Shown here piece by piece: positions 1 through 64,000 of a DNA stretch of 64,000 nt. The stretch is from Burkholderiales bacterium PBB3 (GTDB taxonomy: Bacteria; Pseudomonadota; Gammaproteobacteria; Burkholderiales; Burkholderiaceae_C): NCBI GenBank assembly GCA_002256115.1, contig NKIK01000003.1, forward strand, positions 194,280-258,279. Reading direction: 5' to 3'. Both the position numbers and the translations under genes were made by a program. The notes under the pieces are model-generated. The model ran no database searches. It saw only the letters and a program-made list of their open reading frames with translations, and was not told the origin of the DNA. How positions within the stretch are numbered: the stretch's first letter is position 1; every line of letters starts with the position of its first letter.

Positions 1-50
1 TCCAACTTGCAAAAAGTGCTCTTTGTTAATTGATCAAGGAGAAAATTGAA

Positions 51-485
51 ATGGCAACTGCAAAAAAACCGGTCGCAAAAAAGGCCGCTCCCGTGAAAGC
101 TGCACCCGCTAAAAAAGCGGCACCAGCTAAAAAAGTAGCTGCTAAGAAAGCTGCACCCGCTAAAAAAGCGGCACCAGCCAAAAAAGTAGCTGCTAAGAAA
201 GCTGCACCCGCTAAAAAAGCGGCACCAGCCAAAAAGGTAGCTGCAAAGAAAGCTGCACCTGCTAAAAAAGCGGCACCCGCTGCCAAGAAAGCAACCGCTA
301 AAAAGGCCGCAGTAGCGAAAAAAGCCGCTCCCGCAGCCAAGAAGCCAGCAGCCAAAAAGGCAGCCAAAAAGCCGGCTGCGAAGAAAGCCGCGAAAGCACC
401 CGCTGCAGCGCCTGCAGCACCCGCGGCCCAGACCACGTTAAACCCTCAGGCTGCGTGGCCTTTTCCAACCGCAAGCAAGCCTTAA
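51..485 (+). CDS. Histone H1-like nucleoid-associated protein with an Ala/Lys/Pro-rich AKKA-repeat tail. ATG at 51 with RBS aaggag at 37-42; the ORF-track start at 30 is a TTG.
   Basis: Translation is almost entirely (A/P)AKKAAPAKK repeats, typical of Bordetella BpH1-like and Burkholderiales H1-like proteins. A strong RBS precedes the ATG. Confidence 0.8.
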   Translation: MATAKKPVAKKAAPVKAAPAKKAAPAKKVAAKKAAPAKKAAPAKKVAAKKAAPAKKAAPAKKVAAKKAAPAKKAAPAAKKATAKKAAVAKKAAPAAKKPAAKKAAKKPAAKKAAKAPAAAPAAPAAQTTLNPQAAWPFPTASKP

Positions 486-505
486 ACCTTCGGGTGTAAA
501 GCTAC

Positions 506-540
506 AAAGCCCGGTGCTGCAAAGCCCGGGCTTTTTTTTA
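506..540. terminator. Rho-independent terminator: GC hairpin gcccgg...ccgggc followed by a T9 run. Likely bidirectional, between convergent genes.
   Basis: Inverted repeat plus poly-T directly after the stop at 485. The minus-strand gene ends at 564. Confidence 0.7.
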
Positions 541-563
541 TGCGCGCTAGCCAAAGAAATGCG

Positions 564-1697
564 TCAGGGGTAAAACGCCAGCAAGCGGTATCCACTGATC
601 CGATCTGCAGGGGTGGCGACTTTGACGTGCACGGGAATAGTCACCGTGAGATCGCCGCCTGCGACCAAGCTGCCACTGGAAGCCCCCAGATCTGCCGCCG
701 ACAGCACGTGCCGGATCATCGGCTGCTCCTGCAGGTCCGTCAGTGTCAGCTCCACTGCAGGCGCGGCAATGTCTATGGGGGCTGTGTTCTTCAGTGTGAT
801 GTTCAGGCGGTAGACATCGCCCCGCACTTTGACGAAAGCCGAATTTTCGATAACGACAGAATCGATCTGCCGGTAGGGTGAAATTTTGCAATCCAAAGCA
901 TCACACATCGCCAGCAATGCAGGACGCAAGTCTGCAATGCTGGCGGCCAAGCGCTCACGCTCATGAAAAATAACCTGGAACGCCAGCCCCAACACCAACC
1001 CGAGGGACACGGCGGCCAAACTTCGTCGCACCCAGGGTCGACTCCAGGCACTGGGGAGTTTTGCATTGCGTAAGAAACTGGGTCGCACCGTATCCAGGGG
1101 CGGCACAGGAAGTTCAGGCTCCTGCTCGTCTGCCACCGACGCTATCTCCGCAGCCGATTTTGCCGCGTTGGGAGGCTCACGCACTGCCGATGCGCCGTGA
1201 GCACCGGGCAGACTCCATTCCACTCCTGCATCCGTGGCTACCAAGGGGTAAGCATCCGCTTCGGGCGCGACACCGTCACCGGGTAGCTCAAGGTGCAAAG
1301 CGGGTTCTGCCGCCAAGGACTCGCCCGGCCGAACATCCAACAATGGATCACGGTCAAAGGCCGATGCTTCGGGCCAATCCAATTGGGCGGCCAGCTCTTG
1401 CTCTGGTGTCGACCCCAAGGCCGGTGCTGGCTCCGGGTGTTCAAAGAATTCTGGTGATGTCGGTGTCCCGGCATCGGGCTCCGCCACCGGTTCATCGTTA
1501 GGCACAGGTGCCGTTGGGACAACCAGTGCCTCGGTGGGACGCGGCGCTAAGGCCTGCGGTTCCCCCTGCAGATGCACATTGGCATCAAACACTTCATCGC
1601 ACTTGCCGCAACGCACCCAGCCCTCGGAAACGCGAAGTTGGTCAGGTACGACCTTAAATAGTGTGGTGCAGGCAGGGCAACGGGTGATCAGGCTCAT
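564..1697 (-). CDS. Zinc-ribbon domain protein (MJ0042/DUF3426-like) with an N-terminal CPxC...CGKC zinc finger and a Pro/Glu-rich linker.
   Basis: N-terminus reads MSLITRCPACTTLFKV...WVRCGKCDEVF. This gene commonly follows prmA in Burkholderiales. Confidence 0.65.
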   Translation of the reverse strand: MSLITRCPACTTLFKVVPDQLRVSEGWVRCGKCDEVFDANVHLQGEPQALAPRPTEALVVPTAPVPNDEPVAEPDAGTPTSPEFFEHPEPAPALGSTPEQELAAQLDWPEASAFDRDPLLDVRPGESLAAEPALHLELPGDGVAPEADAYPLVATDAGVEWSLPGAHGASAVREPPNAAKSAAEIASVADEQEPELPVPPLDTVRPSFLRNAKLPSAWSRPWVRRSLAAVSLGLVLGLAFQVIFHERERLAASIADLRPALLAMCDALDCKISPYRQIDSVVIENSAFVKVRGDVYRLNITLKNTAPIDIAAPAVELTLTDLQEQPMIRHVLSAADLGASSGSLVAGGDLTVTIPVHVKVATPADRISGYRLLAFYP

Positions 1698-1731
1698 CGT
1701 GACGCCATTGTAGAGTCGACCTCAGCCTGGC

Positions 1732-2610
1732 TCAGGGGGTGGCAGTCATCAAAATCCAGCCGTCTTCACTGTCGGTGACTTGCAATTGGCAGTAAGGTGC
1801 ATAAGCCTCTTTTAGCTCATCCGCCTGACGCGCCAAAATGCCTGCCAGTACTAGATGCCCGTGCTCAGCTACATAGGCGCGCAGCAGCGGTGCCAACACC
1901 TTCAGCGGCGTGGCGAGGATATTGGCCAGCACCAAGTTGTACGTGCCACTGGCAAGCTCGGGCAGGCCGGCTCGCAATTGCACGCCATTCGCGCTGGCGT
2001 TCAGCTCTGTCGACTCCACGGCCGCCGTGTCAATGTCCACCGCATCGACCATGGTAGCGCCAAACTTGGCGGCACCGATAGCCAGAATGCCGGAGCCACA
2101 GCCGTAATCCAGCACCCGTGCAAAACCGGGGTGCGCCGCAATCCAGCGCAAACACATGCGTGTGGTGGGGTGCGTGCCGGTGCCAAAGGCCAAGCCTGGA
2201 TCCAGACGAATGATCTGTCGGGCCTGGGCTGGCGGCTCATGCCAGGTCGGCACGATCCAAAACTCGGGCGTGATCTCGACCGGCGCAAACTGCGACTGGG
2301 TCAAGCGCACCCAATCCTGGTCTTGCAATTCCGACAAGCCCAAGACTTCGCAACCTTCAAAGAAATCTTGCGCCAGCAGCAAGACCGAGGCTTCTTCGGC
2401 CATGGCCTTGTCTGCAAACAGCGCGGTGATGCGTGAACGCTGCCAACCATCTTTGGGAGCCGGCATGCCCGGCTCGCCAAACAAGGCCACTTCGGCGTCG
2501 GTCTGAGCGTCCGCGTCTTCCACGCTGACGCTCAAAGCCTCCAACGCATCCAGCGCGTCGCTCAGCGACTCGACCCGGTCTTGCGGGCACATCAGCATCA
2601 GTTCAAACAT
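1732..2610 (-). CDS. prmA: Ribosomal protein L11 methyltransferase
   Basis: SAM-binding motif DYGCGSGILAIGAAKFGA, a 292-aa length, and position downstream of accBC. Confidence 0.85.
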   Translation of the reverse strand: MFELMLMCPQDRVESLSDALDALEALSVSVEDADAQTDAEVALFGEPGMPAPKDGWQRSRITALFADKAMAEEASVLLLAQDFFEGCEVLGLSELQDQDWVRLTQSQFAPVEITPEFWIVPTWHEPPAQARQIIRLDPGLAFGTGTHPTTRMCLRWIAAHPGFARVLDYGCGSGILAIGAAKFGATMVDAVDIDTAAVESTELNASANGVQLRAGLPELASGTYNLVLANILATPLKVLAPLLRAYVAEHGHLVLAGILARQADELKEAYAPYCQLQVTDSEDGWILMTATP

Positions 2611-2618
2611 CGCGTTGC

Positions 2619-3968
2619 CTAGCGCTTGTGCTGTTCCAGCCAGTGTTCCAGGTAGTGGATATTGGTTCCACCATCCATGAACTTGGCGTCCACCAGCAGC
2701 TCACGGTGCAACGGAATATTGGTGTTGATGCCTTCGATCACGGTCTCGGCCAACGCCGTGCGCATGCGGGCCATGGCTTGCTCGCGGGTATCGCCATGCA
2801 CAATGATTTTTCCAACCATCGAATCGTAGTTGGGTGGCACAAAGTAGTTGGTGTAGATGTGGGAGTCGACACGCACACCGGGGCCGCCTGGCGCATGCCA
2901 CACGGTCACACGACCCGGCGATGGCACAAACTTGTACGGATCTTCCGCATTCACCCGGCACTCAATGGCATGGCCACGCATCACGATGTCGCGCTGGGCA
3001 AAGGGCAATTTCTCGCCCGCCGCCACCATGATCTGGGTCTTGACGATGTCCACGCCAGTCACCATTTCGGTCACGGGGTGCTCCACCTGCACGCGGGTGT
3101 TCATTTCAATGAAGTAGAACTCGCCGTCTTCGTACAGAAACTCGAAGGTGCCCGCACCGCGGTAACCAATCTTCTTGCAGGCAGCTACACAGCGCTCGCC
3201 AATGCGTTCGATCAATTTGCGATTGATGCCCGGCGCGGGAGCCTCTTCAAGAATCTTCTGGTGGCGGCGCTGCATGGAGCAATCGCGCTCGCCCAGGTAG
3301 ACCGCGTTCTTGTGCTTGTCGGCCAGAATCTGGATTTCAATATGGCGCGGATTCTGGAGAAACTTCTCCATATACACCGCCGGATTGCCAAAGGCAGCAC
3401 CGGCTTCCGCCTTGGTCATGGCCACCGCATTGATCAGCGCAGCCTCGGTATGCACCACGCGCATGCCGCGTCCACCGCCGCCACCCGCCGCCTTGATGAT
3501 GACGGGATAGCCCACGGCCTTGGCAATGCGACGAATCTGCACCGGGTCATCGGGCAACTCGCCCTCAGAACCGGGTACGCAGGGTACGCCCGCCTTGATC
3601 ATGGCTTGCTTGGCCGACACCTTGTCGCCCATGATGCGAATGGACTCGGGTGTGGGGCCAATGAACTGGAAACCGCTTTTCTCCACACGCTCGGCAAAAT
3701 CGGCGTTTTCGCTCAAAAAGCCGTAGCCAGGGTGAATCGCCTCGGCATCGGTCACTTCGGCGGCCGAGATGATGGCCGGCATATTGAGATAGCTCAAATT
3801 GGACGGTGCAGGCCCGATACAGACGGCTTCTTCGGCCAAACGCACGTATTTAGCGTCACGGTCTGCCTCGGAATACACCATGACGGCTTTAACGCCGAGC
3901 TCGCGGCAGGCGCGTTGAATCCGCAGCGCAATTTCACCGCGATTGGCAACAAGGATCTTTTTAAACAT
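2619..3968 (-). CDS. accC: Acetyl-CoA carboxylase, biotin carboxylase subunit
   Basis: N-terminus [17 protein letters not shown] and ATP-grasp motifs, 449 aa. The long antisense ORF at 2628-4184 is an artefact. Confidence 0.95.
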
Positions 3969-3985
3969 GGGGTTCGGGCGATGCC

Positions 3986-4456
3986 TTATTCGATGATGAA
4001 CAGGGGTTGCCCGTATTCGACGGCCTGGCCGTTTTCGCTCAAGATTTTGGACACCGTGCCGGATTTGTCGGCCTCAATCTCATTGAGGATCTTCATGGCC
4101 TCAATGATGCAGATCGTGTCGCCTTCTTTGACGACATCACCGATTTCCACAAACGCTTTTGCCCCCGGCGACGACGACCGGTAAAAGGTGCCCACCATGG
4201 GTGACTTGACGGTATGGCCGGTTGGCACTTCTGCGACCGGCGCGCTGACAGGGGCATCGGGCGCGGCTGGAGCCATGGGCATGGCGGCATACATGGGTTG
4301 GGGTGCGTAGGCTTGCACCATGGCACCACCGCCTTTGACGATGCGCACTTTGCCTTCGGCCTCGGTAATTTCGAGCTCCGAGACATTGGACTCGGACACC
4401 AAATCGATCAGGGTTTTAAGTTTGCGTAAATCCATGGAATCTCCAACAACGGCCAT
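3986..4456 (-). CDS. accB: Biotin carboxyl carrier protein of acetyl-CoA carboxylase
   Basis: C-terminal biotinyl motif [17 protein letters not shown], 156 aa, directly upstream of accC. Confidence 0.95.
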
Positions 4457-4604
4457 TTGGGCAAGCGGCGAATTTACAGCAAAACCACCGAAATGACGAT
4501 AAATTTATTTATTTTTAGCCAATTGGGCTTAAAAATTATGCAGCCCGGTAAAGACTGAGGATGAATTGCTAGCGCGTTCCGTGCCAAAATTTAGGGCGAA
4601 CACC

Positions 4605-5198
4605 CTATTTTAAACCAGCCCAGAGCGCCAACTCTTCAGGAGTTACCCGACCCATCTTGCGGTGCAAGATGGAGCCATCGGCGCTCAACACCACGCTAAA
4701 AGGCAAGCCACCGGTCAGGTTGCCCATGGCGCGTGTCAGCTCGGTGCCCGCCAAACCGGCCATACCCACCGAAAAATCCAGCGGCGACTTCTGCAAAAAG
4801 GCCTGCACCGGTTGCAGCTTGTCCACGGCCAGGCCCAGCACCTGCCAGCCATTGGCTTTATTTTTCAAATAAAAGTCATTGATCAAAGGCAGCTCTTCCA
4901 CGCACGGCGGGCACCAGGTTGCCCAAAAATTGAGCAGCAGAGGTTTACCGGCCAGGCTTTTCATGGGAAGCGTTGTGCCCTGGGGGGTGGGCCATTCGGT
5001 TTGCCAAAAACCTTCTGGCGGCGGCGTACCGGCTGGCGCAGCCACGACCGGCGGGGCGGCTTGGCGCCACCAAGCCAAACCTAGCCCAGCAACCGCAGCT
5101 GCACCCCCCACCGCAACCATGAGTGCGCGCCGCCCCGGCGCGAGCAAGGTGGACGATGCGCCGGGCGTGGCGACGGGTGGTACTGCAGGCTTCTTCAT
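4605..5198 (-). CDS. TlpA-like periplasmic thiol:disulfide oxidoreductase (thioredoxin fold)
   Basis: WATWCPPCVEE active-site motif with an N-terminal signal/TM segment. Confidence 0.8.
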   Translation of the reverse strand: MKKPAVPPVATPGASSTLLAPGRRALMVAVGGAAAVAGLGLAWWRQAAPPVVAAPAGTPPPEGFWQTEWPTPQGTTLPMKSLAGKPLLLNFWATWCPPCVEELPLINDFYLKNKANGWQVLGLAVDKLQPVQAFLQKSPLDFSVGMAGLAGTELTRAMGNLTGGLPFSVVLSADGSILHRKMGRVTPEELALWAGLK

Positions 5199-5803
5199 AG
5201 GGCCTGATCATGCAGCAAACTGCGCAGGGCCGCCGCATCGCCCCGGGGACTGCGACCGCGGTGGTCGGGTTTCAGGGCGCCGCGCAGGTCGTCAAAGTCG
5301 TAAATCAGCAGGTGCACGCCCACGTGCTCCCCCAGCTCCGCGCTGCGCGCCTGGATGCTCAAGGCCTCCACCCGCTCGCCGGTAAAGCCGGTGACGGTGC
5401 TGGGGTCATAACGCACGCCCAGGTCGATCAGACCGATCTCCGCAGATTTGGGGTCATCGCAAAACAATTGCAGGTAAATATCTGAGCGGCGCGTGGCCGT
5501 GCCATGCCAGACCGCGCCGCCAATATAGGGGCGAAACCGCTGCAGCCGGTCCATCCAGCCCAATGCCAGACCGCGCAGCGCGCGCAGCTCCTGCGGCTGG
5601 GTGTCGGCACAAAACAGCGCGATGTAGTCCTCTACATGCGCTTCCAACAGCGCGTTGTCGGGCAAGGCGGTGCGCTCGGGCAGGCCGAGCTGCTTCACAG
5701 CGCGGCGTTTGGCTCCGCCATATTCCAAACCCTCTTCCACCACCAGGCGGGCGGCCACGGCGGCAATTTCTTCTTTCAAGGTATCCATAGGAACATTGTG
5801 CAT
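5195..5803 (-). CDS. Conserved hypothetical protein of 202 aa. Overlaps the tlpA-like gene by 4 bp, so probably co-transcribed.
   Basis: A clean ORF with GC3-rich codon usage. I recognise no diagnostic motif. Confidence 0.5.
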   Translation of the reverse strand: MHNVPMDTLKEEIAAVAARLVVEEGLEYGGAKRRAVKQLGLPERTALPDNALLEAHVEDYIALFCADTQPQELRALRGLALGWMDRLQRFRPYIGGAVWHGTATRRSDIYLQLFCDDPKSAEIGLIDLGVRYDPSTVTGFTGERVEALSIQARSAELGEHVGVHLLIYDFDDLRGALKPDHRGRSPRGDAAALRSLLHDQAL

Positions 5804-5839
5804 GCACTGCGTTCGACCTAGTTTGCTACAGTTTTAGGT

Positions 5840-6390
5840 TGCGGTAGGAGCGGAGGTTACCCCCCTCGCCCCCCCGCACAGATCCGTACGTGCGGAATTA
5901 CCGCATGCGGCTCTTGCCTCAGGTAGGTGACGCATAGAAACGATCCTCCGGGTAAGGGTGCAAACTGCGTATGGGTGGTATGAACCGCTGGGCAATACGG
6001 CTGAACCTGCATCATGGCATCTTGGGCTTCTGGCTTCTATGGCTTGGGGCCTTGCCTGTTCCGCCCGTGCCGCGTGGCTCGGGCACCGATGAGATCTCCC
6101 AGCTTCCGAGTAGATCGCTTCCCGGCATGCTCAGGGTCTCAGACCGCGCGGGGTCACAGCATGTCTTGCGATTGACGTCATGCTGCGTGTTGCCTTCTGG
6201 CATAGCAACACCATGGGCACCCCGATTGAATGATTTCGCGGCTCAATGGCTGGCCTGCTGGTCTCCCCTGTCAACGCTTCGATCCACACATCGCGGTGTG
6301 CAACGCATGACTCGGGGCCAGAGTGAGTTCGCTATTTTTTCCCTGTATTGGACTTCCACCAACTACGATCCACCGCCTTTGCCGGCGCAC
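5840..6390 (-). mobile_element. Candidate ORF-less or degenerate group II intron on the minus strand. Domain V sits at 5913-5882 and a GUGCG 5' end at 6390-6386.
   Basis: The reverse complement of 5885-5913 is GAGCCGCATGCGGTAATTCCGCACGTACGG, against the group II DV consensus GAGCCGUAUGCG..CGCACGUACGGUUC. AGC triad and CGUACGG are conserved. The roughly 550-bp stretch is non-coding, and GTGCGCCGGC lies directly 3' of a repeat copy. Confidence 0.3.
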
Positions 6391-6391
6391 T

Positions 6392-6430
6392 GCTATATAT
6401 TTAATAGCTTCTCCCGCACTATCCACAGCC
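6392..6430 (+). repeat. Dispersed repeat family copy 1, a variant (gctatatatttaatagcTTCTCCCGCACTATCCACagcc)
   Basis: Shares the core CTCCCGCACTATCCAC with 10 other copies. Confidence 0.8.
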
Positions 6431-6439
6431 TGAATGGCC

Positions 6440-6990
6440 GGTTTGGCTTAAATCCAAGGGGTAATCCCCCGGCTGTGCCGGGGTGACAGTAGAAGTTTGA
6501 CATTTGCGTTGGTATGGGTGTTCATCGCAGAAACTTCCAATCGTGAGCCGCCAAGCACACGAAAGGAAAAGAGGCGATGGACAAGATAGAAAACCTAAAC
6601 CACACGAAGTGGGACTGCAAGTACCACGTAGTGTCCATACCGAAGGATCGAAGAAAAGTACTGTACGGGCAATTGAGAGTGCACCTCGGAGAGGTATTTC
6701 GGGGGCTGGCCCAACACAAGGAGAGCCAGATAGAGGAAGGGCATTTAATGGCCGACCACGTCCACATGATGATCTCGATACCGCCGAAATACACGGTGTC
6801 CAACGTGGTGGGTTACATCAAGGGGAAAAGCGCGATACACCTAGCTCGGGTGTATGGGGAGAGAAAGAGAAATTTCACGGGGCAAAGCTTCTGGGCGCGG
6901 CGTTACTTTGTCTCGACCGTGGGATGAGACGAGGTATAGCCGCTTTGAGCGGCTCACAATATTGAAAACCCCCGGCTTTGCCGAGGGATG
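6440..6990 (+). mobile_element. IS200/IS605-family element remnant: subterminal hairpins at 6466-6485 and around 6943-6985, flanking tnpA
   Basis: Hairpin cccggctgtgccggg lies upstream of tnpA. Hairpins agccgctttgagcggct and cccggctttgccgagg lie downstream. Confidence 0.45.
6577..6927 (+). pseudogene. tnpA: IS200-like Y1 (HuH) transposase TnpA, C-terminally truncated. It stops right after ..YFVSTVG, so the catalytic Tyr helix appears to be missing.
   Basis: MDKIENLNHTKWDCKYHVVSIPKDRR...ADHVHMMISIPPKY...FWARRYFVSTVG aligns with Salmonella IS200 TnpA up to DTVG. IS200 TnpA continues about 30 aa further, through the Y-x-x-x-Q helix. Confidence 0.65.
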
Positions 6991-6996
6991 GTTATT

Positions 6997-8100
6997 TCAC
7001 ACCAAGCTAGCCAAGGCCGCCGGTGAAAAGTCAGACAGCTCGCTGGTGCGGCCATCGCGCACTTTCAGTGCCCAGTCCGGGTCACTGATGAGGGCGCGGC
7101 CCACGGCTACCAAGTCAAAGTCGCCGCGGTCAAAGCGGCGCATCAACTCGTCCAGCGACGCGGGCTTGGAGCTTTCGCCACCAAAGGCGGCGATGAATTC
7201 ACCGCTCAGGCCCACCGAGCCGACGGTGATGGTCGGGCGGCCAGTGAGCTTTTTGGCCCAACCGGCAAAGTTGAGGTCAGAGCCTTCAAACTCGGGCTCC
7301 CAGAAACGGCGTTGCGAGCAATGGAAGATATCCGCACCTGCGTCGGCCAGGGGCTGCAGCCAGGCGGCCATTTCATCGGGCGTTTGCGCCATGCGCGCGG
7401 TGTAGTCTTGCTGCTTCCATTGCGACAGGCGAATGATGACCGGATAGTCGGGCCCCACTTCAGCACGCACCGCTTTCAAAATATCGGCCGCAAAGCGCCC
7501 GCGTGCCACCAAGTCGCTGCCGCCGTAGCGGTCGGTGCGCGTGTTCATGCCGTCCCAGAAGAACTGGTCGATCAAGTAACCATGCGCACCGTGCAGCTCG
7601 ATGCAATCAAAACCCAGGCGCTTGGCGGCACCGGCGGCCTTGGCAAAGGCGGCAATGGTGTCGGCGATGGCCGAGTCTGTCATGGGTTCACAAAACGCCT
7701 TGCCCGGCTTGGACAGGCCAGATGGGCCGTCCCACGGCATAGGTGGCAGCCAGTCGATGCGGCGGTTAGGCACAGCGCCCACATGCCAGAGCTGCGGTGC
7801 CATCACGCCACCGGCGGCATGCACGGTGTTGATGACGTCTTGCCAACCGGCCAGCGCGTCGTCGCCCCAAAAGCGGGGCACATTGGGGTCGTTGCTAGAG
7901 GCGGGGCGCTCAATCACCGTGCCCTCGGACACGATCAAACCAACTGCCGATGCAGCGCGCTTGCGGTAATACTCGCTCACGTCCTTGGTGGGCACGCCGC
8001 CGGGTGAAAAAGAGCGTGTCATGGGGGCCATGACAATGCGGTTGGCGAGCTTGAGGCTCTTCAGGGCGAAGGGTTGGAACAGCGGTGCAGCGTTAGACAT
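6997..8100 (-). CDS. Old Yellow Enzyme family NADH:flavin (FMN) oxidoreductase / alkene reductase
   Basis: N-terminus LFQPFALKSLKLANRIVMAPMTRS and the TIM-barrel OYE signature, 367 aa. Confidence 0.8.
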   Translation of the reverse strand: MSNAAPLFQPFALKSLKLANRIVMAPMTRSFSPGGVPTKDVSEYYRKRAASAVGLIVSEGTVIERPASSNDPNVPRFWGDDALAGWQDVINTVHAAGGVMAPQLWHVGAVPNRRIDWLPPMPWDGPSGLSKPGKAFCEPMTDSAIADTIAAFAKAAGAAKRLGFDCIELHGAHGYLIDQFFWDGMNTRTDRYGGSDLVARGRFAADILKAVRAEVGPDYPVIIRLSQWKQQDYTARMAQTPDEMAAWLQPLADAGADIFHCSQRRFWEPEFEGSDLNFAGWAKKLTGRPTITVGSVGLSGEFIAAFGGESSKPASLDELMRRFDRGDFDLVAVGRALISDPDWALKVRDGRTSELSDFSPAALASLV

Positions 8101-8250
8101 ACAGGCAAAAGGTGAAAGAGTTGCAGATCAAACCAGTTTACGTGGGCTGGCGGGGGCGCGTGGCGCGCAGGGTCTCCCAGGCTACAGCGGCAAACTCTCT
8201 GGTTAGACTGGCCATTACGCAGGTCATTTGAATGTCTAAGCACGCTACTC

Positions 8251-8282
8251 ATTTGATAGCTGCTCCCGCACTATCCACGGGC
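8251..8282 (+). repeat. Dispersed repeat family copy 2 (atttgatagcTGCTCCCGCACTATCCACGGgc)
   Basis: Core match; sits 50 bp upstream of hsdM. Confidence 0.85.
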
Positions 8283-8332
8283 TGGAAGGCGTATTTCTAT
8301 ATGAAAACTTTAGAATTAAAACTGTCACATTC

Positions 8333-10633
8333 ATGAAAAATCTCGACGCCTTTAAGGCCCACGGCGACGTCATCTGGAACATTGCCAACCTGCTGCGCGG
8401 CCCCTACCGCCCACCGCAGTACCGCCGAGTCATGATTCCCCTCACCGTGCTGCGCAGGCTGGACTGTGTGCTGGAAGCCAGTAAAGACGCCGTCATCAAG
8501 TACCACAAGCAGCTCAAAGAGCAAACAGACAAAGACGGTAAACCCAAGTACGACACCGAAACCATTGAAAAAATGGTCTTCCACAAGTTCAAATTGGCGT
8601 TCTTCAACACCAGCGAATTCACCTTTCAAACCCTGCTGGGGGACCCCGACAAGCTAGTCGCCAACCTGGCGAACTACATGGCCGGCTTTTCCACCCGTGC
8701 CCGCAAGATCATTGAAAAGTTTAAGTTTGAGGAAGAGATCGACAAACTTGAAGAAGCCAACCGCCTGTTTGATGTGGTCAAGCAAGTGGCTGCAGTGGAC
8801 CTGCACCCTGACACCATTCCCAACATTGCCATGGGCTACTTGTTTGAGGACTTGGTGCGCCGCTTTAACGAGCAGGCCAACGAAGAGGCGGGGGACCACT
8901 TCACGCCGCGTGAAGTCATCAAGCTCATGGTGAACCTGCTGTTCACCCATGACGATCTGGTGTACCGCAAGGCCAAACTCATCAAGATTTATGACCCGAC
9001 CTGTGGCACGGGCGGCATGTTGTCGGAGTCTGAAAAGGTCATCAAAGATCCGGAGACGGGTTTGAACCCCAGCGCCGATGTGCGCCTATTCGGCCAAGAG
9101 TACAACCCCGAGTCTTATGCCATCTGCGGCTCCGACTTGATGATCAAAGATGAGGATGTCAAAAACATCGTCTTTGGCGACACGCTAGGTACCGGCAAGC
9201 TCAAGGAAGGCTTTGCTGATGGCGATGGCCACCCAGATGAGCACTTTCACTTCATGCTGGCCAATCCGCCCTTTGGCGTGGAATGGAAGCCTGAAAAAGA
9301 CTTTGTCACCAAAGAGCACGACGCCTTTGGCTTTAAGGGCCGCTTTGGCCCCGGCTTGCCGCGCATCAACGACGGCGCGCTGCTCTTTTTGATGCACATG
9401 ATCTCCAAAATGCAGCCCGCACCCGAGAAAGGTGGCGAGGGCTCGCGTATTGCCGTTGTCTTCAACGGCTCGCCGCTATTCACCGGCGATGCGGGCAGTG
9501 GCGAGAGCAACATCCGCCGCTGGATCATTGAAAACGACATGCTCGAAGCCGTCATCGGCCTGCCCGACCAGCTCTTCTACAACACCGGCATCTACACCTA
9601 TGTGTGGATCGTCACCAACCGCAAGACCGAGCAGCGCAAAGGCCGGGTGCAGCTCATCAACGCCACCGACTTTGCCTGGAAGATGAAGAAAAGCCTGGGC
9701 GACAAACGAAAGCGCATGGGCGATGGCACCGATGGCACGCCCGACCATCTGGCCGCCATCACCCGCCTGTATGGCGACTACGTCCACAACGTGCGCAAGA
9801 CCGTGGCCGAGATTCAAACCAACATCGACCAACGCGGCGAATCTAAACGCGACCAAACCAAAAGCCAATGCGTCAGCAAGATTTTTGACAACCAAGACTT
9901 TGGCTTTCTCAAGATCACCGTAGAGCGCCCTCTGCGCTTGAACTTTGCCGTGACGCCAGAGCGCATTGCCCGCGTGCAAGCCACTGACGCATTTACCGAC
10001 CTGGTAGTCTCACGCAAACGCAAAGACAAAAAAGCCATTCAAGAGCAAATTTTGGTGGGCGAAGCTGCGCAGCAGGCCATTCTGAAAGTGCTGCACGGCA
10101 TGCAAGACGCATTTGCCAATGGCGGACTGGTCAAAGATCGCAGCGTATTTGAGTCACTTGTGAATGACGCTTTTGCAGCAGACGGCATAGAACTGGACAG
10201 CAAGCTCAAAACCGCCTTCTTGTCCGCAGGTGGCTTGGCAGACAAAGACCCCAGCGCCGAAATTTGTTACAACAAAAAAGGCCAGCGCGAGCCCGACGCT
10301 GACCTGCGCGACACAGAGAACGTGCCCCTGCCCCCCGGCATCGCGCTGCCCCTGCCGCTGGACTATGAGAGCAAAAAGAACAAAGGCAAGGTGGACACCG
10401 CGCCCCTGCTGAAACTGGTGCAAGCCCACTGCGAGGCATACCTGGCCAATGAAGTGCTGCCCTACCGGCCCGATGCGTGGATAGACCACAGCAAAATCAA
10501 AGTGGGTTACGAAATTCCTTTCAATCGCCACTTCTATGAATACGAGCCTCCCCGCCCGCTGGAGGATATTGAGGCCGACATCCTGGCGCTGGAAAAAGAC
10601 ATCATGGCGATGCTGAAGGCCGTGACGGCATGA
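8333..10633 (+). CDS. hsdM: Type I restriction-modification system, N6-adenine DNA methyltransferase subunit
   Basis: Motif I YDPTCGTGGML and motif IV MLANPPFGVEWK, 766 aa. Confidence 0.9.
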   Translation: MKNLDAFKAHGDVIWNIANLLRGPYRPPQYRRVMIPLTVLRRLDCVLEASKDAVIKYHKQLKEQTDKDGKPKYDTETIEKMVFHKFKLAFFNTSEFTFQTLLGDPDKLVANLANYMAGFSTRARKIIEKFKFEEEIDKLEEANRLFDVVKQVAAVDLHPDTIPNIAMGYLFEDLVRRFNEQANEEAGDHFTPREVIKLMVNLLFTHDDLVYRKAKLIKIYDPTCGTGGMLSESEKVIKDPETGLNPSADVRLFGQEYNPESYAICGSDLMIKDEDVKNIVFGDTLGTGKLKEGFADGDGHPDEHFHFMLANPPFGVEWKPEKDFVTKEHDAFGFKGRFGPGLPRINDGALLFLMHMISKMQPAPEKGGEGSRIAVVFNGSPLFTGDAGSGESNIRRWIIENDMLEAVIGLPDQLFYNTGIYTYVWIVTNRKTEQRKGRVQLINATDFAWKMKKSLGDKRKRMGDGTDGTPDHLAAITRLYGDYVHNVRKTVAEIQTNIDQRGESKRDQTKSQCVSKIFDNQDFGFLKITVERPLRLNFAVTPERIARVQATDAFTDLVVSRKRKDKKAIQEQILVGEAAQQAILKVLHGMQDAFANGGLVKDRSVFESLVNDAFAADGIELDSKLKTAFLSAGGLADKDPSAEICYNKKGQREPDADLRDTENVPLPPGIALPLPLDYESKKNKGKVDTAPLLKLVQAHCEAYLANEVLPYRPDAWIDHSKIKVGYEIPFNRHFYEYEPPRPLEDIEADILALEKDIMAMLKAVTA

Positions 10634-10748
10634 GCGTGAATTTCATCTGCGGTGGAACATGTAAGTGCGGCTTACAAGTTCAATTCGAATCGAATTTCAG
10701 CGAGTCAGTTGTCAAGGAATCCTTGTCAACCGCCTTCAGGGGCAAACG

Positions 10749-12113
10749 ATGAATCTCGCTCCATATCCCGGCCACAAGCGCACAGGCATCGAATGGCTTG
10801 GCGCATTCCCCTCACACTGGGTTGTGAAGCGCCTTCGTTTCGCGACCGAACGCATTGAGCAAGGTTGGTCGCCCCAGTGCGACAACCAGGCAGCCGACGA
10901 TGATGCCTGGGGCGTGATGAAGGTCGGTTGCGTCAATGGCGATCAGTTCGATGCCAGTGAAAACAAGGCATTGCCACCAGAGCTAGACCCGAAAACCGAG
11001 TACGAGCTGCGCCCTGGCGATGTATTGATCAGCCGCGCCAATACCCGAGAGCTGGTGGGTAGTGCAGCAATCGTGCCCTGTGACGTGCGTTCCAAACTCT
11101 TGCTGTGCGACAAGCTGTTTCGCATCGACCTGAGCCCTGAAGTTGATGCCGCGTATTTGACGTTTTGCCTGCGAACTCAGGCAGCGAGACACCAGTACGA
11201 GCAAGAAGCAACCGGTGCGAGTGGCTCCATGCAAAACATTGGGCAGGACACCATCAAGAATTTGATATTGCCATTTCCTCCGTATTCGGAGCAACAGCAA
11301 ATCGCCGCCTTCCTCGACTGGAAGACCAGCCAGATCGACGCGCTGATTGCCAAAAAGCGAACACTGCTGGAGAAGCTCAAAGAAAAGCGCCTAGCCGTCA
11401 TCACCCAAGCCGTGACCAAGGGCCTGAACCCGGATGTGCCTATGCGCGATTCAGGTTCAGGCTGGATTGGTCAAGTGCCCTCAAATTGGGATGTTTTGAA
11501 AATCAAATTTGTGACTGAATTGGCAAGCGGGCACACGCCTTCTCGCTCCGTTGAAGAGTATTGGATTGATTGCACCATTCCTTGGGTTTCTTTGAATGAC
11601 TCAAAGATGCTCCGTGAGAAGGACGCCATTTCTGAAACGCACTACCAAATCAGCGAACTAGGCCTGGCAAACTCATCTGCAAGACTGTTGCCGGCTGGGG
11701 TTGTAGTCTTCTCGCGGGACGCTACGGTTGGACTTTGCGCAATTACTGAAGTCCCAATGGCCGTCTCGCAGCACTTCATTGCCTACATTTGCGGGGAAAA
11801 AATCAGTGGAAAGTATTTGCTATTTGTTCTCAAAGCAATGAATCAACACTTGCAGAGCCTTCAGACTGGTTCAACAATTGTCACCATTGGTATGCCGGAG
11901 GTTCGTAGTTTGATATGTCCGCTGCCGACAAGCGCAGAACAGGCTGACATAGTCGATCACATAGATTCAGTGACAGCAAGAATTGATCAAATGTTGGCAA
12001 ACGCCGAGACAGCCATCGCCCGCCTCACCGAATACCGCTCCGCCCTCATCACAGCAGCCACTACCGGCAAGATCGACGTGCGTGGCTGGCAACCTTTGGA
12101 GTCATCCCCATGA
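10749..12113 (+). CDS. hsdS: Type I R-M specificity subunit with two target-recognition domains. Start chosen at ATG 10749, which has an RBS agggg; the ORF-track start at 10665 is probably too early.
   Basis: Duplicated conserved HsdS segments (LPFPPYSEQQQIAAFLD and CPLPTSAEQADIVDHID) with coiled-coil spacers. Confidence 0.85.
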   Translation: MNLAPYPGHKRTGIEWLGAFPSHWVVKRLRFATERIEQGWSPQCDNQAADDDAWGVMKVGCVNGDQFDASENKALPPELDPKTEYELRPGDVLISRANTRELVGSAAIVPCDVRSKLLLCDKLFRIDLSPEVDAAYLTFCLRTQAARHQYEQEATGASGSMQNIGQDTIKNLILPFPPYSEQQQIAAFLDWKTSQIDALIAKKRTLLEKLKEKRLAVITQAVTKGLNPDVPMRDSGSGWIGQVPSNWDVLKIKFVTELASGHTPSRSVEEYWIDCTIPWVSLNDSKMLREKDAISETHYQISELGLANSSARLLPAGVVVFSRDATVGLCAITEVPMAVSQHFIAYICGEKISGKYLLFVLKAMNQHLQSLQTGSTIVTIGMPEVRSLICPLPTSAEQADIVDHIDSVTARIDQMLANAETAIARLTEYRSALITAATTGKIDVRGWQPLESSP

Positions 12114-13243
12114 AATTTGAGACCTTCAAAGCGGGCACCTGGACGCCGCGCTACCAGTACAAGAGTTTTGAGCCGGTGCTGGTAGACCACGCCTGGATAT
12201 GGGAAGACTCCACCATCAACGCGCTGCTCGAATCTGCCAATCGGGCGTTGGGCGAGCTGAATGCGTTCTCACTGATCGTGCCGGACATTGACCTGTTCAT
12301 TGAAATGCACGTGGTGAAAGAAGCGCAAACCTCCAGCCGGATTGAAGGCACGCAAACCGGCATGGACGAAGCGCTGATGACCGAAGACCAGATTCAGCCC
12401 GAAAAGCGGGACGACTGGCGCGAGGTGCGCAACTATGTGGATGCCGTGAACGGTGCCATTGCCGAGCTGCAGACGCTGCCGCTGTCTAACCGCTTGTTGC
12501 GCAAAACCCATGAAATTTTGATGCGGGGCGTGCGCGGTGAGAACAAACAGCCTGGGGAGTTTCGCATCAGCCAAAACTGGATTGGCGGCTCCAGCTTGAT
12601 GGACGCGGTGTTTATTCCGCCGCACCCGGAAGGCGTGCCAGACCTGATGAGCGACTTGGAGAAGTTTTGGCACGATGAGAGCATTACCGTGCCGCACCTG
12701 ATTCGCCTGGCCATCAGCCACTACCAGTTTGAGACTATTCACCCGTTTCTGGATGGCAATGGACGCATTGGGCGACTGCTGGTGCCGCTGTATTTGGTGA
12801 GCAATGGGCTGCTGGCGAAGCCATCGCTGTACCTGTCAGACTTTTTTGAGCGTAACCGCGCCAGCTATTACGACGCACTGATGCGGGTGCGTGTGTCCAA
12901 TGACATGATTCATTGGGTGCGGTTTTTCTTGCAGGGCGTGGCGGAGACGGCCACAAAGGGTCGCAATGTATTCAAGGAAATTTTGACACTGAGGACGGAT
13001 GCTGAGCACAAATTGCTTTCATTGGGCAAGCGCGCGCCTAACGCAAAACAAGCACTCAACTTGCTATACCGGCGTCCTATGTTGAGCGCCATGGACTTGG
13101 AACGCAGCTTGGGCGTAAGCCATCCGACTGCGAATGCCTTATTGCGCGACTTCATTAGGCTGGGGTTTTTGAGAGAGATCACCGGCGCTTCTCGGCACCG
13201 CCTGTATGTGTTCGAAACTTACCTTGATCTCTTCACAAGGTAA
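12110..13243 (+). CDS. fic: Fic-domain protein (AMPylase-type) with an N-terminal inhibitory-helix motif. Embedded between hsdS and hsdR.
   Basis: Canonical active site HPFLDGNGRIGR, an upstream SSRIEG that fits (S/T)xxxE(G/N), and a 4-bp ATGA overlap with hsdS. Confidence 0.85.
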   Translation: MKFETFKAGTWTPRYQYKSFEPVLVDHAWIWEDSTINALLESANRALGELNAFSLIVPDIDLFIEMHVVKEAQTSSRIEGTQTGMDEALMTEDQIQPEKRDDWREVRNYVDAVNGAIAELQTLPLSNRLLRKTHEILMRGVRGENKQPGEFRISQNWIGGSSLMDAVFIPPHPEGVPDLMSDLEKFWHDESITVPHLIRLAISHYQFETIHPFLDGNGRIGRLLVPLYLVSNGLLAKPSLYLSDFFERNRASYYDALMRVRVSNDMIHWVRFFLQGVAETATKGRNVFKEILTLRTDAEHKLLSLGKRAPNAKQALNLLYRRPMLSAMDLERSLGVSHPTANALLRDFIRLGFLREITGASRHRLYVFETYLDLFTR

Positions 13244-13303
13244 GGGAAATCAATTTCCCTTACATTAAGTCCAGCATAAGGTAAAGATTAGGCCTGCCTA
13301 ACC

Positions 13304-16300
13304 ATGAAAAAGCACACCGAAGCCCGGCTGGAAGATGCCATTGTGGACAGCCTGACCCGTGAGGGCGGCTTTGCGTTGGTGGACTATCGGCATGGCCCTG
13401 CCGCAGGCCGCTATGACAAGGCGCTGGCGCTGGACCCGGCGCTGGTGCTGGGCTTTATCCAAACCACCCAGCCCAAGGTATGGCACAGCCTGCATGCCAT
13501 CCACAAGGACGAAACGCCCAAGGTGGTGCTCGACCACCTGGTCAAAGAGCTGGACACCAAGGGCATGCTCAAGGTGCTGCGCCAGGGCTTCAAGTGCTAT
13601 GGCAAGAAACTGCGCGTGGCGGTGTTTGCCCCCAACAACGCCATGAACCCCGACACGCTGGCGCTGTACGGGCACAACCAACTGACGGTAACGCGCCAGC
13701 TGTATTACAGCGACGCCCACAGCAAGTCGCTGGACCTTGTGCTGTTTTTAAACGGCCTGCCCATTGCCACGGCAGAGCTGAAGAACCCGCTCTCCGGCCA
13801 AACGGTAGAAGACGCCAAGCGGCAATACAAGCGCGACCGCGATGCCCGCGAGCTGCTGTTTGAATTTAAAAAGCGTGCGCTGGTGCACTTTGCGGTAGAC
13901 CAAGACCAGGTGTTCATGGCCACGCGCCTGAGTGGCGACAAGACTTTCTTCTTGCCCTTTAACCTGGGCGATAACGGTCACCCAGGCAACCCGCCTGCGG
14001 CAGACGGCGGCTACCGCACGGCCTACCTGTGGCGCGAGGTGTGGCAGCGCGATAGCTTGCTGGACATCGTGGGCCGCTTTATGCACCTGCAGGAGGAGGA
14101 CAAGCGCATCCTCACCAACGAGGGCATCAAGAAGATTCACAAAGAGACCATGATCTTCCCGCGCTACCACCAGCTGGACGCGGTGCGCAAGCTGGTGGTC
14201 CATGCCCAAGCGCATGGGCCAGGGCGCAACTACCTGGTGCAGCACTCGGCGGGCTCGGGCAAGTCCAACTCCATCGCCTGGCTGGCGCACCGCCTGAGCA
14301 GCCTGCACGATGCGGCTGACAACAAGGTGTTTGACTCGGTGATTGTGGTGACCGACCGGCAGGTGCTAGACACGCAGTTGCAAGACACCATTTACCAGTT
14401 TGAGCACAAGCAAGGTGTGGTGCAAAAGATTGACGAAGACACGCGTCAGCTGGCCCAGGCGCTGGCGGGCGGCACGCCCATCATCATTACCACGCTGCAG
14501 AAGTTTCCGTTCATTACCGAGACGCTGGACAAGCTGCGCAAAGAGAACCACCCCGGCATTGCCATTGACACCCGGGACAAGCAGTTTGCCGTGATCGTGG
14601 ACGAGGCGCACAGCTCGCAGTCGGGCGAAAACGCCATGGAACTCAAAGGCGTACTGAACGCGCACCGCATCGAAGAAGAAGCCGCCCAATACGTGGCGGA
14701 GCAAGGGCTGGACTCGCAGGACGATGAAGACGAAGCCGACCCTCTGGCCGGCGTGGTGCGCGAGATGCGCAAGCGCGGCAAGCAAAGCAACCTGAGCTTT
14801 TTTGCATTTACCGCCACGCCCAAGTTCAAAACCAAAAAGGTGTTTGACGAGCCCGGCCCCAACGGGCAGTCCCCCTTTCACCTGTACACCATGCGGCAGG
14901 CGATTGAGGAGAAGTTCATCCTCGATGTGCTCAAGCACTACATCACCTACGAGGCGTACTTTCGCCTGGTGCAGGTGGGCGACGATGACCCGCATGTTGA
15001 GCGCAAGAAGGCAGCCCGTGCGCTGGCCCGCACGCTCACCTTCCATGAGGTGAACCTGCGCAGCAAGACCGAGGTGATGGTGGAGCACTTTCGCACCCAT
15101 GTGCGCCACAAAATCGGCGGCCGTGCCAAAGCCATGGTGGTCACCGACGGGCGCTTGCACGCGGTGCGCTACAAGCAAACGTTTGATGCCTACATTGCCG
15201 AGAAGGGCTACACCGATGTGAAAACGCTGGTGGCATTTTCAGGCATGGTGGAAGACCCGCGCTTTCCCGGCAAGAACCTGACCGAGGTGGGCATGAACGG
15301 TGGCATCAAAGAAAAAGAGCTGCCCGAAAAGTTTGAAAGCGCCGAATACCAAGTGCTGCTGGTGGCCGAGAAGTACCAAACCGGCTTTGACCAGCCCTTG
15401 CTGCACACCATGTATGTGGACAAGAAGCTCACCGGGCTGCAGGCGGTGCAAACCTTGTCGCGCCTGAACCGCAGCTGTGTAGGCAAGGAGGACACCTTCA
15501 TTCTGGACTTCAGGAATACCCCCGAAGAGATTTTTACGGCCTTCAAGCCCTATTACGAAGACACGCCCACCGATCTGCTGACGGACGCGCAGCACCTATA
15601 TCGACTGCACCACCAGATTGAAGAAACGGGGCTGATCTTTGAAGAAGAGGTGAACGCGTTTGGTGCGGTGTACTTCAAGTCGGTACGCAAACAGTCTGTA
15701 AGTGACCACGCAGCCATGAACGGCGTGCTGGACCAAGCCGTTGACCGGTTTAAGGAGCTGGATGAAGATGAGCGCGAGGAAACCAAAGCGCTGCTGGTGA
15801 ACTTTCGCAACCTGTATGCCTTTATGTCGCAGGTGATTCCCTACCAAGACTCGGATCTGGAAAAGCTCTACACCTACCTGCGCTTTTTGCTGACCAAACT
15901 GCCGCGCCGCGAGGGCGGGGGCACGGTGCAGCTGGATGAAGAGGTGGAGCTGCAGTACTACCGGCTGCAGAAGATTGGTGAAGGTCGAATCGACCTGTCT
16001 GCAGGGCAAGCACAACCACTCAAAGGCCCCAACGATGTGGGCACCGGGCAGGAGGATGCACCGATTCGACTCTCCGAACTGATCGACCTATTGAACCAGC
16101 GTTTTGGAACGGACTTTACCCAAGCTGACCAGCTGTTTTTTGATCAAATTCAAGAAGAAGCGATTGAGAGCGACGTACTGCAACAAGCGGCGGAAACCAA
16201 CTCAAAAGAGGATTTCCGCTACGTGTTTGAAAAGGCGTTTGAGGGCTTGGTCATGGAGCGCATGGAGGGGAACGAGGAAATCTTTGGCAAGCTGATGGCG

Positions 16301-16381
16301 GATGGCGAATTCCGAAAACTGGCGCTGGAGCACCTGTTGCACAAGGTGTACCAGAGTTTGAAGAATGGGAAAAAGCGTTGA
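13304..16381 (+). CDS. hsdR: Type I R-M restriction subunit (SF2 helicase/endonuclease)
   Basis: Walker A HSAGSGKSNS and DEAH box VIVDEAHSSQSG, 1025 aa. Confidence 0.9.
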   Translation: MKKHTEARLEDAIVDSLTREGGFALVDYRHGPAAGRYDKALALDPALVLGFIQTTQPKVWHSLHAIHKDETPKVVLDHLVKELDTKGMLKVLRQGFKCYGKKLRVAVFAPNNAMNPDTLALYGHNQLTVTRQLYYSDAHSKSLDLVLFLNGLPIATAELKNPLSGQTVEDAKRQYKRDRDARELLFEFKKRALVHFAVDQDQVFMATRLSGDKTFFLPFNLGDNGHPGNPPAADGGYRTAYLWREVWQRDSLLDIVGRFMHLQEEDKRILTNEGIKKIHKETMIFPRYHQLDAVRKLVVHAQAHGPGRNYLVQHSAGSGKSNSIAWLAHRLSSLHDAADNKVFDSVIVVTDRQVLDTQLQDTIYQFEHKQGVVQKIDEDTRQLAQALAGGTPIIITTLQKFPFITETLDKLRKENHPGIAIDTRDKQFAVIVDEAHSSQSGENAMELKGVLNAHRIEEEAAQYVAEQGLDSQDDEDEADPLAGVVREMRKRGKQSNLSFFAFTATPKFKTKKVFDEPGPNGQSPFHLYTMRQAIEEKFILDVLKHYITYEAYFRLVQVGDDDPHVERKKAARALARTLTFHEVNLRSKTEVMVEHFRTHVRHKIGGRAKAMVVTDGRLHAVRYKQTFDAYIAEKGYTDVKTLVAFSGMVEDPRFPGKNLTEVGMNGGIKEKELPEKFESAEYQVLLVAEKYQTGFDQPLLHTMYVDKKLTGLQAVQTLSRLNRSCVGKEDTFILDFRNTPEEIFTAFKPYYEDTPTDLLTDAQHLYRLHHQIEETGLIFEEEVNAFGAVYFKSVRKQSVSDHAAMNGVLDQAVDRFKELDEDEREETKALLVNFRNLYAFMSQVIPYQDSDLEKLYTYLRFLLTKLPRREGGGTVQLDEEVELQYYRLQKIGEGRIDLSAGQAQPLKGPNDVGTGQEDAPIRLSELIDLLNQRFGTDFTQADQLFFDQIQEEAIESDVLQQAAETNSKEDFRYVFEKAFEGLVMERMEGNEEIFGKLMADGEFRKLALEHLLHKVYQSLKNGKKR

Positions 16382-18717
16382 GACGCCTCCTTGCTATTCT
16401 TTTAGTAGCTGCTCCCGCACTATCCACGGCCCCAGCAGCGCATTCGGCTAGTTTTTCGGAGGTCAAAGCGGCTTACCAACCGTCGGACACGCTAATTCTG
16501 GACCGCCGAGGGGAGGTGATTCACCGCATCCGCACCGATGCCACGGTGCGCCGTGGCCAGTGGGTGGCCTTGGCGGATGTGTCGCCCGCCTTGCGCACGG
16601 CGCTGGTGTTGAGTGAAGACAAGCGTTTTTACGAACACAGCGGGGTAGATTGGCAAGCCGTGTCCAGCGCGGCCTGGGGCAATCTGTGGAACAGCAAAAC
16701 GCGCGGCGCGTCCACCATCACCATGCAGCTCAGTGGCTTGCTGGATGACGACCTGAAACGCGGTAGCGGCGGGCGCAGCGTGGTGCAAAAGTTGGGGCAA
16801 ACCGTGTCGGCCACGGTGCTGGAGCGGAGCTGGCGCAAAGATCAAATTTTGGAAGCCTACCTGAATCTGGTGCCGCTCAAAGGCGAGCTGGTGGGCATAG
16901 ACGCGCTAAGCCGCACCCTGTTTGGCAAGGCCGCGCACGGCCTGGACAACCGCGAGGCTGCCGTGGCCGCCGCCCTGGTGCGCGCGCCCAATGCCAAAGC
17001 GCCCCAAGTGGTGCAGCGCGCCTGCAGCGTGCTGCAAGCGCTGCAAAAAGCGGGCAATGCAGATTGCGAGGCGCTGGATTTGTTTGTGACTGGTGCGCTC
17101 TCGCGGCGCGACTATGAGGCCAGCAGCGGGCTGGCACCGCATGTGGCGGTGCAGGTGACGAAAGCGCTTCAAGCAGGGCCAGCAAACGGTGGGATTGGGG
17201 AAAGCTCGGCTGCGAAGTTGCCTGCCAAGTTAGTGAGAGCCAGCACCATCATCACGACGACTTTGCGCGCACCCTTGCAGCGCTTTGCCGTGCAAACCCT
17301 GCAAACCCATTTGCGTGAACTCAGTGGCCGCCATTTGGAAGACGCCGCGCTGGTCGTGCTGGACAACGCCGGCGGCGAGGTGCTGGCCTGGGTCGGGTCC
17401 TCCGGGCCACTCAGCCGCGCAGAAGACGTGGACTTTGTCACCGCGCTGCGCCAGCCAGGCTCTACGCTCAAGCCGTTTTTGTATGCGCAGGCGATTGCCG
17501 AGCGGCGCATCACCGCCGCCTCCCTCTTGGAGGACTCGGATGCCCAAATACAGACCAGCGGCGGCCTGTATATCCCGCAAAACTACGACCGCCACTTCAA
17601 AGGCTGGGTATCGACCCGCACGGCGCTAGGCGCATCGCTCAATGTGCCGGCCGTGCGCACGCTGGTCATGGTGTCGCCCGACGCGTTTCAAAAACAACTG
17701 GTGGCGCTGGGCCTGCCGCTGAAGGAAAGCGGCGACTTTTATGGCTACAGCCTGGCGCTGGGCAGCGCCGAGGTGTCGTTGCTGAATCTGAGCAATGCCT
17801 ACCGCGCTTTGGCCAATGGCGGGCGCTACAGCCCCACCCGCCTGACGCTGGCGGCACCCGTGGCTACGCAGCGCAGCACACGCACCCCACTCACTGCAGC
17901 CGCTTTGCCCCCCAGCCGCCAGGTGCTGGACCCGCGCGCGGCATTCATCGTGGGCGATATCTTGAGCGACCCCCTGGCCCGCGCCCGCAGCTTTGGCACC
18001 GACAGCGTGCTGGCCACCCGCGCCTGGACGGCCGTGAAAACCGGCACTAGCAAAGACATGCGCGACAACTGGGCCGTGGGCTACTCCCAGGCCTACACCG
18101 TGGGTGTGTGGGTGGGCAATGCCAGCGGCGCGCCGATGTGGGATGTGAGCGGCACCACCGGCGCGGCACCAATCTGGGCGGCGACGATGAACTACCTGCA
18201 CGCCAAACAGCCCAGCCGCGCGCCCAAGCCACCAGCGGGTGTGGTGCAGGCCGCAGTGCAATTTGCCAACCCCACGCCCGGCGGCGGCGCGGCTTCTGGC
18301 ACCGCAGCCCTGGTTAGCAGCACCGAAGCCGCGCGCCAGGAGTGGTTTATTGCAGGCACACAGCAAAGTGCATTTGCTATGAAAACAGGAGCTTCTCCCG
18401 CACTATCCACGGCCTACAAAGCACATAACACCAGTAACGCCCAAGACAGCGCCAGCGCCCGCATCACCAGCCCCACGCACGGCACCATCATCGCGTTGGA
18501 CCCCGACATCCCCCCCAAAGCCCAACGCCTGAGCTTCAGCGCCGAAGGCAGTGGCCTGCGCTGGAAGATGGACGGCAAAGTATTCGCCAGCGGCAACGCC
18601 GCCCAGTGGCTGCCCTGGCCGGGGCGGCATGTGGTGCAGATTGTGGACAGCAAGGGCAAGGTGCTCGATGAGATCAAACTCGAAGTGCGCGGGGCGGGGG
18701 TGGTGGCTAAGCGATAG
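16378..18717 (+). CDS. pbpC: Penicillin-binding protein 1C (GT51 transglycosylase plus transpeptidase plus PbpC C-terminal domain). Both termini contain in-frame copies of the dispersed repeat.
   Basis: GT51 motifs EDKRFYEHSGVD and GASTITMQL, transpeptidase KTGTS, 779 aa. Confidence 0.8.
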   Translation: MRRLLAILLVAAPALSTAPAAHSASFSEVKAAYQPSDTLILDRRGEVIHRIRTDATVRRGQWVALADVSPALRTALVLSEDKRFYEHSGVDWQAVSSAAWGNLWNSKTRGASTITMQLSGLLDDDLKRGSGGRSVVQKLGQTVSATVLERSWRKDQILEAYLNLVPLKGELVGIDALSRTLFGKAAHGLDNREAAVAAALVRAPNAKAPQVVQRACSVLQALQKAGNADCEALDLFVTGALSRRDYEASSGLAPHVAVQVTKALQAGPANGGIGESSAAKLPAKLVRASTIITTTLRAPLQRFAVQTLQTHLRELSGRHLEDAALVVLDNAGGEVLAWVGSSGPLSRAEDVDFVTALRQPGSTLKPFLYAQAIAERRITAASLLEDSDAQIQTSGGLYIPQNYDRHFKGWVSTRTALGASLNVPAVRTLVMVSPDAFQKQLVALGLPLKESGDFYGYSLALGSAEVSLLNLSNAYRALANGGRYSPTRLTLAAPVATQRSTRTPLTAAALPPSRQVLDPRAAFIVGDILSDPLARARSFGTDSVLATRAWTAVKTGTSKDMRDNWAVGYSQAYTVGVWVGNASGAPMWDVSGTTGAAPIWAATMNYLHAKQPSRAPKPPAGVVQAAVQFANPTPGGGAASGTAALVSSTEAARQEWFIAGTQQSAFAMKTGASPALSTAYKAHNTSNAQDSASARITSPTHGTIIALDPDIPPKAQRLSFSAEGSGLRWKMDGKVFASGNAAQWLPWPGRHVVQIVDSKGKVLDEIKLEVRGAGVVAKR
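16393..16430 (+). repeat. Dispersed repeat family copy 3, in-frame in the pbpC N-terminus (encodes ..[12 protein letters not shown]..)
   Basis: Sequence gctattcttttagtaGCTGCTCCCGCACTATCCACGGCc. Confidence 0.85.
18376..18413 (+). repeat. Dispersed repeat family copy 4, in-frame in the pbpC C-terminal region (encodes ..TGASPALSTAYKAH..)
   Basis: Sequence gctatgaaaacaggaGCTTCTCCCGCACTATCCACGGCc. Confidence 0.85.
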
Positions 18718-18743
18718 ATAGGGCGAAAGAGAAAGTGGCGCGG

Positions 18744-18776
18744 TTTAATAAACTGCGCCACTTTTGCTGGAAACTG
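18744..18776 (+). terminator. Rho-independent terminator after pbpC
   Basis: Hairpin aagtggcgc...gcgccactt followed by TTTT. Confidence 0.6.
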
Positions 18777-18893
18777 CGCCATTTGAAGCGCTATCGGCGG
18801 CACACATGGGTGTTTGTGTGCGCTTTGGCGTCACACACCCACATCGGGATAATCCACTGAGCACAGCAGGCACTTAGTTTTAAAAGCACTATC

Positions 18894-20588
18894 TTGCAAC
18901 CCCTTCTAATCAACCAACCCTCCCTCCAAGGCATGTGCCCCATAGCCGAGGCCGTGGATCGGCTCGCCCATGACTCAGATGGCGGTGAACGCGGGGCCGT
19001 TTTCACCCGGCGCGAGGTGGTTGATTTCATGTTGGACTTGGCGGGCTACACACCAGATCGTCCCTTGCACCAGCTGCGACTGTTGGAGCCCTCTTTTGGT
19101 AGCGGGGAGTTTTTGCTGGCGGCGGTAGAGCGGCTGCTAACGGCGTTTCAGGCGGCTGGCAGCGTGGGTGATTTGAGCTCGTGTATTCGGGCCGTGGAGT
19201 TGCACAGCAATACGTTCAATACAACCAAACACATCCTTGAAGTATTGCTTGCGCGCTTCGGCGTCCCCGAGCCAGAAGCCGCCCGCTTGCTAAACACCTG
19301 GCTCATCTCCGGTGACTTTTTACTGTCCCCCCTATCGGGTCAATTTGACTTTGTAATCGGCAACCCACCCTACGTGCGGCAAGAGCTGATACCTGCTGCG
19401 CTGATGCTGGAATATCGCAAGCGCTATGCCACGCTCTACGCCCGGGCCGACCTCTACATTCCTTTTATCGAGCGCTCGCTCGGTCTACTGGCCGACGGCG
19501 GGCAATGCGCGCTGATCTGCGCAGACCGCTGGACCAAAAACCGCTACGGTGCGCCGCTGCGCGCGCTGGTGGCGGGGGGCTTTCATTTGCGAGCCTATGT
19601 GGACATGGTGGACACACCGGCGTTCAGCACGCAGGTCATTGCTTACCCGGCTATCACGTTGATCGCAAAGGCCGCGCCTGGCCCCACGCTGGTGGCCGAG
19701 CGCCCCGCCATAGAGGTTGCCAGCCTCGCACTGCTGGCGCGTGCGCTGCTGCATGGAGTGGCCAACGACTCCCTAGGCATCTCTAGGGTCGATCATGCGA
19801 CCGCAGGCTCGCAGCCTTGGGTGCTGAGTTCTGCGCCCAAGCGCGCGCTGTTGCGCCGACTAGAGGAGCAATTTCCGCTACTGGAAGACGCGGGTTGCAA
19901 GGTAGGCATTGGCGTTGCTACTGGGGCCGACAAGGCTTTCATCGCCAAGATGGATGCACTGGACGTAGAGCCGTTTCGCAAATTGCCACTGGCAACCACT
20001 AAGGACATTGCCAGCGGCCAGGTGCATTGGTTAGGGCTGTGCGTTATCAACCCGTTTGAGGACGATGGCAAGCTGGCAAACTTAGACCATTACCCCAAGC
20101 TGCGCGCCTACCTGGAATCGCATCGCACCTTGATTGCAGGACGGCATGTTGCCAAAAAATCACCCGCCAACTGGTACCGCACCATTGACCGCATCACACC
20201 CGCATTGGCGGCACGCCCCAAGCTGCTGATACCAGATATCAAAGGCTCGGCCCATGTGGTTTATGAGCCCGGCGGTCTTTACCCGCACCACAATTTGTAT
20301 TACGTCGAATCCAACGAATGGGATTTGCGGGCGCTGCAAGCGGTGTTGCTGTCTAGCGTGGCGCGGCAGTTTGTCGCCGCGTATTCAACGACCATGCGGG
20401 GTGGCTATCTGCGGTTTCAGGCGCAATACCTGCGCCGCATTCGATTGCCATCATGGTCGGCGGTGCCCCTAGCCATGCGCGAGCGACTGGTGCGGGCGGC
20501 TGTCGCTTTTGATTTGCCCGAATGCGACCGGGCTGCAGCGGAGCTGTATGGCCTGACTGAAGATGAATCTGCCATGCTGGCGCAATAG
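18894..20588 (+). CDS. Type II N6-adenine DNA methyltransferase (gamma-class, NPPY), M.PaeR7I/XhoI-like
   Basis: Motif [19 protein letters not shown]-binding [10 protein letters not shown], 564 aa, followed 27 bp later by the putative endonuclease. Confidence 0.75.
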
Positions 20589-20614
20589 AACTCAACTACC
20601 AAGAGAAAAAGTCA

Positions 20615-21349
20615 ATGGCACTGGATCTGAGTGACTACGAGAACAAAACCCGAGAGGCCATCAAAACCTTTTGGCAATCCCGCGCCGATGCCACCCAAAA
20701 GCAGAAAGACTCGGGCAAAACCGACCAAGGTGAGCGTGCCGGAGTAACCGGCGGCAAGAACATGGACGGCTTTGTCAATTTGATGATTGATATCGTCAAG
20801 GCCAATGGCCTGCCCCATGCCCAAGTTCACCAGAACCGAGCGATGCTTAGCTTGCCGGGTTACTTGCGCCCCACAAAGCTATGGGATTTGCTGGTGATGA
20901 ACGACGGGTATCTGGTTGCCGCGCTGGAGTTCAAAAGCAATGTCGGCCCCTCGTTTAGCAACAACTTCAACAACCGCACCGAAGAAGCTATCGGCACCTC
21001 GCATGATTTGTGGACTGCCTACCGCGAAGGCGCGTTCGGCAAGCAAACCCGACCGTTCGTGGGCTGGCTGATGGTGGTGGAAGACGCACCCGCTTCACGT
21101 GCTCCGGTCAATGGCAACTCCCCTCATTTCCCGGTGTTTAAAGAATTCATTGGTGCCTCTTATCAAAAGCGCTACGACATCCTGTGCCAGCGCCTGGCGC
21201 TGGAGCAGCTCTACAGCGCCGCAGCGGTCATAGCCACGCCGCGCTCAGCGGTTGCCAACGGTGCTTTCACAGAACTCTCATCCATGACAAGTCTCCGATC
21301 TTTTGTGGCCTCATTGGCCGGGCATATTGCCGCCGAGGCAGCGCGCTGA
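20615..21349 (+). CDS. Putative Type II restriction endonuclease (PaeR7I/XhoI family), cognate to the upstream methyltransferase
   Basis: A 244-aa ORF immediately downstream of the MTase, matching the M-then-R order and sizes of paeR7I (M 532 aa, R 246 aa). Family assignment is from memory, not a search. Confidence 0.5.
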
Positions 21350-21513
21350 ATCGATATATTTCTCCCGCTACGGGTTAACCCCATATAGCCAAGCTCTGGC
21401 GCTGCACAAAATCATTTCGAATTAATCTGAAGCCTGTTGCCTTACCCCAGCAAGGCCCGGTCGATATGTTTTCAGGTTGGTTTGCTGTCACCTCAACCCA
21501 CCTCGGAGAAACC

Positions 21514-22281
21514 ATGAAAACACTGTTATTGGCCGCAACGCTGTTGACCACGGCCCTGACTTGCGCTTGGGCAGACGACAAAGCCGCCGCCGCCCACGGT
21601 ACCGCCCCGCATTGGAGCTACACCGGCCCAGCGGGTGCCATCAAATGGGGGGAGCTGCAAAAGGACTTTGCCACCTGCAAATTGGGCACCAAACAGTCAC
21701 CCATTGACATCAAAGGCGCGGCCAAAGGTAATCTGCCTGCCATCGGCTTCAACTATGGGCAAACCACCGCAGAAGTCGTCAACAACGGCCACACCATTCA
21801 GGTGAACTTGGCCGGTGGCGGTGATGTGAAAGTCGCCAGCGGCGGCTACAAGCTGCTGCAGTTCCACTTTCATACACCCAGCGAAGAAAAGATCAATGGC
21901 AAGCCCTACCCCATGGTGGCCCACCTGGTGCACAAGAGCGACGCGGGCAAGCTGGCGGTGGTCGCTGTGCTCTTCAAAGAAGGCAAAAAGAATGAGGTGC
22001 TAGAGAAAGTGTTTGCCGCCATGCCCGCCAAAGCCGATGGCAAGGTCGAACTGGCGGGCGGCGTGAATGTGGCGAATTTGTTGCCCACCAAGCGCGCGTA
22101 CTGGGCATTTGAAGGCTCTCTGACCACCCCGCCTTGCAGCGAAGAGGTGCAATGGCATGTGCTCAAAGACCCGGTAGAGATGTCCAAAACCCAGCTCGCG
22201 GCCTTCAAGAAGCTCTACCCCATGAACGCCCGCCCGGTGCAGCCGCTCAATGGCCGCAGCCTGCAGGAAAGCGCCTCCTGA
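21514..22281 (+). CDS. Alpha-class carbonic anhydrase, periplasmic. Start at ATG 21514 with a signal peptide MKTLLLAATLLTTALTCAWA.
   Basis: Motifs SPIDI, QFHFHTPSEE and SLTTPPCSE are alpha-CA signatures. Confidence 0.85.
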   Translation: MKTLLLAATLLTTALTCAWADDKAAAAHGTAPHWSYTGPAGAIKWGELQKDFATCKLGTKQSPIDIKGAAKGNLPAIGFNYGQTTAEVVNNGHTIQVNLAGGGDVKVASGGYKLLQFHFHTPSEEKINGKPYPMVAHLVHKSDAGKLAVVAVLFKEGKKNEVLEKVFAAMPAKADGKVELAGGVNVANLLPTKRAYWAFEGSLTTPPCSEEVQWHVLKDPVEMSKTQLAAFKKLYPMNARPVQPLNGRSLQESAS

Positions 22282-22376
22282 AGGCGTAAGCATTACGGCC
22301 ACCGCTGCACGCCGGGGACGGCGGCGGTGGCCGGGGCATTCGGGTCTATGATTACCAAAAACCAACCGAGAATCCC

Positions 22377-23327
22377 ATGTTTTTTAAGGCACTTTGCCAT
22401 TGGGCCACCCCCCTTAGGCGCACCCTGTTCACACGGGCGGCGCTGCTTACGAGTTTGGCAGCGCTGTCGGCACACGGCGCATTCGCTGCAGACAGTAGCC
22501 CGAATGCTGCTGACTATGATGGCAAAGCCATCGACCGGATTGCCCCGCGTTTTGTGTTGTCGGCCCAGCGCCCGCTCTGGCCCAATGCCCAGATTAATTA
22601 CTACTACAACCCCCAAGACCAACCGGCCGGCATTAGCACCGCCGACATGGAAGGCCTGCTGCGCAGCGCCGCGCGTAAGTGGGAAAACGTCTGCAATGTG
22701 CGGTTTAACTACCTGGGCACCACCGCCGTGCGGCCCAACCTGGCCGCCACCTTTGAGACCACAGACCGCGTAAATGTGGTGGGCTGGGAATTGCTCACGG
22801 GTAGCCAGGCACAGTTCTCGGGCTATGTGTCGTGGTGGTACCAAAACCAGGGCAACGCCATGATTGATGCGGACATGTTCCTCAACATCAGCGGCGGTGC
22901 GCAGTTTGCCCGCAACAAGCCCGGCCTGGGTGCGCTGCTGACGCACGAGATGGGGCACATGCTGGCCATCAGCCACTCCAATGTGCAACAGTCCGTGATG
23001 TTTGCTGAGCCCTACAACGACTTCACCTACCAAGCCACCCTGCGTGGCGACGACGCGGCCGCATGTACCACCATGTATGGTCCCAGCGCAAAAATCGACG
23101 CCAACCGTATCTTTAACTGGACCGAGCAAACCTTCACCCAGTTTTTAAGCCCCGTGGGCTCTACGTCACAAGACCTAGAGGGCTACCACTACCGCTTTTA
23201 CCCTAGCACCAACAGCTACATCGCCGAACGCAATGGGGTTTTGTACTACCTGCCCGTGGGGGGCAGTGTCATCACGCTGGGCACCGTAACGCAGTTCATG
23301 CCATCGGCATCCGGCGCAGGCTTTTGA
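22377..23327 (+). CDS. Secreted zinc metalloprotease (metzincin-type)
   Basis: Signal peptide and HEMGHMLAISH, which fits HExxHxxxxxH. Confidence 0.7.
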   Translation: MFFKALCHWATPLRRTLFTRAALLTSLAALSAHGAFAADSSPNAADYDGKAIDRIAPRFVLSAQRPLWPNAQINYYYNPQDQPAGISTADMEGLLRSAARKWENVCNVRFNYLGTTAVRPNLAATFETTDRVNVVGWELLTGSQAQFSGYVSWWYQNQGNAMIDADMFLNISGGAQFARNKPGLGALLTHEMGHMLAISHSNVQQSVMFAEPYNDFTYQATLRGDDAAACTTMYGPSAKIDANRIFNWTEQTFTQFLSPVGSTSQDLEGYHYRFYPSTNSYIAERNGVLYYLPVGGSVITLGTVTQFMPSASGAGF

Positions 23328-23436
23328 CCGGCGGCGACACACTCTGCGGTTAGCATGGCAGCACGCCTGACGCACGCGCAGGCGCTCTCGGAAACAGTAG
23401 TAAGTAGCAATCATCAGCAACCAACCAGGAAATACC

Positions 23437-23841
23437 ATGAGCATTTTTAGCAGCATCCTCTCCAAACTCGGCTTTGGCGACAAAAAGGACGACGCAGCCG
23501 CAGTGGCCCCCGCACCGGCGGCGGATACCCCTGTGACCTCGATTGCACCCGTGGCCCCTGCCGCACCCGTCGCTATCAGCGAGGTCGATGTGGTCGCCAA
23601 GCTGACCGCTCTGGCCGCAGCCCATGCCGAAAAATTGAACTGGAAGACCTCCATCGTCGATTTGATGAAGCTCTTGGGCCTGGACAGCAGCCTGGCCGTG
23701 CGCAAAGAATTGGCCACCGAACTGGGCTGCCCCGCAGAGAAGATGGGCGACTCCGCCCAAATGAATATGTGGCTGCACAAAACAGTGCTGCAAAAGCTGG
23801 CAGCCAACGGCGGCAATATCCCAGCGGATATGTTGGACTGA
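23437..23841 (+). CDS. DUF3597-like small protein (Ala/Pro-rich linker plus conserved C-terminal domain)
   Basis: A 134-aa ORF with an N-terminal MSIFSSILSKLGFG motif. Confidence 0.55.
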   Translation: MSIFSSILSKLGFGDKKDDAAAVAPAPAADTPVTSIAPVAPAAPVAISEVDVVAKLTALAAAHAEKLNWKTSIVDLMKLLGLDSSLAVRKELATELGCPAEKMGDSAQMNMWLHKTVLQKLAANGGNIPADMLD

Positions 23842-23849
23842 GCACCTCC

Positions 23850-24431
23850 ATGCCCGCAGACCTTTTGCGCAGGGCCACGCCGTGGCACAAGGTCTGCGGT
23901 GTCTCTGGGGCCTTGCGCGCCAGCGCCGCCTGCACGCTTGGCGTGGCGCTGATCAGCCTGGTGGGCTGCGCCAGCGCCCCCAGCCTCAACCAAACCCCCT
24001 CCCCCAACAGCGGCACCACAGCCGCCAATGTGCCCAACCCCGTAGGCAAGCTCACCCCCGGCCAGGCCCAGGATGTGACCCTGTACGCCATGACCCTGGT
24101 GGGCACGCCCTACCGCTATGGTGGCAACACGCCCGAGGGCGGCTTTGACTGTAGTGGGCTGATTGGCCATGTGTACCAAACCAATGCCGGTCTGCAGCCC
24201 CCGCGCACTACGGCCAAGCTTCAGTTTTGGGGCAATGCGGTGGCCTTGGAGCAGGTGCGGATGGGGGATTTGGTCGTTTTTTTGAATAGCAACAACACGG
24301 CGAACCACGCGGGTATTTACGTGGGTAGTAATCGCTTTGTGCATGCGCCGTCCACGGGCGGGGTAGTGCGGCTGGATTCCTTGGCTGGCAAGCATTGGGC
24401 TGCGCAGACAGTGGTGGTGCGTCGGCCTTAG
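23850..24431 (+). CDS. NlpC/P60 (C40) family lipoprotein peptidoglycan hydrolase. Start at ATG 23850.
   Basis: Lipobox LVGCAS and catalytic Cys context GFDCSGLIGHVYQ. Confidence 0.8.
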   Translation: MPADLLRRATPWHKVCGVSGALRASAACTLGVALISLVGCASAPSLNQTPSPNSGTTAANVPNPVGKLTPGQAQDVTLYAMTLVGTPYRYGGNTPEGGFDCSGLIGHVYQTNAGLQPPRTTAKLQFWGNAVALEQVRMGDLVVFLNSNNTANHAGIYVGSNRFVHAPSTGGVVRLDSLAGKHWAAQTVVVRRP

Positions 24432-24626
24432 TTTCGACAAGTGCGCCCGAAGAGCGCGGGCTCGGTGTTGGTGCTGGTGCTGGTCCGCACTGAATACCGT
24501 GCGGAAATTATTTCAAACGCGCGCTGTCGCATTTCACGCCGGAGTCAGGGGCGCGGCAGGTCTGTCGCCGTACTATATCGGGCATGCGTTGTGCGCTCCC
24601 CAAAAACACCCTGAGACACCCCCACC

Positions 24627-25772
24627 ATGACTGTCATTACCACCATTGAAGACCTGCGCGTATTGGCCGAAAAACGCGTGCCACGCATGTTCTATGACTA
24701 CGCCGATTCGGGCTCGTGGACAGAATCGACCTACCGCGCCAATGAGAGCGATTTTCAGAAGATCAAGCTGCGCCAGCGCGTGGCGGTGAACATGGAAAAC
24801 CGCAGCACCGCCACCAAAATGATTGGCATCGACGCCAAGATGCCGGTGGCCATCGCGCCCGTGGGCTTATGCGGCATGCAAAATGCCGATGGTGAAATCA
24901 AGGCAGCCAAGGCGGCCGAGAAATTTGGTATTCCGTTCACGCTGTCGACCATGAGCATTTGCTCGATTGAAGACATTGCCGAGAACACTACAGCGCCCTT
25001 CTGGTTTCAGCTGTACATGATGCGGGACCGCGGTGCCATGGTGAAGATGATTGAACGCGCCCGCGCGGCGCGCTGCAGTGCACTGGTGCTGACGCTGGAC
25101 TTGCAGGTGATTGGCCAGCGGCACAAGGATTTGAAGAACGGACTGACCGCACCGCCTAAGCCGACACTGGCCAACATCATCAACCTGATGACCAAGCCGC
25201 GCTGGTGCCTCGGCATGGCGGGCACCAAGCGCCACACGTTCCGCAATCTGGTCGGGCATGTGGAGGCAGTAAGCAATATGTCGTCGCTGGCGTCGTGGAC
25301 CAATGAGCAGTTTGACCCGCGCCTGTCGTGGTCCGATGTGGCTTGGGTCAAAGAGAAATGGGGCGGCAAGCTGATTCTCAAAGGCATTCAGGATTTGGAA
25401 GACGCGCACCTGGCCGTGGCCAGCGGAGCCGATGCGATTGTGGTCAGCAACCACGGCGGTCGCCAACTGGATGGCGCGCCCAGCAGCATCAGCGCGCTGC
25501 CCGAGATTGCGCAGGCCGTGGGCGACAAGATCGAAGTGTGGATGGATGGCGGCATTCGCAGCGGCCAAGACGTGCTGAAGGCCTGGGCTCTGGGTGCCAA
25601 GGGCACGATGATTGGCCGCGCCATGGTCTACGGCCTGGGTGCGATGGGCGAGGCGGGTGTGACCAAGGCACTGCAGATCATCCACAAAGAGCTAGACATC
25701 ACCATGGCCTTTTGCGGCCACACCAATATTCAAACCGTGGACAAAGGCATCCTGATTGCGGGCACTTACTGA
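24627..25772 (+). CDS. lldD: FMN-dependent L-lactate dehydrogenase
   Basis: MTVITTIEDLRVLAEKRVPRMFYDYADSGS is an alpha-hydroxy-acid oxidase family motif; 381 aa. Confidence 0.9.
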   Translation: MTVITTIEDLRVLAEKRVPRMFYDYADSGSWTESTYRANESDFQKIKLRQRVAVNMENRSTATKMIGIDAKMPVAIAPVGLCGMQNADGEIKAAKAAEKFGIPFTLSTMSICSIEDIAENTTAPFWFQLYMMRDRGAMVKMIERARAARCSALVLTLDLQVIGQRHKDLKNGLTAPPKPTLANIINLMTKPRWCLGMAGTKRHTFRNLVGHVEAVSNMSSLASWTNEQFDPRLSWSDVAWVKEKWGGKLILKGIQDLEDAHLAVASGADAIVVSNHGGRQLDGAPSSISALPEIAQAVGDKIEVWMDGGIRSGQDVLKAWALGAKGTMIGRAMVYGLGAMGEAGVTKALQIIHKELDITMAFCGHTNIQTVDKGILIAGTY

Positions 25773-25784
25773 TCGACCGGCCCC

Positions 25785-26309
25785 ATGAACCCTGAAAACT
25801 CCCCCGCTTCCTCAACACCGCCCCAAGGCGTGAGCCCCTGGTGGCGTGCGGGCGCGTACGCACTGTTGGTCGTGCTGGCCACCGGCATTGCCACCACCAT
25901 GAGTTTGTTCGCGCAATTTCAGACGCAGATCGCACATCTGCAAAACCAGCTCACACAAACCGCGCAGATCGCCCACATTGCCGTGCTGCTGGATGACAAA
26001 GCGGCCCCGGCCCTGCTGGTGACTTTTGCGCCGCAAGAAGGGGCTTTGCAATTGCAGCGGCTCAATGCCGTGAAGGAAGGCCGCGAGGACAGCATGCAGC
26101 TCTGGGCGCTGCGCGCGGGTGCTGCACCACAGTCCTTGGGCGTTATCACCAGCAAAGCCGCCACGCTGCGTTTGCCTGCTGCGGCCACGGCACTGCAGGG
26201 CATCGACCAATTGGCCATCAGCGTGGAAGACAGGGGCGGTGTAGACCCGGCGCGTGGGCCGCGTTTGCCGTATCTGTTTCAGGGTGCGTTGGTGAGGAAG
26301 GCTTTGTAG
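25785..26309 (+). CDS. Hypothetical membrane-anchored protein (possibly anti-sigma-factor-like)
   Basis: A single TM helix after a Pro-rich N-terminus. No diagnostic motif. Confidence 0.4.
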   Translation: MNPENSPASSTPPQGVSPWWRAGAYALLVVLATGIATTMSLFAQFQTQIAHLQNQLTQTAQIAHIAVLLDDKAAPALLVTFAPQEGALQLQRLNAVKEGREDSMQLWALRAGAAPQSLGVITSKAATLRLPAAATALQGIDQLAISVEDRGGVDPARGPRLPYLFQGALVRKAL

Positions 26310-26459
26310 TTCTGGAGCTAGGTATATGCGCAGGAGCCTGGTCGGCAAAGCGCTCTGCTCCGTGTCCCCCGCCCGCTTCGCGGGCTCCTCCTTTTACCTA
26401 CGCAGAACACTCTGCCGCCCAAGCTCCCGGGGCCGCGCAGCGCGGGGCGCTAGTTGTGT

Positions 26460-27140
26460 CTATTTGCTTAAGTGCAACACGTAGCGGCTGCCCAATCGGG
26501 CCTTAAAGATTTTGGCCAACTCGCCATTCCTCTGCAGCTCCGCCAGGCCGCGCACCAACTCCTGCCCCAGCTCTGGCTCCAAACCCGGAGACAGCATCAA
26601 CCACACCGGTTTGGATGCCAACACCAAGCGCTGGGCATCTGCAAAACTGGCTTCCAAACCCGTGCTGGACAAGGCATCGAGCAAAGATTCATTTACCGTA
26701 CAAAAGCCATCGATCCGCCGTGCCTGCAACATGCGCACACCTGACTCCTGCGACTGAAGTTCCTGAAACCGCCAGGGCACGGCGCGGTCGTCACTCAGCT
26801 CTTGGCAGCCACCGTTCATGCGGCCCAGCGCCAAGGGTGCCAAATCACCGCGCCCGGCCACCAGCGCAGCCGCACGGGCAAAGGGCACGACCTCCACCCG
26901 TATCACCCGCCCTGTTTGTTGGGACAAGGCTGCCGCAATGTCCGGGTAAATTCCCTGCGGGCGGCCACTGGCGTCTATCCAGCCAAACGGCTTGGCCTGC
27001 AAAACCGGCATAGAGAGCGCACGCTCGGTTGCTAGCAGAGGCGCGCACCATACCAACGCCCAACACGCCAACAAAGCCCGGCGCAGCGCTGCAGCAGTAG
27101 AAACGGCGAAGGGGAATGGCATGGAGACATCGTAGTCCAA
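26460..27140 (-). CDS. Periplasmic solute-binding-protein-like protein (family 3 SBP-like)
   Basis: Signal peptide plus SBP_bac_3-like composition; 226 aa. Weak. Confidence 0.45.
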   Translation of the reverse strand: MDYDVSMPFPFAVSTAAALRRALLACWALVWCAPLLATERALSMPVLQAKPFGWIDASGRPQGIYPDIAAALSQQTGRVIRVEVVPFARAAALVAGRGDLAPLALGRMNGGCQELSDDRAVPWRFQELQSQESGVRMLQARRIDGFCTVNESLLDALSSTGLEASFADAQRLVLASKPVWLMLSPGLEPELGQELVRGLAELQRNGELAKIFKARLGSRYVLHLSK

Positions 27141-27172
27141 TCACGGGGGTCTGGGCTTGCTATCCTTGTCCC

Positions 27173-28471
27173 GTGCCATCGCCCTCCCCCACCATCCGCC
27201 GCATTGCCCACCTGGACATGGACGCGTTTTACGCGTCGGTAGAGCTGCTGCGCTACCCGCAACTCAAAGACCTGCCGGTGGTGATAGGCGGTGGGCGCGC
27301 GAATGTGGCGGCAGCCCTGGAGGTACTGCGCCAGCAAGCCGCAGAAGACGCGCCCGAGCTGGAGTGGGATGCCGCCGCGCAGCGCGCCGCACTGCGCCGC
27401 ATTCCCATCGATGCGTTTGCTCGCCTGGCGGACTACACCGGCCGCGGTGTGATCACCACCGCCACCTATGCCGCGCGCCAGTTTGGTGTGGGCTCGGCCA
27501 TGGGTCTGATGAAGGCCGCCAAGCTGTGCCCGCAGGCCATTCTTTTGCCGGTAGATTTTGAAGAATACCGGCGCTACTCGCGCCTGTTCAAATCCATCAT
27601 CACCGAGATTGCACCGCTGATGGAGGACCGCGGCGTGGACGAGGTCTACATCGACTTCACCGACGTGCCCGGCGGCCAGCGCGAGGGCGGCCGCGTGCTG
27701 GCGCGTCTGATTCAAAAGGCGATTTTGGACGCGACTGGTCTGACTTGCTCAGTGGGCGTGGCACCCAACAAACTGCTGGCCAAGATGGCCAGCGAATTCA
27801 ACAAGCCGCGCGGCATCTCTATCGTGTTTGAGGCCGATGTGCCGACCAAGGTGTGGCCGCTGGCCTGCCGCAAGATCAACGGCATTGGCCCTAAGGCGGA
27901 CGAGAAGCTCAAGCGCTTTGGTATTGAAACGATTGGCCAACTGGCCGAGCGTGATTTGCAGTGGCTGATGGATACCTTTGGCCAGCGCACTGGAGCCTGG
28001 CTGCACGCCGCCAGCCACGGCCAGGACGACCGCCCGGTGGTGACGGAAAGCGAACCCGTGAGCCTGAGCCGCGAGACAACTTTTGAGCGCGACCTGCACG
28101 CCGTGCGCGACCGCGCCGAGCTGGGGGCAGTCTTCACCCGCCTGTGCGAGCAGGTGGCGGCCGACCTGCAGCGCAAGGGCTACGTCGGCAAAACTATCGG
28201 CATCAAGCTGCGCTATGACGATTTCAGCGGCGTGACGCGCGACCTGACGGTGGAGCAGTACACCGACGATGCAAAAACCATCCGCCAACTGGCTGGCCAG
28301 TGCCTGAAACGCGCGCCGCTGCAGAAGAAGCTGCGGCTGCTGGGTGTGCGCGTGGGGGCGCTGGCAAACCGTGCCGACCTCCCTGGATTAATAGCCAAAA
28401 GTGCCTTGCAGGCCGTGGATAGTGCGGGAGCAGCTCCTGAATTAATAGCGGTTAACGGGGAGCTCTTTTAA
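27173..28471 (+). CDS. dinB: DNA polymerase IV (Y-family). Start is uncertain: GTG 27173 or ATG 27116. The C-terminus is extended by an in-frame dispersed-repeat copy.
   Basis: IAHLDMDAFYASVE, with the catalytic DMD at the N-terminus and Y-family palm/fingers motifs. The last roughly 25 aa (..[19 protein letters not shown]) are repeat-encoded. Confidence 0.85.
   Translation: MPSPSPTIRRIAHLDMDAFYASVELLRYPQLKDLPVVIGGGRANVAAALEVLRQQAAEDAPELEWDAAAQRAALRRIPIDAFARLADYTGRGVITTATYAARQFGVGSAMGLMKAAKLCPQAILLPVDFEEYRRYSRLFKSIITEIAPLMEDRGVDEVYIDFTDVPGGQREGGRVLARLIQKAILDATGLTCSVGVAPNKLLAKMASEFNKPRGISIVFEADVPTKVWPLACRKINGIGPKADEKLKRFGIETIGQLAERDLQWLMDTFGQRTGAWLHAASHGQDDRPVVTESEPVSLSRETTFERDLHAVRDRAELGAVFTRLCEQVAADLQRKGYVGKTIGIKLRYDDFSGVTRDLTVEQYTDDAKTIRQLAGQCLKRAPLQKKLRLLGVRVGALANRADLPGLIAKSALQAVDSAGAAPELIAVNGELF
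28384..28470 (-). repeat. Dispersed repeat family copy 5, a long form with internal direct repeats (ctggattaatagc...cctgaattaatagc)
   Basis: Sequence ..gccaaaagtgccttgcagGCCGTGGATAGTGCGGGAGCAGCTCCtgaattaatagcggttaacgggg. Confidence 0.85.
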
Positions 28472-28479
28472 AAACCCGC

Positions 28480-30981
28480 TCAAGCCGTGCCACTGATGCG
28501 CAAAAGTCGATCCACCAATGCCAATAACAGCGTGACATCGATGGGCTTGGTGACATAGCCGTCCAGGCCCGCAGCGGCGCCCTCTGCCTGTTCGCCTGGC
28601 GTTGAGTTGGCCGTAACAGCGATAACCGGAATGGTCTTGGTGCGCCCATAAGACTTGAGCACCTCCAGTACTTGGTAGCCATCCATACCGGGCATGTTGA
28701 TATCCAGCAAAATCAAGTCCGGCTGCTGAGCCAGCGCAATGTTCAGGCCCTCGCCCGGCGTCAGCGCTGTGGTCAGCCGCAGCTGGGGTCGCCTTTTTAG
28801 TATCACCCTTATCAGCTTCAGGTTGACCGGGTTGTCATCAATGCACAGCACATGCAACAGGCGCTCAATGGCGATTTCTTGCACCCCGTTGCCCCCAACT
28901 TCCTCAGTCATGGCTTGGTCGGGCAACGCACTTGCCGCCAGTTCCACCCAAAACATGGCCCCCGCGCCCAGGGTGCTTTGCACGCCCACTTGCCCCCCCA
29001 TCCGGCGCACGAGCTGATCGGTGATGCTCAGGCCGAGGTGGGTTCCGTCAGGACTGGACGGGTCACCCAACTGGTCAAAGGGCGCAAATACATGTTTCAG
29101 CCGCTGGGGCTCGATACCCGGCCCCGTGTCTTGTACCTCTACACGCAGCTTGTCAGCCCCCCACCGCAGCACCCGCACGCCAACATCGCCGCCCGTGGGG
29201 CTGTAATGGATGGCGTTGGTCAAGAGGTTGAGCAAAACTTGCTTGAGTCGCATCCGGTCCGCCTGCACCACAAGTCCCGGTGCAATCTCGCTGTGAAACG
29301 TCAGGGACTGTGCTTTTGCCAACGGAGCCACCAGACTCCAGCACTCCGCAATTGCGCGGCCCAGGTCGACCGGCTCCAACGTCAAACCCACCGCCCCGGA
29401 CTCGATCCTGGCCAAGTCCATCACCTCGTTGATTAGCTTGAGCAGGTGGGTGCCACCGCTGGTAATTTGGGCGATGCTGTCGCTCTGGTCTTTGGTGAGC
29501 CGCTCATCCAATTGCAACACCTGAGCGAAGCCCAGCACCGCATTCAGAGGGGTGCGCAGCTCGTGGCTCATGCCAGAAATAAACTGCGTCTTGGCCAGAC
29601 TGGCTTCCTCGGCCTGCACCTTGGCCTGCCGCAACTCCTCTTGCTGGGCCAATACGCCGCTCAGGTCGCTAAAAATGTTGAAGATGTACTGTATTTCCCG
29701 TTGTGGGCCAAGCACAGCACCAATCGAGCTTTGCGAGAGACAACGGCTGCCGTCTTTGCGCTGAAACGGCAAAGGTCCGCTCCAGCGACCGGTGGCAACC
29801 ATGGACGCTTTGATCTCAGACTCCAGCCTGGCTGCCACATCGGGCGGGAAGGCACGCGTAAACGGTGCCCCTTTGACCTCCGAATCGCTGTAGCCCAAAA
29901 GCCGCTTATGTGCCGCATTTTGGTAAAAACCGTGTCCCGTGGCATCTGTAATCACCACGCACTGGCTGCTGGCATCAATCACCCGGTGAAACAGGTTGAG
30001 CTCTTTTTGCGCTTCTTTGCGTTGGCTAATGTCGGTCACAAAGGCCGTCACTACCTGCCCGTTGCCACGCGAAGATCGCGTGAGGGCAATTTCCACCGGA
30101 ATTTGCGCACCGCTGCGGGTGGCCATCAGCATTTCTGCGCGCCCGGCCTTGGTTGAACCCGACTGCCCCAACAACTCGGACACAGACCTGCGCTGCGCAG
30201 TGTCGGGTTGGAATATCTCGACCACATCGTCAAACGGCCAGCCCTGTATCTCCTGAAACCCCCAACCCAAAAGGGTCTCCGCCTTGGGGTTCCAGCCAAT
30301 GATTTTGCCATCACGATCTACCGTGATAACCGCATCTTGCGCATTGTCCAAAATACCCTGCAGGCGCAACTGGGACTCTGTTTGTTTTTGCAATATCCGG
30401 GCCAATTCCGAGCCCACCAACACAATAAGCACCATGCCGACCAGCAACTCCACACCGACCAGCTGCGGCGCGCCTGTGCGCGTCAGCAGTGCGGCCAGTG
30501 CAGGTGGCAAGAGCACCAGCACCGTAAAGATCTGCATGGCCCGCTGGATATACGACATTGACAGCATGGCGATCACGCATACAGCCAAAAGTGCGGTTAC
30601 CAGCATCGCACTGAACTGGAAACCTGCCTGCGACAGCAGCCACGCGGGCACTGCAGACCAGCTCAACGCAGCCAGTGCGGACTGCGCCGTGAATAACGTC
30701 CGCCAACGCACAATGGCTTTGCCCTGCGGCGCTGCCTTTTTGAAACTGCGGCACTCCCACACACCCAGCGCCGACCCCAACCAGATGGCAGCCACCCAGA
30801 TGATCAACACTTCAGGCAAAAAGAATTGCCAAAACAGTGCGCCACCTACAGGGGCTACCACGGCCGCCGTGGTTACGTTCAAAGGTTTGCGGGCATACGC
30901 CTCGTAGAGCAGGTGCTGCTCTACGTCCAGATGGGTGGACGGGCGGGTCAGAAAGGAAAAATCCATGGGCTGTGTCAACAA
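28480..30981 (-). CDS. Hybrid sensor histidine kinase (membrane N-terminus, PAS domains, HisKA, HATPase, C-terminal REC)
   Basis: H-box SHELRTPLNA, G-boxes, and receiver motifs LLDINMPGMDG...VTK. Confidence 0.85.
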   Translation of the reverse strand: MLTQPMDFSFLTRPSTHLDVEQHLLYEAYARKPLNVTTAAVVAPVGGALFWQFFLPEVLIIWVAAIWLGSALGVWECRSFKKAAPQGKAIVRWRTLFTAQSALAALSWSAVPAWLLSQAGFQFSAMLVTALLAVCVIAMLSMSYIQRAMQIFTVLVLLPPALAALLTRTGAPQLVGVELLVGMVLIVLVGSELARILQKQTESQLRLQGILDNAQDAVITVDRDGKIIGWNPKAETLLGWGFQEIQGWPFDDVVEIFQPDTAQRRSVSELLGQSGSTKAGRAEMLMATRSGAQIPVEIALTRSSRGNGQVVTAFVTDISQRKEAQKELNLFHRVIDASSQCVVITDATGHGFYQNAAHKRLLGYSDSEVKGAPFTRAFPPDVAARLESEIKASMVATGRWSGPLPFQRKDGSRCLSQSSIGAVLGPQREIQYIFNIFSDLSGVLAQQEELRQAKVQAEEASLAKTQFISGMSHELRTPLNAVLGFAQVLQLDERLTKDQSDSIAQITSGGTHLLKLINEVMDLARIESGAVGLTLEPVDLGRAIAECWSLVAPLAKAQSLTFHSEIAPGLVVQADRMRLKQVLLNLLTNAIHYSPTGGDVGVRVLRWGADKLRVEVQDTGPGIEPQRLKHVFAPFDQLGDPSSPDGTHLGLSITDQLVRRMGGQVGVQSTLGAGAMFWVELAASALPDQAMTEEVGGNGVQEIAIERLLHVLCIDDNPVNLKLIRVILKRRPQLRLTTALTPGEGLNIALAQQPDLILLDINMPGMDGYQVLEVLKSYGRTKTIPVIAVTANSTPGEQAEGAAAGLDGYVTKPIDVTLLLALVDRLLRISGTA

Positions 30982-32030
30982 TCTAACAAGCTATTGCGGA
31001 TAGCCAGCAGCGCGGGCAGGCAGAGCTGAAAGTGGCGAATGACCTCGGGGTCAAAGTGCGCGCCGCTTTGTGAAACTAAAAATTCAACAGCCGCATCCAC
31101 GCTCCAGGCGGCTTTGTAGGGCCGCTCAGACGTAAGGGCATCAAACACATCGGCCACGGCCACAATGCGGGCCGCCAGGGGTATGGCCTCACCCTCCAAG
31201 CCGGCCGGGTAGCCAGTGCCGTCCCACTTTTCGTGGTGATTTAGCGCAATTTTCTGGGCCAACTGCAGCAGATCGGATTCGTCATCATCGGCCAATATCA
31301 TGGCCCCGATAGCGGCGTGCGTTTGCATCGTGGCCCACTCGGCCGCGTCCAGCTTGCCTGGCTTGAGCAGGATGCTGTCAGGGATGCCAATCTTGCCCAC
31401 ATCGTGCATGGGGCTGGCGTGCAGTAGCAGGTCGCACCGCTCAATACTCCAGCCCATGCTGTTGGCTATGCACTCTGCAAACCGGCTCATGCGAATGGTG
31501 TGCAAGCCGGTTTCGTTGTCGCGGTACTCCGCGGCGCGGCCCAGGCGCTGCACCACTTGCAGACGCGTCTTGTTAAGGGCCTCGGTGCGCTCGCGCACGC
31601 GCTCTTCCAGCACTGCCTTTTGGTCAAACACCATGCGGTGTGCCAGCTGCGCGTCCAGCAAATTGCGCACCCGCATGAGCAGCTCAGCGCGGTCAAAGGG
31701 CTTGCCAATGAAGTCCCGCGCGCCACTGTTGAGCGCCTTGAGCAAGGCATCGCGCCCGTGCTGCGCTGTCATAACTACCACCGGGGGCAGCATGGAATCC
31801 TCCAGATTTTTGAGCTGCTCCATGACCGCGTAGCCATCCAGGTGCGGCATGTTGATGTCGAGCAAGATCAGGTCCGGGCGGCCCTCTTGGTAGCGCGGCA
31901 GCACCTCACGCGGGTCCTGCAAGAGTACGAGCTGGGTGTAGCCCTGTCCGGTGAGCAGTTTGTCGAGCAGCTTAAGATTGACCGGCTCGTCGTCCACCAC
32001 AAAAATGCGGGCTGGGTTGGTCTGGGTCAC
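30975..32030 (-). CDS. Two-component response regulator with an HD-GYP phosphodiesterase domain (RpfG-like)
   Basis: REC motifs (LDINMPHLDG) and HD-GYP (HHEKWDGTGYP). Confidence 0.85.
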   Translation of the reverse strand: MTQTNPARIFVVDDEPVNLKLLDKLLTGQGYTQLVLLQDPREVLPRYQEGRPDLILLDINMPHLDGYAVMEQLKNLEDSMLPPVVVMTAQHGRDALLKALNSGARDFIGKPFDRAELLMRVRNLLDAQLAHRMVFDQKAVLEERVRERTEALNKTRLQVVQRLGRAAEYRDNETGLHTIRMSRFAECIANSMGWSIERCDLLLHASPMHDVGKIGIPDSILLKPGKLDAAEWATMQTHAAIGAMILADDDESDLLQLAQKIALNHHEKWDGTGYPAGLEGEAIPLAARIVAVADVFDALTSERPYKAAWSVDAAVEFLVSQSGAHFDPEVIRHFQLCLPALLAIRNSLLDC

Positions 32031-34561
32031 AAGGTGGTCTCTGTTGGGCTACTTTGCAGTAAATCGTCCATGGTCCAAAGGAGTACCCGCACATCCACCG
32101 GCTTGGTCAGATAGCCGTCGAAGCCGGCAGCCAGGCCCCGCGCCACATCGGCTGGCATGGCGTTGGCCGTCACGGCAACAAAGGGTACGTGCCGGAATCG
32201 CGCGTCCGCTTTCAGAATGCCCAAGACCTGGTAGCCGTCGAGTCTTGGCATATCGATATCCAGCAAAACAATGTCAGGCGTGTTGGCCAACGCCAGTTCT
32301 ATGCCTTGCTCCGGCTCGGCGGCAGACGTCAGTTTGAAGTTGGGCCGACGCGCCAATACGACTTCAATCAAGCGCAAGTTGATGGGGTTGTCGTCAATCG
32401 AGAGTACCCGGACCGTGCGCTCCAATGCGCCAGACTCCGTGGCGCAGGCGAAACCCACCTCGCAATCATCCTCGGCAGGCAGCACATCGGGGCCTTGCGG
32501 CAACACAATGCTGAACGTCGTACCCACCCCCACGGTGCTGTGCACCTCCACCGTGCCGCCCATCAGTTCGACCAAGCGCCGCGTGATGGTCAGGCCAATG
32601 CCAGTGCCTTCCACCGTGCCGGTATCGGCACCCAAACGATTAAAGGGTTGAAACAAGTCGCCCAGGCGCTCGGGGGCAATACCCGCACCCGTGTCACTGA
32701 CTGCAATGCACAGCAAGCCCTCTGGCATGACTTGTACCGACGCGGTAACGCTGCCACCGACTCGGTTGTATTTCACGGCGTTAGACAACAGGTTGATCAA
32801 CGCCTGCTTGAGCTTGGTGTGGTCGGCCCGCGCTGTCAGCCCGGCGGGTACCGCAAACTCCAGGCGCACGTTGTGTGCAGTCGCCAGGGTCTGGATCAGG
32901 TCGCGGCAGTCTTTCAGCAGTTCGGCCAGAATCACGCTTTCCAGCGATACATCCAGTTTGCCGGATTCGATTTTGGCCAGGTCCAGCACTTCATTGATCA
33001 AAGCCAACAAGTGCTGCCCGGCCTTCATGATTTCCTGCACACTGTCTTGCTGGTCGGCGTTCAGATCCTGGTCATATTCCAGCATCTGCGCAAATCCCAA
33101 AATGGCATTCATGGGCGTGCGCAACTCATGGCTCATGCTCGACAAAAAATCGGACTTGGCCAGATTGGCCCGCTCGGCCTCGTCTTTGGCCCCGGCCAAC
33201 TCCGCACGGCGCGCCAGTTCGGCGCTGAAGTCGGTAAATATATTGAAAGAGTACTGCACCCTGCCGTCGTCATCACGAATAAACCCCACATTGCTGGCCG
33301 ACGTAAAAACGGAGCCGTCTTTGCGCTGGATAGTCAGTTGGCCCATCCAGCCACGCTCGGAGGCAACCGCGTCCCGCGAAGCCAGTTTGAATGCCTCTTT
33401 TGCTTCCTTTGGCACTACTTTGGAGAAGTGTTGCCCCAAAATTTCTCCATCGCGGTAACCCAGTTCTTTTGCCTGCGCCTGGTTTTGATAGACCACGATG
33501 CCTTTGGCATCGGCAATGCCCACGCACTGATCACTGGAATCAAACACGCGTCTGAATAGTTTCAAGCGCTCCTGGACCTTCTTACGCTCTGAAATATCGG
33601 TCAAAAATGCCGTGTAACTGAGCTTGCGGTCATGTTGTAGCGGTGTGACCACCAGCTCGACCGGGAACACTTCGCCGTTTTTACGCTGGGCAGTGGCCTC
33701 TATTCTTTGACCCGGCGTAGTCATGCCAACGGCCTTGCGCCCAGGCACCAAATGGCGGTAGATACCGCGTTGGCTGGTGGGATCAAACCGCTCGGCCTCA
33801 GGCACCAACGTGCTTTGCACTGTAGCCCCCACGGCATCTTCCGCCGTCCAGCCAAATATGGTCTCGGCCCGGTGGTTCCAGGCGGTGATGTGCCCTTGCG
33901 CATCGATGCCCACCACTGCGTCGGGCACATCTGCCAACACGGCCTTGAGGTGCAGTTGCGACTCCTGCAGCTGCCAGGCGGTTTGATGCGACGCGCGCCC
34001 TACCACAATCAGCGCCGCTATACCCGCCAGCAAGACCAGCGCCACCAAACGGTCAACATCACCGCCGGTGACCAGGCCGACAGTCGCCGTGGGCAACAAA
34101 GCCCCCACCACAAAGCCCGCCATGGCCATGCGCTGCTCTGACACCGAAGCGACGATAACCGCGCTGACACAAAACAACATACTCACAAACAAGACCGCAT
34201 AGGGGCCATCAATGGGCCACATCATCAGCGCAGGCCCCACGGACCAGCACAGGCCGGAGACGGTGATCTGCAGCGCAAATACGCGCTGCCAAAAGACGAT
34301 ATTTTGTCCGGACGGAGCCGCCCTAAAGAATGCCCAACAGTTGAAACCGGCCGCTAGACACATGCAAGCCATGGCGCTGACCCAGATCACTTTGGGCTGG
34401 TGCGGCAGGTAGGGCCAAAGGACCCACGCACCAACAATGGTTGCAACGGCCGACATGGCCACATCCAACACATTTCTTCTGTAGGCCAGATACAGAAGCG
34501 CCGATTCAACGGACAAGTCGCGGTGGGGCTGGGGCATCGTTTGATGATACCCACGCACCAC
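32027..34561 (-). CDS. Hybrid sensor histidine kinase (membrane N-terminus, multiple PAS, HisKA, HATPase, REC)
   Basis: SHELRTPMNAILGF, ATP-lid motifs and C-terminal REC; overlaps the neighbouring operon genes by 4 bp. Confidence 0.85.
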   Translation of the reverse strand: MVRGYHQTMPQPHRDLSVESALLYLAYRRNVLDVAMSAVATIVGAWVLWPYLPHQPKVIWVSAMACMCLAAGFNCWAFFRAAPSGQNIVFWQRVFALQITVSGLCWSVGPALMMWPIDGPYAVLFVSMLFCVSAVIVASVSEQRMAMAGFVVGALLPTATVGLVTGGDVDRLVALVLLAGIAALIVVGRASHQTAWQLQESQLHLKAVLADVPDAVVGIDAQGHITAWNHRAETIFGWTAEDAVGATVQSTLVPEAERFDPTSQRGIYRHLVPGRKAVGMTTPGQRIEATAQRKNGEVFPVELVVTPLQHDRKLSYTAFLTDISERKKVQERLKLFRRVFDSSDQCVGIADAKGIVVYQNQAQAKELGYRDGEILGQHFSKVVPKEAKEAFKLASRDAVASERGWMGQLTIQRKDGSVFTSASNVGFIRDDDGRVQYSFNIFTDFSAELARRAELAGAKDEAERANLAKSDFLSSMSHELRTPMNAILGFAQMLEYDQDLNADQQDSVQEIMKAGQHLLALINEVLDLAKIESGKLDVSLESVILAELLKDCRDLIQTLATAHNVRLEFAVPAGLTARADHTKLKQALINLLSNAVKYNRVGGSVTASVQVMPEGLLCIAVSDTGAGIAPERLGDLFQPFNRLGADTGTVEGTGIGLTITRRLVELMGGTVEVHSTVGVGTTFSIVLPQGPDVLPAEDDCEVGFACATESGALERTVRVLSIDDNPINLRLIEVVLARRPNFKLTSAAEPEQGIELALANTPDIVLLDIDMPRLDGYQVLGILKADARFRHVPFVAVTANAMPADVARGLAAGFDGYLTKPVDVRVLLWTMDDLLQSSPTETTL

Positions 34562-34577
34562 GTCAGCACAGCGTAAG

Positions 34578-34922
34578 CTACTGGTCTGTGGCGACGCCCA
34601 GCCGCCACAGCGACGTCACCTCTTTGGAGCGTGCTGCGTGCGGCGGGTCGGTGGCCACGATCCGGCCGATTCCCCGGCGCGCCAGCACCGCCAACAAAAC
34701 ACCGGTGCCCGTGCCAATATCAAAGGCGCACAGGGCCGCCACCGAAGCCACGCTAACGGCGCCGGGTGGGCCCCAGGCCTCTGCACAAGCCTGACGCGCA
34801 TCGGGGCTGCGCTTCAGAGGGACACTGTAGTCAGCCTCAAAGCCAATCAACAGCATGCCCAGCACGCGAGAGCGCTGGGCTTGGCGATGCAGATGGAAGC
34901 CTGCGGCAAAACTAAGTGCCAA
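34578..34922 (-). pseudogene. Internally deleted fragment of a class I SAM-methyltransferase, paralogous to the gene at 47407-48771
   Basis: The 114-aa ORF matches ..FHLHRQAQ.RARVLGMLLIGFEADY..KR.PDARQACAEAWGPPG.., the AFDIG.GTGVL.AVLARRG.G.IVATD segment and the C-terminal ..VTSLWRL.VA of the 467-aa ORF, but lacks everything in between. It starts right next to a repeat copy. Confidence 0.6.
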
Positions 34923-34925
34923 ATC

Positions 34926-34995
34926 GGCCTTTGAAGCCGTGGATAGTGCGGGAGCAGCTCCTGAATTAATAGCGGTTAACGGGGAGTTGTTTTAG
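34926..34995 (-). repeat. Dispersed repeat family copy 6
   Basis: Sequence ggcctttgaaGCCGTGGATAGTGCGGGAGCAGCTCCtgaattaatagcggttaacgggg. Confidence 0.85.
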
Positions 34996-35020
34996 CTTGT
35001 GGTGCATCTGCGCATCAGCA

Positions 35021-36373
35021 TCACGACGGCCGCACAGGCTTCTTGCCGCGCTTGGGCGCCAGCAATACCGACTCACCCACTCTTGCAGTGGCGAATTTCT
35101 GGGGTGGTGATGGCTCCATCACCCCCGCCTCTTGAGTGAGCTTTGTCATTTCTGGCACCTGGATTTGAATGCGCTCGTTCAGTCGATTGAGCCCTGCGTT
35201 CCAGTGCCACAGCATCCTCGCGCCCACCGCGTCAAACCCTGGCGTGTGCTTCATGCGTTGAATCAATTCCGGCACGGTCGCCGCCACGGCGGTGCACACC
35301 AGCTCAGCGAGTTCGCGTTGGCGCGGGGGGTCGATACCCAGAAACACTTGCATGAATTGCCACAAGGGCTTCAGATGGGTCCAGCTCTTGCGGCCATCGA
35401 TGGACATGCCTGGCGGGTTATCCGCGTAGCTGTCATAGGCCACGATGGTCAGCATGTCGTAGATGGGCGCGACATGCACATCCTCCAAGCCGGTGTACAA
35501 AAAAGCAAGATTCTTGGTGTGGCAGTCTGAGTTGCCAAGTGCGTGCGTCAACAGCAGTGTCACGGCCAGTTGCTCGTAGGACGCGCGGCGGCCCTGGGGT
35601 GGCACATAGTTGCGCACAAGGCGCGCGGCGCGCTCCCAGGTGCCGTCGTACTTTTGCTCGGCACCCATGCCCAGCATGCTGCAAAAGTCTTCAAAACCCA
35701 GCCGCTCGCCAGTGAGCGGATCAATGTCAAAGCGCTCGACCACGAGGATCTGACCGTCGTCGGAAACCACTGTTTCTGCAACCGCGAAGCCGGTGGCTTT
35801 GGCCGCTTGCATACACAGGTGCTCGTTGAGCCCCACAAGCGGTTGCTTGTCTGAGCTAGCTTTGACGATGTGGCGCTCTGTGGATACGGTGCCTTTGCGG
35901 AACAGTGCTTTGGTCTCTGGCGTCAGAAATTTGGGGACCACCCCCGACACGCCTGAGGCCGCGTACTGGCTCATCAATTGCAGAAACACTTCGCGCGAAG
36001 ACTCACCATGCAACAGTCCATCGAGTTCATTGGCGGCGAGTTGCGGATTGGGACTACTGCCTGCGCTTACCTGAACGCGACCGATCATGTTGTGCCCCAC
36101 CACCGACAGCAGATCCATGGGACTTGCTCCCAGATGCGGCCCCAACTGCTCTTTGAGGACGGACAGTAAAAACCCCTCCGGCAGACTCACCTGAAAGAAA
36201 GGGTGCAGATTGGGCCACTCCCAGCTGGGGGACTGCACGGGCATGAGCAGCGACACAAAATCCTCGGGAGGGGTTCCGTGCAGGTAGGTCAGGTAATGCT
36301 CAAACCCTGCGGGGCTCTGCAACACCGCCACATGTCTGCCGTTCACGAAGACATTGAGTTCTGCCTTGCTCAT
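35021..36373 (-). CDS. hipA: HipA-family Ser/Thr kinase toxin (type II TA)
   Basis: Alignable to E. coli HipA (VERFDIDPLTGERLGFEDFCSML.. and GNSDCHTKNLAFLY, against GATDGHAKNFSVF); 450 aa. Confidence 0.85.
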   Translation of the reverse strand: MSKAELNVFVNGRHVAVLQSPAGFEHYLTYLHGTPPEDFVSLLMPVQSPSWEWPNLHPFFQVSLPEGFLLSVLKEQLGPHLGASPMDLLSVVGHNMIGRVQVSAGSSPNPQLAANELDGLLHGESSREVFLQLMSQYAASGVSGVVPKFLTPETKALFRKGTVSTERHIVKASSDKQPLVGLNEHLCMQAAKATGFAVAETVVSDDGQILVVERFDIDPLTGERLGFEDFCSMLGMGAEQKYDGTWERAARLVRNYVPPQGRRASYEQLAVTLLLTHALGNSDCHTKNLAFLYTGLEDVHVAPIYDMLTIVAYDSYADNPPGMSIDGRKSWTHLKPLWQFMQVFLGIDPPRQRELAELVCTAVAATVPELIQRMKHTPGFDAVGARMLWHWNAGLNRLNERIQIQVPEMTKLTQEAGVMEPSPPQKFATARVGESVLLAPKRGKKPVRPS

Positions 36374-36690
36374 GGCTTGCCGGACGCTCCGTGCGAAGCA
36401 TTGCGCAGTTCTTGCTGCAAGTCGTTCAAATTGGGGCGGCGGGTAGCGGGCACAAACTCCATCTCCACATCCAACACCTGCAACAAACGCAAGAGCTTGC
36501 CTGCGGATAGATCGCTGGAGGCCCCCGTCTCAAAGCGCGACAGCGTCTCTTGTCGCAATCCGGCAGCTGCTGCTACCTCAGTCTGCGTCTTGCCCGCTGC
36601 CTTGCGCAGCTGCTTGTACCGCGCACCAACGTCGGGCAGTGTTAATAAGGGATTTGCGTTTGGCATCATAAATTGGAGAAAATTTTCCAA
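36370..36690 (-). CDS. hipB: HipB-like XRE-family HTH antitoxin
   Basis: HTH GKTQTEVAAAAGLRQETLSRFE; 4-bp overlap with hipA. Confidence 0.8.
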   Translation of the reverse strand: MENFLQFMMPNANPLLTLPDVGARYKQLRKAAGKTQTEVAAAAGLRQETLSRFETGASSDLSAGKLLRLLQVLDVEMEFVPATRRPNLNDLQQELRNASHGASGKP

Positions 36691-36847
36691 ATCATGCTGT
36701 TCATTGCATATTTCGTCAATCCAAAATATGTTTTTCAGATCAAACTATTTGTAATTTTTGTAGAAATATGATTTGAATAGCATATTTTGGGCAAGGGAAG
36801 AAACGGCCAATGCTGGGTAAGCGCGCTGGCAACCGTGCCGATCCCCC

Positions 36848-36915
36848 TAGATTAGTGGCCAAAAGTGCCTTTCAACCGGCGATAGTGCGGGGGCAGCTCC
36901 TGAATTAGTAGCAAT
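36848..36915 (-). repeat. Dispersed repeat family copy 7, a slightly diverged long form
   Basis: Sequence ctagattagtggccaaaagtgcctttcaaccGGCGATAGTGCGGGGGCAGCTCCtgaattagtagc. Confidence 0.8.
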
Positions 36916-37092
36916 TCGCGCAGATAAAGACTCGGCATCATGTACTGCATGGACATATCGGCAGCCAACGGCTATTGGAGGCTCATTTCGGTCTTTGCAG
37001 CCTCTCCGAAGCGGTCGGTCAAAATGCAGTTTTAACGTTGGAGGCCAGGCGCGGCTGAAGGCCGTCGCCTCTGGGCCGACCAGTTAGATTTC

Positions 37093-37580
37093 TTATAGGC
37101 CAAGAACATCACAGTGAAGTGGCCTGAGGTGAAACTTGCGGCGTTCGCGGCCCTGCCACTCACGCGGTACTTTGTCGAGTTCGCAGTTGAGTGTGACGCT
37201 GTTGACAATGCCAAACCCCAAAGCTACCCACTCAAACTCTCGCGAGTCTGATCCTGCATTTACCTTAAACCAGAATGCCTGTGTCGGGTCGCTTGAACTG
37301 GGAGGCATGCCAGGGTATCGCACCGGGGTCGCTTTCCCGGTAGCCACAACGACAAGGGCAGTACCCCGCGCGTCGGTAGTCGCGTAAATTGGGCGTTCGC
37401 AATCATCCGAGCCCAAGCTTCTGTAATCCAGGCACGTTGAGATGCCTGCAGCTCGCACTGGCTTTCCCGACTTTGTCAGCGTCACAGTAATCGGCGTAAG
37501 GACGACGTTCTCCGCATAAGCGGCAGGTACAGCCAAAGCGAGTGCTAAGGCGATATGAATGTGCCGAACGTAATACATGC
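37093..37580 (-). CDS. Hypothetical secreted protein in a low-GC patch. Start at ATG 37580, signal peptide MYYVRHIHIALALALAVPAAYA.
   Basis: Signal peptide present. The surrounding 36.7-37.85 kb is markedly AT-richer than the window average. Confidence 0.5.
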
Positions 37581-37849
37581 TCGCGTGAAATCTACTTAAT
37601 GTCCAGAGCACCAATAAGTGCTCGATAAACTGGCTGATGCACGATATTCTGGTCATCAAATCCTCCCGAAAGTGGCTTGCAGCCTCACTTTCACTGTTTT
37701 TCGACTTTGTTAAATGGATATCGATATTCTGGCAGACCTGCCGAGACTGGCGGATACAAAACCATGTCCACAGACTCCATGAGACTGAAATTGGGTGACC
37801 GTCCTGAACGACAGCTATCACCCACAGATCGCAACGAGCAGGCTGAATC

Positions 37850-38566
37850 TCAATCGCCCAACTTTCCCCACAACTGATCAAACGCCCCCTGAAACTGCCG
37901 CACCAACGCAGCGTCATTCGTCACAACCACGTTCTCTTCGTTATGAGCCGCAGCACTGCGCGTCCAGTTGTAGCTGCCGTTCAGCAGCCACTGCCCATCA
38001 AAGATCGCAAACTTGTGGTGCATGTGCGCATCGGTGCGGTCCACGGCGGTGGGCACACCGGCGGCGCGCAGTCGGGTCACATCGCTGCCGGAGTCGGTTT
38101 CTTTGTCGTTGTCGGTGATGAAGCGCAGGGCCACGCCGCGTGCATGCGCGGCCAGCACCTCTTGGGCGATGCGGTCGTCGGACACGGTGAACACACAAAA
38201 ATCTACGCTGCGGTGGGCGCTGCGGAAGTGCTCGACGATGGTGTTCAGGCAAGCTTCACCAGGGCTAAAGAATGCGCTGGAGCGAATGGCTTGCGCTGGC
38301 GTACGGGCCACGTCCAGCGCGCGCACCACGGCCTCCGTCCAGCGCAGCACGGCCATGGGGTCTTGCTGTTCGGCCAACCGGTTGCGCGCCAGTGTGAAAG
38401 CATGGTTGCGCAGTTGGCGAAAGCCGTCTTCCGGCGGCTGGGCCTGGCGCAGGGTTTGGGCCAGGCTGTGTTTCTCTTCGTCGTCCAAGCGCAGGTCGGC
38501 CAGAGAGGCTTCCAACTGGCCTAGCAAGTTTTCCATGTCTGCGGGTGTGGCAGTCATCGTTTCCAC
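37850..38566 (-). CDS. Single-HKD phospholipase D superfamily nuclease (Nuc/NucT-like) with an approximately 90-aa N-terminal extension. Last gene of the 5-gene operon.
   Basis: HKD motif HHKFAIFDGQWLLNGSYNWT (HxK..D......GSxN) at nt 37950-38025. A 2-bp gap separates it from the upstream giant gene. Confidence 0.8.
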   Translation of the reverse strand: METMTATPADMENLLGQLEASLADLRLDDEEKHSLAQTLRQAQPPEDGFRQLRNHAFTLARNRLAEQQDPMAVLRWTEAVVRALDVARTPAQAIRSSAFFSPGEACLNTIVEHFRSAHRSVDFCVFTVSDDRIAQEVLAAHARGVALRFITDNDKETDSGSDVTRLRAAGVPTAVDRTDAHMHHKFAIFDGQWLLNGSYNWTRSAAAHNEENVVVTNDAALVRQFQGAFDQLWGKLGD

Positions 38567-38568
38567 AC

Positions 38569-41500
38569 TCAGCCCTCGGTCTTCTTGCCACCGCCCTGGG
38601 CACGCGGTGCCCGTGGCTCGTTGGCTTTGGCCAGCAGCAGCTCCAGCCGTTTACTGATGCTGTGGTCCAGGTCCATGCGCTTCTCCGTCGCGGCGATCAG
38701 CGGCATGATGACTTTGCGGTATGTCACCGCCAACTGCAGCACGGCCTCAGCCATTTGCGCTCCCTCACTGGGTTCTTTGGGTCCCGCTGCCGGGCGCAAC
38801 TCATCAACCGACCGGCTCACATCCAGCAGTGCATTGGCAATGCGCGTAGAGCCGTCCGCATCCGCCCCACCCGCTTTGCGCTGGCGCACAAATTCGGCGC
38901 AGATGGCCTGCCAACGCGCATCCTCCTCGGGGCTTGCGGTGCCCATCAGTTGGGCCAGCTTGAGTAGGTTTTCTTGCGTGCCGGTGGTCAGGGTCTGGGC
39001 CTCACCCCGGTAGTGGTCGCGCAGCAGGGCGTCCAGTTCATCCTCATGCATCAGCCCGGTGATCTGGGCAGCCAGCTTGGTCATATTGCGGTAGCTGCCC
39101 TGTAGCTTGAAAGCGGGCTCGGTGCGGTAGTCGTCACGCTGGGCGGCTGAATCGATATAGGCCTGGTTCACCTTCAGCAGCAGATCGCGCGCGCGGAACA
39201 GCCTTTGCATGAGTGCTTTAAGCTCTTCCAGTTCGGCACTACTGTAAGCATGGGCAAAGTCGCCGCTGGCCACCTCATCCCCCTGGGCCAGGCGCACCAG
39301 CAATTGCACATCGCGCGGGTCGCGCGATGACAGGGGTGCCAGCACCGGATTGCTGGTCAGGCTGTTCTCAATATACGACTGGGCGAACAGGGCTTCGCGC
39401 CCAGCCAACACATCGCCCAGGTTGTAGATATCGGCCCGGTTGGCCAGCATGTCCGGGATCTTGAAGACCTCGCCCGACTCGGTATACGGGTTGCCCGCCA
39501 TGGCGATGGCAAAGCGCTTACCGCGCAAGTCGTAGCTGCGCGCCTGGCCTTGCCACATGCCTTCAATGCGGCGCGTGCCATCGGCCAGGCCGATGAACTT
39601 CTGCAAAAACTCCGCACTGGTGTGCTGAATGTCGTCCAGGTAGAGCATCACATTGCTGCCCATGGCCAGGCCCAGGTTCAGCTTCTCCAGCTCTTGGCGG
39701 GCAGCGCTGTTGCTGGCCGACGCAGGGTCAAGCGCCGTCACGTCATGGCCCAGTGCGGGGCAGTTGATGCGCACAAACACCAGCCCCAGCCGGTCGGCCA
39801 CATATTCCATCAGCGTGGTCTTGCCATAGCCAGGCGGCGAAATCAGCAACAACAGCCCCATGCGGTCCGTACGGCTGGTGGCACCGGTGGTGCCAATCTG
39901 CTTGGCCAGGTTGTCGCCAATCATCGGCAGGTACACCTCGTCGATCAGACGGTTGCGCACAAAAGATGACAAAGGCTTGGCCTGGAACTGGGATAAACCG
40001 AGGCGCGATTTTTCTGCGCTCAGCAGTTCGTGGTGCAAGCTTTTGAGCGCTGCAAACGCGGGCACCACCGTTTCGGCATGCGCGCGGTAGCGGCTCCAGA
40101 AGTCATTCAAATTGATCTGCAAGCTGCCTTGATTGATGCGGGCGTGTTCGCTGCGCAAACCGGTCACCGTGGCATCCAGCACCACATTCACCCTGCGGCG
40201 CTGGCCTGGCACAGCCAATACGCAGGCGGCATCGTCTACCCATGCGATGGCGGTCGGCTGGTGCGCCAGTGCAAAGGCATGCATCCAGGCACGCGCCAGC
40301 AACCAACGCTCGGCGGGTGTGGATGCATCCAGGCTGTGTTGCCAATCCAGCGCTTGGCCCAGGCGCTCCAGCTCGCGCTGCAGTGCGCTGGCCATGTCTT
40401 CGCCCGCGCCGCTGATAACCCAGGCCTGCTCTGTACCTGCAGCCCCAATCTCCCGCAGCCAATAGCTCGCGGCTTGATGGCACGCGGTCTGGTGATGCCC
40501 GTTATCAACGGACACTGGCGACAACGCGAAGCCGCTCTCTTCGGCAAACTGCAGCACGCTGTGCGCGGCCTCCACTTCCAGTTTTTGCAGGCTATCGCCA
40601 GCGCCAAAGAGGTGTTGCACTTGCAGCGCTGCACGCGCACGCCGCCGCCAAGACGCCTGCGCCTCACCCGAGCCCAAGTGCTGCCAAACCAATGTCGCCA
40701 GCGCGCGCTCTGTGGGGCCCCAAGTCAGCAAGCCTGCCTGCTCTTGCATGGGCACCAAAGCAGCAACCAAGCGCACCGCATCTTCGTCGTGCACGCCCTT
40801 TTCGTACCCTTCTTGATAACGGGCTGCGGCAAATTGGCGCACGCCCTCCAGCAGCGCCGCATGGCCGTCTTCACCTTGCGCCACCAGCGCCAGAGTTTGT
40901 GCCCAGGTCAGTGTGGCCTGCCCTTTTAGAACCTCTTCAATCCAACTTGCCGCCAAGTACTCTGCGCGGCTGATCAGCGCGGTCTCAGACGGCAGGGCTT
41001 GTTGCCAATACGGGCGATACGCGTCCAGCCGCGCGTCTTGCAGCGGTGCCCGGTAATCCGTGCCCGTCAGGTAAAAGGCCATGCTGTCGCCCAGCGGAGC
41101 CAGTGTGAGCTCCAGCGGCTGGCGGCTGATGGTGAAAGCGTGGCGGCCCAGGCGCAAATGGTTGCCGCCCTCAGACACCAGCTCGCGCTGATCACGCACC
41201 GCGCGCAAGGCGTGGTCGCGGCAAGTCTTGAGGCGCGTGTCCAGATCATCCGCAGCCACCTGGTCACCCAGGCCCCGCATGTCTGCAATCAGAGTGCGCA
41301 GCTTGGCAATCAGCAAGTCCGCCGCAAAGTAGCTGTGCACTTCTTCCAAGCCACTGAGCTGGGCCACACGGCGCTGCGCCCCGTCCAAAATGCGACCGGC
41401 CGCTGCAGCCAGAGCCTGCACGCGCTGCTGGCGCGCTTGCACCAGCGTTTGCTTGCGCGCGGTCAGCGCTTCGTAGACGGCCTCGCGTTTCTCTGTCACA

Positions 41501-43743
41501 TCGGCCAAGAACTCAGCGTGCTCGGCAAAGCGGCCCTCCAGCTCTTCCAGTTGGGCCAGCAGGCGGGTCAATGCGTCATCGCATTTTTCGGGGGTGTCGG
41601 CAAAGTCCAGCGCGTTCTCCACCGCTTGGCCAAACAATTTGAACTGGGCCTGAAACTCGGCTGCCGCCTCGCGCGAGCCCAGTGCCTTGCGTCGGTTACG
41701 CGCATCGGCTCGCAAGCGGTTGATGTCGGTGTACAGCGCAGAAATGCGCTCCAGAATGCCAGTGCGCTGCACGGCATCGCCGCCGGGCAAACCACCCAGC
41801 TGTTCGGTCAGCAGGTCCAGGCCTGCGGCCGTATCGTCCAGCCCCTGCAGAATGCTTTGTAGGCCCTGGCTGGTGGATACCTTGGGCAGCTCAGTGGCCA
41901 CTTGTGCCAGTTGCTGCTGGTGGGCGTGGAAGGCCTTTGCATCGGCCATGAAGGCCATGGCGCGCTCACCCACGCGCTGCTGCTCGGCCACCAGCTCGGT
42001 GTGCATGGCCTCTATGCGGGGCAGATCGGTGTAGCGCAGTTCTTTCAGGGTTTCCAGGTGGCCGCGGCGTTCGCGCAGGCGGCCCAGCGCCGCCACAAAG
42101 TCTTCGGGCTTGCGCCATAGCGTGCTGGCAATATCCACCACCAGTGCCTTGTGCTGGGCCTGTGCTTCGTCCAGGGCCTTGGCGGTCTCCTTGCGGATTT
42201 GCTCTACCTTCTCAAACTCGGCCAGCGTGGTGCGCGCCGCATCGCCAATGCCTTGCAGGTCTTGCAGCAAAGCACCCGCCTCGGGGTCGGCCAGCCAAAA
42301 ATAAGCGTCTGTGACGCGTCCGCATTGGCGAATCAAATCCTCATAGGCGGTGCGGGTGGGCGCTTGCTCTTGCAAGGCGCGCGCAATGCCCATCAACTCG
42401 GCAATACCGCGCACCAGCTCCGCATTGCCGATACGGCTGAAAAAGCCGGTGCCCGCATTCGCGCCGCCCGCGTACTCCTCGCTAAAAAACGGGGTTTGCC
42501 ACAGCTGCATCGGGTGCAGCCGCGTGGGCTCACCCATGCCCGCCTGAAACACCAGCACCTTGCCATCGGCAAACAGCGCGTAGCCATTGGCCACGATCGG
42601 CGCGGCCAAGGATTTATCGATCAGGTTGTAGGTAAACAGCGCATAGTGGCCGCTGACCGGCTGGTAAAACAGATACAGCACATCCTCGCCATTGGGCGAG
42701 CGCAGCATGCGCTTGAAGCGCAAATTGCGTGCAACATCTTCAGGCAAATCAAAGTGCTTGAACTCGCCCGACTGCAGGTAATAGCCACCCGGAAACACAA
42801 TGCCGTGGTCCTCCGGCAACTGCACACACGACAAGCCAATGGCATCAATGCGCGCTACCTGCAGCGTGCGCTGGTTGAAGACCAGATAGCGGGTAGTTTG
42901 TTCGCGATAGGGCCGCACGCGCAGCAAAATGAGTGCGCCCAGCTTGGCGTAGGCCACCTCGGCATCGGTGAGCGACTGGCTCTTGTCGTCCACCGGCTCG
43001 CTGTAAATGCCCAGTCCGGTTTCGGTGTTGTTCTCTACCTTAACGGTCAGGTCGCCACCCACCGTCTCCACGAATACCGTGTCCAGAATATTGATATGCG
43101 GATGCTTGCCGTCCACATGGTTTTCACGGGTGGTTGGCGTCCATTCAAAGTCGTGGCTAGGCGGTAGCGCAATGTCGCGCTCGCCACGGTTGTCCAGATA
43201 CTGCAGCGTGCCATCTGGCGACAACTGCCAGCGGAACACGCGCACGTCGTGCACTTGCTGACCTATCTGAAAAGCCGCCAGCAGCTTACCCTGCGTGACC
43301 CGCAGTTGCAGCAGTTGGGCTTGCTTGTAATAGGCGTAAAGCTCTTTGAAGTCGGATGCGAAACGCGCGTCTTCCAGAAAGCTGCCAGCCAGAGGCACAT
43401 CTTCCAGATCCTGCTCGGTACCCATGCGGTACAGCGCAAAAACATCCCCCACGCTGGTCTCTTTGCGCAGGCCAATGAAAACGTTATAGCCAAACAGCAG
43501 CAGATCGCCAATGCGCACGATGTCGCGGGCGACACAGTTGTTTTGGGTGCGGGCACGGGTGCGCAGTACCAGCGTTTGCTCGGACTTGCCAAACTCTAGC
43601 GTGCGGGCGGCATTGAGCGTTTGTGCTTTTTTAAGCAGCACTTCGCCCTGCACGGTCAGGCGATTCTTCAGCAGCTCGTAGCTATTGCTGCCAGCGACCA
43701 GACTCTCAGTGGAGTCTGCCGCCGCGGATGTGTCAGAAGGCAT
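38569..43743 (-). CDS. Giant 1724-aa protein: uncharacterised N-terminal region, long coiled-coil middle, and an AAA+ (AAA_5/MoxR-dynein-like) P-loop ATPase domain near the C-terminal third
   Basis: Walker A LLLISPPGYGKTTL (nt about 39811-39840), Walker B VMLYLDDIQH (nt about 39620-39650) and the AAA_5-like segment AMAGNPYTESGEVFKIPDMLANRADIY. Heptad-like Ala/Glu/Leu/Arg-rich stretches span aa about 480-900. Confidence 0.7.
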   Translation of the reverse strand: MPSDTSAAADSTESLVAGSNSYELLKNRLTVQGEVLLKKAQTLNAARTLEFGKSEQTLVLRTRARTQNNCVARDIVRIGDLLLFGYNVFIGLRKETSVGDVFALYRMGTEQDLEDVPLAGSFLEDARFASDFKELYAYYKQAQLLQLRVTQGKLLAAFQIGQQVHDVRVFRWQLSPDGTLQYLDNRGERDIALPPSHDFEWTPTTRENHVDGKHPHINILDTVFVETVGGDLTVKVENNTETGLGIYSEPVDDKSQSLTDAEVAYAKLGALILLRVRPYREQTTRYLVFNQRTLQVARIDAIGLSCVQLPEDHGIVFPGGYYLQSGEFKHFDLPEDVARNLRFKRMLRSPNGEDVLYLFYQPVSGHYALFTYNLIDKSLAAPIVANGYALFADGKVLVFQAGMGEPTRLHPMQLWQTPFFSEEYAGGANAGTGFFSRIGNAELVRGIAELMGIARALQEQAPTRTAYEDLIRQCGRVTDAYFWLADPEAGALLQDLQGIGDAARTTLAEFEKVEQIRKETAKALDEAQAQHKALVVDIASTLWRKPEDFVAALGRLRERRGHLETLKELRYTDLPRIEAMHTELVAEQQRVGERAMAFMADAKAFHAHQQQLAQVATELPKVSTSQGLQSILQGLDDTAAGLDLLTEQLGGLPGGDAVQRTGILERISALYTDINRLRADARNRRKALGSREAAAEFQAQFKLFGQAVENALDFADTPEKCDDALTRLLAQLEELEGRFAEHAEFLADVTEKREAVYEALTARKQTLVQARQQRVQALAAAAGRILDGAQRRVAQLSGLEEVHSYFAADLLIAKLRTLIADMRGLGDQVAADDLDTRLKTCRDHALRAVRDQRELVSEGGNHLRLGRHAFTISRQPLELTLAPLGDSMAFYLTGTDYRAPLQDARLDAYRPYWQQALPSETALISRAEYLAASWIEEVLKGQATLTWAQTLALVAQGEDGHAALLEGVRQFAAARYQEGYEKGVHDEDAVRLVAALVPMQEQAGLLTWGPTERALATLVWQHLGSGEAQASWRRRARAALQVQHLFGAGDSLQKLEVEAAHSVLQFAEESGFALSPVSVDNGHHQTACHQAASYWLREIGAAGTEQAWVISGAGEDMASALQRELERLGQALDWQHSLDASTPAERWLLARAWMHAFALAHQPTAIAWVDDAACVLAVPGQRRRVNVVLDATVTGLRSEHARINQGSLQINLNDFWSRYRAHAETVVPAFAALKSLHHELLSAEKSRLGLSQFQAKPLSSFVRNRLIDEVYLPMIGDNLAKQIGTTGATSRTDRMGLLLLISPPGYGKTTLMEYVADRLGLVFVRINCPALGHDVTALDPASASNSAARQELEKLNLGLAMGSNVMLYLDDIQHTSAEFLQKFIGLADGTRRIEGMWQGQARSYDLRGKRFAIAMAGNPYTESGEVFKIPDMLANRADIYNLGDVLAGREALFAQSYIENSLTSNPVLAPLSSRDPRDVQLLVRLAQGDEVASGDFAHAYSSAELEELKALMQRLFRARDLLLKVNQAYIDSAAQRDDYRTEPAFKLQGSYRNMTKLAAQITGLMHEDELDALLRDHYRGEAQTLTTGTQENLLKLAQLMGTASPEEDARWQAICAEFVRQRKAGGADADGSTRIANALLDVSRSVDELRPAAGPKEPSEGAQMAEAVLQLAVTYRKVIMPLIAATEKRMDLDHSISKRLELLLAKANEPRAPRAQGGGKKTEG

Positions 43744-43751
43744 GCAGACCC

Positions 43752-44288
43752 TTACCAGTCAGCACGCAACAAGGCGACTAGCTCGTCACGGCCTGGCTGC
43801 GCCTGAAGCCACTGGCGAATGCGTGCCAGCTCATCCATGGTCTCAGCGCCGTGGCGTTGGCGCAGCACGGCTTCGCGTCCTTGGCGCAACTCGTTAGTCT
43901 GCAATTGGCGCTGCCAAGCATCGGTCAGAATCTCGTCGAGCCGGCTGCCCAGACCTGCTGCCACAAATGCCTGCCACTCGCCGCGGGCAAACCAGACGTT
44001 CTGGCACGCAGCGCAACGGTCCACGCGGAAGTCGGGCTGCGCGCCTACGCGGAAACGCTGCATCAGGCGCGCGCACGCAGGGCAATGCCGGGCGATCGGG
44101 TCTTCATCGGCAGCGATGGCTTGCGCCACCGGCGGCACCGGTGTTTTGTCGCGCCAGGCGCGGTAGTCGTCGAGTTGTAAAAGCTGGCCTTCACAACTGA
44201 CGCATTCCAGGCCCTGCAGTCCGGGTGCCAATTCGCAGACTGTGAGTTCGGTGTGGGCCTCGCAGCCGCAGCGCAGTGTTGATTTCAT
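43752..44288 (-). CDS. Zinc-ribbon protein with four CxxC pairs
   Basis: CGCEAH...C, CVSC, CPAC and CAAC in 178 aa. Gaps of 8 bp and 15 bp to the neighbouring genes. Confidence 0.6.
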   Translation of the reverse strand: MKSTLRCGCEAHTELTVCELAPGLQGLECVSCEGQLLQLDDYRAWRDKTPVPPVAQAIAADEDPIARHCPACARLMQRFRVGAQPDFRVDRCAACQNVWFARGEWQAFVAAGLGSRLDEILTDAWQRQLQTNELRQGREAVLRQRHGAETMDELARIRQWLQAQPGRDELVALLRADW

Positions 44289-44303
44289 GGGTGTGCTCCT
44301 GCG

Positions 44304-46466
44304 TTACTCGGGTTTCTGGCCACTTTTGTTGGTCTTGGACAGCAAGGAGGCAATCGCCAGGTCTTTCAGCTCGCCCGACGAGTTGCCGAGCGACCCGACC
44401 AGTTGCCCCAGGTCGTCCACCATATTGCGTTTGCCCGACAGGTGATCTTTCAGCCCGATCTTCAGCGTATCGCTCTTGGCGATAGCGCCGTCGATGCCCT
44501 TGCCCACCGCCAGCGCACTGACGAAACGCTCGAAGTAGCTGCCGTCGCCGCCCACCATCTCGATCTTGGCATTGGCCAGTGCTTTGCCCAGGACTTCGGC
44601 CTGCTCTTTGGCGATGGCGGTTTGTGCATCGATGCCCTTGAGGGTCTCGGTATGCGCCATCTCCAGCCGCATGCGGTATTCCTCGTGGTCGCGCGTTTCG
44701 CTGCTCATGGCCTTCATGGCTTCAAACTTCTCGCGCAGGCCCTTGGCCTCTGCAGAGAAGCGTGCTTGCACGTTCTGGGCATCAGCTTCGCCTGCCTTGA
44801 TCGTGGCTTCGGCTCCGGCGGTGCGCACAGCCACTTCGGCCAGGCCCAGTTTCTCTTTGCCTTGCGCTTCAGCTTCCAGTTTGGCCTGCAGGCCCGTGGC
44901 TTCGGCTTGCGCGCGCGCTTCGATCACCTGCGCGTCTGCCAGGCCGGCTTTGATGGTGGCTTCCACGCCCGCTGTACGCACCGCCACATCGGCCAGGCCC
45001 AGCTTCTCTTTGCCTTGCGCTTCAGCCTGGTTACGCGCCTCAATCACATGCACATCCGACAGACCCTTTTTCTCGGTGGCGTCGGCAGTCACCATCATCA
45101 CGCGGGCGGCCGCCAGGCCAGGGGCGGCACTCACTGCCTCCATGCCTTCCGCCTCCCGCTTTTTGGACTCGGCGTTCTTCTCTGACACCTTGAGTCGCGC
45201 ATCCGCCATGGCGACTTCTTCGCTAGCTTTGTGGCGTGCACTGCGTTCTTGCGACTCTGCCGCCTTCACTTCCGCAATCATTTTTTCTTCGGCCTGACCT
45301 TCAGCCAGGATGATGGTGGAGCGCTTGGTGCGCTCTGCCTCCGCTACCACGCGCAGTTCCTTGATGGCTTCTTCTTGCTCGGCCACGGTGCGGTCCACCA
45401 CGATGCGTTCGCGGATCACGTCGGCAATGGCTTTCTTTTGCACCTCCAGCGCGCGTTCTTTGTCGATCTTCTGCAGGGCCACTTCTTTCTCGCGGTCCAC
45501 CACTTCCAGGTCGCGCGCACGAATCACTTTTTCTTCTTCAATGGCCACCGCGCGCTTGCGGTTGTTCTCGGCCACTTCTTTTTCGCGCAATGCGTTTTCG
45601 TTTTGCACTGCTACCTGCTGCTCGCCTTGCAGGCGCGCCATCTCGGATTTGGTGCGTTCCTCAGATTGGATCTTGGAAGTCTCGGCCTCTTCGCGAGCGC
45701 GCATGGTGGCCACTTCCCGCTGCTGGCGGGCTTGGGCGTCGGCGGCCTGGCGATCCAGCTCCAGCATGGTCTCCTGGGTTTCCACGTTTTTCTTCTTGAT
45801 CTGCATCTCTTCGTTGCGGCGCAGCTCGTTGGTGCGCACGCTCTCCACCGCCGTCAGCTCGGTGATTTTCTTGATGCCCTGGGCGTCCAGAATATTGCTC
45901 GCGTCCAGCTTGGACACCGGTGTTTGCTCCAGGTAGTCAATGGCAGCATCTTCGAGCACATAGCCCGACAGGTCGTCGCCAATCTGGCGAATGATTTCGT
46001 CGCGGAAATGGTCGCGCGCCTGGTACAGGTCCACAAATTCCATGGACTTGCCCACGGTTTTGAGCGCCTCTGAAAACTTGGAGGAGAACAGGTCTTCCAA
46101 CGCATCCTGGTTGGAGGCTCGCTCGCAGCCCACGCCTTGGGCGACCTTCAAAACGTCTTCCGCGGTTTTGTTGACGCGTACGAAAAACTTGACCTTGATG
46201 TCGGCGCGGATGTTGTCCTTGCAGATCAGCCCTTCGCGGCCCGAACGGTCAATCTCAATGGTCTTGACCGAGATGTCCATCAACTCGGCCTTGTGGATGA
46301 TGGGGTAGACCATGCAGCCTGTGAAAGTGACCGTAGGCTCAGCGCGCATGGTGTTCACGATCAGGGCGTGGCCCTGCTCAATCTTCCGGTAAAAGCGCGC
46401 AAACAATACAAACATGCCGAACACGATGACCGTGATGACGGCTGCTGCGACGATGATGGGTTCCAT
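44304..46466 (-). CDS. yqiK: Flotillin-like SPFH/Band-7 protein (YqiK-like) with a long C-terminal coiled coil containing tandem approximately 40-aa repeats
   Basis: N-terminal TM plus SPFH domain (HALIVNTMRAEPTVTFTG...IRADIKVKFFVRV) and Ala/Glu-rich repeats such as EAQGKEKLGLADVAVRTAGVEATIKAG. Confidence 0.8.
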   Translation of the reverse strand: MEPIIVAAAVITVIVFGMFVLFARFYRKIEQGHALIVNTMRAEPTVTFTGCMVYPIIHKAELMDISVKTIEIDRSGREGLICKDNIRADIKVKFFVRVNKTAEDVLKVAQGVGCERASNQDALEDLFSSKFSEALKTVGKSMEFVDLYQARDHFRDEIIRQIGDDLSGYVLEDAAIDYLEQTPVSKLDASNILDAQGIKKITELTAVESVRTNELRRNEEMQIKKKNVETQETMLELDRQAADAQARQQREVATMRAREEAETSKIQSEERTKSEMARLQGEQQVAVQNENALREKEVAENNRKRAVAIEEEKVIRARDLEVVDREKEVALQKIDKERALEVQKKAIADVIRERIVVDRTVAEQEEAIKELRVVAEAERTKRSTIILAEGQAEEKMIAEVKAAESQERSARHKASEEVAMADARLKVSEKNAESKKREAEGMEAVSAAPGLAAARVMMVTADATEKKGLSDVHVIEARNQAEAQGKEKLGLADVAVRTAGVEATIKAGLADAQVIEARAQAEATGLQAKLEAEAQGKEKLGLAEVAVRTAGAEATIKAGEADAQNVQARFSAEAKGLREKFEAMKAMSSETRDHEEYRMRLEMAHTETLKGIDAQTAIAKEQAEVLGKALANAKIEMVGGDGSYFERFVSALAVGKGIDGAIAKSDTLKIGLKDHLSGKRNMVDDLGQLVGSLGNSSGELKDLAIASLLSKTNKSGQKPE

Positions 46467-46523
46467 GAAAACTCCCTAGTGAAACAAATTACTTAAACGA
46501 TCGAAGAGGCAGTGCGCAGGGCG

Positions 46524-47153
46524 CTAAGGCTCCGCCACCACCTTGTAGCGTGCTGTCTTTTCGTCATAGCCCACGATGCGTGCACTGCTACCGCGTGCCA
46601 GTGCATTGGGCACAGGCGTCCAGATGCGAATATTGATGCTGGCACCGTGCTGGGCCACCTCGGCGCGGCCCATCTGCTCATCCACCGTTTGGGTCAGCAC
46701 TTTGCAGGTCTGCCCCACCAGCGATGCATTGTTGATGGCAGCGTGGGTGACGAACAAACCACGCAGCGGCCGAATCATGCGGGCACTGACCGTGACCGCC
46801 AAAGACAGGCTGGCCAGGGCCAACACAGCACCCGCGCCGTAGTTGGCTGCGGCACCACCCAACCAGGGCAGCACCCACATGGCCCCCAGGCAGCTCAGTG
46901 TCCAAGCGACCAATATGACCAGGCTGACCGCGATAGAAAATGGAACCCCGTGCAGGCCGAAAGCGACCACATAGCTGGCCACCGTGCTGATCTCGTAGCC
47001 GTCCACATCGGCGGCAGAGCCAGGCTCCAGGTCCAGAGACTCTAAATCGACCACGCCCAGCAGGGCCAGCAGCCAGTAAAAGATCACGACCCCTAAAAAA
47101 GTCGTGAAGAGTGCGGTGGGAAATGCGACCACCGCGTCCAAAAAGCTCAGCAT
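46524..47153 (-). CDS. yqiJ: NfeD-family / YqiJ-like (DUF1449) inner-membrane protein, partner of flotillin
   Basis: A 209-aa ORF with N-terminal TM helices and a C-terminal OB-fold-like region. Gene order mirrors E. coli yqiJK. Confidence 0.7.
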   Translation of the reverse strand: MLSFLDAVVAFPTALFTTFLGVVIFYWLLALLGVVDLESLDLEPGSAADVDGYEISTVASYVVAFGLHGVPFSIAVSLVILVAWTLSCLGAMWVLPWLGGAAANYGAGAVLALASLSLAVTVSARMIRPLRGLFVTHAAINNASLVGQTCKVLTQTVDEQMGRAEVAQHGASINIRIWTPVPNALARGSSARIVGYDEKTARYKVVAEP

Positions 47154-47337
47154 TGTTCTCCCTCTTATATGGCTAAGCGCCGTTTTGCCGCGATGTTAGC
47201 CAATCTGGCCCGCGGCGGGCCCGTTTTCTACGGGCTTGCGGATATTGTGTGCAATAAATTGGCCCCACAGCGCAAAAGCCATCTTGGGCTTAGGGGCCTT
47301 GGCAGCCGCGCAATTTAAATGAATTCAAGCTGTAGAG

Positions 47338-47385
47338 CCCATGGATAGTGCGGGAGCAGCTTCTGAATTGATAGCAATCAATAAC
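47338..47385 (-). repeat. Dispersed repeat family copy 8
   Basis: Sequence gctgtagagCCCATGGATAGTGCGGGAGCAGCTTCtgaattgatagc. Confidence 0.85.
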
Positions 47386-47406
47386 AACGAATGGCCAACT
47401 GCGGGG

Positions 47407-48771
47407 CTAGCGTGCGGGTGCCACCGCCAACCGCCACAGCGAGGTGACCTCTAGCGCACGCGCCGCGTGCAGCGGGTCGGCCGCATCAAAGGCCTTGCCA
47501 TGCACCGGCTTGGTATCCAGCCGCCCCAGCACCTGCAGGCCCGCGCCAGCAATCGCGTCCAACAATTCAGCGCGGCTGCGCAGGCCCAGGTGTTCGGCCA
47601 AATCCGAGAGGATCAGCCAGCCCTCGCCCTGCGGCTCCAAGTGCGCGGCCAGGCCCGCCAAAAAGCCCAGCAGCATAGCGCTGCCTTCGTCATACACCGC
47701 GTGCTCTATGGGTGAGCTGGGCCGGGCGGGTAGCCACGGCGGGTTGCACACGATCAGATGCGCCAGCCCTGGCGGGAATAGGGATGTCTGCAACAACTGC
47801 ACCGGCGAATCAGCGCGGCCCGCCACGCCCAGCCTCTGCAAATTTTCAGCCGCGCAGGCCAGGGCGCGCGGGTCCAGATCGGTGGCCACGATATGGCCCA
47901 CACCCCGGCGCGCCAGCACCGCAGATAACACGCCCGTGCCCACACCAATGTCAAACGCCGTCAGCTTGGCGGCGGCCTGCGCACCGTGGGCTCCTTGGAC
48001 TCCTTGGACTACTTGGACACTTGGCAGCGGTGCCTGCTGCACCAAGCTCACATACTCACCCCGCTGCGGAGAAAACACGCCGTAGTGCGGGTGGATGCGG
48101 TTGTGGGGCGCAGCGCCCAGGGCGGGCACTTCCACACCGTTTTTGCGCCACTCGTGCGCGCTGATCAGGCCCAGCAGCTCACGCAATGACGCTACCGAAG
48201 CCACAGCGTCCGCACCCGGCGGGCCCCAAGCCTCAGCACAGGCCTGGCGCGCATCGGGGGCGCGCTTGAGTGCGATACCGTAATCCGCCTCAAAGCCAAT
48301 CAGAAGCATGCCCAGCACGCGCGCACGCTGCGCCTGGGCTTGGCGGTGCAAATGAAAGGCAGTGGCCGGATTCGATGCCTTTTCGGCCACTGAGGCCGTG
48401 GATAGTGCGGGAGCAGCTCCTGAATTAATAGCATTGCGCTCTGGCGCGCCCGCTAGTTGCTTTGCCCTCTTGATGGCCTTGGCACCCTTGGCGGCTTTGC
48501 CGCTGGGGCCCGACGCATCGGCCCGCCGCGCGAGCGCCTGCAGCATCTGCCGCGCGTTTTGAAAATCACCCCGCCACAGCAGCGCCGTGCCTTCGCAGGC
48601 CAGGCGGTAAGCGACATCGGCGCTCAGGGTGTCATCGGCCAGCACCACGCGCTTGGGTGGGCTGACACCACGCTCTGAGCGCCACTGCGCGCTGCAGGGC
48701 TGGCCGGCTTCTTGCCAGTGGATGCGGGCTTCGCCCGATGTTGGTGAAGTCGTCATAAGTTCAGTAGCCAT
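47407..48771 (-). CDS. Class I SAM-dependent methyltransferase (MTS-type small domain, NPPW motif) with an N-terminal domain of unknown function. A dispersed-repeat copy lies in-frame at 48365-48435.
   Basis: SAM fold FDIGVGTGVLSAVLARRG..ATDLD and motif IV LIVCNPPWLP. The repeat encodes ..[17 protein letters not shown].. Start taken at MATEL.. to limit overlap with ccdB. Confidence 0.65.
   Translation of the reverse strand: MATELMTTSPTSGEARIHWQEAGQPCSAQWRSERGVSPPKRVVLADDTLSADVAYRLACEGTALLWRGDFQNARQMLQALARRADASGPSGKAAKGAKAIKRAKQLAGAPERNAINSGAAPALSTASVAEKASNPATAFHLHRQAQAQRARVLGMLLIGFEADYGIALKRAPDARQACAEAWGPPGADAVASVASLRELLGLISAHEWRKNGVEVPALGAAPHNRIHPHYGVFSPQRGEYVSLVQQAPLPSVQVVQGVQGAHGAQAAAKLTAFDIGVGTGVLSAVLARRGVGHIVATDLDPRALACAAENLQRLGVAGRADSPVQLLQTSLFPPGLAHLIVCNPPWLPARPSSPIEHAVYDEGSAMLLGFLAGLAAHLEPQGEGWLILSDLAEHLGLRSRAELLDAIAGAGLQVLGRLDTKPVHGKAFDAADPLHAARALEVTSLWRLAVAPAR
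48365..48435 (-). repeat. Dispersed repeat family copy 9, inside the methyltransferase ORF
   Basis: Sequence gatgccttttcggccactgagGCCGTGGATAGTGCGGGAGCAGCTCCtgaattaatagc. Confidence 0.85.
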
Positions 48772-49075
48772 GGAGGGCGTATTCCAGGGCGTCCCAAATG
48801 GCTTCGGCATCGCCTTGCAGGTTGGCTACTGGGCGGCGCAGATCGCCGGGCTCATGGGAGGTAATCGCCAAAGTCTCCAACACAAGCATTTCACCCGCAA
48901 CACTCAGCCAGGGATTCAGTGTGGTGGGAGGCGCTGTTTGCGTATCCGGGCGCGCCAACGCCACGGTGATCACCGCTACGGGGCGTTTCAGAAAATTGCT
49001 TTGAATGCCGACGACGAAGGGATGACTGTCGCGCAACTCTTCGACCGGGTTGGGGTACACATCGAACTGAGCCAT
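48761..49075 (-). CDS. ccdB: CcdB-family gyrase-poison toxin
   Basis: MAQFDVYPNP...HPFVVGIQSNFL resembles F-plasmid CcdB (MQFKVYTYKRES..LFVDVQSD); 104 aa; ATGA overlap with the upstream gene. Confidence 0.7.
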   Translation of the reverse strand: MAQFDVYPNPVEELRDSHPFVVGIQSNFLKRPVAVITVALARPDTQTAPPTTLNPWLSVAGEMLVLETLAITSHEPGDLRRPVANLQGDAEAIWDALEYALHGY

Positions 49076-49488
49076 CAGTTGGCTTCACCTGTGGAAGCTG
49101 CAGCGGGGCTTTGCTTCTTCAGCGCCTTGGCCTTACGCCATTCGTGAATACGTATCCCCATCGATCCAATCTTTGCCATTCGCCGGTTCATGGCCTCAAT
49201 GGCCTCTTTGTTCTCATCCTCCCATTGCGTACGGGCCGCTTCCACTTCAGCAGGGCTACGGGCTGCTGCCGCTGCGCGACGGGCTATGCGCTCTGGCGTA
49301 AGCCAGCCGTTGCCCGCAGCATTCACTTTGTAGGTGGCGCTCTCCTCCTGGACGCTGGGGGTGACGGGCACGACTTTGACCGGTTGCATGACGATGCTGC
49401 CATCGGCCTGCACGGTCAGATCAAACAGCTGACCCGCGTACTTTTTACCCAGCGATATCTGGCCGCTGGCGCCCACTTCTTTCAGCAT
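49075..49488 (-). CDS. ccdA: Antitoxin: an N-terminal AbrB/MazE-like swapped-hairpin domain fused to a C-terminal CcdA-like region
   Basis: ISLGKKYAGQLFDLTVQADGSIVMQP is SpoVT/AbrB-like. The C-terminal WEDENKEAIEAMNRRMAKIGSMG is CcdA-like. Start is uncertain (49488, 49515 or 49530). Confidence 0.6.
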   Translation of the reverse strand: MLKEVGASGQISLGKKYAGQLFDLTVQADGSIVMQPVKVVPVTPSVQEESATYKVNAAGNGWLTPERIARRAAAAARSPAEVEAARTQWEDENKEAIEAMNRRMAKIGSMGIRIHEWRKAKALKKQSPAAASTGEAN

Positions 49489-49629
49489 GGTGATGCTCCT
49501 GCAAAAACAATTCATGCCATCATGCCGCATGAATGCAGCCTGTCAAGCTGCCATGGCGCGGCGCACATGCACTAAAGTTCGCCCACCCCATCACTAACCC
49601 TCACCACCCCTCATTCACCCTCGCCCACC

Positions 49630-50475
49630 ATGATCGACCTCACCTGCTTCACCCTCACCGAATCCGCCCACATTGCCCACCTGGTGCTGAACAAGCCCGA
49701 GGCCATGAACACCATGCACCCTACCTTCTGGCGCGAGCTGGATGCGGCGCTGACCCATATCCACGCCCAAGGCACGGCGCGTGCGCTGGTGATCAGCAGC
49801 ACAGGCAAGCACTTCAGCGCCGGCATGGCGCTGGAGACCTTTGCTGGCGCGATTCAGATGGACGACCAAAGCCCCGAAGGCCGCGCCGCCATCTTTGATG
49901 TGCTGACCGACATGCAGGCCACCTTCACCAAGATTGAAAACCTGCGCATCCCGGTGATCGCCGCCATCCAGGGCGGCTGCATTGGCGGCGCGGTGGATAT
50001 GGTGACGGCCTGCTGCATCCGCTACGCGTCTGCCGATGCCTTCTTTTGTATTCAAGAAATCAACATCGGCATGGTGGCCGATGTGGGCACGCTGCAGCGC
50101 CTGCCCAAGCTGATCCCACTGGCCATCGCCAAAGAGCTGGCCTACACCGGTCGGCGCATGCCCGCCACGCAGGCTCTGCAATACGGCCTGGTCAACGCCG
50201 TGCTGGAAACGCCCGAGGCCGCCACCGCAGCCGCGCTGCAGTGCGCCGCCGAGATCGCCAGCAAGCCGCCCATCGCCCAATGGGGCACCAAGCAAGCCCT
50301 GCACTATGCGCGTGACCATTCGGTGGAAGATTCACTCAAACAAATGGGCTGGCTGCAAGGCGCTATCTGGAGCAACCGCCATGTGATGGAAGCCGTGACC
50401 GCCATGAAGACCAAGCGCCCGGGCGACTTCCCAGCGCTCAAAACCCTGCACCGGTTTAACGATCTCGGGCAATGA
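49630..50475 (+). CDS. Enoyl-CoA hydratase/isomerase (crotonase) family protein
   Basis: HLVLNKPEAMNTM plus the crotonase fold; 281 aa. Confidence 0.8.
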   Translation: MIDLTCFTLTESAHIAHLVLNKPEAMNTMHPTFWRELDAALTHIHAQGTARALVISSTGKHFSAGMALETFAGAIQMDDQSPEGRAAIFDVLTDMQATFTKIENLRIPVIAAIQGGCIGGAVDMVTACCIRYASADAFFCIQEINIGMVADVGTLQRLPKLIPLAIAKELAYTGRRMPATQALQYGLVNAVLETPEAATAAALQCAAEIASKPPIAQWGTKQALHYARDHSVEDSLKQMGWLQGAIWSNRHVMEAVTAMKTKRPGDFPALKTLHRFNDLGQ

Positions 50476-50732
50476 AGCAAGGGCGCGCGGGACGCCACAA
50501 GTCGGGCACCAATCCGCAACGCCTGAAGCTAGAGCTGACCGAAAGCAAGCTGGTGGACGATGGGGAGGACATCATTTCCAGAATGAATGCCATCAAGCGC
50601 TGGGCACTTGACCAGCTCTAAATTGACCAGGCTTTTGGACGCGATAAGCGCAATGACGCGAGTGATGCGATGACTGCCGAAGGCGCGGAGACGGCCGACC
50701 CTGCAGTGGTATCCGCCTGAAGGGTTTCGGCG

Positions 50733-51653
50733 CTACTGGCGCGCGGTGCGGGTATTGCGCGGCAAGGCCTGCGGGTGGCTGGTGCGAAAGGGGTTGATGT
50801 CCAAACCACCGCGGCGTGTGTAGCGCGCGTACACCGCCAGCTTCATGGGTTTGCAGCGGGTCCAGATGTCCATGAAGATGCGCTCCACACACTGCTCATG
50901 AAACTCGTTGTGGTTGCGAAAACTCACGAGGTACTGCAACAAGCCAGCTTGGTTAATCTGATCACCGGTGTAGCTGATCTGCACACTGCCCCAGTCCGGC
51001 TGGCCGGTGACCAGGCAATTGCTTTTGAGCAAATTGCTGACAAACACTTCGGACACCGGCGCTTCATCCGGCGTCGCGCTCAAGAGCTGCGGCGCAGGCG
51101 TGTAGTGCTCAAAGTCCATGTCCAGCCGGTCCAGACTCAGGCCATCCAGCTCATGCACGGGCTCTTTGTCAAACGCGTCCATGCCGAACACTGTGACGCC
51201 AATAGAGGCGTGGGTGGACACTATCCGTTCTCCCTGAGCCTGTCGAAGGGCTCCGACGGGCTCAGCCCGAACGGCCGTCGAATCTTCAGTCGCCGTGTCC
51301 CGCCACACCGCTTCTGAAATATCGGCGCGCAGCCGTTCCTTCACTGCCTGCGCATCGGCAAAGCGGGTGTTGTTAAAGCTGTTGAGATAGAGCTTGAAGG
51401 ACTTGCTCTCTACGATGTTCAGCGTCTCACACGGAATGGTGAAGTGGGCCAGCGCCACCTGGGGCTTGCCGCGCAGGTTCAGCCAGCTCAGCTCAAACGC
51501 GGTCCACATATCGGCACCCAAAAACGGGGTGGTGCCAGCAATGCCAATCTCTTCCCGTTTGCCCGCGCGGGGAATGGGAAACAGCAGCGTGGGGTCGTAC
51601 TGGTCGATATAGGCGCTGGACTTGCCCAGTTGCGATTGCTCGGGCGTGTTCAT
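50733..51653 (-). CDS. queF: NADPH-dependent 7-cyano-7-deazaguanine (preQ0) reductase, two-domain YqcD type
   Basis: QueF motif [12 protein letters not shown] and Cys context; alignable to E. coli QueF along its full length. Confidence 0.9.
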
Positions 51654-52549
51654 GGCCGCGTGCCTAACAAGTGCGAGGTCAGGGCCTCCACAATTTGGCG
51701 CACCGGCTCGGGCGGCAGATCGTGGCCCATGCCGTCAATGGTGAGCAGGCGTGCGCCGGGAATGCGGCGTGCCGTGTCTTCGCCATTGCCCAGCGGCACC
51801 AGGGGGTCCGCCTTGCCATGGATCACCAAGGTGCGGCTGGTGATGGACGCCAAGGCCTCCGCCCGCCCGGTGTCGGCCACGATGGCCAGCATCTGGCGCA
51901 GCGTGCCCACCGGGTGAAAACTGCGCTTAACGCCGATGGCAATGCGCTCGCGCATTTCGGTCTCGGGCACCGGGTAGGCCGGGCTGCCAATGATTTTGAA
52001 CAAGGCGACAAAATGGTCCATGGCTGCCGCCGGGTTGCGGGCGGGGCGCTTGAGCATGGCGCGCAGCACTTCTGGCCGGGCCTGGGGCAGGCCGCGTGCA
52101 CCGCTGCTGCTCATGATGCTGGTCAGACTCAGCACCCGCTTGGGCGCGGCGATGGCCACGCGCTGGGCAATCATGCCGCCCATGCTGACGCCCACCACAT
52201 GGGCGTATTTGATTTTTAGGGTGTCGAGCACGCCAATGGCGTCCTGCGCCATATCAGTCAGGGTGTAAGGGGGCTTGGTGCCCAGGCCCAGCTTGAATTT
52301 CAAGGTAGCCCACAGCAGGCTGGGTTTGCCCAGGTGGTCAAAGTGCTGGCTCAGGCCAATGTCGCGGTTGTCCATGCGGATCACGCGAAAGCCCGCGTCC
52401 ACCAGCGCCTGCACCATCTGCGGCGGCCAGGCCACCAGTTGCATGCCCAGCCCCATGATCAGCAAGACCACCGGTTGGCTGGCCGATGCGGGCTTGCCGT
52501 TGGCACTGTCTTCAATCTCGATATCGATACCATTTGCTCTGATTTTCAT
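51650..52549 (-). CDS. Alpha/beta-hydrolase fold protein
   Basis: Nucleophile elbow GVSMGG, HGxxD context, 299 aa. Confidence 0.75.
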
Positions 52550-52575
52550 AGCTGCTCCCGCATATTTACAGGGCC
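52545..52575 (+). repeat. Dispersed repeat family copy 10, degenerate (tagcTGCTCCCGCAtatttacaGGgcc)
   Basis: Partial core match. Confidence 0.5.
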
Positions 52576-52623
52576 TTACAGCCCGATTGGGTTAAAAATT
52601 GAGTACTGCTGAACCCAAGGGGT

Positions 52624-53394
52624 TCACGCCTTGCGCCGAAAGACAAGGCGCTGGGGTGTGGACTCAGGCGCAGTCCAGCGGTAGCCCTCCAGGTCAAAGG
52701 CGCGCAACTGGTCGGGCATGGTCAAGCGGTGCGTGGTGGCATAGCGCGCCATCAGGCCCCGGGCGCGTTTGGCAAAAAAGCTGATGACTTTGTACTGCCC
52801 GGCCTTGTGCTCCTGAAACACACACTCCACCACCCCGGCTTTCAGGGCCTTGATGTTCACTGCCCGGTAGTACTCGGTAGACGCCAGGTTAATGACCACG
52901 GGGCTGATGTCTTTGCGCAGCCGGGTGTTCAGGTAGTCCGAAATCTGGCTGCCCCAATATTGGTAGAGGTCTTTGCCCTGCGCGGTGGGCAGGCGCGTGC
53001 CCATCTCCAGGCGGTAGGGCTGCATCAGGTCCAGGGGGCGCAGCACGCCATACAGGCCGCTCAAGATGCACACATGGTCCTGGGCCCAGGCCAAGTCGTC
53101 GGGGCCTAGGGTCTTGGCATCCAGGCCACCATACACATCACCATCAAAGGCCAGCGCCGCCTGGCGCGCGTTTTTGGGTGTGGCCCGGCTCGACCAAGCC
53201 TGGTAGCGCGCTACGTTCAGGCTAGACAGCGCGTCGCTCAAGTCCATCAGCTCCGAGATCTGGGGCGGTGAGTACGTGCGCAGCACATCAATGAGGGCTT
53301 TGCTTTGTTTGACGAACAACGGGGCGGTGTGGGGCTGGCCGACAAGCGGGGTGTCGTAGTCCAAAGATTTAGCGGGCGAGAGGAGAAAAAGCAT
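52624..53394 (-). CDS. yaaA: Peroxide stress protein YaaA (UPF0246/DUF328)
   Basis: The YaaA N-terminal signature MLFLLSPAKSLDYDTP. Confidence 0.85.
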   Translation of the reverse strand: MLFLLSPAKSLDYDTPLVGQPHTAPLFVKQSKALIDVLRTYSPPQISELMDLSDALSSLNVARYQAWSSRATPKNARQAALAFDGDVYGGLDAKTLGPDDLAWAQDHVCILSGLYGVLRPLDLMQPYRLEMGTRLPTAQGKDLYQYWGSQISDYLNTRLRKDISPVVINLASTEYYRAVNIKALKAGVVECVFQEHKAGQYKVISFFAKRARGLMARYATTHRLTMPDQLRAFDLEGYRWTAPESTPQRLVFRRKA

Positions 53395-53490
53395 GCGGCA
53401 TTATCCCGATTGGCAGGCACCCCAACGCGGCCCCGGCCCGTGCCCTGGAGTGTTGCCAGGCGCAGAATCGGCCACCCAGGCCCTCAAATT

Positions 53491-53555
53491 TAAGCCAAAT
53501 CAGCCGTTCAGGCCGTGGATAGTGCGGGAGCAGCTCCTATTTTTATAGCAATCGA
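53491..53555 (-). repeat. Dispersed repeat family copy 11
   Basis: Sequence agccaaatcagccgttcagGCCGTGGATAGTGCGGGAGCAGCTCCtatttttatagc. Confidence 0.85.
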
Positions 53556-53606
53556 TGCTACACATCGGCACCGGTAAAATCATCGGTCGCTCACAAGAGA
53601 ACCCCC

Positions 53607-56600
53607 ATGTCTGATAACGCCACCCCCCCATTGCCCACAACGCCCGCTGCTGCCCTGGAGCAGCCCGGCCTGCAGTCCCTGTCCAAATCCTTCGAGCCCG
53701 TCGCGCTGGAAGCACACTGGGGCCCCGAGTGGGAAAAGCGTGGCTATGGCGTGGCGGGCTACCGTGGCACCAGCGCCCCTGATGCGGCCGCTGCAGCCCA
53801 GAGCAAAAACTTCTGCATCCAGTTGCCGCCGCCCAATGTGACCGGCACGCTGCACATGGGCCATGCGTTCAACCAAACCATCATGGACAGCTTGACGCGC
53901 TACCACCGCATGGCCGGTTTCAACACCGCGTGGATTCCCGGCACCGACCACGCCGGCATTGCCACCCAGATCGTGGTGGAGCGCCAGCTGCAAGAGCAAA
54001 AAATCAGCCGCCACGACCTGGGTCGCGAGGCCTTCACTGCCAAGGTGTGGGAGTGGAAAGAGAAATCCGGCAACATCATCACCAACCAGATGCGCCGCAT
54101 GGGCGACACCGTAGACTGGAGCCGCGAGTACTTCACCATGGACCCCAAGCTGTCCAAAACGGTGACCGAGACCTTTGTGCAGCTGTACCAGCAAGGCCTG
54201 ATCTACCGCGGCAAGCGCCTGGTGAACTGGGACCCGATTCTGATGAGCGCCGTGAGCGATCTGGAAGTGGAGAGCGAAGAGGAAGACGGCTCGCTCTGGC
54301 ACATCCGCTACGACTTTGTGGATGGCCCGCAAACAGTGAACGGTGAAACCGTGCAGGGCTTGGTGGTGGCAACTACTCGCCCCGAGACCATGCTTGGCGA
54401 CGTGGCCGTCATGGTGCACCCAGAGGACGAGCGCTACATGCATTTAATTGGCAAGCAAGTGAAGCTGCCCTTGTGCAACCGCAACATACCAATCATTGCT
54501 GACGACTACGTGGACAAGGCCTTTGGTACGGGCGTGGTCAAAGTTACACCGGCACACGACCAAAACGACTATGCCGTGGGCAAGCGCCACAACTTGGAGC
54601 CCATTTGTGTCTTAACCCTAGACGCAAAGATCATCAGCAATGACATTGTTGCTGCGGGCCAAGGCTGGGAAAAATATACGGCTCCACTTGAGGGTGGCGG
54701 CAAGATCAGCCGAGTGAGTCCTGGCATCTCCTCTTTGGCGGTTGACGTGGGTATTCCGGAAAACCTGCAGGGGCTTGATCGTTTTGTTGCGCGCAAGCAA
54801 GTTGTAAAGGACTTGGAAACCTTGGGTCTTCTAGTCGAAGTGAAGAAACATAAACTGATGGTGCCGCGCTGCGCGCGCACCGGCCAGGTGATCGAACCCA
54901 TGCTGACTGACCAATGGTTTGTCGCCATGAACCAAGTGGGTGCAGGCGACGCTACCGGCAAATCCATCGCGCAAAAAGCCATCGACGCGGTGCAGAGCGG
55001 CGAAGTGAAGTTCGTGCCCGAGAACTGGGTCAACACCTACAACCAGTGGATGAACAACATTCAGGACTGGTGCATCAGCCGCCAGCTCTGGTGGGGCCAC
55101 CAGATTCCGGCTTGGTACGACGAAGACGGCAAGGTTTACGTCGCACGCAACGAAGCGGAAGCCCAGGCGCAAGCCCTTGGCAAGACACTCAAGCGCGACC
55201 CGGATGTGCTGGACACCTGGTACTCCTCCGCATTAGTTCCTTTCAGCACCATGGGTTGGGGCAATAGCGACAACGTAGCTGGCGAGTGTGCCGGTGTCGG
55301 CCGCAGCGACTTGGCAAGCGCAGCGCCTCTGAGCAAGGCCGATTCCGGCACCCTCGCCAGCGGGGCCAAGGCCGAAAGCCTCGATGACTTCGACCTGTAC
55401 CTGCCCTCTAGCGTCCTGGTCACCGGCTACGACATCATCTTCTTCTGGGTCGCCCGAATGATCATGATGACCACGCACTTCACCGGCCAGGTGCCGTTCA
55501 AGCACGTCTACATCCACGGCCTGGTGAAAGACGCGCAGGGCAAAAAGATGAGCAAGTCCGAGGGCAATGTGCTGGACCCGGTGGACCTGATTGACGGCAT
55601 CGAGCTCGGCCCCCTGCTGGCCAAACGATCCGAAGGCCTGCGCAAGCCCGAGACCGCACCCCAGGTGCGCAAAAACACCGAAAAAGAATTCCCCGAAGGC
55701 ATCCCCGCCTACGGTGCCGACGCTTTGCGTTTCACCTTTGCAGCGCTCGCATCGCTGGGCCGTGGCATCAACTTCGACAGCAAGCGCTGCGAGGGCTACC
55801 GCAATTTCTGCAACAAGCTGTGGAACGCCACCCGCTTTGTGCTGATGAACTGCGAAGGCAATGACTGTGGGCTGAACGAGCACACCAAAGAGCAGTGCGA
55901 ACCCGGTGGCGAAGCCCATGGCTACCTGGAGTTCAGCCAGGCCGACCGCTGGATCGTCTCGCTGCTGCAGAAGACCGAGGCTGAAGTGGCCCAGGGCTTC
56001 ACCGACTACCGCCTGGACAACGTGGCCAACACGATTTACGACTTCGTGTGGAACGAGTTCTGCGACTGGTACCTGGAAATTGCCAAGGTGCAAATCAACA
56101 CCGGCAGCGATGCACAAAAGCGCGCCACCCGCCGCACGCTGATCCGCACGCTCGAGACCATCCTGCGCCTGATCCACCCCATCACGCCCTTCATCTCCGA
56201 AGAGCTGTGGCAAAAGGTGGCGCCCGTTGCGGGGCGTCAGGGTCCGTCTGTAGCTATCGCTGCTTACCCCGTGGCCCAGCCCGAGCGCATTGACGAAGCC
56301 GCCATCGCGCATGTGGTCAAGCTCAAAGCCCTGGTGGATGCCTGCCGCACCCTGCGCGGCGAAATGAGCGTGTCGCCTGCCACCCGTCTGCCCTTGTATG
56401 TGGTGGCGCAGACCGCAGCAGAGAGCGAATTCCTGCAGTCGTCCGCAGCGGTACTGCAAGCGCTGGCTAAGCTCAGCGAAGTGAAGGTATTTGCTGATGA
56501 AGCCAGTTGGCAGGCAGCGGCGCAATCTGCACCTGTGGCGGTGGTGGGCGAAGCCCGCGTCTGCCTGTTTGTAGAAGTGGACATAGCGGCTGAAAAAATC

Positions 56601-56783
56601 CGCCTGGGCAAGGAAGTAGCGCGCCTGGAAGAGCAAATCGGCAAGGCCCAGATCAAGCTGAGCAACGAAGCCTTTGTGGCCAAAGCCCCAGCCGCCGTGC
56701 TGGAGCAGGAACGCAAGCGTGTGGCCGACTTTGTAGCCACGCTCAGCAAGGTGCGAGAGCAATTGGCCCGCTTGGGCACATAA
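53607..56783 (+). CDS. valS: Valine--tRNA ligase
   Basis: HIGH-type LHMGHAF, KMSKS, editing and anticodon-binding regions, and a C-terminal coiled coil; 1058 aa. Confidence 0.95.
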
Positions 56784-56789
56784 AAAAAG

Positions 56790-56815
56790 GGCGACCTAAG
56801 GGTCGCCCTTTTTCT
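56790..56815. terminator. Rho-independent terminator shared by convergent valS and tusA-like genes
   Basis: Hairpin aaaaaagggcgacctaagggtcgccctttttc with A and T tracts on both sides. Confidence 0.8.
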
Positions 56816-56831
56816 TGGGGTGGCGTGGCGA

Positions 56832-57059
56832 CTAGCGACGGCGCATTACATGGATGTACTCTTCGCCCAGCGTTTCCTGATGGATCAGCTCGTTCCCGGT
56901 TTGTTTGGCAAAAGCCTGAAAGTCCCGCGTCGAGCCTGAATCGGTGGCCACGACCTTCAGCGTTTCACCACTGGCCATATCGGCCAAAGCCTTCTTGGCT
57001 TTCAAAATGGGCAGGGGGCAATTCAAACCACGGGTGTCGAGTTCTCGGTCAATGTGCAT
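56832..57059 (-). CDS. TusA-like sulfurtransferase (SirA/YedF family), 75 aa
   Basis: CPLP motif (LNCPLPILKAKKAL). Confidence 0.8.
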   Translation of the reverse strand: MHIDRELDTRGLNCPLPILKAKKALADMASGETLKVVATDSGSTRDFQAFAKQTGNELIHQETLGEEYIHVMRRR

Positions 57060-57103
57060 GTCAGGTCCTTTGTTTTGAATTGTAGGTGTGCGCTCGTGCA
57101 GGC

Positions 57104-57634
57104 TCAATCCCGCTTGGGAAACTCCACAAAGCTGGGGGTATGCCCGCGCGATTTCAACCAATCGGCCAGCGCATAGCCAGTGCCTGCCGGCCAGCATTTC
57201 ACGGTTTCTGGCGTGTAGAGCCGGTAATCGACCAACTCCGCCGACAAACGCACATCCCCATGGCAAACCGCGTGGTAGGCAATGATGATTTGGTTCATAC
57301 GCTGAAAGTCGTAGACGCCAATCAAATTCAGGTCCGTGGTGACCAGGCTGGTTTCCTCGGCAATCTCACGCGTAATGCCTTCTTGGGGCGTTTCACCCGC
57401 CTCCATAAACCCGGTGATCAGCGCATACATCTTGCCGGGCCATGCGGCGTTGCGGGCTAGCAAAATGTGGCCGTTGTACTCAATGACGGCGGCCAACACC
57501 GGCGTGGGATTGTTCCAGTGCGTGAAGTCGCAGGCCGGGCAGCGCAGGCGGGCCTTTTCGCCCCCATCTTCCACCTGGGTGATGAGGGCCAAGGGTGTGG
57601 CGCACTGTGGGCAAAATTTAAAGGCAGATGTCAT
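57104..57634 (-). CDS. NUDIX hydrolase with an N-terminal zinc ribbon
   Basis: CPQC...CPAC plus the Nudix box GFMEAGETPQEGITREIAEETSL. Confidence 0.8.
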   Translation of the reverse strand: MTSAFKFCPQCATPLALITQVEDGGEKARLRCPACDFTHWNNPTPVLAAVIEYNGHILLARNAAWPGKMYALITGFMEAGETPQEGITREIAEETSLVTTDLNLIGVYDFQRMNQIIIAYHAVCHGDVRLSAELVDYRLYTPETVKCWPAGTGYALADWLKSRGHTPSFVEFPKRD

Positions 57635-58533
57635 GCAGGGAAAACTCCGGTAGAGAGGTAGCGGTCACCCCGGTCACACACTATGAAGACGATGGTGGCA
57701 TTGGCGTCGCGCTTGGCAATCTCTTGCGCCACCCAGCAGGCACCCGCTGCCGATACGCCAGCAAAAATGCCCTCTTCGCGCGCCATGCGGCGGCACATGT
57801 CCTCGGCATCTGCCTGGCTCACATACACCAGCTCATCCACATTGGCAGGGTCGTAGATTTTGGGCAAATAGGCCTCGGGCCATTTGCGAATGCCGGGAAT
57901 GCGCGAGCCCTCAGACGGCTGCGCACCGATGATGCGGATGGCGGGGTTCTTTTCCTTCAGGAACCGTGCCACACCGGTGATGGTGCCCGTGGTGCCCATG
58001 GCGCTCACAAAGTGGGTAATCTGCCCGCCGGTTTGCTCCCAAATCTCGGGGCCCGTGGTCTCGTAGTGGATGCGCGGATTGTCCTGGTTGGCAAATTGGT
58101 CCAACACCCGGCCTTTGCCATCGCGCTGCATTTGTTCGGCCAGATCACGGGCGTATTCCATACCACCGCTCTTGGGCGTCAGGATCAGCTCTGCGCCAAA
58201 GGCTTTCATAGTCTGCACGCGCTCGATGGACAAGTCCTCCGGCATGATCAACACCATGCGGTAGCCCTTGATGGCTGCCGCCATGGCCAGCGCAATGCCG
58301 GTGTTGCCCGAGGTAGCCTCCAGCAAAGTGTCGCCCGGCTTGATTTCACCGCGCTCCTGGGCCCGCTGGATCATCGACAAGGCGGGCCGGTCTTTGACTG
58401 AGCCCGCAGGGTTATTGCCCTCCAATTTGCCCAAAACCACGGTCTTGCGGGCCGTGTTTTCAGTGGCACCAATGCGTTGCAGGGCGACCAAGGGGGTTTT
58501 TCCGATTGCGTCTTCAATAGTTGGATAGATCAT
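57631..58533 (-). CDS. cysM: Cysteine synthase B (PLP-dependent)
   Basis: MIYPTIEDAIGKTPLV, PLP-binding Lys context, 300 aa. Confidence 0.85.
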   Translation of the reverse strand: MIYPTIEDAIGKTPLVALQRIGATENTARKTVVLGKLEGNNPAGSVKDRPALSMIQRAQERGEIKPGDTLLEATSGNTGIALAMAAAIKGYRMVLIMPEDLSIERVQTMKAFGAELILTPKSGGMEYARDLAEQMQRDGKGRVLDQFANQDNPRIHYETTGPEIWEQTGGQITHFVSAMGTTGTITGVARFLKEKNPAIRIIGAQPSEGSRIPGIRKWPEAYLPKIYDPANVDELVYVSQADAEDMCRRMAREEGIFAGVSAAGACWVAQEIAKRDANATIVFIVCDRGDRYLSTGVFPA

Positions 58534-58575
58534 GTCCGTAAATGTGCCATAATTCAGGGCTTACGTATTAGCGTC

Positions 58576-58660
58576 GCCCGGGTGGTGGAATTGGTAGACG
58601 CACGGGACTCAAAATCCCGCGCCGCAAGGCGTGCCGGTTCGATTCCGGCCCCGGGCACCA
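58576..58660 (+). tRNA. tRNA-Leu (anticodon CAA), 85 nt including CCA
   Basis: Cloverleaf with a long variable arm; anticodon loop CUCAAAA; closely similar to E. coli tRNA-Leu(CAA). Confidence 0.9.
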
Positions 58661-58667
58661 CATTGAA

Positions 58668-58700
58668 AGCCAGACAACACCTTGTTGTCTGGCTTTTTCT
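58668..58700 (+). terminator. Rho-independent terminator after tRNA-Leu
   Basis: Hairpin agccagacaacaccttgttgtctggct followed by TTTTT. Confidence 0.8.
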
Positions 58701-58743
58701 TTGCGCTGGATTATTCTTGGCGCCAATGGCATCCTAGGGTCCC

Positions 58744-59457
58744 ATGCAAACTACCGTCCTGTCCAATGTAACTGCCCCGCAGCCCCAGGCGAAAACACCC
58801 GCGCTGTTTTGGGCCGTGTTGGTCGTGTTTGTGGTGTTCGCCCTCATTCCCACCCTCTGGACCGATGTGGATCTGGCTGCAGCGGGTCTCTTTGCTGGCC
58901 AAAGCAAGCAGTTGGACGCTGGCCCTTGGCCTTGGGTGGTGTGGATCAATGCGCAGATTCCGACCGTTTTTCGCTTCGTGGTGCTGGCCGCCTTTGCGGG
59001 CTGGCTGTTCACCAGTTTCAGCCGCTACGGCAAGCAGTGGCGCTTGCAGCTGGCATTCCTGGCATTGGCTGGCACCTTGGGACCTGGGCTCGTAGTGAAC
59101 CATGTGTTCAAAGACAACTGGCAACGTGCCCGGCCCTACCAAGTAGCGCAGTTTGGTGGCCCGCAACAATTCACCCGCGCTGCGGTCATGACCGACCAGT
59201 GCGACAACAACTGCTCTTTTGTCAGCGGCCATGTGGCTTGCGGCTTCTTTTTTGCCAGCCTGATGCTGGTCCACCGTCGGCGTCGTGTGGCGTGGGCCGT
59301 CACGGGCGTCACCAGCGGCTTGGTCATCGGCTTTGCCCGCATGGCAGATGTAGCCCATTGGCTCAGTGACGTGCTGTGGGCCTGCCCAATCACCTTGTTG
59401 TGCAGTTGGGTCGTATGGAAACTGCTTTTACTTCTATACAAGCCACCCAAGTTTTAG
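58744..59457 (+). CDS. PAP2-family membrane phosphatase
   Basis: PAP2 motifs SFVSGH and ...HWLSD. Confidence 0.75.
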   Translation: MQTTVLSNVTAPQPQAKTPALFWAVLVVFVVFALIPTLWTDVDLAAAGLFAGQSKQLDAGPWPWVVWINAQIPTVFRFVVLAAFAGWLFTSFSRYGKQWRLQLAFLALAGTLGPGLVVNHVFKDNWQRARPYQVAQFGGPQQFTRAAVMTDQCDNNCSFVSGHVACGFFFASLMLVHRRRRVAWAVTGVTSGLVIGFARMADVAHWLSDVLWACPITLLCSWVVWKLLLLLYKPPKF

Positions 59458-59504
59458 TATCAGGGCACAATGCATTGAAATAATCCGTTGGACCGCGAGG
59501 CGAG

Positions 59505-61091
59505 GTGAACGCCCGCGACAAAGCCCAGGAGTCCTTGATGGAAATGCTCTTTGCAGACGAGGCGCCCGCACCCACCCCTGATGCCACTACGTTTGGCAAG
59601 AAGAGTTGGTGCGTTCTCATGGTGGATGACGATGAAGAGGTGCACACCGTCACCCGTTTGGCTCTGCGCAATTTTGACTTTCAGGGCCAGGAGTTGGAGC
59701 TGATCAGCGCCTACTCTGCCAAAGAGGGCCGGGCTATTTTTGAGAGCCGCGATGACATCGCTCTGGCCATCATCGATGTGGTCATGGAAACCGAACACGC
59801 CGGCTTGGACCTGGTGCACTACGTGCGCAACACCCTGGAAAACAACCGCACCCGCCTGGTGATGCGCACCGGCCAGCCCGGACAGGCACCGCAGGACCAG
59901 GTGATCCGCGAGTACGACATCGACGACTACAAAGAAAAAACGGAGATGACCATCCAGAAGCTGCGCACCCTGCTCTACAGCAAGCTGCGCGCTTACCGGG
60001 ATTTATGTGTCATTGAAGAGCAGCGCGACGGGCTGACCCGCGTATTGCGCGCCACCGAGAAGGTTCAGACCTCCGAGTCACTCACTCTGTTTGCCACGGC
60101 CGTCTTAGAGCAGTTGACGTCGCTGTTGCACCTAGACATCTCCGCGCTGTATTGCACCGTCTTGCCCTCCACCCATGCGAGGCAACAGGCATCGCGCACG
60201 CTGGCGGCCACTGGGGAGTACGTCAAATACAGCACGGGTACGCAATTTGACGATTTGCCAGCCGTTGTCGCAGAGCGCTTTCAAAAAGTGCTGGATGCCA
60301 AAGCGCCTCTGCACTTCGAGGACGCCTATGTGGTCTATAGCGCGGGCGACCGGGGCTCCAGCAATCTGCTGTACGTGACGCACTCCTCGACACTGGACAA
60401 ACTGGATCGTCAGCTATTGGAGATTTATACCCAAAGTGTGGCGATCACCTTTGAGAACATCAACCTGCAGGAAGACCTGCGTGACACCCAAAAAGAGCTG
60501 GTGTACATCCTGGCCGATGCTGTGGAGGCGCGCAGCAAAGAGACGGGTGCCCATGTCAAACGGGTGGCCTTGGGCAGTGAAATGCTGGCCCGCTTGTGCG
60601 GACTGCCCGAAGACCAGGTGCTGTTGATCAAGCATGCGTCTCCGCTGCATGACATTGGCAAAGTGGCCATTCCGGATGCGATCCTGCATAAGCCCGGCAA
60701 GCTGGATGCGCAGGAGTGGGCCTTGATGCAAAAGCATGCGCAGTTCGGTTTGGACATTCTGCAAAGATCGGATCGACCGCTGATGAAACTGGGTGCCGAA
60801 ATCGCTATCACCCACCACGAAAAATGGGATGGCACGGGCTACCCCAACGGCATGCAGGGTGGTGCCATTCCTATCTCAGGGCGCATTACGGCGCTCATTG
60901 ATGTGTTTGATGCCTTGGGCTCTAAACGCAGTTACAAAGGTGCGTGGTCCGATGATCTGGTTATGGAACACATTGTTGCGGGGTCGGGCACGCAGTTTGA
61001 CCCCGTGTTGGTAGAACTCCTGGTGGCCAATCGTGAAGCCTTTCAGGCATTGCGCCTGCAATATCCCGACCTTGAAGAGCCACACGCCTAG
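59505..61091 (+). CDS. Response regulator (REC) with a central domain and a C-terminal HD-GYP phosphodiesterase
   Basis: REC motifs VLMVDDDEEV...IIDVVMET, then HD..HHEKWDGTGYP. Confidence 0.8.
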   Translation: MNARDKAQESLMEMLFADEAPAPTPDATTFGKKSWCVLMVDDDEEVHTVTRLALRNFDFQGQELELISAYSAKEGRAIFESRDDIALAIIDVVMETEHAGLDLVHYVRNTLENNRTRLVMRTGQPGQAPQDQVIREYDIDDYKEKTEMTIQKLRTLLYSKLRAYRDLCVIEEQRDGLTRVLRATEKVQTSESLTLFATAVLEQLTSLLHLDISALYCTVLPSTHARQQASRTLAATGEYVKYSTGTQFDDLPAVVAERFQKVLDAKAPLHFEDAYVVYSAGDRGSSNLLYVTHSSTLDKLDRQLLEIYTQSVAITFENINLQEDLRDTQKELVYILADAVEARSKETGAHVKRVALGSEMLARLCGLPEDQVLLIKHASPLHDIGKVAIPDAILHKPGKLDAQEWALMQKHAQFGLDILQRSDRPLMKLGAEIAITHHEKWDGTGYPNGMQGGAIPISGRITALIDVFDALGSKRSYKGAWSDDLVMEHIVAGSGTQFDPVLVELLVANREAFQALRLQYPDLEEPHA

Positions 61092-61101
61092 AACGTGGCG
61101 C

Positions 61102-62013
61102 TCAGACTAGACCCGTGTGGACACTGGGGTAGCGCAACTTCAAGCCGAGTTCGCGCTTCATTCGCATGTTCACCAATCGACGCGACTCCCCCATAAAGCT
61201 CAATTGCATGGGCGATAGCAAAGCCGCCGCCTCAGCCCGCGTCACGCGCGGCGGCTTGCTAAGCCCATACAAGCCTGCCGCCAAATCAAAGTAGTCGCCC
61301 ATCTTGAGATCGGAGTCATCACAGACGTTGTAGGCCCGTTGGGGCTTGCCCAGCCACAGCGCCCGTACGCAAGCCCTGGCCAGGTCGTCCGCGTGGATGT
61401 GATTGGTATACACATCCTGTGCGGCCTCCAAAACCGGCAGCCCTTTCTGCAAACGCGCGCGCGGGGTGCCACCCTCGCGGTCCGGTGCGTAGATGCCGGG
61501 GATGCGCAAAATGCAAATGGTCGCGGCGGTTGCGCGGCCCCAATGCCGCAGCCGGTCCTCTGCATCCACCCGACGCCGAGCCCGTTCCGTGCCAGCGTTA
61601 ACTGCACGCAACTCTGATACCCAAGTGCCTCCGCAATCCCCGTAAACACCGCTGGTGGAGCCATAGACCAAGGCGCGCGGCTTAGAACGACCTCGCAATG
61701 CCTTCAGCAGGGCCGCGGTGCGACCATCCGCGCTACCGGTGGGCGCTGGAGGGGCCAGATGAATGATGCGGTGGGCCAAGCCTGCCAGCCGTTGCAAGCT
61801 CGTTGGTCCATCCAAATTGCCTAGCAACGGGACAATGCCCGCAGCACGCAATGGCGTCATACGCTCCATGGTAGAAGTCAGTGCCAGCACACGGGTACGC
61901 CCCGCTAGCTGGTGCGCAATCCGCATACCAATATCGCCACATCCAATGATCAAGACGCGCTGCCGACGAAAACGGGAAGGTAGTGCCCCCAGTGGGCTTT
62001 GGATTGAGGGCAA
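61102..62013 (-). CDS. NAD(P)-dependent epimerase/dehydratase-type SDR
   Basis: Rossmann motif VLIIGCGDIG. Confidence 0.7.
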   Translation of the reverse strand: MPSIQSPLGALPSRFRRQRVLIIGCGDIGMRIAHQLAGRTRVLALTSTMERMTPLRAAGIVPLLGNLDGPTSLQRLAGLAHRIIHLAPPAPTGSADGRTAALLKALRGRSKPRALVYGSTSGVYGDCGGTWVSELRAVNAGTERARRRVDAEDRLRHWGRATAATICILRIPGIYAPDREGGTPRARLQKGLPVLEAAQDVYTNHIHADDLARACVRALWLGKPQRAYNVCDDSDLKMGDYFDLAAGLYGLSKPPRVTRAEAAALLSPMQLSFMGESRRLVNMRMKRELGLKLRYPSVHTGLV

Positions 62014-62061
62014 AATCGACGCCTTGTGAATTCAACTGTCCGCAAGGATACTTAAAAAACT

Positions 62062-63114
62062 ATGACGGCTGCTGCAGGTGCGCAATCCTTCTTTTCTGTC
62101 ACAGTACAGCCCAGTGGGCGCAGCTTTACGGTACCCAACGGGGACACCGTACTGGCGGCAGGGATCAACCAGGGTATTGGCCTTCCCTATGGCTGCAAAG
62201 ACGGGGCCTGCGGTTCGTGCAAATGCAAAATGCTCAGCGGAGCTGTAGTGCATGGCAATCACCAAAGCAAGGCGCTGAGCCCGGAAGAAGAAGCCAGCGG
62301 CTATGTGCTGACCTGCTGCGCCATGCCCCAATCGGATCTGGTATTGGAGTCACGCCAGGTGACCGAGGCCGGTTCTCTGCCCATCAAAAAAATGCCCACC
62401 CGCGTGAGCAGCATGCGCAAAGCGTCTGACGACGTAATGGTCATTCAACTGCAACTCCCGGCCAACGACATGTTTGCGTACCGGGCGGGCCAGTATGTGG
62501 AATTCATTTTGCGCGACGGCGCACGGCGCAGCTATTCGATGGCCAATGCACCGCACCTGGGGCCCGGGGTCGAGTTGCACATCCGACACATGCCTGGCGG
62601 CAAATTTACCGACCATGTGTTTGGCGCTATGAAGGAAAAAGAGATTCTGCGCATTGAGGGCCCCTTCGGCTCATTCTTCTTGCGTGAGGACTCTGACAAG
62701 CCCATTATTTTGTTGGCCTCAGGCACGGGCTTTGCGCCCGTCAAGGCTTTAATCGAGCATATGCAGCACCAGGGTATTGCACGCAAGGTGGTGCTGTACT
62801 GGGGGGCACGCAAGCCCTCGGATTTGTATATGCAAGACTGGGTTCAGAATCAGTTGGCGACCATACCCACGCTCAGCTTTGTACCGGTGGTCTCGGATGC
62901 CTCGGAAAGCGATGCCTGGTCAGGCCGCACGGGCTTTGTGCATCAAGCCGTAATGCAAGACTTTCCGGATATGCGGGCCTATCAGGTCTATGCCTGTGGC
63001 GCGCCCATCGTGGTGGAGTCTGCACGCGCAGACTTTGTGGCGCTGTGCGGGCTCGACTCCGACGAGTTCTTCGCCGACGCATTCACCTCAGAGGCGGACA
63101 AGCTGGCCCCTTAA
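62062..63114 (+). CDS. 2Fe-2S ferredoxin-NAD(P) reductase (FNR-like flavoprotein, AscD/CDP-6-deoxy-delta-3,4-glucoseen reductase-like)
   Basis: Plant-type 2Fe-2S CKDGACGSCKC...C, FAD-binding RSYS, NAD-binding GTGFAP. Confidence 0.8.
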   Translation: MTAAAGAQSFFSVTVQPSGRSFTVPNGDTVLAAGINQGIGLPYGCKDGACGSCKCKMLSGAVVHGNHQSKALSPEEEASGYVLTCCAMPQSDLVLESRQVTEAGSLPIKKMPTRVSSMRKASDDVMVIQLQLPANDMFAYRAGQYVEFILRDGARRSYSMANAPHLGPGVELHIRHMPGGKFTDHVFGAMKEKEILRIEGPFGSFFLREDSDKPIILLASGTGFAPVKALIEHMQHQGIARKVVLYWGARKPSDLYMQDWVQNQLATIPTLSFVPVVSDASESDAWSGRTGFVHQAVMQDFPDMRAYQVYACGAPIVVESARADFVALCGLDSDEFFADAFTSEADKLAP

Positions 63115-63120
63115 AGTTGC

Positions 63121-63954
63121 TCATGCGCGTTTTCGGGTCGGGTACTCGCTCATCACCACGGCAATGACCACCAGAGCCGCACCGATAGAGGCCTGCAAAG
63201 CCAGTGCCTCGCCGAGCCATAGCCATGCAAACACGGCGGCAAATACCGGCTCCGTGGCGTAGACCAAGGCGGCTTTGTCGGCAGTAACATGGCGCTGGGC
63301 AATCGCTTGCAAAAAGAGCATACCCGCAGTGGCTATCACGCCCAAGTACACCAATCCTGCAAACACTTGCCAATCCATTCTGTCGGGCAAAGTAGCCAAG
63401 CTGTCGGTGCCAACGGACGCCAACACCATCCACACGCCACCCAAGCCAGCCATCCAGACCACCTGCGTAGCCGCCAAATGTTTGGGGTTATGGCGCACCG
63501 CCCATTTTGACAAGATGATGACGTCTATTGCATACGCCAAGGCACCCAAAATGGTTGCAGCATCTGCCCACCAATGGGCACCGCCCTCCCACGACATCAA
63601 GCCAATGCCAACACAGGCGAGGGCTGCGGCAGCCCATACTAGCCAACTCGGGCGTGCACCCAGCACGAAGCCCAACATGGGAACCATCAGCACATTGAGA
63701 CTGGTGAGGAAGGCACTGCGGTTAGACGAGATGTGTTCCAAGCCATAGGCCTGCGCCACATAAGACGCCAGCACGATGACGCCCAGCACACCACCATCTC
63801 TCCAGGCTTGCTTAGGCGCGCGCACTGCAAAAGGCAGCATCAGCGCCGCTGCAATGAACCTATTTCCGGCAGTTGAAGCTACTAAAACCTGCTGCAAGTT
63901 AGACTGGGAGCCGAGTTCAACGAATTTGTAGAGGTCACCAAATGGGTGAAGCAA
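63121..63954 (-). CDS. EamA/DMT-family transporter
   Basis: About 10 TM segments with duplicated EamA-like halves. Confidence 0.7.
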   Translation of the reverse strand: MLHPFGDLYKFVELGSQSNLQQVLVASTAGNRFIAAALMLPFAVRAPKQAWRDGGVLGVIVLASYVAQAYGLEHISSNRSAFLTSLNVLMVPMLGFVLGARPSWLVWAAAALACVGIGLMSWEGGAHWWADAATILGALAYAIDVIILSKWAVRHNPKHLAATQVVWMAGLGGVWMVLASVGTDSLATLPDRMDWQVFAGLVYLGVIATAGMLFLQAIAQRHVTADKAALVYATEPVFAAVFAWLWLGEALALQASIGAALVVIAVVMSEYPTRKRA

Positions 63955-64000
63955 AAAGACGTCAATTGGCTGCGCAAGCGCAAGCCATGGATGTCATGTT

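Follow-up and report, generated by a model that had tools for sequence, protein, structure and literature searches.

Within the window (the whole 64-kb stretch of DNA that was analysed), the minus strand carries, from 6390 to 5838, a 553-nt group II intron that runs from GUGCG at its 5' end to ...CCGCAAC at its 3' end. Its 5' exon is a copy of a dispersed repeat of ~60 nt, and the repeat copy with its intron lies 35 nt upstream of a conserved gene for a 202-aa protein. The other side of the same repeat copy is adjoined by an IS200/IS605 tnpA fragment, which is truncated C-terminally (NF033573, 125 bits, profile positions 3-113 of 126) and is not a RAYT. A 171-aa open reading frame on the plus strand (5971-6486) overlaps the intron; we set it aside as spurious, as it had no Pfam match and lies antisense to the ribozyme. 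The features of the locus are given below in the 5'-to-3' direction of the intron, each with the evidence for it.

6391..6460, minus strand: 5' exon, a resident repeat copy (repeat family, DNA fold, orthologous empty copies L029-31 and L041)
5838..6390, minus strand: whole intron (Rfam matches to both halves; termini align with relatives of 1,913-1,926 nt; empty orthologous sites)
6134..6356, minus strand: domain I core (full-length RF02005 match)
6225..6231, minus strand: candidate EBS2, AUUCAAU, in a 13-nt internal loop of domain I (DI) (6/7 pairs with exon -15..-9)
6201..6207, minus strand: EBS1 loop, UGCUAU(G) (pairs with exon -7..-1, UAUAGCA)
6039..6133, minus strand: DII, DIII and proximal DIV (runs collinear with the full-length introns as far as the deletion junction, in alignments and in BLAST against L006 and L005)
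5922..6038, minus strand: IEP remnant, the last ~39 codons, comprising the end of domain X and the C-tail (tblastn; translation compared with L006 by eye)
5880..5913, minus strand: domain V (DV), with AGC triad, 2-nt bulge and 5-nt loop UAAUU (RF00029 alignment, relatives, folds)
5841..5878, minus strand: domain VI (DVI), with bulged branch-point A at 5845 (RF00029 alignment, RNAfold)
5824..5837, minus strand: first 14 nt of the 3' exon, CTAAAACTGTAGCA (filled-versus-empty alignment; resembles a second hairpin end)

The earlier note on this DNA had picked out a DV consensus match on the minus strand together with an intron-like 5' terminus at 6390, and had proposed an Rfam search, a fold of DV and DVI and a search for full-length relatives as checks. 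Each of the three bore the proposal out. Rfam returned matches for both halves of the element. The full-length match to RF02005 (group-II-D1D4-6) at 6356-6134 on the minus strand scored 166.6 bits (gathering score 49; E = 2.6e-48), and at the Rfam gathering threshold the whole 64-kb window contained only this match and a tRNA. A permissive scan of 5600-6700 (a 1.1-kb search) gave a full-length match to RF00029 (DV+DVI) at 5915-5838 with 37.6 bits, slightly below the gathering score of 40 (E = 1.5e-5). The 30-nt DV-like string, GAGCCGCAUGCGGUAAUUCCGCACGUACGG, lies inside this match at 5913-5884 on the minus strand; its sequence and its start had been given correctly, and its end, placed at 5885 before, was off by one. 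The alignment to RF00029 stopped exactly at 5838.

At the opposite end, GUGCGCCGGC, with its first base at 6390, aligns at every position with the 5' termini of full-length relatives, of which many exist in other genomes, plasmids and metagenome contigs. It is directly preceded by ...ATATAGCA, the end of the dispersed-repeat copy at 6391-6460, as had been proposed. The GUGCG at 6390-6386 is a 5' terminus of the GUGYG type, the 3' terminus ...AAC fits AY, and DVI presents its branch-point A (5845) 7 nt from the 3' splice site. Since the matches to RF02005 and RF00029 and the GUGCG start together delimit the element, its extent is 6390-5838, or 553 nt, and it is a real group II intron. The exon junction predicted after splicing is ...AUAUAGCA joined to CUAAAACUG, which can also be given as ...AAAUAUAUAGCA joined to CUAAAACUGUAGCA.

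There is no RT ORF inside the element, in agreement with the earlier note, and tblastn with the IEPs of the relatives found no RT elsewhere in the 64-kb window. A distant BLAST search against plasmids returned thousands of relatives, the best being rhizobial and Pseudomonas introns annotated as ltrA. Aligned with four plasmid introns of 1,910-1,912 nt, the window intron was collinear from nucleotide 1 through DI-DIII, was without columns 428-1793 and resumed ~110 nt before DV. Closer relatives were found by pattern, using invariant DI blocks and this EBS1 in species-representative genomes and metagenomes; these introns, from one MAG each of Rhodoferax and Georgfuchsia and from several metagenome contigs, measure 1,913-1,926 nt and are ~87% identical to the window. 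BLAST placed both breakpoints of the deletion at window position ~6038, and the junction at 6039/6038 reads ...AAGCCAT/AGAAGCC.... About 1.37 kb of the RT/maturase ORF is gone from a parent element of ~1.9 kb. Querying by tblastn with the IEPs of the relatives recovered the final 39 residues at 6038-5922 (E = 5e-14, 74% amino-acid identity), and this remnant contains an in-frame stop where TGG has become TGA at 6014-6012. Since the intron is collinear with its relatives and retains the C-terminus of the IEP, it is a natural ΔORF derivative and was not ancestrally ORF-less. Judged from these alignments, the element arose from a ~1.9-kb retroelement by a clean internal deletion, which agrees with the earlier description of an ORF-less or decayed intron of about 550 nt.

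The 23-mer spanning the deletion junction had no match among metagenome contigs, and no other ORF-less member was present among about 20 copies of the lineage. A plasmid hit (H1) that resembled a second, ~500-bp ORF-less copy was rejected, as it consisted of the DV/DVI of a full-length intron and the DI of its tandem neighbour. A Roseibium plasmid holds an 897-nt decayed relative.

Class D was the class first assumed, since the best plasmid matches were rhizobial. The S. meliloti plasmid match is a 1,910-nt intron distinct from RmInt1, and RmInt1 itself (on pRmeGR4b) matches RF01999 and has an IEP ~30% identical to that of the lineage. The IEPs of class D share the C-terminal motif LX3AX3PXLF[V/A]HW (PMC4615759), and the 419-aa IEP of RmInt1 on pRmeGR4b ends in ...NPGLFVHW. 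The C-terminus of the lineage IEP and of the window remnant reads ...RF(M/I)PPIR..HPYPE(E/D)RFYAS.T, without this motif, and class D was rejected. Class F/g3 was also rejected: Ni.ha.I1, taken from Nitrobacter plasmid 1 by the coordinates in Table S2 of Toro & Martínez-Abarca, matches RF02003, and it is 33% identical to the lineage in the IEP and ~55% in the ribozyme. The same intron disposed of our guess that the Rfam families D1D4-1..7 run alphabetically from class A to F, with -6 standing for class F, because this class F/g3 intron matches D1D4-4. A class C (IIC) ribozyme, a type marked by a reduced DI, a short EBS1 and the lack of EBS2, was discarded on the grounds that the best Rfam family was RF02005 and that the intron has a full EBS1 loop and an internal loop at the EBS2 position.

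The one intron on the S. meliloti GR4 plasmid pRmeGR4b besides RmInt1 is a disrupted one. It matches RF02005 with 145.4 bits, as the window does, and the lineage IEP shares 58-59% identity with its RT fragment. A review by Toro (PMC5894124) points to this disrupted intron being the class E intron S.me.I4, and our call of class E rests on equating the two, an identification drawn from a sentence in a review and not from a curated alignment. The relatives' IEP matches TIGR04416, RVT_1 and GIIM and has no HNH/endonuclease domain, that is, it consists of RT and maturase. IIE/IIF introns are characterised by a DV loop of five nucleotides and by a ribozyme that, with the IEP left out, measures 450-700 nt (PMC3753933), and the window intron fits both, with a DV loop of UAAUU and a length of 553 nt. 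On the evidence of these sequence comparisons we assign the intron to bacterial class E (IIE, IIB-like) and not to class D, F or C. Since class E membership makes 553 nt an ordinary size, the earlier remark that the intron is unusually short did not survive.

The window contains at least 11 copies of the dispersed repeat, which occur in both orientations. Every one of these copies terminates in ...[AT]TAGC[AG] with the flanks diverging beyond, and since the copies end in this way, the intron sits exactly at the end of its repeat. In the 5' exon the terminal hairpin GCTAT-TAAATAT-ATAGC occupies 6408-6392 and IBS1, AUAGCA, occupies 6396-6391. The EBS1 sequence UGCUAU (nt 184-189, window 6207-6202) is the sole perfect Watson-Crick complement in the intron of the last six bases of the exon, AUAGCA. 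A sister lineage has, in the same alignment column, the loop TAAGCG facing the exon CGCTTA, and this covariation of loop and exon identified EBS1. Pairing of the candidate EBS2, AUUCAAU, was gapped (5-6 of 7) and over 17 exons peaked only at -15..-9 (mean 4.5/7 versus 2-3.1 elsewhere), a peak that is confounded by the palindromy of the hairpin. Contiguous EBS2-IBS2 pairing of at least 5 bp did not occur in the UGCUAU lineage; the sister lineage has 5-7 bp of EBS2-IBS2 pairing at the same loop. Also, since the +1 exon base varies, EBS3-IBS3 is unconstrained.

Additional insertion sites were sampled via the contigs of lineage IEP homologues and pooled with the pattern matches. This gave 16 sites from full-length relatives in Rhodoferax, Polaromonas, Georgfuchsia and metagenome contigs, and the distinct 5' exons of the UGCUAU lineage ended in TAGC plus one base in 16 of 16 cases. 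A 5-7-bp hairpin of the form GCTAT(T)...(A)ATAGC, with its 3' arm ending at -2, was present at 13 of the 16 sites, the window included, and the three sites without it (L005, L006 and L024) kept TAGCA. The 5' exons of the lineage aligned gap-free as one element of ~60 nt, with TAGCCC conserved at about -40 and AGCTATT at -19, and the 3' exons were unrelated to each other. At one site (L012) an empty repeat copy lies 4.7 kb from the occupied one. One candidate (L007) fits the EBS1 pattern, but neither its exon nor the surroundings of its loop are related to those of the lineage, and it was excluded as coincidental. We also rejected the idea that the introns lie at the centre of inverted repeat doublets (REPIN-like), as a significant inverted copy was seen in the 3' exon of L019 only. 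DNA folding gave a terminal hairpin at every occupied site tested and not in the majority variant of the window repeat. Among the window's 14 ATAGCA sites, a hairpin of this kind is found at two, and the intron sits at the better of them. The earlier proposal that the repeat served as the target was upheld.

These sites bear on how the target is read. It is conceivable, though we consider it doubtful, that the intron recognises a folded stem-loop in single-stranded DNA, comparable to class C, and not a sequence. In favour of stem-loop reading are the terminal hairpin at 13 of the 16 lineage sites, with a loop sequence that is freely variable, the absence of contiguous EBS2-IBS2 pairing and the variable +1 base. 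An endonuclease-less IEP furthermore implies the use of single-stranded DNA at the replication fork (PMC4615759). Against stem-loop reading, IBS1 lies within the 3' arm, and pairing with EBS1 and folding of the hairpin would therefore compete; the three hairpin-less lineage sites nevertheless have TAGCA, and most window repeat copies are without such a hairpin yet retain ATAGC. Since the hairpin arms are themselves conserved sequence, structure and sequence are inseparable here.

Orthologous loci were found through homologues of the downstream 202-aa protein. There were six of them, with 87-95% identity in this protein, and the nearest named relatives, at ~78%, were Rhodoferax MAGs. All six have the same arrangement, in which a divergent mpl is followed by ~100 bp, an unoccupied repeat copy, 22 nt and then the 202-aa gene, and the closest four (L029-31 and L041) share the loop of the window copy, GCTATTAAATATGTAGC[AG]. 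Since the orthologous repeat copies are empty and have the same loop, the window 5' exon is the resident copy, to which the intron came later. Synteny with the relatives stops on the upstream side 20-40 nt past the repeat, where mpl has been replaced by the IS200/IS605 tnpA fragment and an island with an OYE reductase and hsdM. The empty sites consist of a single 18-nt hairpin module and a 22-nt spacer, and relative to all six of them the 14 nt that follow the intron on its 3' side are extra. Removing ATAGCA[intron]CTAAAACT from the window gives exactly the GCTATTAAATATGTAGCA of the closest relatives, and the ancestral repeat terminus TGTAGCA is now found at +8..+14 of the window's 3' exon. 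Because of the 14 extra nucleotides the insertion, as read from these alignments, is not a textbook retrohoming product.

The intron may accordingly have arrived by a route other than reverse splicing into a canonical repeat end, either as DNA that carried a few exon nucleotides along (by gene conversion or template switching between repeat copies) or by entry into a locally duplicated, dimeric hairpin. We regard such an arrival as unlikely. The 14 extra nucleotides, the exact restoration of the empty site by the deletion described above and the rearranged upstream flank, with the IS200 fragment and island in place of mpl, all speak for it. Behind other repeat copies of the window, however, there are partial tandem modules, and ordinary retrohoming into a pre-existing dimeric target is thus equally possible as an alternative to arrival as DNA. 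In addition, the 5' exon ends in a perfect IBS1, and no such duplication was present at the other lineage sites.

The sequence of the window copy carries signs of both retained function and decay. Two window-specific compensatory double changes from A-U to G-C are found in DI, at nt 32/40 and 171/238, and DVI still folds with its bulged A despite several changes (RNAfold). In the lower helix of DV, a window-specific U-to-C change at 5907 produces a C·A mismatch with the loss of two predicted pairs, and in DI the closing pair of a GNRA loop is broken. The DV-DVI region is 86% identical between the window and its relatives, compared with 99-100% among the functional relatives themselves, which suggests relaxed constraint. 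A promoter scan found no sigma-70-like promoter near the intron, and a terminator-like hairpin lies 3' of the upstream gene, so that transcription is uncertain. The perfect EBS1-IBS1 pairing, the compensatory changes and the foldable DVI favour retained function, in which splicing is a prediction only. The intron is most likely a stranded copy that lost its ORF in place and is starting to decay, and it may still be spliceable.

Without a protein of its own, the window copy cannot move by itself, and in vivo it would need a related IEP in trans. By analogy, splicing or mobility complemented in trans is possible. It could in the extreme be an active non-autonomous retroelement, for which a full-length class E intron elsewhere in the genome supplies the RT/maturase while the 553-nt copy splices and retrohomes to other repeats. 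ORF-less introns that co-occur with IEP introns and are acted on in trans provide a precedent (PMC4424553; RmInt2 ΔORF/IEP, PMC4615759), five further repeat copies in the window end in ATAGCA, and the two compensatory changes and intact DVI are further points in its favour. There is nevertheless a single copy in 64 kb with these sites free, the metagenome collection does not contain the exact deletion junction, none of the other lineage copies is ORF-less, and the DV has its C·A mismatch in a DV-DVI region that is unusually diverged. We consider such current mobility improbable. The remaining notion, that chance produced the DV-like string in ordinary intergenic sequence, draws on the slightly sub-threshold score of RF00029 by itself and is refuted, with practically no probability left to it, by the RF02005 E-value of 2.6e-48, the ~87% identity to full-length introns, the exact shared termini and the empty orthologous sites.

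Our preferred explanation, to which we give a probability of roughly 0.85, is that the element is a class E intron which lost its RT/maturase by a ~1.37-kb deletion and which comes from a lineage that homes to the terminal hairpin of a REP-like repeat. The parent would have been a ~1.9-kb endonuclease-less retroelement of Comamonadaceae-type betaproteobacteria, and the remaining 553-nt ribozyme comprises DI-DIII, a DIV stub with the last 39 IEP codons, DV and DVI. The parent lineage appears to home solely to the position 1 nt past the hairpin, that is, directly after the final A in ...AGCTATT-loop-AATAGC-A. The EBS1 sequence UGCUAU mimics the 5' arm of the hairpin and pairs with its 3' arm and the next A (AUAGCA). 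For recognition beyond EBS1, we infer that EBS2 probably adds a weak contact at -15..-9 and that the protein probably touches the repeat body. A more specific form of this explanation, towards which we lean slightly, is that a sub-lineage of class E (IIB-like, endonuclease-less, from Comamonadaceae-type betaproteobacteria) has specialised on the terminal hairpin of a REP-like repeat family, with an EBS1 that mimics one arm in order to invade the other, and that the window copy is a by-product of it.

If such targeting is true, it would be an IIB-type counterpart of the class C targeting of terminators and attC sites, with dozens of neutral landing sites per genome, and the repeats would be hotspots that accumulate introns, IS200 elements and islands. 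If confirmed, it would add a dispersed hairpin repeat to the "safe-haven" sites of group II introns, which so far comprise terminators, attC sites and IS elements, and it would offer a natural system in which to ask whether an endonuclease-less IIB-type RNP reads DNA structure or sequence. It would also explain why metagenome assemblies of Comamonadaceae are fragmented at these introns, and would flag an uncharacterised repeat family of ~60 nt whose architecture is conserved across several betaproteobacterial genera. The window copy makes a tidy example, as one can still see where the deletion occurred, what is left of the IEP and how the orthologous sites look without the intron.

Class C introns home to terminators and attC sites. 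The earlier note had drawn an analogy with them, which holds for the insertion just past a hairpin and fails for the ribozyme, which is of class E, and for the EBS1-IBS1 pairing of 6-7 bp, which overlaps the 3' arm. Shared with class C are the insertion directly downstream of a hairpin, a weak or absent IBS2/IBS3 constraint, an endonuclease-less IEP and many potential sites per genome. In contrast to class C, the window ribozyme is IIE with a full 6-7-nt EBS1, its IBS1 overlaps the 3' arm of the hairpin where that of class C comes after it, and the hairpin of the lineage belongs to a specific repeat family and not to generic terminators. The likeness to class C is a functional resemblance only.

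RmInt1 and RmInt2 of class D, which target ISRm2011-2 and IS inverted repeats (PMC4615759), are likewise endonuclease-less, use a multicopy target and have a layout of IBS1, a linker of 1-2 nt and IBS2. They differ in their Rfam family (RF01999) and their IEP (~30% identity), and the target of the lineage described here is a non-coding repeat of ~60 nt and not an IS. Insertion sequences that target REP (Tobes & Pareja 2006, PMC1525189) also use an extragenic palindromic repeat as a safe landing site, but these are DNA transposons. The same study reported that two of nine group II intron copies in P. putida were REP-associated (Tobes & Pareja 2006, PMC1525189). The class E fragments of Halorhodospira halochloris (Sonbol & Siam 2021, PMC7923331) lie, as the window copy does, just downstream of hairpins, which there are attC-like, with IS200/605 adjacent; they are two 5'-truncated fragments in one CALIN, in contrast to the about 16 independent full-length insertions and the empty sites found here. 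According to those authors, upstream secondary structure had not been reported to play any part in IIB introns, and on a role of the hairpin they only speculated (PMC7923331). In the open-access literature that we searched, we found no account of a lineage of class E, or of IIB type in general, that specialises on a REP-like repeat.

With the known members of class E, S.me.I4 of pRmeGR4b and Cl.be.I2 (Toro et al. 2002; Nagy et al. 2013; PMC3753933), the intron shares the match to RF02005, a small IIB-like ribozyme, the 5-nt DV loop, an endonuclease-less RT-X IEP (in the full-length relatives) and EBS1-IBS1 as the dominant exon contact. In vitro, class E ribozymes use hydrolysis to splice and do not need EBS2 for it (PMC3753933). 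The differences are that the window copy is without an IEP and that its lineage homes to a dispersed hairpin repeat. ORF-less bacterial introns are rare, are found nearly always alongside related IEP introns and have been demonstrated to be acted on in trans (PMC4424553), and ΔORF/IEP complementation is known for RmInt2 (PMC4615759). Like those ORF-less introns (Simon et al. 2008; Thermosynechococcus, PMC2882425; PMC4424553), the window copy has no IEP, is derived from IEP-bearing relatives and presumably depends on them; it differs in that the IEP remnant and the exact junction can be seen and in that there is no evidence of the ORF-less form proliferating. The ORF-less intron itself is one more case of a rare but known state, and the more useful result is the apparent dedication of its lineage to the repeat.

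The repeat copy that serves as 5' exon of the window's class E group II intron belongs to a dispersed family of about 60-75 nt with the core GCCGTGGATAGTGCGGGAGCAGCT..ATAGC, for which we found no Rfam family. Its copies in the window lie as follows.

One orientation:
6391-6460
8243-8305
16391-16450
18374-18424
52534-52562
Other orientation:
28377-28456
34901-34980
36854-36912
47303-47382
48360-48439
53477-53556

Further repeats in the window were returned by the repeat finder. A segment of ~300 nt is duplicated at ~80% identity 13 kb apart (34591-34884 versus 47420-48337), with a dispersed-repeat copy coming next after each of the two. The window also starts with a tandem array of 15/18-nt period (75-329) and carries a 153-nt tandem duplication (44719-45024). 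Rfam RF00005 (55.1 bits) marks a tRNA gene at 58576-58657, whose variable arm is long.

Directly 3' of the intron stand 14 nt, CTAAAACTGTAGCA (5824-5837), that nearly duplicate the hairpin end of the repeat and are missing from every orthologous site empty of the intron. At L019, one of the plasmid, genome or metagenome loci, 13 nt of the repeat body (ACAAGGGCTACAG) recur in the 3' exon as a perfect inverted copy, and because of this copy the L019 intron occupies the middle of an inverted repeat doublet. Such a doublet was seen around the intron at L019 only and at none of the other insertion sites.

The opposite side of the intron-hosting repeat copy adjoins an IS200/IS605 fragment, and it is here, from ~6460 to at least 10633, that synteny with the relatives is broken. 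In six related genomes a divergent mpl (Mur ligase) gene precedes the gene for the 202-aa protein; in its place the window has the IS200 fragment, an oxidoreductase gene, a further repeat copy and hsdM.

6577-6927, plus strand, C-terminally truncated IS200/IS605 tnpA fragment (NF033573, 125 bits), within 6462-6990
6997-8100, minus strand, OYE-type flavin oxidoreductase
8333-10633, plus strand, type I restriction-modification hsdM

A hairpin at ~6466-6490 resembles an IS200 left end, and 6462-6990 also gives a weak STnc490 match; the tnpA fragment is not a RAYT. Where synteny is broken, the window seems to carry an island or rearrangement with the repeat as its boundary.

Insertion after a common hairpin-like motif is also seen in the sister lineage of class E, whose EBS1 is UAAGCG, on plasmids of Rhizobium, Sinorhizobium and Pseudomonas. 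The 5' exons of L001, L002, L003 and L015 share (A)AGGYGCG-n-GAAWT-n-GCGCTTA|C, with C at +1 in every case and an EBS2 pairing of 5-7 bp, and this motif may be another repeat or an IS end. Class E introns of the CGCUUA lineage and of the UGCUAU lineage alike occur in head-to-tail tandem, the GTGCG of the next copy being the 3' exon of the preceding one.

L001, 1162-5105, tandem introns
L022, 428-2459, tandem introns
L028, tandem introns

L007 may show one intron placed within or next to another: its RF02005-type intron (1303-1807) has, ~170 nt upstream and in the same orientation, a DI fragment of RF02003 type (class F-like).

Among the full-length relatives of class E, an open frame of 561-608 codons runs unbroken from DI (intron nt ~30-150) into the RT, and PGAP annotation places the ltrA start inside DI.

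L002, 3530-5356, DI-to-RT frame
L003, 3540-5336, DI-to-RT frame
L006 and L009-L012, DI-to-RT frame

Its stop codon falls within the DV loop in L002 and L003. The extension may be translated or else be a by-product of GC content.

The architecture of the window's repeat, TAGCCC..AGCTATT-loop-AATAGCA, is found also in Polaromonas, in Rhodoferax and on metagenome contigs, its sequence differing by species.
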